Assembly: GCA_001244265.2 (NCBI GenBank)
Contig: CDLV01000004.1
Location: 1,674,001-1,738,000 of the forward strand
Direction of reading: 5' to 3'
Origin: Microbotryum violaceum
Lineage: Eukaryota
Length of the DNA stretch: 64,000 nucleotides
In this document: positions 1-64,000 of the stretch, in pieces
Position numbering within the stretch: the first letter of the stretch is position 1
How the letters are laid out: each line of letters starts with the position of its first letter
Translations under genes and position numbers: made by a program
Notes under the pieces: model-generated
The model's input: only the letters and a program-made list of their open reading frames with translations
Databases searched by the model: none
What the model was told of the DNA's origin: nothing

Positions 1-2808
1 CTTCCTCACTGCGCGTTCCCACTGTGGAGGAGGGTGGCAAAAGTAGGCCCACCAGATCCAGACCCACGAGCGACGATGTGGGTTGGGGCCTGATTTGGGC
101 AAGGTAAAGGGGTGCGTTCGTTCGCCGCCTGAAGGCGAGTGCGGATGTCGAAGAGGTGCCGAATGAAGCAGCCGTCCGGGTCCCGAAGATGAAAGACCCA
201 CTTGGCGTGATCGACCGCGAGGCGCCGAGGTAAGTCAATCAAGCCAAAGCCGCCGTGGTCGAGAGGGGTGCAGAGGCGCAGCCGAGAGACCTTCGGGGTT
301 TCTGAGATCCGTCCGAGGCTCGACCGTGGATAGCGATCATGACCGCGTCCTCGATCTCCTTGACGACGCTCTTGGAAGCTGGGATGAAACGATTATGGTA
401 GAGAATCTTCGTGTAGCAGTAGATATTGATTATCGAACATTTCGCTGCGTACGGAAGGTCGTACATTGGGATGGATCGTATCCGGGCGACGGTCGCGGAC
501 TTGACCTCCTCCCAGCCCGCATCCTCGGCGATGTCCACCCCAACCTGCACTCCCAGGTAACGAAACTGCGAGTCGCTGAGACGCCAGGACCCGAGGTGTG
601 AAGGGATCGGACGGTCCCTGAATGACCCGAGGGGGTAGAGGAAAGATTTGGCGTTGCTGAGCTTGCTGGCACTTGCCCGCTCGTACAGCTCGATCGCCCG
701 ATTGAGGTGGTCGAGGTCCGAGGTGTCGTGGAGAGCACAGCAGGCATCGTCGGCAAAGAGAAGTTCTCGTATGGTTGGGAGTCCCGGGCTCGCGATGCCC
801 TTGACTTGTGACCGCAACTGTACGGCGAAGCCCTCAATTGCGAGAACGAAGAGCGACGGAGCCAGCGGGTCGCCTTGTCGAACTCCCGAGAGGATATCGA
901 ACGCGGCCGAGAGCCATCCGTTGAGGTAGATTGAGGCGGATTGGTTTGTATAGGTCGCTCGGTACCATTGGCAGGCTTTCGGGCCAAGGCCAACGGCGCT
1001 GAGGACTGCATCGATGTAGGTGTGGGAAAGACGGTCGTAAGCCTTCTCGAAGTCCATCACTGCGAGCAGACCGGACACCGGCTCTGAACCCGGGAGCCCA
1101 GGATCCATGAGACACTGCACCTCGGCGATGTTCGTGCCAATCCAGCGGTTCGGAATGAAACCGCGCTGGGTCGAGCCGATCAGGGTCTCGAGCAGAGGGG
1201 CAAGGCGCTGGTTGTGGGCTTGGGAGATGATGCGTTCATCAGCGTTGATGAGTGATATGGGGCGTTTGTTCACCAGCCGATCCCTCTCGCCGCGCTTGTG
1301 GATGAGGTGGATGTGGGCAGTGTGGCGGGCCGACGTTCGAGAACTGGCGTCGTCGGTGGGGATCGAGTTGATGACGTCGCGGAGGATGGGGCCTGTGGCT
1401 GTCCACGTTGCGCGGTAAAACTCGACCGGGAGACCGTCGGGTCCAGGCGAGGAGTTCGACTTACACGCCTCTTGTGCCTTTGTTATCTCCTCTAGGGGGT
1501 ACGCTCCTTCGAGCTTGTCCGAATCGGCAGGGGATAGGCGAGTCGAGGCGAGACCGTCGATAATCTTCTCCAAGGCGTCGTCATCGATAGCGCGATCCTC
1601 GTAGACCCCTTCGAAGTACTTGCTAGCGGCTCCAAGCATCGAGTCGGGGTCGGAGTGGACGACATTGTCGACCGAGAGGGAAGGGATGAGGTCGGATGCG
1701 CGCACTTTGCGTAGGCGGATGAAGATGGAAGATGGGCCCGCGAGGGAAGGATCAATGCGGGACCGCAGCGCCGCGCCGTAGCGCGAGTGATCTGCCTTCG
1801 CCTCCTCCGATCCTCCACGTCGGAAGCGGGCAAGTGTGCGAGCCAGAGCCTGAAGCTCGGGCAGCAAGTGTTGTTTGGTGGACGTCCAAGCTGCTGATGG
1901 GTCGTCGGGCGTCTGGAGGAGGGCTTCATTGTAGAGGGCCTGGACAGTGGAAGTGAGGTATTCGCAGGTCGCGTCGCCCTCGATCACGTGCAAACCCAAC
2001 TTGAATTTACCCGGACCGATGTCGATTGCGCCCGGCACTTGGAACCGCGCCGCCACCATCGAGTGCGTCGATTTGAGGACAGGAGCCCAGATTTTGTGGT
2101 CGTGGAAGAGGTCGACCCAATCAGGCGAGACATAGATGCGGTCAAGGCGACGGCACGTGCCGGGCGCTGAGCGATTCGTCGTGGCTCGTCCTTTGGGATG
2201 GTGAAGCCGATAGACATCAAAGAGGTTGTTGGCCGTGGCAAGGTCGCGCATCTCCTGGCCCCCATAATTCGTCCCGTTTTGGTTCTCCGAATCGAGGGGT
2301 TGGGACTCAACACAATTCCAGTCCCCCCGACTAAGAGCGCAGGCGGCGAGGGCTCGTCGCGCACGACTTGTCGGAGGGCTGTGCTGAGATGTGAGAGGAA
2401 ACGCTTTTTGTCTGGCTTGTCGGAGGAAGGCGCGTACATTGATACAACCCGGATTTTTGAGTCTCCCACGCGAAAGGTGGCGTCGGTGACTCGGTCGGGG
2501 AAAGCGAAAGAGGCACGAAGAGTGTTGGGAGGTGACTCGGGATCAATAGTGATGACCACGGAGTCGCTCTTCCAGAGTATAGCGGTGTTGTTGAGAGGAG
2601 TGAAAAGAGCGGAGAGCTTTAAGTCTTGGCACTCCTGAGTCCACTGGGCAACCCTTTCCGGGGAAGGTCGGCCCGTTTCGCTCAGGAGAAAGACATCGGC
2701 GTTATGGGAGCGGAGATTGGAGAAAAGAGAGGCACGCTTACGATCTTCATTGATTGACTGCACGTTGGCAGCAACAAAAGACACGTTTGGGATCTTAATT
2801 GTGCTCAT
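1..2808 (-). pseudogene. LINE ORF2 (APE endonuclease + reverse transcriptase), frameshifted
   Basis: MSTIKIPNVSFVAANVQSIN...DVFLLSET (APE N-terminus), RRLDRIYVS and STHSMV (APE C-terminus), and RT motifs in ORF 239-2251. Frameshifts near 2320 and 290. Confidence 0.88.
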
Positions 2809-4211
2809 CGTCTTGCTCCATAACGTCGTCCACGTCCTCGGGGGTGCTTCTTGGTCTTTGCCTTCTTCTTCGGCATCTTCGTCGGCGTCGGTGGCATCGG
2901 GTCGGGCTTTGATCGCTGAGGGCAACGGCGAGGAGGGCCGGGGGTTCGGCTCGGAGGCTTCGGGGGCAGGCGGAGTGGGCGGGTCTTCACGAGTGGCTGG
3001 TGTGGAGAGGGCAGCAATTGACTGGGAACGAGTGATGATCGTCTTTGGCGTTGGTGTGGCCGGAGCAGGGCTTGGGGGCGAAGGGGTCGTCTCCGAGCTG
3101 GGGGACTCGGAGGATTTTTCAACGAGGGGAGGGGCAGTTGACTGGTTGGAGGCGGGCAGGGGGCGGAGTTGGGAGGGAAATTGAAGGAGAAACCGGGGCG
3201 AGGAGTCTCCGACAGGGGTTCAGGCTGAGCCCTGTTAGATGGATCTTGGGGCTGGGCAGCCAGGTCCTGGTCTGGGTTCACTCGACGTTTTTTGGTCTTC
3301 AACGAGCGGTCGGGCGCGGGTGGCGCAGGGATCGACTTGGAGGCCGGGGGGCTTTGGTCATGGTGGAGGCTTGCGCGGCACGTGACTCGGAGTGCCCTGG
3401 GGCTCGACGCGAAGCGGCGGCCCGGGCAATGCTGGCTGGCGTGCGAGGTGCTTGCGCACGACTTGCACGCCGGGGCGACGGGGCAGTCCTTACGGACATG
3501 GGCCGCGGAACGGCAGAAAACACAGTGGCGCATGCCACCGGTGATCCTGAGCGGGATACGCTCGGTCACGCCGTCGCGTTCAATGGAGATGGATGCAGGA
3601 GGCAATTTGTTTGGGTCCCCGAGGGCAAGAACAAAGTCATACACCCCAGAGATGTGCCTAGTCTTGCCAATGTAATGAGTGCGGCGAAGGAGGACCTTGC
3701 CGTACTCGGCAATCTGCTCATCAAAGAGGCGGAGGCCCTCTACATCGGAGAAGAAGCCAGAAAGGGTGCATTGAATTAGACCAGTAGTGGCTGAGAATAG
3801 TTTCTCGACTTGGCACAAGGTCTTTCCAACGGTCAGACCATTCGCGACCAGGTCGGCGATGTCGGCGTCCTTAGGGAATCGGATGCCGTGTTGTCCCTTG
3901 ATGACGCAGGGCATGGCGCCTGCAAGGGCCGGGTAGTGGTGATCGAGTGCTGAGAGCACTTTCTCGGAGGTGGTCGCGGGAGGGGTTTTGATGATTACAC
4001 AGTTGGCGATGTTGTGAATCATCGGGTGGGAGGCAACAGTCGTGGCGGTGGCGGGGGTGGCGTTGGTCTTCGCATGGGAACGGGCGGAGACGGCCGCGGA
4101 GTACGACTTGGTTTGGGCGGTGACGGTGACGCCGGTGGGGTCGGGAGGGCGATTAGGTGCTATAGCACCGGGGGTGGCATTGCTGGTGTCGTTGTTGTTG
4201 TGGTTGTTCAT
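2795..4211 (-). pseudogene. LINE ORF1 (gag-like, zinc knuckles), frameshifted in its C-terminal part
   Basis: CVFCRSAAHVRKDC and CKSCASTSHASQHC knuckles. The Pro/acidic C-terminus is split over three frames and ends EDVDDVMEQDDEHN-TAA at 2797-2795. Confidence 0.8.
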
Positions 4212-4330
4212 GCGTGTCGCCCTCAGTTGAGGTGGTGGTGAAAACGCGCGCGCGCTTAACGAGTGGTTAAGGGCGCTTAAGAGCAGCTCTAGGCCGCTTA
4301 ACGACTGCTTTACGAGGTTTCGCGCGCTTA

Positions 4331-4590
4331 CACATGCGCGCGCGAACTTTATGGATTTCCTATGGCAGGACCCGCGGTATGTCTTCTCTACGGAGGTGTT
4401 GCAACTTATGTAAGGCGGTTTTGTAGAGCTCCTGTAAGAGCAAAGCTATTTTACGGCTGCCTTAGGCGGTCGTTGTAGTATCCGTATGGATATTGGGTTA
4501 TCAAGTCCGTAGGGGCGCCGGTTTGCGGTGACCGTACAGCTAGCGTAAAAACGGCCTTTGCGGCCGCGGTGAGGATTCAACGTTCAACGT
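4331..4590 (+). mobile_element. Terminal segment of a CAC-ended DNA transposon (CMC/EnSpm-like) with short subterminal repeats
   Basis: TA|CACATGCGCGCGCGAACTTTATGG. The same end occurs at 45978(-), 50728(+) and 51630(+). It is followed by TTATG/GTAAG/TACGG-rich sequence. Confidence 0.5.
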
Positions 4591-6149
4591 TCAACCCTTA
4601 CCGCATTCGTCAATGAGGCGTACGTGAGCATTAAAGTGCACAAGAGACGGGAGCGATGATGTTTTATATGTACGGAACCTGGAATTCGGCTGTATGGGTT
4701 TATGGGGTCTGGTGTATGGTAGCATTAGTTTTGTCCCGAAAGGGAATTCTTGCGTGTCACTGCATCCTAAAGCCTGGTGGCACGTGAGCGGTTGGCGCTG
4801 TATCGAGCTATATCGATGCAGAGGGTGTATCCCACGGTCGCCGAAACATTTCAGGGGTCGCGCTTTATGGAGTCCAAAGTCCATTTGTACCAGCTGAGGC
4901 AGCGAGTAATCAATAGTGAGTCAGTGCCAAAGTCAAGACTGCACCCTCACGCGGCCAGCTGAAGTCTGCTGCAGGCTGGCGTGCGCCGGTGAGAGTCTCG
5001 GAGCAGAGAGATCTGAGACCTGAGATCCTGAGATCCCAAGCGCTCAGAGCACTGAGCGCGCGACGACCCGACTGAGAAGCATGGGGGCCCCACCCTCTCT
5101 CCGATTCCCTCACCCGCCCCAGAATAAGTGGGCAACCATTGTGCCCACAAATGCGACGGCCACGTCATGTCTCCTCGAACAAAGGCGTCCGAAGATGTTC
5201 TCGACCGTGGTGGGTATTGTTTGAGGCGCAGTTCCAGTGTTCAGATCGTCCAGCGTCCCGAGTGCGTCCTTTTGCGTCCCGCCCTCGGTCAGACCGCGCG
5301 AGACGTGGCGCTGACCTTGGCTCCCGGCCACCACATGTCGCCAAGCAGGAGCAGCCCTGTGTTACCATCATCGCCGACATGGCTCGCCCTGACCCGCTTC
5401 ATGCGTCGACTCCATGACCCGCTCACTCCACTGCTCCTTCAGATTCGAGCTTGATCGGGCGCGTCACGCTCGGGCGTCAGACCACACCGCCAAACCCTTG
5501 ACGACGTCCACGACTGCTGCGTCGAGGGTCGTCGTGTCGCCAGGCCCCGCCGACGACCCTCATTCGGGACTCACCGACCTTGATTTGCCCGAGGCGCTTC
5601 ACGAGTCACCGGTATGTGCTGCAACTCACCGCTACCGACACGACGTCAGCCCAGTTTCAGCTACCGACGGTCCCGAGATCCCGCATGTGCAGTCATCGAC
5701 TCAACCCATTAATGCTCTGCGACGGAAGCTTCAAGACGCCACGGACGACGAAGATGATCACGACGGTCAAGACAAGCAGATGACCAATGACGAACGATAC
5801 GACCATCTGGCGTCGACAACAGCGGCGCTTCCCACCTGGGATTCTCACGTAAGGCTTGGGAGGAGAAGCAGACACTCATCTTTCGCCGGGTTCGAGCTGA
5901 TGCATGGCACTCCCACGTCTGTCCAATCCGCAGAGCTCGACGACGTCAGCTAAATCGCATCGATTCCCAACCACACCTCGTCGCAACGACAAGCGATCAG
6001 CCCGAGTGAGTACCGAACCTGCTTGTCCGGCTTCCGCGTCACCGAGATCTCCTTGGCTGTCTCGGACATGGGACAGAGGACAAGACTTTCCAAGTACGTT
6101 GCACCCCTGCAATGACGTCAGCCGAAACATCCTGGTGACACGCTGACCA

Positions 6150-9100
6150 ACGCGCATAACCCAACCAGGTCATGCATTCTAAACCCCAGTACTCTACGCC
6201 ATATTTCGACGACCCGAGCAACGTGAGCTGGTGCCGATGCGCCCCCGCGTCGTGCCCCACTCCGCTGACTGCACTCACCACCAACACCCACAGCCCCGAA
6301 ACGCGGCATCTGGCCAAGATTGCCTATCTGTTTTGGCCGCGACGATCAGCGCTCGGTTGGATCGTGTGGAAATCCAGCTTGCCCGACTGGTCGACGTGCT
6401 CACCGCTCCCTCTCTGGACCACATCAAGGTTGGTGGATGTTCTTTCGGTCTCGCCCATAAGCTCCTACTGACCGGGCTGTGTTCATGACTGTGCCAGTCC
6501 GATGTGGGGTCAGCCAAGATCTTCGTTTCCACGCCATTCCTCTGCAAGCACCACGGTGCTGCACCTTGTTCGCGGTAGGTGAGCTATGTTCTCGGGTGCT
6601 GTGCTGGGCTGTGCGCTGACTCAGGCTGCACTCATTGTAGGCTGCACTACGCTAAGGCGGGTTGGTATCAGAAAGCGACGTCAAGCATCGAACTTTCTAC
6701 AAGGTTCTTATGCGCCACCTTCCGAGTGCGCTAATGCAAGGCCGATCTAAACTCGAAGATCATGTAAGCGGCGTGGTGTCCACGTTCGAGCCTCCCTCTT
6801 GACATCGGCCTTGCACGCCGCTGCGCCACGCCTTCTGACCGTCGGCTCGCGCTCAAATTAAGCGCCCCCAGGGCGACTCAGCGGCAAGCCGTCAAGCAGC
6901 CCGACCGCAAAGCAACGGTCGAGGCCGATCTTACGGGGAATAAATCTCACGCAACGGCCAACGTGCCCGGGTCCAGGTCGAACAGCTTTGCCGAAAAGGT
7001 GAATCGCCTTTCCTCTACCCTTGCGGAAATAGCGGTCGACGCATACCTTGAGGACGAGTACAAACACGGCCGTGAATTTGACCATCAACGGTGAGTCGCA
7101 GGTCAATCGGGGACGTGCATTCGCAGGTCGAATGAACTGACGCTGCGCACCCGCTCGTCGCGAGCGATAGTTTTCTGACGGATCAACTCGCCCCGGTCAT
7201 GCCTCGACATGGTGGGATCAAGACATCGCAACCCGGGCGTCGTCAAAATTTAAGGCAGATTTCCTGTTTGGAAGTTGTTGAAAACCCCGATCACGAGATC
7301 AGCTTTGCCTCGTTGGTGGAGGTGAGTCGTCCTCGTTCGACGCACTATCCGATTCGACACTGATAAGACATTGATTGCGGTTTGACATAGGGTTGTCTCC
7401 AAGCCGACAAAGAGGCCACTCAAAATTCAAAGTCTAAAAAGAAGGGGACTAGAGCCCGCAGCAGGTTGGTCGGGAAGCGGTGGGTCGTCGACGATCTTGC
7501 ACGCGGGCTGGGCCCGAGGACGTGAGGATCTGCGCTTGCTGGGTTGGGCATTTGTTCTGGGCTATATCTTAATGTTGCTTGTTACAGAGGTTTCCAGTTT
7601 ATATATGATCGAGGTCAACAAGCCTACAACGCCTTAAAGAATCTTTATGGCTTGTAGACCCAGTCCAGGTGTGCGATGGATGCCATAAGGTTTTACATCG
7701 CTAGCGTATTTGGGACTTGCCGCTTTTGTAAAGTGACCATACAGATTCTGCTGGGCCAGGATCTACGGGTGCCGTAGGGGACGCGCCTTATGGCATTAGT
7801 AAATAATACCTGGCAATGATTCGCATCACACCTCGGAGATTTTTATCCAAGAAAAGCACTCCGACGCTGCCGTTTCTGCCACCGCCAACGAAAGCGATCG
7901 CACAGATGATGTGGACGCACAAATAGACGATCACGATAAGGACAGTGAAATGGTTGGGCCTGCAGAGATCGCACAAGCCCTCCAACTGGATCGTTGCAAG
8001 ACTGAAGCAGCTGGCAAAGCTACCTGGGGCAAGGCTGCAACAAGCAAAGGTCAGTTGCTACGGACTTGCCCCAGTCCTGGCGCCGGGGCTGGAGCTGATG
8101 TACGTATATCGAACTATCCCCTTTCACTAGTCCCTTCCTCAGACGAGACCGCTGTGCGGATTCTAATCGATCTCTGGCATTTCTTTGACCGGATCTATGT
8201 GTCCAAAAACATGGCGCTGCCAAAGCCTTTGCTCGCGCGTTCTCTGATGCGGTTTTCATCCCGAATGCGGATGATCGACTCCTGATGGAGGCTCGCCTAG
8301 CAAAACTCGGAATGACGTGGGAAGAAGCCGTCCGTTCGCCGGTATGGAATAAGAAGCTTTGGAGACGCGTTCGTCGATGGATCCCTCCGCCAAGCATTCT
8401 CGAGCCTTTGGTCCGGGAGGTCTTTGAGAAGTTCGGACTATTGATCGATGCGAAGTCGAAGCAACCACTTTTCAACAAAGCGGCGCACGAGGCAGCGAAG
8501 AGATGTCTTGAGGCGATTCGGAAAGGCCAAGTCTCGGATCCAGTTGGCATCGAGCTGTACACCCACCTTGGGCCTTGCGGAGGGCCAGATGGAAAGGCAG
8601 ATGACGGTGTCCGTTTATATTCCTGCCAGCGCGGCAATAACAACAGTCTCGAAGGAGGCATCCACCGGAACCTTCGCCAACGGTTTCCAAAGTCGGGTGT
8701 TTCTCCGTGCCATGTCAATGCGTGCATGGCTGACTACGTGCTAGTGCACAATCTCAAGGTCAGTCCAACTCCACCATCGCAATTCGAAGAAGTGGCAACC
8801 ATACTCACCCATTCTCCCTTGTATTCGCAGGTTGGGACGTTCAATCGTACCGGAAAACCATTCGTGGGCACTACGACCGCGGGCTCACCGTGGAATTACA
8901 TCGTCTGAGGCGCAAAACCTCGGCATTTTTCCCACGGCACTCAACCACCGTGTCAGATATAGTCAACCCGCTGCTCTACACCCCATCCACCGAAACGTTC
9001 GGCATTGTGCCTGTTGTTCAGTCGCTAACAGCGCAAATGCGCTTTTTGATCGAGCCCTATCAAGTCGAGCGCGGGACTCTGCGTTTGGAGCCCGTCAAGT

Positions 9101-9840
9101 GGCCACCACGGAACTTGCTGCAAAACAATACGCCGGCGATACAGCATATGCAAAGCCGGCTGCCAACCGATCGCAAGCTTTGTCACGACTGGCCAGCGGA
9201 ACTTCAGGGTACTCGATTCGTTGTATTGTATGTCATACACCCAGCGAACGAGCCCTATACAGATATTTCTCAAGCAAGGTACGACTGGGAGCTCCTCTAA
9301 ATCTTCGGGTATTCGAGATTACCGAGCCTTGGAACAAGTATGCCAACGGACTAGACATTTTTTACAAAGTATGTCGCGTCTGTGTCACACTGAATGGTGA
9401 TGTTGAGCTGAAGCGCAATCCTCACACAGATGCCAGAGCACATCAATACATGGGCACCGAGATGGTCGTCGCTGGCAAATGCTCAAGCCACAATGAACAT
9501 GGGTGGGAACGACGTCATAGTGATTCAAGCTTTGCTTACCAATCCCTCCCACGGTCGTGATGTTAGCATGCTCGCAGCTAAGCCATTACTCGGTCACAAA
9601 CCGCCTGTCTTGGGGAGGCTTACAGAGGTAGAAGTCGATTTCTCGGATCCTCCAACGTCATCCATCCGCCCCTTTGTTGCAACTGCCTCGAGCGACGCTG
9701 GTTCGAGCGCGGACTTGGGCACGAGCAGCGTTTTGACGCGCGCGGGTACACAAAAGGGGCAAAGCACGTCGATTATGTGGGCAAACTACTTGTCGACGCA
9801 AGGGATCAAAACTAAGCGATGCCAGATCGGTGACTGAGTG
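6150..9840 (+). pseudogene. Degenerate intron-containing DDE-type transposase-like gene (DxxH class, DUF6729-like)
   Basis: Peptides VRILIDLWHFFDRI (DxxH), LIDAKSKQPLFN, KGQVSDPVGIELY, LYSCQRGNNNSLEGGIH and HNLKVGTFNRTG, plus an upstream AGWYQK...C segment. Broken by frameshifts and GT-AG introns. Confidence 0.5.
7560..7815 (-). repeat. Inverted copy of subterminal sequence of the CAC-ended element family
   Basis: 7706-7775 is the reverse complement of about 51560-51630, and 7780-7815 is the reverse complement of about 50817-50853. Confidence 0.65.
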
Positions 9841-10044
9841 TGACGGGGCGTGCTGGACTGCGGAAAGCCTTTCGGGCTGACAGACGAGATGGATCCGAAC
9901 GACCCACAATCACGAAGGTTCTGTAGAGGACTGACAAGGGCTGAGATGAATGGCCGAGCTCGGCATCAAAAGCAATGTCACAACTTTGTAGCTTCATAAT
10001 ACCTGTAATATGATGTATATTGTCAAAATGACTTGTTGCGTACC

Positions 10045-10231
10045 ACTTCCTCTCTTCCTCCTGTTTCACCTCCCCCCCCCTTTTCTTCTTCTCCTTCTTT
10101 CTCTTCCCCTCCCTCTTCTCCTTTCCCTCTTTTCCTTTTTTTTCTTTCCCTCTCCCCCTTTTTTTTTTTTTCCCCTTCCTTTTCTTTTTTTTTTTTTTCT
10201 TTTCCTCTCCCCCCCACCCACCCACCCCCCG
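10045..10231. repeat. Polypyrimidine (C/T) low-complexity tract
   Basis: About 185 nt made up almost entirely of C and T. Confidence 0.9.
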
Positions 10232-10242
10232 ACATGGGTACG

Positions 10243-12309
10243 GGCCCCGAAAGCCCAGCCGGAGGCGCATTTTTTTTTTGGACATTTTGACATTTTGAGG
10301 ACCCAAAATCCCGAAAATCGTCGAGGCGCATTGCAAAAAATTGACATTTTGGGACGAAACACACGTTTCGCCCCCGAGGCGCATGTCCAGATTTTGACAT
10401 TTTCCCGTGAGTCGGCCCAATTTTGGCCTACCCTGAGCAACCTTCGGCATGACTTTGGGCCCGTTCGCCTTCGTTTCGAGACGCGTTTAGCGATGCTCGC
10501 GCCTGAACAAGACACTTAGTACTAGCCATCTTCGGTAATCACTTGAGTTAAGTGGCTGTGAGGGATTAGGCCGATTCGATATTGAAGGGGCGCAGGTTCC
10601 GTTCCGCTTCACTTCGGTCCGAGATTGGAGCATAGCACGACAACATCATCCCATGCAGGCCTACTATTTGAACGATGCCTTCGATTGATTATCGCCGCTC
10701 ACCAACATGAACATGACGATCGCCGAGCTCCTCGCCTTCGATGTCGCTCCCGCCGACGCGTCTCTTCACATCGAGTTGTCCAAAGACGAGCACACCCAGT
10801 CCTCGACCTTATCATCTACTCGATGCCGTTGAAAAGGCAAACAGCTTCTCACGACCAATCGTGCGTCTACCAAGCTCAACTATCGAAATTTTGGTCTAAG
10901 CTCACGCGTGTTCAGTTCTACACAGCCCACAAACTTGAAACTTCCGCCTCAAGTTGTCGATGCTCGCGATACCAATTTCTCGCTGAACTGGCCAACCTGA
11001 ATGCCATCAAGCTGCTCATAAGTGTAGCCACCTCAAGCTGTTCTACTCAAGGGAGGCCGATGGAATCGAGCGACCCAACTCGCGGAGAGGCAGGCGTAGG
11101 GGTTAGCAATAAAGAGGAAGGACGCAGTGCAGCACATGCATGCGTCTTGAAAGGGTTGGTACAGTCCATGGGACCATCTCGCTGCGAAGACATGGCGGGC
11201 ACGACAAAGAGCTTTCGCTGGACTAGAGGTGACCAGATGGACCGAGCGCTCACAACACACGAGGATCCAGAAGAATGTCTATACTGAGGATGGCCCGTTC
11301 AAGTGAGTTGTCGCTGAATTTAGGAGCGAAGGCAACTGGATCTAATGTTTGGAGAAACAAGCAAACGGAGCGCTAGCACAACGCTATCCTCATTTTGGAT
11401 CGCTTGACGGCGGAGCTGTAACCACTACCACAACATCGGAGATCGGATCTTTGGTCTGCTTTGGCTCAAGCGTGGCATGCATTCACTCAGCGGCGATCAA
11501 ACTGTTTATGGAGAAGAAGCGCTGTCTATCGGAATTGGTACGTTGTTTTGAGTGGCAGTTGAGGAAGTTCTCGTTTGACACGAGTCTTGTGTCCTACAGT
11601 GCGACACATCTACAGCAAAGTGACATCAAACCACTGCAACCAAGACACGCTTGCCTCGTTGGTTCTACTCTCAAATGTCGTCGTACAGGAGCTTCGCCTC
11701 ATCAAGAAAACATGCTATTCCACACACCTCATTGATAGCACTATGCCGTTCCGCATGATTGATGGTCGACAGGTCATCGAGTCATTAGGCCCGTCAACGA
11801 CTACATATCGTTCGACCACGGACCTTACCTCATGTTACCCGGATGAGCGCCTAATCAGCACGAGCGCACATGCCGAGCAAAAATTTGCCGCCCTTCGGAG
11901 CGTGGCCGGCCTGCGAGATGCCGCCGGCAGAACCTCTACAAGCCGCACAAATGCCACCACGGAAACAAGGAGCTCAACTTCAGCAAAAAGGAAGTCTGAC
12001 AACGAAGCAGCGAGCCAGCCAGCAAAGCAAGGAAGGCTTGTTTGAATTGTGGAGCCACGCGCAACACCAGCCGAAGCGACGCGCGCCACAAGCCACTTTC
12101 GATAGGCCGCCGCGCGTCCGCAAACGCTCGGAACGCGTTTTCGAGGACTTTTGAGCGATTTTTGGAGCATGTAGAACAAATTTTGATAATATTTCCGAGG
12201 CGTATGCGAAATTTTGACATTTCGGGGCCAAAATAGGGTAAAAAACTTTGACAAAAAGGCCAAAAAAGGGCGTTTTTCCGCATGCGCCTCTGGCTGGGCT
12301 TTCGGGGTC
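10243..12309 (+). mobile_element. Non-autonomous TIR DNA transposon (~2.07 kb)
   Basis: Imperfect ~28-bp TIRs GGCCCCGAAAGCCCAGCCGGAGGCGCAT / ATGCGCCTCTGGCTGGGCTTTCGGGGTC, with subterminal TTTTGACATTT repeats at both ends. A second copy lies at 30379-31415. No TSD was found. Confidence 0.75.
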
Positions 12310-17482
<5,173 letters not shown>

Positions 17483-17485
17483 TCA

Positions 17486-17855
<370 letters not shown>

Positions 17856-18566
17856 ATCCATAGAGAGCGACGACCAGGGCTTTGAGGGGATTGGTAGAGG
17901 TTGAAGGTGGCCGTGCTTGCGATGATGAGTTGGTTTGTTTTATTGACGTCTGTCGCAGGTCTTGACGTAGTTGTTGACGAATTGTCGCATGCCGGGCCAC
18001 GTATAGTTTCGATCGAGAAGTTCAAAGGTTTTTACTTGACCAGGATGACCCGAGAGGAGTGAGTCATGCGCTTGGGCGAGCAGTTTGACTTTGAGAGGTT
18101 CAGCGTTTGGAATGTAGATTTTGTCATGATGTAGGAGGAGGTTGTCTTGAAGCTTGAAGTAAGGGTGGAGCGTGGAATCGTGATTGAGGTCGTTGACGAT
18201 TTGGTTCGAGACAGGGTCTTGCGAAAGGTGAAACTTGATAAGATCAGCGATATCAGAGGGTGGTGAGAGTTTTGACAAGGCTTGCGGCGAGAGTGTGAGG
18301 GCGAAGGAGAATCTGCCCCGGCTGTTCAGAGGCCTTTCCCCTTCCGAGAAATCAGGACGACGAGAGAGCGTGTCCGCCTTGTTGTTCTTGGAGCCAGAGA
18401 GGTATTCGATGGTGTATTTATGGTGATTGACGGTCTCTGACCAGCGAGCTTGCCGACGCGTGAGTACCCTCTTGGTCTGGAAATATTGCAGGGCGGCATG
18501 GTCGGTGTAGATTTTGAACGGGTGTTGGGAGCCTTCGAGGTAGTGCCGCCAGATTTTGATGCATTC
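17856..18566 (-). pseudogene. Gypsy pol fragment (RNase H end and integrase zinc finger), same family as 36383-45793
   Basis: Near-identical to 37851-38563 and encodes [11 protein letters not shown]...YVKTCD. Confidence 0.92.
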
Positions 18567-20279
18567 GACCGGGTTTTGACGATCACCGATCGACTGTCAG
18601 GATATGTCCACCTCCTCCCTGCGCGCGAAGCTGACACAGCGGCAGATGTTGCCAACCGCTTTCATGAGGGGTGGCATCGTTTTTTTGGCCTGCCCCAACG
18701 CATTGTCTCGGATCGTGACAAATTGTTCACGAGCAAATTCTGGTCCGCCCTGCACAAGCGTCTGAACATCAAGCTGCAACTTTCCTCGGTGTTCCACCCC
18801 GAGACTAACGGGCGCAGCGAGAAGACGAACAAAACCGCATTCCAGATCCTCTGCTTGCTTGTTAACAGGGAACAATCCAATTGGGTTGAATGTCTCACCG
18901 CTTGTGAGTATGCCATCAACTCTCCGGTCAACTTTTTGACGGGGAAGACCCCATTTGAGCTTGTCCTGGGGTACACACCCACCCTCGCCCCGCTTGCCCC
19001 TATGGATGGCGACGAGGAGCTCCCATCGAGCTGCTCGCACTTTGCTTCCAGTCATGCGAGGAGGCACGAGACCAACTCGCTGTGTCCAAAGTTTGTCAAG
19101 CCACCCAAGCCAACAAGGACCGCGCAGACGAACCTTCATGGGCCGTCGGGGACTTTGTCCTGCTTGACTCAAGTGACCGTAGGAAGTGACTTCACACCCG
19201 CAAGCGCCGCGCAGCCAAGCTCATGGACCGTTTCGCCGGCCCTTATCGCATTGTTGTGGCGCAGCCAGGGATCTCCACGTATACCTTTCAACTCAACAAG
19301 GACAATTCTGCAGTTCCGTTCTTCCACACGGGCAAGCTCAAGGCCTACCGCTCAAATGATTCAGAATTATCCCCAAGCCAAGAACCCGCTGTGGTACTCG
19401 GGATCCCGTCGCGTGCAGCAAAGTCGGAAATGAGATGGGACTCCCGATCTCGTCGGCTGAATCAGAGTACTCGGGTCACGCGGGCGACGGCTAATTCGAT
19501 GGTCTCGGGGATCGGGCTGGAGTCGCCTAGTCGGGAAGTGCAGATTCGGCTAACTCGGCCTAGCGCCACATGAGCGGATAAAAGTTCAGGACGAAGTATG
19601 GCGTGATCGGAGGGCCGAGTGTCGGAAAAGAGGAGGAAGCTGGCCCGGAGGGATTGGAGTGTCCTGGCGTCGGAGGGGAGTTTGCTTCTTGTTTTTAGAG
19701 AGACCACTTCTAGGATCCAATTCAGCATCTTAGCTGGTTCTCACTTTCTGCGTGTTTTGTTCTCGTACTCGGTCTCGTTTTCTCTTGTCATTTCATATCA
19801 TCTTTGATCGACCGCTTTGCTATACCATACCGCGCGCCCGGGACCGGTGGACGTAGGTGGAGAACCTGAGTGGGTCATCGAGGACATCGTTGATGAAAGG
19901 ATCCGAGTGGGGAAGACTCAATATTTGGTCTCGTGGGTTTCATGGCCGTCGGATAGCGATTCATGGGAGCCGGCCGAGGCACTGGAGGACACGGAGGCAT
20001 TGGAACAAGGAATGAGAGTGTTTTTTCAGAGGGGAGCCTTGTGTCAAGGAGGAGAGAGTGTAAGGCAAGGCCTTACGACGGGCCACAGGCATTAGAAAAA
20101 GAGATTGCGCGTGCCTCATCGAGCTGACACCAGAAGCTAGGTGAGTACTGATGTTCCCTATCTCAGCACTATCGTATCTCATCGAGCTGACACCAGAAAC
20201 CAGTTGTAATCCATATAACTTGCACCTGTCATCTTCGGTCACCAGTGAGGCTCCGCTGTCCGAGACAGCGTGCCTTTCA
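18567..20279 (+). mobile_element. 3' part of a second chromoviral Gypsy element (integrase core, chromodomain, probable 3' LTR from 20059)
   Basis: [10 protein letters not shown]...IVSDRDKLFTS...FHPETNGRSE integrase and WVIEDIVDERIRVGKTQYLVSW...DSWEP chromodomain. A purine run AGGAGGAGAGAG precedes TGTAAGG. The LTR end is approximate. Confidence 0.8.
19390..19829. mobile_element. Solo LTR (440 bp) inserted between the integrase and the chromodomain
   Basis: TGTGGTA...TACCATA ends with a 4-bp TSD CCGC. Excision restores QEPARPG in frame. Confidence 0.8.
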
Positions 20280-20319
20280 ATGGCTTCATCTCGTCACCCT
20301 CCGCTTCCCAAGACGTTCG

Positions 20320-21560
20320 CGGAAGATTGCGGCTATACGTGCTCCAATGTCGATGCTTGTCTCTACTTCAAGTATCACAGCAAGTTGTTCGCGATCATCA
20401 CTTTGTCTGTTCATGATGGGCTTGCTGCATTGAACAACCAGGCTTTTCTGGACTCCGAGATTTCGGCTTTCGATGCGGTCTACAAGCTCAAGCGACTTGG
20501 CCCGGTCAAGACGTTCCTCGGTCTCGAGTTTCTTTGTACCAAGGATTTCATCTTTGTCCACCAATCCAAGTACATTCGAGGCTTACTTTAACACTACACT
20601 TTCGAAAGCAAGTTGAAGAAGCCGGTCGCAACTCCAATGGAGGATCGCGTTGTTTCGTCTTCTAGTGCTCCGTTCTCCGACATTCTCGTCTACCAATCGC
20701 CTGTGGAAGCACTACAATATGCTGCGCAACGTGTTCGTCCCGATATTGCGACTGCTGTTCGTGCGGTGGCGAAGTGCGTGGCTGCTCCAACCGAAGGAGA
20801 CTGGATCTGTGTCAAGCGAATCTTTCGCTATCTTTCTGACACCGTCGACTATGGGCTACTCTACCGAGTTCGAGGTGTACAGTGACGCGTCGTTTGGTTG
20901 CAATCACGACAACGGCAGATCTGTGGGAGCGTATGTCGTTATTATGGCTGGCGCTGCCATTTCCTGGAAGCGAAGCAGCAAACGCTGGTCGCTTCTTCTA
21001 CAGCAGAGTCTGAGACTCTGGCTGCCCAACCGCAGCAAAGGAGGCTATCGGTCTTCGCAACCTGGCGTCCGAACTTCGCATCAATCAAGGTCAATCTACT
21101 GTTCTGCACGAGGACAACCAACCTTGCATCGATTTGGCGAAGAATCCCGGACCTCGAGGTCGTACACGCCATTGGAATGTGCCTTTTTTTTATCTACGCG
21201 AACGAATCGAGGTTGGCGATATCGATCTCCGCTACTGTCCGACCAATCTGAACACGGCCAACATTTTCACAAAACCCCTATCCAAACTCAAGTTCGCTAC
21301 GCATCGCGAGGGACTTGGGATGGTCTCGCTGGCCACCTTGGCATGTGGGAGTGTCATTTGATATGTGTCTGTGCCTGTGGTATCTGCGCGGATGCGCGTG
21401 CGTTTAGTCATTAGTCACTTTGGTATTGGAGTTTGATCTGTTTATGTTAGGGAGCGCGCGGGGCTTTCTTCCCGCTCGGCTGTTTACTCTTGGTAGCTTT
21501 CTCATCACTCGCTCTACATTGTGGTCCTGACTTCTCGGTGTTGTGCACCCTCACCTATCG
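20320..21560 (+). mobile_element. Copia RT/RNase H fragment with PPT and start of the 3' LTR (21352)
   Basis: VDACLYFK...[17 protein letters not shown]...FYLRERIE...ANIFTKPL, then GTGGGAG|TGTCA. Stop codons and frameshifts are present. Confidence 0.85.
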
Positions 21561-22510
21561 GAAGGCTTTACTTCCGCGCTCGCATCTTTTCTGCGATACT
21601 TCCATGTAACCGTTGACAATGTTGATTTCACACATCACGTCAACGATCAGCAACTGGATCGACGAACCAAGCTGCTTCATGGAACTTTTGGTTACTTCCA
21701 CCTTCAGAACGGAGATATTGCCGGCGCTTACAACCTTCGAGCCTACTCTGCACATCAAGCATCTTTACCGCAAGTAATCTCCAGCATCTCCTCCCAACTC
21801 CCCAATCCGACTCGTCATTTACAACCGGGCTCAAAGTTCAGAAATATCGAGTGCTTGCTCAACTGGTTCCTCATCTTGGCCTCAGTCTCCGCGGTCCTCA
21901 ATGCACACCACCCCCTGTCCTTGTCATAGACGGGCAACTTGACGCGCTCTTGAAAGAACTCCTTCAAGATCAACTTTGCCCAATCTGCATTGTTGATATG
22001 CATTTCAGGAGATTTGACATGCAGCAAACAGGAAGGCAAATCAACACATGTGTACTTCACTCAACCCAAACAGGAGGTCAACCAGCACATATGATCAGAA
22101 TGAAGGAGATCGTGTGATTGGGGTCGTCCAACTGCCTGTACAGCTCGTCGTCTCTCCAGGGCGCCTCAGATACCACAACCGCTTTCTTTCCCTTTCGATT
22201 GAGATTGGCAGCCTGAAAGAAGCACATCAGCAAAATGGCCAAACGCGCGTAAGCGCGCGAAACCTCATAAAGCAGTCGTTAAGCGGCCTAGAGCTGCTCT
22301 TAAGCGCCCTTAACCACTCGTTAAGCCGCGCGCGCGTTAAGTGTCGCTTAAGTGTACCCTAGATAAGGGACTCTTACGGCGCACTTACGGCGCGCTTTGT
22401 CTGCAAAGCGGTCCGTAAGCCCTCTTATGCGCGTATGCGTCCTTATGCACATCTTATGCACCGTTAAGCGTTGTTAAGCGCGCGTAATCTCGGGCGAATC
22501 CTTAAGCGGG
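21560..22510 (-). mobile_element. Remnant of a CMC/Plavaka-like DNA transposon with a CCC terminus and TTAAG-rich subterminal repeats
   Basis: The minus-strand end CCCGCTTAAGG is at 22510, and 22249-22510 is dense in TTAAG/CTTA(T/C)G motifs. Decayed peptides HDLLHSDHM and NQKFH...QRLH resemble Plavaka DxLH and KLH...ERLH motifs. Confidence 0.4.
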
Positions 22511-22559
22511 TTTGCGTGCATGGCCCTTTTGCTGATGCATGTGACTGCGGAAATCAGCA

Positions 22560-22860
22560 CGGATGTTGGTGCAGCAAGCCCAGTCGACAGAAAAACTCAC
22601 CGGATGATTGCTCAGTGCATTTAGTGGACTAACAACAATGCTGACGGCCCGGCGTCCATAAATAAGATACACGGCTTCGAAAATAACACTTTTGCCTGAA
22701 CGTTGGTGCTGTGACAAACACAGCATCATATCGATCCCGGTTCCCAAATTGGTCGAGTTTGAAAAGTACAGCAATGGCCTCGATCTGCACGGGCCGAGGG
22801 TAGGTCCTCCGAGTCGTCAAGACTTTCGCCCAGAATAATTTTGACCTTCTTGCGTCATTC
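22560..22860 (-). pseudogene. RecQ-like SF2 helicase N-terminal fragment
   Basis: PRPVQIEAI (Q motif), FVTAPT/SGKSVIF (Walker A, frameshifted) and SIVVSPLNAL (motif Ia). Truncated downstream. Confidence 0.7.
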
Positions 22861-23345
22861 GCTGGAGTCTCGTCGGTCCTCGTGAGTCAAACGTGGCCTC
22901 CAGTGACCGAGAACGGGCCGGCCGGCAGGAAGGTCGGTTGTCGGATTGGTTGAATGATTTGGTGCTGAGGTCGTAGAACTGGCCCTTGAAGCTGACATCG
23001 GCACATACTTCAAGTTGGAAGCGACAGCAAGTCGACAGGTGGACAAGACGGGGACAAAGTGATGCAAGCTCACATTCACGGTCGCCAGTTGGTGGGTTGA
23101 AGCTGAGGCACTCACAGTGAGTCAGTGACACAGTCTCACGTGCAGTGCTTCAAGACTCGGGGGGTGGGGCGACGGTCTCGCCGTCTCCGAGATTGATGTC
23201 CGACACTGGGTATGGAGAGCCGATGGTACTGGAGATGCTGGCCGAGCTGGCGGAGCTGTAGGGGCTGGCGGTCCTGTTGGTGCCGGTTACTGGCGGTCTT
23301 GGTGCCAGTGCTAGTGCTCTTGGTGCCGCTGATGCGGGTGCGAAT

Positions 23346-25506
23346 CATAGCAAAAAAGGCGGATATTTTGAGGATGGTTTTGGGACGGGGTCGGGACGGC
23401 CGTGGGATGGCCGAGGGATGGTTGCCATCCTGGGATGACCGTGGACGATCACGGCGCACTACTAGAGTTGGGCGCCCCAACTCTGCGACCATCCCGGGAC
23501 CATCCCAGGATCGGCGCGGGTCCCGGGATGGTCCCCGGACGGTCCAGGAATTGACGGTGGTCTGGGCACGCTGCTGGGACGCCGCCGGGATAGTCCTGGG
23601 TCCCGGGATGATCCCGAGATGGTGCCAGGATAGTTGTGGGATCGATTAGTGAACAATTTGATTTTTACTTATGCATACTCGTAATGCTTGATTCATTTGT
23701 AATCACTTTTGCGGTCGTTCTCTCGCTGTAATCGGGTGCGGTTTTCACATGTAATATAGTGCAAGGCTAAACAAAAAACGTAATATTGCTCTAGACTCGC
23801 ATACACGGCACCTACCGGACGTGGTGGCTGCGCCCGATGAAGGCCAACGCTTCATTCTGTCTGGGGCCAATAGAGCGTGTCAACGGCCTGCTCTATGTTC
23901 GAGACTTTAGTACTAATAGCTAGCAAGTAGCCGAGAGAGAGCGATTAACCCAGAACTGCTGCTATGGTAAGCTGTCGGGGACATTGTCAGTGAACCGCGA
24001 GCGAGTCAGCTAAGCCCCTGACTCCAAGGCTCTGATGCCGAAAAGCGACCGAGCGGCTCGAAGATGAACCGGCGGTGACCCACGTTGGGCTATGAAATGC
24101 ATTTGTATGATTGGTATTCTGTACGAAACTAGTTGATGGTCAGTGTATGGCCTTGAGCCGTCAACAGCCTGGCGGAGGCGTAGGAGGCTCACTATGGTGT
24201 CCAAACGAATCTAACTACGACAGAGATGGAGAATCGACAAACCTCAGCACGAACATCAGCAAAGCTGGAATTGACAAAAGGAGGGAAGAAGAGCTTCAAA
24301 CGAGGTCGGAGGTGTGGGACGAGAGGGAGAGACTAACCCGAATCGGCACAGGGGCTAGCCAGTCGGCCCATCTGGGGAAGGAACGTAAAGCCCACCAGAG
24401 AGCGAGTCAGCTAGGCAAAGTATTGCGGTCATGGATCGAAGATTCGATAAGTGGAGAGTGGGGCATATCACACATTGTACAGTCAAGAGTCGAATGGCAA
24501 CGGGCGGGAGTGCGTAGACAGGAGAAGTCCCGCCCGTTGAGACGGGAGAACCGTGCACAACAAGGGTGACGACGCTCCGCACGGTGAGTCGGGCAGCCCG
24601 TGAGGACCTTGTCGTTTGCTACTCACCTGATGTATCGATTGTTCAACCCGTACCTGTGGGCTTGAAGAGTGGTGGATAGCCAAGTGAGGGTAGTAGCAGC
24701 ATGCAGGCGAGGTCAAGTCGAGTCAGGTCGACCGTGAACGTGGCCCGTCGGTCGCACCATCAAATCGCCCGTACCAAACATGCCCATGGGCAATAGAGTA
24801 CGAAGGCAAGAACAGTCCTTCATCATGAGTCAAGGCTAACCGGTGAGTAGGGGTCAGCGGACGTCGCCTCGCCGATGATGACTGGGGACCCTCTTGCAAC
24901 TGGGTGAGCGAGCGCGTGAGTGGAGCAGAGGCAAGGACTGTTAAGACCGGCTCTCGTCGGCTGTCTTGTCGTGTCTCGGCCTTTCTCCTCCTTTCTCGGC
25001 TCGCCCCTGCTCATGCTGGACCCAACCTCGCCTCAACTACGGCCGTCGTAATTCACGGCAATTGCAATCCATATCTTTCATCTGTACTGCGCTTGCATAC
25101 CGAGCCGTCCTTTGGACCCGAGGGGTAGAATTTCTGCACATGCTATACAAGCCCTACATCATGCCTCTGACTAGCCGGAAGCCTATGTATCCTGGTACAC
25201 TGTCAGCACCATCCCGGAATTACCTCCTACTCCCAGTACCATGGACGATTCCGCCAGAGTTCCAGAACCATATCCGGACTGGCAACCTAGCGCCGCTGGG
25301 ACCGTCCCGAGATCATTCCAGCGTCCGACTTTCGATTCTGAAACCGTCCTGAAATTCCTTCCCGATCCTGGGATGGTCCCAAGAGGGCGAGCGCGTGCCG
25401 TAATCGTCCTAGAATTGAGCGCCGAGCGCCGGGATGGCGCCGGGATCGTCTCGGCAAAGCGCGCACTCCCAAAGCCATACCCGAAATACCCCCGTTTTTT
25501 GCTATG
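23346..25506. mobile_element. Non-autonomous TIR element (~2.16 kb), possibly hAT-derived
   Basis: Imperfect ~40-bp TIRs CATAGCAAAAAA.../...TTTTTTGCTATG, with GGGAT/ATCCC subterminal repeats at both ends. The flanking 8-mers GTGCGAAT and ATGCGTCT match at 5 of 8 positions. Confidence 0.65.
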
Positions 25507-25932
25507 ATGCGTCTGGTGGTGGACCGGGCCCGCATGACCTAGTACTAGCCTCTTTCGGTCGCGAACTCTACAGGAGTTTCCAAGCGGGAGCATCGGACTA
25601 CCACAAGAAGTCTTTCAGTTCCAACAACGTCACCACGTCCCACACCCGTGCCAGTTAATTTCTGCCTATGCGGACTCGCCGGTCACCGTCTCGTCGGAGT
25701 TGTTTGACATCGCGTCCAACGCGGCGACCAGAAGCGATACCATTAAGCCTGTTCACACCTGGAGCCAGCATCAAATCTCGGCATCGTTTGCGGATTGACG
25801 TTCTTGAACCACCCACCCATTCGTCCCAGCCACAAATTCAACTCGGATGTCTTCACTCGTTCCTCGTCCGGAGCCTCGTATCACAAATTTTCCAATCGCC
25901 AGTGAGTTTATTCGCAATTCGCGCACCTTTGA

Positions 25933-26293
25933 TACGGCCATGTTCGGCTTCACTTCCATCACACAGCCATGTTCGGTTCTACTTCTATCGTACAGCCACG
26001 TTCGGCTTTATTTCGTATGGCCATGTTCGGCTTCACGTCTATGATATAGCCATGTTCGGTTTTACTTTGTATGGCCATGTTCGGCTTTATTTCGTATGGC
26101 CATGTTCGGCTTTACTTCGTATGACCACGTTCGGTTTTACTCCTTATAGCCATGTTCGGCTTTACTTCCGTCACACAGCCATGTTCGGCTCTACTTCTAT
26201 CTTACAGCCATATTGGCTGTACTTCTATCATCTGGCCATATTGGCTTGACTTCTATCGTCCGGCCATGTTGGCTTTACTTCTATCATACGGCC
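25933..26293. repeat. Minisatellite, ~13 copies of a 25-29 bp unit
   Basis: Core GCCATGTTCGGCTTTACTTC repeated head to tail with no unique spacers. Confidence 0.92.
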
Positions 26294-26399
26294 GGATCCG
26301 TCCGCGAATGTGGTCGCTTTCTCAAAGCCCCCTCATTGGCCCCGTATGTTTCGGTGCCGACGTTTTCCACGCATCCAGTGTCACCCGCCCAGGTCTTAG

Positions 26400-27165
26400 C
26401 TGGGCATTCCACACGGACACTTCTTTTTCGACATATATACTACGGACCCTTCTCAACGGGACACTAGTTTTCCTGTTCATATGGTTACAAATGCCTCTTC
26501 CGAGTCAGCGAGAGCCCCTAGGTCGGGGTTGGATAAGCTCCCCGCTCTCCGTTCCATCATAGTTTACGTGCCGCATTGACCGATGTCGTTATCCCCCGCA
26601 ACTTTAATCGATGGCAATCGGCCATGAATCGCCTTTGCGTACACTGTGGCGATACTCCTTTCAAGCAAGTCGCTTTGATCCCGACCCAGATTCGCGCGGG
26701 TTTCGACTTCGGCCTCCGTCACCTTCCCAGGGAACCTTTTGCTCCGAGCAACCACGTTTCGGACGATAACGACGCATCGCGTGAGGTAACGGCTAGCGAA
26801 GTTCCCCGTTTCTCCATGCAAGGGTCGCATCGCGGAGCTTTTTGACTACGACTGCCTTCGCCTTCAAGTCGGCTCTCTCCGCTCGAATCCGCTGTCGGTG
26901 ATCAGGAACGCCGCGCACCCGGTCAATCGCGAACGCGTCTCCGGTAATGTGGAACATAGGATCTGAGGATCGCCCAGAAACTCGCTTGGTTTGTGCTAGG
27001 GGGCGAGCTCTCCCTTCGACCCCCTGTTTCCCCCCTTTCGGCCTCGCTCGCGGCGGCGCAATCTACGCCGGTTGGGTCGCCGGTTTCTTCGCGGGGCCTT
27101 GTCGTGGGGAGATTCGCCCCCAAGCCCAGACCAAGCAATAAGAGACTGACGAGCGTGTAATCCAA
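26400..27165 (-). pseudogene. Highly degenerate Helitron (PIF1-like helicase) C-terminal remnant
   Basis: Collinear decayed motifs LLLGLGLGANLP (cf. GDFRQxLP), ASFWAIL...RRRV (cf. SxLW...NMR), SIATVYAKAIH (cf. PxxxAFAMTIH) and RSIYVEKEV (cf. NIVYxEV). Confidence 0.35.
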
Positions 27166-28779
27166 CCGTCAATTAATGACATATGATAGTAGCCGTAATG
27201 CTAGATGTACGTACCTGACGAGCGTGTAATCCAACCGTGGAGAGAAGACAACGGTTGGTGCGCATCGCCAGGCTTCATTAAACAAACGCGCGCTTCTAAT
27301 CAAAGAACCGATAGCCGCCTTCTTGCTAATCCTCATTCACAACACACCAAGTCAAGCCATTTATTATGTATTCACTATTTATATTCATCAACAGAGTTCG
27401 GCACAAATGACGTTCAGTCGGAGACTGCTCGTCGTATTACGGCCAACTTGGCCGACACGAGACGCTCGACGAGCGACGAAGCGCCAGTTGTTGAGTCTCT
27501 GCCCGATCTCGTCTACCAGGCGCAAGCGGCGTGCACGCCGCCCGGGTGCCAAGCTGTAATTTTAGTGATCGCTGGGAAAGCGAGATCTTTAGGAGATCTT
27601 TAGCGTCGAGATTCTGAGCCCGCCGACCTCGAAATTTGGCAGACAGTCACCTGGCGGGTTGCAACTTGCGATCGTAGTCTCTCAACGCGGTGTAAATTCA
27701 AGGTCAGGTCTCGGGACAAAGAAGATTGAGGGTGACATGCAAAGATGTACTCGCTCCTTGCTGTCACGCGAACGTTCGGCCGCTTGAAGAAGCCTGGCCT
27801 GGATCCGACTCGGACCTGGGAGCTTCGCCGCGCTCCACGGCGCTTCAAAAGCAGAGAGTGCTTATACGTACTATTTGCAGCTCTGAGCTGAAAGTCTTGC
27901 GTCCGGATTTAAACATCGCCCAGAGTTAGGGAAAAATGTTTGCGACGAATTAAGCCGCCACTTGAAGGCCGTGCTGGAGCGCTGCTGCCATCGAGTGGCA
28001 GTGGATCGCAGACGGTCACGATGACCGTTTCTGGCTCCACTGCGCAGGTGCACTCTGTGCAAAGGTTGTATCACTCACCGCCGACTGAGTCGACATGACA
28101 GGCCGTAGGCGTATCCGCGGAAAGTTGAAGCATTGCTGGGAGCAGAGACGGTCATTTGCAACTGAGAAGTGTTCTCATAACCGAAGGTCGCAGGTGCAAA
28201 AATTCCCTGCTCGCGACGAAAGACGGGCAACTTAAACGACACCAAAAGAACCGGTTTGTATTCCAAACAAGAATCCCTTGGAGCACACAAGATGGAAGTT
28301 TGGCCCTCGACCCGGGCCACCGTGATTTGGGGCGGCCCGGATCAAGGGAATCCTTTTTCGTGTTTGCATCGAAAAAGGAAGCAAGAAGATGGGCCAGGCT
28401 TTTGACCCATCGCAAAACACCGCCGTCTTCATACATTCACCACCCAGTGTCCATCGACGGACACACACAAGCACACACGCGACAAATACGCCCAGCACAT
28501 TCTATGATTCGATGTCGCTGATGTCAATCCAAGCTCAGGCGAGGTTCACCAACCAAGGCGACCGCCTACTTGAGCACGAGATGACGACCGGATCGAACCA
28601 CCATATAGACCGAGGGAAGAGAGATTGGGAGAGGGGTTAGGGGGGGAAAGAGTGGGGAAGGGGAGGAGGGAAGAGATTTTGAGACAAGGAAGGAGCGGGA
28701 AGCGGAAAGAAGAAATGCAAATGGGAACGAGGGAACAGAGGGGGTAGACATGTCGATTCCTTTTGGTTGGAGAAGCGAT

Positions 28780-30287
28780 TTACATCTGTAGGATCGAGAG
28801 CATACGTTTAGGGGCGTCAATGATCCGTGCTACTGACTGTGAGACCCGCTGAACCGGGAAAGAAGACGAACCTTGGGGGCCTCCTTGAAGGCGATGGCCT
28901 GCTCCTGGCCCATGGCGGCGATGATCGTGACGAGGAGCTGATAGGACGTCACGAGACGAGAAAGCATAAGTATCGGCACACGACAAGCGGTCAAGCGTCT
29001 GTCCATGGCCTGCTTGTCACTCACATCGGTTCCGTCATCGAAGGCGGCTTGGATCTGGTCGCCGATCTCGGACTCGGGGAGACGGACGTCGTCCTTGGCG
29101 GTACCGTCGGTGGTCATCAAGTTGAGGAAACCGTCATCGACTGTGTTCAGAAAGAATCAATCGTGTTCGTGAGCAAGATTTACGATCAGTGCACAAGGGA
29201 CGAGGCGTGCGACAACGCACTGTTGATGAGCTGGTATTCCATACGAGTGACCTTCGGAACGTCCATGTTGTGGGTCGAGGGCGAGATATCTTCAAGCTTC
29301 TTGCCGGTGAAGATGTCGGTGGCGATCAAGTGGACTTTAGCGTGTCCGTGCTTGCCGGTCTTGGAGGTTGACATGTCAATGATCTACAAAAAGGCATCCA
29401 ACGAGGTGCGAGGTGACGGAACAAAGGACGGGATGGAAGTGTGGGTGCAGCACGGGTCAGCAGTGATACGAGTTCGGGGAGAAGAGCAGTGTCTGTCGAA
29501 GATGCCGTTCGCTTTGGCGTGACGGCAAAGTGAAGAAGAGAGCCAGCGGTGGGAACCAGGGTGCGGGCTGATGGACGTGCGCTCGTAGCGAAGTCCGGTT
29601 CTTGGCCGCGTTTTCGGACCAGTCTGGCCGAGCCACTTCGGGGGTCCACACAACTGATGCTACGACCCAAATATACGACCACGCTGATGTGTACACCCGC
29701 AACAGTGACAGACGAGGACGATGCAGAAAGTTAAGGACAATGAAGAAGCTATCCACTGACCTTGCAGGCCTTGTTCTTCATGACGACGTATCCACCCTTG
29801 CGGAGCGCAGAGCACTGCATGGGGTAGGTCAACGAGGCACCAGCGTTGGCCGATTCGAAGGTGGTCTCCTCATGCTCCTGGTCCCTGGTTTGCTGTTGGT
29901 TTCAAAGAGGCAATAACCAATATTCCGAGTCGAGGTGAGGAGAGTGATGCAGGTGTCGATTAGCGAGAGGGCGAGGGAGACCCGGGAGGATGTCAGTCGA
30001 CGACCGGCCGTTCGTTTCCGAGGATGGGCAGGCAGTATCGCAGTAGGCGAGCGGCCAGCACCAAGTCAGCGCGGGCAGGCGGCGGGGGCGAGGGCCAGAG
30101 CGAGGTGAGTGTCGTCGCCGGGCGCGGATTGGGCGTCAGGGAAAAAAAAGGGCGATCGCGACGGAGAAGCGACGAACGAGCATCACAGCAACGACCGACA
30201 GAGAAGAGAGTACATTCGAGTCAGCAACATGGTTCTGGTCGCGTGTGGCACTATCTTGCTCGCCGCGCTTACCTCGGTGTCAGACAT
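28780..30287 (-). CDS. HYP2: Translation factor eIF5A, 6 exons (30287-30273, 29877-29761, 29383-29221, 29140-29025, 28937-28872, 28785-28780), 160 aa
   Basis: Spliced [37 protein letters not shown]...[14 protein letters not shown] (hypusine motif)...FKEAPKM*. All five introns are GT-AG and the frame is maintained. Confidence 0.97.
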
Positions 30288-30378
30288 GATGGCAGGGAAT
30301 GAGGTGGTTGGTGTGGAAGGCAGAGGAACCGCAAGCGCAAGCCTGGCCTAGTACGCGAGACGCGCGGCTCCGCCTGAT

Positions 30379-31415
30379 AGGACCCCCGAAACCTCAGCCG
30401 GAGGCGCATGTTTTTTTTTGACATTTTGAGGACCCAAAATCCTGAAAATCGTCGAAGCGCATCACAAAAAATTGACATTTTGGGACGAAACACCCGTTTC
30501 GCCCCCGAGGCGCATGCCCAGATTTTGACATTTTCCCGTGAGTCGGCCCAATTTTGGCCTACCCTGAGCAGCCTACGGCATGGCTTTGGGCCCGTTTGCC
30601 TTCGCTTCGAAACGCGCTTCGCGATGCTCGCGCTTGAACAAGTCACTAGCCATTTTCGGTAATCACTTTAGTTCAGTGGCTGTTAGAGAATATTAGGGGT
30701 TCCGAGCAAAAGACGTTCAAAGCTGGGCGCTGCGAGCTCAACGATGGATTGACAAAATTGTCGTTATCAACGAAATTGACCGCAACCGTATCGCTGTCGC
30801 ACGTCGCATACTGAACGGACTGCAATGGCAAGAGCAAGACGGGCTTCTACCATTGCCTCTTCTTGCAAGTGGAACGAGTTTGGTTTATCTCCTGAGATCC
30901 TTAAGTCAGTACACCAATCCTTCAGCTGGCCACTCGTATTCATCTCGTATCTGAGGCATATTCGCGTCTCTACCCAGGTCATGATTGGCTCGGTGAAGCC
31001 GCGGTGAACTTGTCAGTAGACAGCGTCCTTCGAGCTGGACGAGTGCAGAATCCCGATTTCGAAACATCGTATGGACTTATACCCTCCACCTTCATCTCCT
31101 TGGTAATGGCTCGCCCTCCCGACTCGGGTCCTCATTCGATCTTCAAAGCCTGCTTTTTCGGCCCGCCAAACCAGTATCGGAATCTCATCGAGCTAGGCGA
31201 TTGCATGCGCAACACGCCGACCTCAAAGTCTGCTTATGGAGAAGAAGCGCAGTCTATCGGAATTGGTACGTTGTTTTGAGTGGCAGTTGAGCTGTGAAGT
31301 TCTCGTTTGACACAAGTCTTGTGTCCTACAGTGCGATACATCTATAGCAAAGCGACAACAAACCACTGCAACCAAGACACGCTCGCCTCGTTGGTTCTAC
31401 TCTCAAATGTCGTCT
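30379..31415 (+). mobile_element. Truncated second copy of the 10243-12309 TIR element, about 90 bp upstream of the eIF5A start codon
   Basis: 30379-30690 matches 10243-10560, and 31235-31415 matches 11506-11685. The right TIR is absent. Confidence 0.85.
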
Positions 31416-31631
31416 TACACATAGCAAGAAAGGCCAAAAAGACGACCGTTTAGACCGGTGCCGCACCTGGCCGGGAGGTTCGCCATGGTTCGGCGCGCGC
31501 GTGCGAAGTTTTTCACGGTGTGGGACCTCGAGGAGGTCCATAACGGTGTGGGCGCTTGAGGTGAGGTTGGTCACCGTGCATTCACTCGGTCCAAAGGTGG
31601 CACCTTGGTGCTCAGGTTTTTCGGATTGTGC

Positions 31632-31750
31632 CGAGGTTCTCCAATTTCAGTATGAGGTTCTCCAACTTCGGCGTCAGGTTCTACAACTTCGGTGGTAGGT
31701 TCGGTAACTTCGGAGTCAAGTTCTCTAACTCCTTGCCGAGGTTGCCAATG
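31632..31750. repeat. Degenerate 21-bp tandem repeat (~5-6 units)
   Basis: GAGGTTCTCCAACTTCGG-like unit recurring every 21 nt. Confidence 0.75.
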
Positions 31751-32212
31751 GTTGAAGACCAGGGGTCGGATTGCGCACGGTTCGCTTCGTTTACCAAGGG
31801 TGGAAGACCGGTCGAAAAAATCTGCACTCTTGAAACCTCCTTGAGGCGGTGGACACGTTCCTAGTACACTGTACTATTGGTTGTTTTTTAACTGGCTGTA
31901 GCATAGGATTTCTGGGTATGCAAAACTGAGTAGTAAAACCGAAGATCTACTGAGGCACAGTGGGCAGTATGGCACACGGTAGAAGCGACGTCCGTTCGTC
32001 TTTGACTGATAAGCATCTGTGTGCAGGACCGAGTGGCTCTAAGCTCTTCATAGGGTCCACGGCACAGTACAGTGCTGGGGCGGCTGAGATAGTGTTTCTT
32101 CTGTTGGCAATGGACCATGTCTCGGATGTCAGAAAATCGAGCTGTTTTGCTGCTAGATTGGGAAGGAAGTGCGGTGGGACCTGTAGAGCTGCTCAAGCGG
32201 TGGTAAGGCTCT

Positions 32213-36755
<4,543 letters not shown>

Positions 36756-36770
36756 TCACCCCCGGGTTTA

Positions 36771-37559
<789 letters not shown>

Positions 37560-37562
37560 TCA

Positions 37563-40448
<2,886 letters not shown>

Positions 40449-40612
40449 CATTGAATTGGACTTCGAGATGGACAAAGTGGGTGATGTTGCCGGATTGGAT
40501 TGGTCGTCCGTCAATCACGTAGAGAGGAATGGGCGTGGGATGCGCGATGAGTTGAAGATGGTTGTCGTGCACAAATGACTCAAAAACAAAGATAGAGGTT
40601 GCGCCAGAATCA

Positions 40613-45978
<5,366 letters not shown>

Positions 45979-46099
45979 TATGTGAGCCCAGAGTGACGAG
46001 CGATTAGAGCGGTTATTTGTGCGTGCTTCCGAATCTGGCCGCAGCTCATCATCGCGCCTGGGAATCCCGCTCGGGAGGGTTGGGCGTGTAGTGCCAGTG

Positions 46100-49000
46100 G
46101 ACAAATCTGGGCCCATTTCAGCCACGTTCGGCTTGGCCTCCGCCAGCTCCGCCCCCGACCGCACGACCAAAAAAAACGTCGAGTGGAACAGGCTCTGGCT
46201 GCCCAGACTGAAGATCTGTCCAACAGGGCTCAGCCCGAGTCTCTGTCAAAAACTGCCCGCCCCAAGTTCTCCTTCAACTTTCCTTCCAATACTGCCACTC
46301 AAACTGCCCCCCAGCCAAGGGTCCGCATTAGAGCAGATCACCGCCAGATCTGATCTGATCTGATCTGAATTTTTCTGATTCTGCCTTGATTGATCTGATC
46401 TGAGACATGAAATTGCCTAATTTAACACAGAGAGACTTCTACATGTCTACATGTTGAAATCCTCATCTTCTTCCTCCACAACCTCATCTTCATCCTCATC
46501 CTTATTTTCATATCCTCCAATGTGATCACCTTGCTAAGCCGCCGCTTTTTGGAGGAGCTCCCCGCTTTGATGACTGAATTGGGTCGCATGATCCCTATGT
46601 GCATGAGAAAGTGTTTGCAATGAGATGGCGCGATCCGTTCTCTCTTCGGATCAGGTGCGCCGCAGTTGAAATCACAATGGCACCATCTAGGTACCGCCTA
46701 CTTTTGTAATTTTTTTCCTCGAGGCTTGATTGATCTGAACTTGATCTGACCCCCGTCAGATCAGATCAGACAGATCTGAAACTGATTAGATCTGATCTGA
46801 ACTGAACTGATCTAATGCGGACCCTTGCCCCCAGCCTGCCTCCAACCAGGGAACTGCCTCTTCCCTCGTTGAAAAATCCTCCGAGTCCCCCAACTCGGCG
46901 TCAGCCTGGACCTCTTCCCCGCAACACCACCCACATCCATCTCATCCACAAACGCGGCGAGACGGATCAGCTCTCGAACAAACGCTCCATATCGCTCATC
47001 AATGCGGCCGAGCGCATCATCTCGCAAGCCCACAGCCAGCGCCTCGCTCCCTTGCTCGAGTCCCTGATCGGCCCAACCCAACGTGGCTTTGTTCCGAACC
47101 GTTGGATCGACACGAAAATCGCTGAGGTCCAGTGTCTCATGGACCCTGGACTTCCGGGCTCAACACCCGTGTCCGGCATGTTAGTGGTGATGGACTTTGA
47201 AAAGGCTTACGATCGTCTTTCCCACCCGTACCTTGATGCAGTCCTCTGCGCCGTTGGCCTCGGCCCCAAAGCCCGCCAATGGTACCGAGCGACCTACACC
47301 AACCAATCCGCCTCGATCTCCCTCAACGGTTGGCTCTCTGCCGCCTTCGACATCCTGTCGGGCGTTCGGCAAGGTGATCCTCTGGCTCCGTCTCTCTTCG
47401 TTCTGGCGATCGAAGGTTTTGCCTGTCAGATTCGATTGAGAGCCAAGGGCATCGATATTGCGGGCCTCCAAAACATTCGAGAACTTCTCTTTGCCGACGA
47501 TGCTTGCTGCGCACTCCACAACCTCTCGGACCTCGACCACCTCAATCGGGCGATCGAGCTTTACGAACGGGCAAGTGCCAGCAAGCTCAGCAACGTCAAA
47601 TCTTTCCTCTACCCCTTGGAGCTTTTCGGGATCGGCCGATCGCCCCAGAGCTCGGGACCTGGCGTCTCAGCGATTCGCAGTTTCGCTACTACTTAGTATT
47701 CAGGTCGGGGTGGAGATCGCCGAGGATGCGGGCTGGGAAGATGCAAGGCCTCGACCGTCGCTCGGATACGCTCAATTCCGATGTACGATCTCCCATATGC
47801 AGCCAAGTGTTCGATCATTAACATCTACTGCTACACAAAGATCCTGTACTACAGCCGATTCCTCCCGCGCCCAAGAGCGTTGTCAAGGAGATCGAGGAGG
47901 CCGTCATGCTCGCCATTCACGATCGGGCTTCGGATGGTACTCAGCAACGTCCGAAGGTCTCCCGGTCACGCCTCTGCACCCCTCTTGATCACGGCGGCTT
48001 CGGTTTGATTGATCTGCCTCAGCGTCTAGCAATCGATCACGCGAAGTGGGTCTTCCAGCTCCGGGCCCCGGACGGCTGCTTCACACACCACCTCTTTGAC
48101 ATCCGCATCCGCCTCCAGGCACCAAACGAACCAACCCCTTTCACCTTGTCCAGACCGGCCCCCGACCAGCATCGTTGCCCTTGGACTTGGATCTGGTGGG
48201 CTTACTTTTGCCATCCTCCCCAAAGTGGGACCATGCGGTGAGAAAAACGACAAAACTTCTTCCTGCTCGTTGGGTCCGATACTTTGAAGCCTGGGCATTG
48301 GTGACCACGCTCAATCCCCCGGAACTCTCCAAGAGCCAGAACCTCGAGCAATGGGCGACGCACGTACTCTACTTCCCAGCGGGCCACGGAATACAACTCT
48401 CGGTAAACCCGACGCTTTTTCGAGGGCCCGATGGCGAGGTGATGACCCCGTCTTCGTTTGTGAACGCGTTCAAACGCCACCAAGTCTTCATCCTCCCCCT
48501 TATCTTCCCCAAGGGACACCAGAAGGTATTCGATCTGCCTGAGCAACGTTGAAACGTGTGGTGGAAGGCTTTTGCGCAAGGTTCGCCGGGTTCACTCGGA
48601 CGCCGAGGATACCGGCCACCTTCTCTCCCTGGGGTCCCTCCATCCGGGAAGCCAAGTCGCCTCCCCAACCAGCCCACATCCCAACAATCGATCTACCTCC
48701 CGTGTGATGTGCCTCTCGGAAGCACCGAGTGCCTGGTTCACCTCGCGGTCGGCTGCCCATTTGCCCGGCGCCTCTGGTCTGCTCTGTCCCCGACCCCCAC
48801 CCAGTCTTTGTGGACTTTGTATGCCCGGTCGTGTCTCGCTCGGAACGTCGACTTGTCGAACCACGAGTCCTCTTCTTTCACTCGATCTGGAAGCTCTGTC
48901 GCCGTCGCCGATTCTTGTCGGATCTTTTGGAACCGATCACCGAAACGGACTTCGAGGGGTTTCGAGCCTCTATTCAGGAGTCCAAGGGTCGCCTAGTGTC

Positions 49001-49263
49001 TCTGTAAGCCACCAACGGGGGTTTTAGTGGGTATGGTTGATCCTGGTTCAGGGTCAACCAGTCCTACAGTACTGGCTTCTGCCAGTGTGCGTAACAGACA
49101 GCATTCCCTCCGACGTTTCCGAAGATTTCTAGGTATTAATATAATTATGCTGTTAATGAAGTCTGTCAAATAAATAAATAAAAAGAGATGCCGGCGAAGC
49201 CGAGGATTTTTAGGCATTAATATAGATATGCTGTTAATGAAATCTATTAGATAAAAAAAAAAG
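46100..49263 (+). mobile_element. LINE copy 2: 5'-truncated, internally deleted, with 3' UTR and A-tail
   Basis: The ORF1 tail is homologous to 3100-3320 and is fused at about 46910 to RT (HIHLIHKRGE, LFADD). It has a C-terminal C...HLAVGC zinc-finger remnant, an AT-rich 3' UTR and an A-run at about 49253-49262. Confidence 0.9.
46316..46827. mobile_element. hAT-type MITE (512 bp) inserted in LINE ORF1
   Basis: Perfect 17-bp TIR CAAGGGTCCGCATTAGA / TCTAATGCGGACCCTTG, perfect 8-bp TSD CCCCCAGC, and subterminal GATCT repeats. Confidence 0.95.
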
Positions 49264-50084
49264 AAGCTCACTGTAAGGCGCCGCTCCGCTTACGCCTCAC
49301 GACGACCTCGAGCCGACCTCTGCGGCCTCACGCTTGCCCTCGCGCGCGGCGCCGCCGCGTCTCTTGCTTGACCTTAGTCCTTTTAGTAGTCTTTCTTCGC
49401 CTGCGAATTACACCGTTTGATCCTTTCAGTTTGGATTCGGAACCAGTGAGGCTCGAGAGCAATCTCGTGCCTTTCACTCGCGTCGACCCTGATTAATGGA
49501 GGTTGTCGGTTGTGGACAGGTTGTGGGCGTAAGTCCTAGTGCTTCTGAAACATAGCATGATGATTCAGAGACGCATTTTTTGTCTCTTTTCAGCTCATTT
49601 CCTCGTGCAGATCATTCGAGTGACGACTCTCTTTGAGGTTTATACCCTGGCCCATGGCTTTACGCATAACGTAAATATCTCATAGAAACTTCGTCCATTG
49701 CATAACCAAGGTCCGCAGGGGATCACGAAGGAGGGGAACACGAAGGAGGGGAAGAATCCGTCCCGGCTAAGTGGTGCTCAGCCGCCCCCCCCCCCCCCCC
49801 CCCCCCATGGGACAGGAGGTCTCGATCAGAATGTGATTTGAGTCGATCGCCGCGAGTCCCGGCCTTCTGGTGGACTGAGGACTCGATAGAGTAGGGTTGA
49901 CGTCGAAGAAGTACGAGTATGGTCAGCCGCATGTGATACATGCCAAGTCCTACTGGGATCAATAGGACTTCAGATCGATCCCCATTGACAGATCTATCAG
50001 ACTTACACATCGGCTGCTAGCCACCGTGACAAGCCCTACTTAATGCAGTTCCGAAGGGCCACAACTTTAGGCAGGCGTCCCCCT

Positions 50085-50285
50085 TCAGGCGATGATGCAG
50101 ACCGCAACCCAAAAGTTGGACATGGGATTGCGCTCCTCGTCGACAAGATTCCCAGTGTTGTCCTTCTCAGAGTGAGAGTAGGTGCTCGTGACGTTGACTT
50201 GAGACCCGCGCTCTTCGAGGCGGCTCGGGGCAGGCTGGGATTTGGCCGAGACGGCGAAAGGGGTGGACAATGCGATGGGGGCCAT
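50085..50285 (-). CDS. Mating pheromone (lipopeptide) precursor, 66 aa, C-terminal CAAX (CIIA)
   Basis: MAPIALSTPF...VDEER-NPMSNFWVAV-CIIA*. It is a short intronless ORF with an ER processing site 11 residues before the CAAX Cys, and TATAAA at 50465-50460. Confidence 0.82.
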   Translation of the reverse strand: MAPIALSTPFAVSAKSQPAPSRLEERGSQVNVTSTYSHSEKDNTGNLVDEERNPMSNFWVAVCIIA

Positions 50286-50440
50286 GGTAGCGAAGTTGAG
50301 CGTTCGGGTAGAGGTGTCGTGAGGAAAGAGTGAACGAAGCGAGCGAGTGTTGAAGAAGAGACCAAGAGCACTGCACCGATTTCCTTCTGGTTTTGGAAGC
50401 GCACGCCGCCAGCATGCACTAAGCCAGCTTCATTGTATTG

Positions 50441-50658
50441 ACAAAGAGAGCGCCGTCCCTTTATACCTACGGCACGGTCACCGGACCGCGCGGAGCGCGG
50501 AGCGCCGAATCGCACCACGCCGTCGGGTCACATAGGGAAATATAGATCGCCACCGAAAAATGACGATCGATCCCGAGATTTGATTCGGCGGGCCCTTTGG
50601 CCAGTGCTCTAGGGCACTGCTCATGAACAATACGATAGGCAACATACCCACAAAGAAG
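50441..50658 (-). promoter_or_regulatory. Putative pheromone-gene promoter: TATA box and PRE-like HMG-box motifs
   Basis: ACAAAGAGA (50441), ATAAAGGGA (50464-50456, -), ACATAGGGA (50530) and ACAAAGAAG (50650), compared with the Ustilago PRE ACAAAGGGA. Confidence 0.4.
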
Positions 50659-50727
50659 GTGCAGCCGGGGAGATTCAGCGGGTAGACCGAGTTGCGCGAG
50701 AATTATGACACCCTCAAGGCATCCCTA

Positions 50728-51665
50728 CACATGCGCGCGCGAAATTTATGGCGGTCCTGCGAAATCAGTGCGTGACCCGTATGGCGAGCGCCTGTACGGC
50801 AGGTGTAAAATACCTGGCAGGTATTGTTTACTAATGCCGTATGGCGCGTCGCCTACGGAAACCGTCAGGTTATGGCGCGCCACCTACGGATCCCGGAGCC
50901 AAGGCTACGCTTAAGCTTAGTTAGTCAACTAACTACGCCACCGCAAATAGTTAACTAACTATCCCAACTATTGACGCATAGTTGATAGTTAGTTAGTTCT
51001 GGCTCGGAGGATAAGGCGCGCCACAGGAACTAGAGAAACAATTCACCTCCGAGTCGATGATGATGATGAGGTGTAGGTCTGTCATGTAGAATCACGTTCA
51101 AATGACAGATTACTGTTGTCAACGGTTGTTTCAAGAGTAATTATACCGCTCGAGTTCATATACACTATACTATTACACTATCATAAGAGGGTAGTTTGAG
51201 AGCATGGAATCGAGCGGCTCTCACAAGTCGGTGGCAGAGCCAGAGGATCAATGGGCTCAATACAACCACACAATTGCTGCATACTGCTGAGCCGTATGGG
51301 GTAATTGCGTTGGGTAAGCCCTCAACGACGCTCGGCGTGCGTCATTATTAGGGGCCAATTTGATAGTTTTTTATAGTTAACTATCCCAACTATAGTTAGT
51401 TAACTAACTATTGGGTCATAGTTGATAGTTAGATAGTTATGGCTGGAAGGTGGGATTTTACACGTAGTTAACTAACTAACTATGGAGCAACTAAGCTTAA
51501 GCGTAGCCTTGCGGGCCGGAGGGTTACGGCCTGACGTCGCCTGACGGTTTCCGTAGGTGACGCGCCTTATGGCACCCGTAGATCCCAGAATCTGTATGGT
51601 CACCTTACAAAAGCGGCAAGTCACAAATACACAAGCGCGCGCGAAACTTATTACTACCTCTACTA
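50728..51665 (+). mobile_element. CAC-ended DNA transposon termini (50728 and 51630) with an internal ~35-bp inverted repeat, hosting a MITE
   Basis: TA|CACATGCGCGCGCGAAATTTATGG and TA|CACAAGCGCGCGCGAAACTTA. 50835-50869 is inverted at 51540-51574. Confidence 0.55.
50900..51511. mobile_element. hAT-like MITE (612 bp)
   Basis: Perfect 23-bp TIR CAAGGCTACGCTTAAGCTTAGTT / AACTAAGCTTAAGCGTAGCCTTG with subterminal AACTA/TAGTT repeats. No clear TSD. Confidence 0.85.
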
Positions 51666-51699
51666 GGTTCGGCGGCGCGCGGAGCGCGCCACCTCACAT

Positions 51700-53730
51700 T
51701 GAGAATCAGCAGTTCTGTTACTTTATTGCAGATGGCTACGGTTCTACACTGCTTTAATCTATGCGCAATCTTTGCTGACCTTGAGACCTTCGAGAGATCG
51801 CAGCGTTCACAGGCGGTGGATCCATTGGACGAAGTTGATCCTCCGGCAGTGGACGCAGTGCAATCGGTGACTGCGGCGACATCCACCGCGACGAAGGCGT
51901 CCAAATCCGCGCTGTAGAAGGTTTCAGCGTCACCCGGCAGCAGGTCGAGCACCATGTCGTTGATGTGATCCACCTACAAATTTTTGGGCGTCAGTCTTGC
52001 TCGCTCTCGGAAGTATTCGACTTTTTCGCCTATCGATATATTGTCCAGTTCGAGCGCGGGGACGGGATATACGTGTCTGATCAACCTCGACATCTTCGAC
52101 GACTCTACGTGCAATGTTCCGAAACATCGACGGTGCTGCATCGGTGCCTCGTCCCAGAGCTCGGCGAGCTGTTCTTGTTTCGGAACATTGCACGTAGAGT
52201 CGTCGAAGATGTCGATCGGGATCTTGAACCGTGAATGTGCCGTGCTGCCTTTTGGCAGTAGCCGTGCAGCAATACCCGATGATGCAACGGCAAGAGCGTA
52301 TGTTCCCTCTCACTGAATCCGAGCAAGGACCGTTTCTTCCAAGAACGTTTTGCCTGTCCCTCCCGGAGCATCAACGAAATCGACGATTGTATAGGCGATG
52401 ACTTGGGAATAGCGGGAAGGCACTGCTTCGGATCCCCTGTGATGTTACAGTCCAACCGGTCAGTCATGCTGCCCTGCGCTTTGCTTTTGAAAGATTGGCA
52501 CATACCTGCCAACCCGACGGTCATTCCACCGAACCGAGCCGTGGAATAACGGGAAGGCATTGCTTCGGATTTGCTGTGATGTTACAGTCCAACCGATCAT
52601 TAGTCATGCTGCCCTGCGTTTTGCTTTTGAAAGTTTGGCACACACCTGCCAACGTGATGATCACCCCACCGAACCGAGACGTTGAGGATCTGGCACGGGA
52701 TGGTGAGCCGCAATTCACGGAACCTGTTTTTATTGCGTGATTCGTCCTTTAGAACTATCAGTATTCTTGCTGTTGTTCATCTGTAGCAATGTCAGTGAAG
52801 ACTCACATTTAGTGTCCCATGAACCCGGATTCTCAACCGTACGAAGTCAATCCTTCCGCTGTGTCACTGACGTCCAATGTCTGTTCTTCGTATCAATTTT
52901 TTCATCATATCTAAGACTACACAGCCATGTCAAGGGATGACTCACACATGCAGTATCATTAGCTGACGGCGAAGGAACACCTCGAGGGTTGACATTCAAA
53001 GAGGACGCGTTGAAGGGAATTTCTGCTTGGTAGCGTTCCATTAGCTTCTGAACAATCCCACACCAAGAGCAGTTCATGAAGTTACTTACTCGAATTCGTA
53101 GCTATGTTGCATGCGGCAGGCATTTCTTAACACCGTATTCGTTGCAGAGCTTCCACGACGACCGCTTCGGATGTCGCGAGTTCGAGGTGGCGATGGGATG
53201 AGGTGCGATGGGCAAGGTGTGAAGAGCAGGAGGGAGAAAGATGGAGAAGCCAGCGCCTCAGTTTGAACCGGACTCATAGAATGTCGTGGAAGGCCGCGGA
53301 ACGTCGTGGAGTGAAGCCCCGTGACACGCTGGCGGGGCCCCTAACGGCGGCATTGGCGCACTGGCCGACGCTACCCGAGGTCCGGAACTGGTTCAAGTGG
53401 ACGAACGAATCTCAAGCTTGGAGGTGAAGAAGTGCGGGCCCGTTGTACTTGCCGTGCGACATTGAGACTGCCTGCTGCCGGTGCAGTTGACTTGACGAAC
53501 CAGTTTGCGCGACGTCGTCTTGATCGGTTTCGCGCGGCTGCTTCTCGCGAAGGCGTCGTTGTCGCTGAGCTTCGGCGATTGTTCGAGGTTGCTGGCGGCG
53601 GGGTCTGTGCGATTAGAGCGGGAGTCGGGAGGAGTCGGAATGTGCGGAGGAGGAGCGCGAGCAGCTGCCGATGTCTCTGCTGCCCGCTGCTCTTCGTGAA
53701 GATTGTTGTACAGGAGACGGGGCATGAAAG
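51700..53730 (-). pseudogene. Degenerate Helitron PIF1-like helicase region
   Basis: NNLHEEQRAA, RFGGMTVGLAG...GDPKQCLPAIP, LIRHVYP and DHINDMVLDLLPGDAETFYSAD occur in the expected order. Confidence 0.75.
52087..52215. repeat. Perfect 40-bp inverted repeat with a 49-nt loop
   Basis: 52087-52126 is the exact reverse complement of 52176-52215. Confidence 0.93.
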
Positions 53731-54752
53731 CTTGCAGATGACTGCTCGGCAGTGGCAGAACTGGATGGTTGAAGGGACTACACTACGATGTGGCAGGCAC
53801 GCAAAACCGGTCGTCTGGGAAGCAGAGAGGCATGTGCCAGGCCGCTTTGATGGGAAATGGAACCTTGGCGAAGGTAGGCGAAACGGTCTGTCACTGGCCC
53901 CATGCTGAATCAGCGCTAGCTAGTTCCGGGGACGCGCTAGACCGAGAGCTGTCGATGACGTCACGCCACGTGATTTTTCTTTTGTTCTTTGACGTTCTTT
54001 GTCTAGACAACAGTCGGTTTTAGAGGATAGTAGGATTAGTAGATAAGTTTTATTACCCTATTACCTTATTACCCTAGTTACCCTAGTTACCCTATAGCTA
54101 TAGTAGCTAGTAGCTAGTAAAAAAAAAGTGTGAGTTAAGGAATGTACCTAAAATCGCTGTTTTTAACTAGGTTGCGGCCCGGAGGGCCGCCTGTGGTGGA
54201 TGCACCAGCATATTGTTGTGTCTGCCGCACCTGCCTGTGGTGTTGGGGTTCCGATCAGAAGTCATGTACAAGCCCTGTGGTGACTTTTGTATTTTCCGCG
54301 CCGTTCCAACGAAGCTACAGCGCTCCCAGTATTTTCTTTCTTTTCTTCGCTGACATAAACCAATGCTTCCACTCATATTGCATTTAATGAACCGCAAGCG
54401 CGTGGCTTTGAATGATATTGCTTCTACAGCAGAGCTCTGCCTGACGCGCGAGGCGAGGGCTGGCGTTTGCCACGTGATGCGGTGCGCCGGCGGTGTCAGT
54501 GTCGTTCCGGCAGTCGACCAGCGGCATTAGGGGCTGAACAACAAATTTGCCCGTCCGGCAGTCGACCAGCGATATTAGGGGCTGAACAACAAATTAAACC
54601 AGGTAAATAACCCTGCGCCACTCCCTCGAACCTTTCCTTTCTCCCTCCCACTCTCAAGAACAAACCCTCGCTACTATGCCCCGGTGCCAAGGTCGCCAGG
54701 GAGGGCCATCGCAACCTCGCCAAGTTCTTGGGCGCGAGGGTAGCGCTGTACC

Positions 54753-54998
54753 GCTGCTGGGCGCCCCGCGGCTCGAGCCTCCTCTTCGTCCCGCTCCGAT
54801 CAACAGAATCAGCCCCCGCGCGTCATGACAACAATTCAACCGATCTTGGCATTGCGACACGTATACGAGCCCGCCGTGCAGCTGTGCAGAACGGACAGCG
54901 TGGTCAGCGCGATGGCCAACTCGACGCTGGGCTCGCCCCACCACCACCTCCTCCGCAAAGGCGAGTGCGCCGGGCTCGAATCGCGTTGAAACCCCTCA
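54753..54998 (+). repeat. Inverted copy of Helitron 5' sequence 56798-57043
   Basis: Near-identical reverse complement over about 245 bp. Confidence 0.9.
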
Positions 54999-55139
54999 CC
55001 AGTGGGAACCCGTTAAATTAACGGGAGGATGAATTAAAACAATAGCAGGATAATCGAACAGTCTACATGATATCAGCGCAGAGGTTAAGAAAACACAATA
55101 CGAAGTACAGCAAAGAAACAAAATCCATTCATCTTATAT

Positions 55140-57140
55140 TCATCGCCGAAACAGCCTGCATGTCGCTTGTTGCCGGACTTGGCTTCAAACACTCGTGCAA
55201 TGAGATCCGGACGGTTGCATCCTGTATCGGCCCCAGTGCAGCCTTGGTAAACAAATCGGTGAGTCGGAGTCGTACGTCGTCGTGATGAGCAGCGGAGGCT
55301 TTCCATGGTTGACAACGCACGCCATCGCATCCTGGTATCGCTCCGTGATGTCGCGATTTGGTTCAGAGTCAAGCCGTTGATGCCTTGGGTCGTGGTGAGG
55401 CGTAGGTTCTCTTGATGCAACCGGATGTGTTGAGTCAGTCGGTCTTGACTTGGGAGTACATCCGTAAATCACAGACTCCAGGAAGGGACGTTGGGTGCAA
55501 TGCGGGATTGAGAAGTACTCGTCGCCTTTGGCAAGTAGTAAAGAATTGTGAACGCGAGACTCGCCACCTCGACCTCGACCCCTTTACTTGACCTTCGTCC
55601 TAGGTGTTCAAAAGTTCAATGTCAGTCTGTGCTTGCGCCTTCGGCAGAATGGAACATCAGAGAAAGAGCCGAAGACGCGTACGTTCACCATCACCATTCT
55701 CTTCGTCCCCTTCCTCGCCGTCTTCATCCTCATCGTCACGGTCTTCGTCCTCCTGTTCGTCTTCTTCATCTGGACCAAGGCCGGCAAGTAGCTCGCGCAA
55801 TTGGACACCATTGTCGATCTGCTCTCGGTTTCTGGCGATTGGCGGCCCGGCTTGGTGGAACCCGCAAAAAGGAATGTTGGGGTGGAAGCCATCTTCCCCT
55901 GCAGGAAAAAGTAGTGGGTAACGGAGAGGCATAGCGGACGGATGGAGCGAGCCAACGATTTGGTACTTGGGCCGACCATCGGGACATCGATCACCGTGCA
56001 CCTGGAGAATAAGGTCTTGCGGTCCACGATCTCCCGTGTTGGTGTCGGAATCGCAGATAAGCATCGCCATTTCCGTGCTCGACGTAGGAGGGTTGTGGGT
56101 GCGTCGGTCCTGGCTTGGCGGGAGGCAGAGGCGCAGGATCCATTCTTTGGCCGTATCCCAACCTGCGCGAGGTTTGGCCGATGCGAACTCCCTCACAAAG
56201 TGATTCTTGGTACGCAACATGGACTCGAACTTGGTCAAAGTAGATCGTTGCATGTGACTGTCTGCGCCGTCGGGTTCAAGTCGAGTGTCGGTGGCCTCGG
56301 CCGGGTTGATCAGCCATGTTTGAGCAATGGCTGGGCATTGATTCACGGCAGGGATCAGGGCGCCGAGTCGATGGTAGAGGCGACCAAACACGCAAAACAC
56401 GGGGGGTCCTAGCGTGCCCACTTGAGTTTGGTCCCAATGGGCAGCGAGCGAAGTGAATGAAAACGCGTTGTTGTACGACCGAGCGTTCTCGCGGAACGCT
56501 TTCGCTTCTGTGTGCGTGGGAAGATTGTCGTGGAAATATCGTCGCACAGTTCAGCATGTGGGCCTACTGCAGACAGACGTTGTTGGACGGAGCAACTGAC
56601 CGCTAGCCGAGCCTTCAAGAAGCTGCCGATACTCGAGATTGGGCTGGGGAGGGGGAGGTAGCCGCACCTTGCCCTGCGAGCAGCACTCGCCGAAGTGTTT
56701 GGTCGACTTGGACATTTCGCACTCCCAGTGCCGAGCCTTGCAGTGGGTGCACACGGCCGTCTGGGGGCCGAGGTCGTCGCGGATCGAAACGTGGGCTTGA
56801 GGGGTTTGAGCGCGATTCGAGCCCGGCGCACTCGCCTTTGCGGAGGAGGTGGTGGTGGGGCGAGCCCAGCGTCGAGTTGGCCATCGCGCTGACCACGCTG
56901 TCCGTTCTGCACAGCTGCACGGCGGGCTCGTATACGTGTCGCAATGCCAAGATCGGTTGAATTGTTGTCATGACGCGCGGGGGCTGATTCTGTTGATCGG
57001 AGCGGGACGAAGAGGAGGCTCGAGCCGCGGGACGCCCAGCAGCAGGCGCTCGAGCAGGGTGGGGGTGGGGGGTTCTCAGTCCCGGCGCCCTGCGCAGCGA
57101 GGACAAGGGGCCCAGTGCTGGTGGGCGCTGTCCGGCCCAC
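55140..57140 (-). pseudogene. Helitron Rep N-terminal region (zinc finger + Helitron_like_N), truncated
   Basis: CTHCKARHW...CCSQGKV, FRENARSYNNAFSFTS, GRLYHRLG, PLRYPLLFPAGEDGF, YQDAMACVVNHGKP and NRPDLIARVFEAK. Confidence 0.9.
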
Positions 57141-57210
57141 ACCATTTCCTAGATACGACGAAGGCTCAAAGCTGTGATTGGAGGAGAACTGCCGTTGATG
57201 CGCTGAAAGC

Positions 57211-60200
57211 TGTTAGAAGTGGGGTCTGAGAGCTTAACTCATTGCTATTAATCTTGGTTAATACTTTATTCTGCGCGCGCGCCTATCTTTGTCTTTGCGT
57301 CTTTTTTCCTTCTGGGTTCGTTCTCCACGCTATTCTCATCATCTCACTCGTGTATCTCGGAGCTGAGTCGTGGAGTACCTCTTAGGTTAGTTACTGCAAA
57401 GCCACGCTATTCTCATCATCTCACTCGTGTATCTCGGAGCTGAGTCGTGGAGTACCTCTTAGTCCTTGTTGCAACAGGTTATGAGCTCAACGGGCGAATC
57501 CGACTTCCCCAACGGGTCGGGCAATCGCTTGTATCTCAAGGACACACAAGGGTACAAGAGCTGGTCACAACGTGCGTTTATCAATCTTCGAGCTGGCAAA
57601 GTATGGGATGTCGTCAATCAATCCATCAACTCCCTTGTCGCGGACTATCGGTCCACGCTCGTTATCGCACATGCAACTGCGTCCGTCGCGCCAGTTGAAC
57701 CAGCCTCCTCCGGCTTTAGCGGGCTTGGGGGGGGGGGGGGGGGGGGGGCTCTGGTTCTGCGCACTCGGACGCCTCGCCCAGGCTCACCAGCGTTCAAGTT
57801 GCGGACAAGGTCGCGGAATATCGCGAACAGGCCATCCGCCGCAACGATTTGGCATGCAAGTACATCGCCAATTCGATTTCTGAGGAACAGACGTCTCACT
57901 TGATTCATCTTACCTCGGCGTACAAGATGTGGGACACCCTCCGTGGTCTCCACTCTCACGGTCGCCCGAGTCGCACTATGGACCTCCTCAACACTCTAGC
58001 GCAACCTTACTCTGGGGATATTCCTTTTAAGGAATTCGTCAACAAGGTCAAGATCGCCATGACCGATTTTCAGAACCTCGGAGCTCCGCTTCCGCATTGG
58101 CTGTTTGCAGGCATGCTCGTTTGGTCGCTCCCAGCCCAGTATGACTCGATCGTTGGGAACCTTGCCTCCGACATCGACATCCACATGGATTGGAACACGT
58201 TCTATCCGAAACTCCTGATGAACGTCGAAATGGTTGATACCCAAAACAAACAAAAGGAATCGTTATCCGCTCGGATCGTTGACGATACTAGCCTCGTCGC
58301 CCGTATTTCCACCACAGCGCAAAAGGACTACTCCAAGTCGTATTGTTCGCGCTGCAAAGCACTGGGACACGAGCGTGGTTGGCGTCTCTGTCCAAGCAGG
58401 AACAAGGATGCGAGCGCTCCCGCTTCCTCGGACTCAAATTCGAACGTAGCTGCCATTGGTGTAGATGAATCTGCATTGATGACCTACACTTTCCCCCATT
58501 CGCGAACGATGCCACGTTTTCCATGGATCATTGACTCGGGTGCTAAGGTCCATTGCGTTGGAGACAAGTTGGTCCTATCGGACGTTGTCTCTGAGCCTCT
58601 CAAAATTTCTGTCGCCGATCAATCTCAAATCGAATCTCCCGGTCATGGCTCAGTGACGTTTCTTACCTCATATGGCGCTCGTATCACCATTAAGATGGTC
58701 TACTACATGCCCGGTGCTCAATGCGGTTTTATCTCCATCGACCGTCTGTTGGAATCGATGACGTACGCTGTTGGTCCCCAAAGCAATCTCATTTTCAGCA
58801 TCCGCGGCAAGTCGATTCTGCGCTCGCTTCCTGGTCGGGGGTTTGTCATGGATGCAGCTCCCGTTCAGCCTATCATGTCATCCTCACCGCCTTCAATGGT
58901 CGGAGCCAATCGTCTCACTGGAACCTGTACGTTGATGGAAGCACATCGGAAGTTGGGCCATCAATCTCCTGCGGCGATCGTTTTGGCCGTCAATCCGGGG
59001 CTATCACTGGCATCACTCTGAAGGACGAAAAGGTTACTCCTTGCTTCTCGTGCATCCAGGCCAAGTCAAAGCGATCACCCTTCTCCAACAAGAGTACCGA
59101 AGCGCCTCATGCACTCTACCGCGTCTTCATTGATCTCGGGTTTGTTGAACACCCCAATCACCATGGCGATACTATCTATCTCGCTATCGTGGATCAGTAT
59201 TCGACGGCTAAATGGACGATCGTGCTAAAGGACAAGAGGGCTGAGACGATTATCGAAGCATGGTCGAAATTTCAAGCCGAGTCCGAGCGTCAAACGGGTC
59301 AGAAAATCAAGAGGGTCAGATCGGACAATGGTCGTGAATTCGACAACTCATTGTTCCGGGCTCTTCTTGAAAAGCAGGGCATCATCGTGGAATTCACGGC
59401 CCCCTATACTCCGGAGCAAAATGGTCAAGTAGAGCGACTCAATGGATCTCTCATGGGTCTCGTTGGATCAATGCTCCTCGACTCCGGTCTTCCCATGCGA
59501 TTCTGGTCAGATGCTCTGGCCGTCGCGACATTTGTTCTCAATCGTCGACCACATCCTCGTATTCAAGGAAAAACGGCAATCGAAGTTCTTCTCGGCAAGA
59601 AGCCTAGTCTTGCTCATCTTCAGCCATTCGGATCTACGGCGTTTGTCCACGTTCCCAAGGAGCGTCGCTCCAAGCTTGCACCTCGCTCCATTCAGGGAGT
59701 TTTCATCGGGTACTCCGGTGAATACAACTACCGTGTCTGGGTCCAATCGTCAAAACATGTCTACGTTTCGCGTCACGTCACATTCCTTGAGACTCCTTCC
59801 GTCGTCACTTCGTCTCAAGATCGTGCGGACGCTTCTGATCCCGTTCATCATTCTCAACCTCCTCATCCTCCTCATCCTCCGCCAGATGTGTTGCCGTCTA
59901 CACCAACTTCACCTGTTGTGGATCCAACTTTGCCGGATCCACAGCCTCCTCCGGTGGTTCCAATTGGAGTTGGTCAACAGGGGGGGTCTCTTGCAGTCGT
60001 TCCTCGTAAGGATGACGACAATGACGACAACGATGGACTCGACGATGGACCTGATAACTATCATGACGCAGAAGAACCACTCGACGGTGAGGCGGAAGTC
60101 GCTCTCGCTCCTCGTGAAGGTTACGCCATCGTTTGCACTGGTCCAAATCCTGGCCAATTCGAGAATGTTGATCTTTCCATCTCCTGGCAGTCGAAGCAAC

Positions 60201-61189
60201 AATCTATGATCGCTACATCCACTACTGAAGCCAAAATCCTCTCTGCATCCTCAGCCACTCGTGAAGCAATCTGGCTCCGTCGTTTGGCTGGTGATGTCGG
60301 CATTCCACAAGCACAGCCTACTATCATTCAAGAGGACAACGCCGCATGCATCCAGATCGCCAAGGATCCGGTCTGTCATTATATGGTTGCATCGTCCTTC
60401 AGTCTACGTATAGTACCTGTGATGGTACTTCATCTTGAGCCTCTAGCGACTTCATGAATCCCTTCAGCACCTCATTTGTCTTACCCTTTTTTAGTCACTA
60501 TTAGCTCTTTATTATCTCCGCTTATCATCCCTTCCTAGTCCTTCTGGAGTTTGTCCCTTAGCCTTTGGCCACTCTGTTCTCGTCCCGTTCCATTGGACTG
60601 AGTCGTGGTCTTCATCAGGTATGCATTCTCTGGAATCCTACTCACTCTGTTCTCGTCCCGTTCCATTGGACTGAGTCGTGGTCTTCATCAGTTACCACAT
60701 GAGAACATTTTTACAATACGGTCGATCACATGCGAACCAAGCACTTCGACATTGCTCATTTGTTCGTTCGAGAACGGGTTGCTTCTGGCGAGGTCGAACT
60801 TGAATACTGCCCTACCCACGTCAATGCCGCGGATATTATGACGAAGCCTTTGGGATTTCAACGCTTTGATCAACTTCGTGCGCTACTTGGAATGGTCTCG
60901 TTAGTCTCTTTGACCGGTGGGAGTGTTAGAAATAGGGTCTGAGAGCCTAACTCATTGCTATTAGTCTTGGTTAATACTTTATTCTGCGCGCGCGCCTATC
61001 TTTGTCTTTGCGTCTTTTTTCCTTCTGGGTTCCTTCTCCATGCTATTCTCATCATCTCAATCGTGTATCTCGGAGCTGAGTCGTGGAGTACCTCTTAGGT
61101 TAGTTACTGCAAAGCCACGCTATTCTCATCATCTCACTCGTGTATCTCGGAGCTGAGTCGTGGAGTACCTCTTAGTCCTTGTTGCAACA
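57211..61189 (+). mobile_element. Copia element lacking reverse transcriptase
   Basis: 266-bp LTRs at 57211-57476 and 60924-61189, TSD AAAGC, PBS GGTTATGAGC, PPT GGTGGGAG. Gag (CSRCKALGHE), protease (WIIDSGA) and integrase (RSDNGREF) are fused at about 60175 to mid-RNase H (ISWQSKQQ). Confidence 0.95.
60374..60718. mobile_element. Solo LTR (345 bp) inserted in Copia RNase H
   Basis: TGTCA...CAATA ends with a TSD CGGTC and an internal ~50-bp direct repeat. Excision restores KDPV-DHMRTKHFD. Confidence 0.88.
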
Positions 61190-61722
61190 AAAGCGGCACT
61201 TAGCAGCTCGACCAGGAAGGGGCCGCCTGGGGCCACGGTGGTTGCTGCTGAAATTGGCAACATGTCTACTACTTCACCGGATGCTCCGAAGAGACCCAAG
61301 CCTCGGGCTTTGTCCAATACTCTGACGAGGAACCGATGTGAGGGGTGGGACCTACGTCTTTAGCTCCTTCATCCACGCACGGACGCCGGTTGGTGCGACG
61401 ACGTCTCCCTTTGTCGCAGCAGCGCCCCGCCGCTGGCATGAAACAGGGGACCCTTGCCGCGCGCGCCGGTCCGAAGCGACAACCCGTGCCGCAGTGGCCT
61501 CGTTGCACTATGCCGATACCTTCACTGTCACATCCTCATCCATCGCAATCCACGAAGCCTGAGGCCTCAAAGTTCTTGAGGTGTCACTCCCTCATCAAAC
61601 CTTTGGACGAGTGCACGATGTAGTCCCGGAGCGCAGTTGAATCACCTCGATCTCAAGCCCTCTTGTCTCCTTCTCTTCTTCACAATACACCATCTCTCTC
61701 CACCTCATCCACCTCTCCAACC

Positions 61723-63145
61723 ATGATGCACATCACCCCCCGTTCCAAGCTCGTGTTCCGCAACCAGGCGTTGCTCTCGGCGTTCCGGACCATAAACCGT
61801 CCCGCCTCGTCCTTGAGTACCCCTGCCGGCACGCCCTGCTCGCGCGCCCCTGAGTCCTCGCCGGCCGCTCCTTGCCGAGCTTTGGCGACGACGACGACGA
61901 CTCCTACCGTCGAGTCCGCCGATCTGATGTCGCCGATCACTCCGATTGACTTGGACACCGTCATTCCCGAGCCAACGATGACCGAAAAAACGACCACCAC
62001 CTCCGACGAGCTCGAGCTACCGTCGCTGCCTGAAGCCCTCCTCGTTACGCGGCACGCCATGTCCTTTGGCATCCCCAAAAGAGTCCCCTCCCTGGCCAAC
62101 AAAGGACTCGCCGAGGTCGTTTTCGGTCAAGGTCGGAAAGGTTTGACACCCGATTCGCCGTGGTTCCCCAAGCATCTCGAGTTATTGGGCGATCGTGAAG
62201 CGAGTCGAGTCGCGTCGCAAGTCCTTCTGCTCGCGCTACAAATGATGGAGAATACTCGCAAGCCCCGACAAAAGACCTTGAATATGAGCCAATTGTAAGT
62301 CATCTTCGAGAATAGACTAAGACAATAATCAAGATGGAAGTGCTGAACCACTCCTTCTACTGCTTTATTCAAGGTCAAGCGCCATGACGACCAATAAGAT
62401 CATGTACGAGTGGGCTCGCGAGGTCGGCCTAGTCCAGGAACTCGAACGCAAAGGTGGGATGAGTGAAGGCCAGATCAAGACCATTTCCATCAAGAAGCTC
62501 GCCGACCACTTTGAAACTTTCCTCGGCGCTCTTCACGTCGACCAAGGTACCGCAGGGCCGGACTACTTCTTGGCTCCCCTGTTCGTGCGCGAGTATAATC
62601 GCCTGTTGGGGGTCAACCTCCTCCTCGATGGTGCTTGTAGCGAACGCTCGCCTCAAGCTTTCAAGACTTGGATTCCCAATACGATATCGTTTGAGGACTA
62701 CAAGGATATGCAAGGCGTACTCGAGGCTTCGAAGCGAACGACGGGAGAGACGGATCGACTGAACACCAAGAGAACTGATGAATCGACAGCGACCGCTCCG
62801 GCGCCAACTTCGGCCCCGTCCAAGCCGTTGTTCCCTTCCAAGCCCGCAGCGAGCGTCAAGACAAGCGGACCTGTGTCGAAGACACCCAAATCCAAGAAGC
62901 CAAGCGTTTCTACCCCGCTTTCAGCGCCCTTGTTGGAGAAGAAGGCCAAAGCGAACGAACCAAAGTCCAAGCCTCAACCTCAAGTCACACCAAAGAAGCC
63001 GACAGCGCCCAAGTTGCCGCAGATCAAGCCCAAGAGAGTCTCGGTCGTAATGGCCAAAGCTTCTGTTGTCGAGACCAGGGCGATTTCGACGACGGCAGTT
63101 CAGTCGGGCAAGAAGGGTAAAGGTGCTCGCGCCAAGGCTGAGTGA
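61723..63145 (+). CDS. Single-domain ribonuclease III family protein (exons 61723-62294, 62374-63145; 447 aa)
   Basis: KHLELLGD (cf. ERLEFLGD) and LADHFETFLGALHVDQG. A GTAAGT...AAG intron joins the two ORFs in frame (SQLSSAMTTNK). It has a Lys/Pro-rich tail and no obvious dsRBD. Confidence 0.8.
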
Positions 63146-63329
63146 TCGCGAGTGGGTCTTGCGTGTGCTGCGTTTTCCTCCCTGCCATTATCCCGAGTTT
63201 GTCTGTCGGAGCGGTATCTGTCTGTCGCTGCCTGTGGATCCATATCTATCTCTCTTGGTCCTTCTTACTTCCTCCGATTGCTGCGCAGCTGTCTTTGGCA
63301 CTTGCGCCAGTCGCTGTTCTTCCCACTCG

Positions 63330-64000
63330 CGGCGGAGCGCATCTTCGGTCAACCTCGAATCGTAGGCAATGATGCTATTAAGCTCTTCCTCAGCAGCGAC
63401 ACCCTTGTCGTTTGCCTCATGGTAGCGACGATAGAACCAGGCCCCTAAATAAAACATATCGAGTGTCAGCATTGTGATTGAGATAATTGCGATCCAGGTG
63501 CGGCTTACCCAGCTTGTTGACGGTCGCGTCATTCAGTGCTTGGATATGTTGGAATACGAATCGACGGTGCCTGCGAGAAGGTCCCCGCTGTCCTCCTCGC
63601 ATGTTTCGAGAGCGCGGTAACTCGTCGATCGCGTTGCTTCCGAAGGTCTTTGTCCTGTATGCGCGGAAGGCAGGCTTTAAGCATGTGCCCATGAGACGAT
63701 GGCGGCGTCCAAACTCACCCAAGAATGTCCCGTATAGTGACCCCGACCCCACCCACAACGGGAGTAATACTCTTCGAGGCCGTCCGCATAGCCGGTGATA
63801 TCGCGGGGCTGACCTTCCAGCTTGCGTGGGCCTGCTCGACCAGTCGAAATGAGAAGGCGGTCATCGGCATTGAAGCGGTCGAAGAGATGAACCCTAGTTG
63901 GGCCAAGCGTTCGACGTCCGTAGCACACCGCGACTCGGAAGCACAGAAGGTGACCTGCAATTTGTAGACCGACGGTTTGGACTTGTATCTTCTCTTCGGC
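63330..64000 (-). pseudogene. Degenerate KDZ (Kyakuja-Dileera-Zisupton)-like transposase C-terminal fragment, runs off the window
   Basis: ITGYADGLEEYYS (cf. GxGxxDGExxERxWS), then SRNM...QHIQALNDATVNKLG|AWFYRRYHEA across a GT-AG intron. Confidence 0.4.

Follow-up and report, generated by a model that had tools for sequence, protein, structure and literature searches.

A conserved a2 mating-pheromone precursor gene of Microbotryum, located in transposon-rich DNA, with a spliced intron in its 3' untranslated region

The a2 mating pheromones of Microbotryum have been described by Xu, Petit and Hood (Heredity 2016; PMC4675872). In this paper, the peptide ERNPMSNFWVAVC was made as a farnesylated methyl ester and induces conjugation in a1 cells. 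This synthetic 13-mer, whose boundaries were set after those described for other basidiomycetes, is active on a1 cells only, both in M. lychnidis-dioicae and across species, and the peptide dose in the published assay is 1 mM. The a1 loci encode tandem repeats, and the a1 pheromone is an 11-mer, whereas the a2 loci each encode 'a single iteration' of the peptide. The ERNPMSNFWVAVC peptide is present in every species that yielded a2 sequences except one, and the second a2 peptide is ERNPKDNVLGGESC. One conserved a2 locus and one paralogue under relaxed selection have been proposed, and the peptide part is reported to be less conserved than the N-terminal extension. Queries with rhodotorucine A precursors (RHA) led to these Microbotryum genes (PMC4675872), and pheromone genes are routinely located by BLASTN in later genome papers (PMC12119880, PMC6581054). 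The gene is thus already known; its variation among species and the activity of its synthetic peptide, as the farnesylated methyl ester, were likewise published in 2015-16.

The rhodotorucine A precursors (RHA) of Rhodosporidium and the a1 precursors of Microbotryum, which belong to the same fungal class, also give farnesylated lipopeptides of the 11-residue class. The mfa1 and mfa2 precursors of Ustilago maydis and the a-factor precursors of Saccharomyces cerevisiae are about 36-40 amino acid residues long. Maturation of a-factor consists of farnesylation, removal of the AAX tripeptide, carboxymethylation and N-terminal trimming (PMC2148179).

The DNA analysed here, hereafter the window, is a stretch of 64 kb, and its region 50085-50285 is the published a2 mating pheromone locus of a Microbotryum species (anther smut). 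The window ORF list contains at this site, on the minus strand, an ATG-started ORF of 66 codons, whose product is MAPIALSTPFAVSAKSQPAPSRLEERGSQVNVTSTYSHSEKDNTGNLVDEERNPMSNFWVAVCIIA and whose stop codon lies at 50085-50087. The ORF and its CIIA ending are exactly as an earlier note on this DNA had described them. That this ORF is the a2 precursor coding region is also seen from its 98% identity to a gene model of M. saponariae A2 and from its uninterrupted presence in an RNA-like contig. When the translation is compared with the peptide printed in PMC4675872, the codons of ERNPMSNFWVAVC, the published synthetic 13-mer, are found at 50097-50135 (minus strand), corresponding to residues 51-63. 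Both primers given in the same paper have exact sites at the locus, phero_a2_F at 50210-50225 on the minus strand and phero_a2_R at 50047-50063 on the plus strand. They match with 0 mismatches and once each in the window, lie 163 nt apart, face each other and flank the peptide-coding part, while the chance level at up to 2 mismatches, taken as the mean over shuffles, is 0.07 and 0.03 matches. The identity of the locus is settled by the match to the published pheromone and the exact matches to both published primers, and not by the CAAX ending. Taken by itself, this ending would be weak evidence, because a six-frame scan of the window finds a second M-started ORF of 25-120 aa that ends in C-aliphatic-aliphatic-X, at 31326.

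The window locus has the same architecture as the published a2 locus of Microbotryum, namely the same 13 residues followed by a CAAX box, a single unit, both primer sites, a long conserved N-terminal extension and a more variable peptide (PMC4675872). Nothing of substance differs from that locus as it is described in the paper, in which an intron of the 3' UTR is unmentioned. The earlier note classified the ORF as a basidiomycete lipopeptide mating-pheromone precursor with a CAAX box, in agreement with the published loci, and presented it as a hidden gene. The latter claim fails, as the gene was already published in 2015 (PMC4675872). The presence of the locus assigns the window to the a2 mating type of a Microbotryum species.

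The whole precursor contains one Cys and one peptide unit. Its C-terminal end, CIIA, consists of residues 63-66, with the codon of Cys63 at 50097-50099 and those of IIA, the AAX tripeptide that is expected to be lost after prenylation of Cys63, at 50088-50096 (minus strand). Two EER sequences are present. One of them, residues 24-26, is part of the first LEER motif in the N-terminal extension (50208-50219, minus strand), whose residues L23, E25 and R26 do not vary in the alignment described below; this is the upstream EER that had been noticed before. The other, residues 50-52, stands just before NPMSNFWVAVC. When the peptide is compared with the window by tblastn, one match is obtained with an E value of 1.6e-41, and the next best has an E value of 0.25. 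A second pheromone copy is found in the 64-kb window neither by tblastn nor by a motif scan, and the a1 pheromone motif is encoded nowhere in it. The claim of a single copy without tandem repeats is thereby borne out. In this respect the window precursor differs from the RHA and Microbotryum a1 precursors, which are tandem repeats, and similarity to these precursors is detected neither by a profile search nor by a motif scan. With mfa1 and mfa2 of U. maydis and a-factor of S. cerevisiae, the window precursor shares the short length, the C-terminal CAAX box and, by analogy, the expected processing, but it is longer (66 aa) and has no detectable sequence homology to them.

If the precursor is processed by a pathway of the a-factor type, Cys63 of the CIIA box would be farnesylated, the IIA tripeptide would then be cut off, and the new C-terminal Cys would be carboxymethylated. 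The N-terminal extension of 50-52 residues would be cut away at the invariant DEER-N site or next to it, and the resulting lipopeptide would be exported and recognized by a receptor of a1 cells, presumably of the Ste3 type.

Relatives of the precursor were sought by a word-indexed protein search, in which all five candidates obtained are significant and are relatives of the precursor. Two of them, P0001 and P0002, are unnamed gene models that share a 441-kb contig in an A2-labelled assembly of M. saponariae. They are 98% and 88% identical to the query, respectively, over 100% of its length, so that full-length homologues exist in a Microbotryum a2 genome. P0005 from M. intermedium is 70% identical, and two relatives of unlabelled source, P0003 and P0004, are 84% and 73% identical. 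P0003 carries ERNPKDNVLGGESC. The exact 66-aa protein of the window is absent from the protein collection searched; the window precursor and the M. saponariae model are one residue apart (A5 for S5). An exhaustive profile search against 1.84 billion representatives gives three proteins at E values up to 0.001 (P0005, P0006 and P0007), two of which, P0005 and P0006, are true relatives. P0007 (E 6.4e-4) is a TPR protein and was set aside as a chance match. Pfam detects 0 families in the precursor, even at E values up to 10, and 0 families in the ORFs of 82 and 96 aa that overlap the locus in other frames. Profiles often fail to detect peptides that are so short and evolve so fast, and therefore the lack of a match to a curated profile weighs little.

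P0006 is a public model of 209 aa, of which the last 50 residues are 100% identical to the window precursor and the first 159 are unrelated. The first 159 residues have no match in the window and 0 Pfam families at E values up to 0.01; a Helitron-like nature of this part, which was considered, is accordingly not claimed. P0006 probably results from a prediction in another Microbotryum assembly that wrongly joined unrelated parts. The unnamed relatives, the absence of the exact protein and this one fused model indicate that short pheromone genes are still poorly handled by automatic annotation.

In the alignment of six sequences, D49, E50, E51, R52, N53, C63, I65 and A66 are invariant in all six, whereas residues 54-62 are variable and contain indels. 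A variable stretch between invariant flanks agrees with the report that the peptide is less conserved than the N-terminal extension (PMC4675872). The variant a2 paralogues of Microbotryum, for example the ERNPKDNVLGGESC form, show the same architecture, and P0002 and P0003 are 84-88% identical to the window precursor overall. However, their mature region contains substitutions and a one-codon indel, and the window contains the conserved form only.

The earlier note gave the mature peptide as an 11-mer, NPMSNFWVAVC (codons at 50097-50129, minus strand), which would be cut after Arg52, with the mechanism otherwise as above. This boundary is an assumption. Rhodotorucine A is an 11-mer and is released after a basic residue, which argues for the 11-mer, but by the usual convention for basidiomycete precursors, modelled on tremerogen A-10, the mature peptide retains the charged pair (ER, EH or DR) as its N-terminal residues. 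The alignment speaks for a cut after Arg52, in that R52 and N53 are invariant in all six sequences and the variation starts directly after them; the R-N pair is kept even in P0004, which bears an indel. The Microbotryum a1 pheromone likewise has 11 residues, but it is the 13-mer beginning with ER that has been tested in print; this 13-mer follows the basidiomycete boundaries and is both active and mating-type specific (PMC4675872). The test with a synthetic farnesylated peptide, which the earlier note had proposed, has in essence been done in print with this 13-mer, and conjugation was induced in a1 cells. The published potency does not decide between the 11-mer and the 13-mer, because a dose of 1 mM leaves room for a synthetic boundary that differs from the native one (PMC4675872). 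We regard the 13-mer starting with ER as having close to an even chance of being the native form. Secretion of the 11-mer starting with N is possible but doubtful, and a native N-terminus at another boundary is rather unlikely.

The transcript was examined in public runs. Of the 24 runs listed, 20 contain all or part of the stretch, and none of them is recorded as RNA. Four of them (X15, X17, X18 and X19) were examined; their kind is RNA by guess, with the splice junction as the sole intrinsic sign of RNA, and their contigs show neither transcript ends nor transcript levels. X15 contains one contig of 392 nt, which agrees with the window at 100% identity, lies on the minus strand and covers 50332-50007 and then 49874-49809. 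In this contig, 50007 is followed directly by 49874, and the 132 nt skipped between them begin with CT and end with AC on the plus strand and read GTAAGT...AG on the gene strand. The skipped 132-nt piece is a canonical fungal intron. Thus, with the run kinds taken as RNA by guess, the a2 gene is transcribed from the minus strand, and its mRNA, which measures 392 nt or more, has a coding region of 201 nt without interruption and a spliced intron in the 3' UTR. The description of the gene as intronless therefore holds for the coding region but not for the transcript.

The 5' UTR extends over at least 47 nt (50286-50332, minus strand), since the X15 contig begins at 50332, and contains no upstream ATG. 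The start codon lies in the context ACCATGG, which is a good start context. The first part of the 3' UTR is 78 nt long (50007-50084, minus strand), so that the donor is located 78 nt behind the stop codon. The intron (49875-50006, minus strand) has a GTAAGT donor, a branch-like CTGAC site 47 nt before its end, and an acceptor end of TCCTCAG. The second exon of the 3' UTR covers at least 66 nt (49809-49874, minus strand). A homopolymer of 22 bases, C on the plus strand and G on the gene strand, is located at 49785-49806, 3 nt past the last base covered by X15. This homopolymer probably stopped the X15 assembly, and therefore the 3' end of the mRNA is known only as a minimum extent.

X18 and X19 are runs of other organisms. 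In both of them, contigs match the window up to exactly 50007 and then continue with unlike letters. The depth in X19 is 4353 and 3755 for the pieces that end at the donor and 26.5 for the piece that enters the intron. In X17, the contig continues through the intron without splicing. Upstream of 50335, parts of the stretch have no cover in any of the four runs examined. The X19 contig differs from the window at many places within 50101-50130, in the peptide-coding part, and X18 contains both a form that shows no difference from the window throughout 50121-50294 and a variant that has three single-base insertions there. The variant forms in X18 and X19 recall the conserved and variant paralogues of PMC4675872.

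By the usual rule, an exon junction that far behind the stop codon would mark the mRNA for nonsense-mediated decay. The runs of two other organisms, X18 and X19, stop matching at the same donor position, and on this account the intron might be conserved among the a2 pheromone genes of Microbotryum and have a regulatory role, with splicing or decay gating pheromone output until mating conditions are given. The N-terminal extension might likewise have a function of its own, because it is unusually long and more conserved than the pheromone itself. We consider this combined proposal improbable. In PMC4675872, the words 'intron' and 'transcript' each have 0 occurrences. Beyond print, the present analysis adds only the 3' UTR intron, sequence evidence that this copy is expressed, and cases in which automatic annotation performs poorly; the spliced intron itself is a small added detail of gene structure.

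A candidate TATA box, TATAAA, is located at 50460-50465 on the minus strand, 175-180 nt upstream of the ATG, in accordance with the distance of about 175 nt reported in the earlier note. Two ATGs (50433 and 50415) lie between this TATAAA and the covered 5' UTR, and would be upstream ATGs only if transcription starts before them. The pheromone response element of Ustilaginales is ACAAAGGGA (PMC3248468). A motif resembling the element of U. maydis mfa1 and mfa2 is present upstream of the window gene as well, where ACAAAGAGA at 50441-50449 (plus strand) differs from ACAAAGGGA by one base. At up to 1 mismatch, 21 near-matches to ACAAAGGGA occur in the 64 kb, as compared with 13.9 expected, and this window-wide count is not significant because 6 of 100 shuffles reached 21. 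The local cluster alone is notable, with three of the 21 located within 98 nt (50441-50538); one of these three overlaps the TATA box and one does not have the ACAAAG core. The ACAAAGAGA site is therefore only a lead, a candidate response element.

The transposon setting described in the earlier note agrees with the domain and LTR scans. Retroelement domains (RVT_1, RVT_2, rve, Integrase_H2C2, gag and capsid domains) are found in 14 of the 38 ORFs scanned, and two LTR pairs are present. The 38 ORFs scanned belong to the 84 ORFs in the window that measure at least 150 aa from stop to stop. The retroelement remains are of the copia and gypsy types. On the 3' side of the gene, the nearest retroelement coding sequence is an RVT_1 remnant (46806-47696, plus strand), which ends about 2.1 kb from the known 3' end of the transcript. 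Farther on this side, a copia-type element of about 3.4 kb (41362-44768, plus strand) has 269-nt LTRs that are 98% alike. The nearest element recognized on the 5' side is a copia-type element of about 4.0 kb (57211-61189, plus strand), with 266-nt LTRs that are 97% alike. Both copia-type elements are short. As judged from the 98% and 97% likeness of their LTR pairs, they are fairly recent insertions with internal losses. A pheromone receptor gene may have introns, and none is recognized among the 38 scanned ORFs (38 of the 84 of at least 150 aa), which is no evidence of its absence. The mating-type chromosomes of Microbotryum are described as large, rearranged, transposon-rich and non-recombining, with pheromone genes mapped by BLASTN (PMC12119880, PMC6581054, PMC4379399), and the setting of the window fits this published picture.

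Almost certainly, the conserved a2 gene for the mating-pheromone precursor of Microbotryum is present in the window as a functional copy, in transposon-rich DNA of the non-recombining mating-type kind known from the genus. This conclusion is drawn because the ORF is intact, its 13 residues are active in print, the primers match exactly, relatives with invariant residues exist, a spliced contig is available and the start context is good. The copy might instead be a decaying or silent relic in transposon-rich non-recombining DNA, with mating relying on a paralogous locus. The copy does lie among retroelement remains, a conserved locus and a paralogue under relaxed selection have been proposed (PMC4675872), and the non-recombining regions of Microbotryum are reported to degenerate (PMC4379399). 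However, the peptide encoded by this intact ORF is the conserved form and not the relaxed variant, a spliced contig in a public run is 100% identical to this very copy, and the start context and splice signals are canonical, so that a relic is very improbable. A chance open frame with a CAAX-like end in GC-rich DNA, for which the similar ending of the ORF at 31326 and the 82- and 96-aa ORFs that overlap the locus might be cited, is already refuted by the identity to a published, functionally tested peptide with both primers exact, and also by conserved homologues in three or more species and by the spliced transcript, and we dismiss it.

Several other features of the window were observed besides the a2 copy. 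Adjacent direct repeats of 67 nt, 82% alike, are located at 49119-49185 and 49200-49266, about 0.6 kb past the known 3' end of the transcript. The region of about 6.6 kb upstream of the gene (50600-57200) contains ORFs of 150-300 aa, at 52105-52581, 53345-53919 and 55608-57212, that have no Pfam match; they could be unrecognized repeats or host genes split by introns. Two direct repeats of 84 nt, 87% alike and 140 nt apart from start to start, are present at 52462-52685, and the scanned ORFs there have no Pfam match. Near the end of the window, the ORF at 62321-63145 gives a weak match to Ribonuclease III (E 7e-4, below the Pfam cut-off), and this ORF could represent a host-gene exon.
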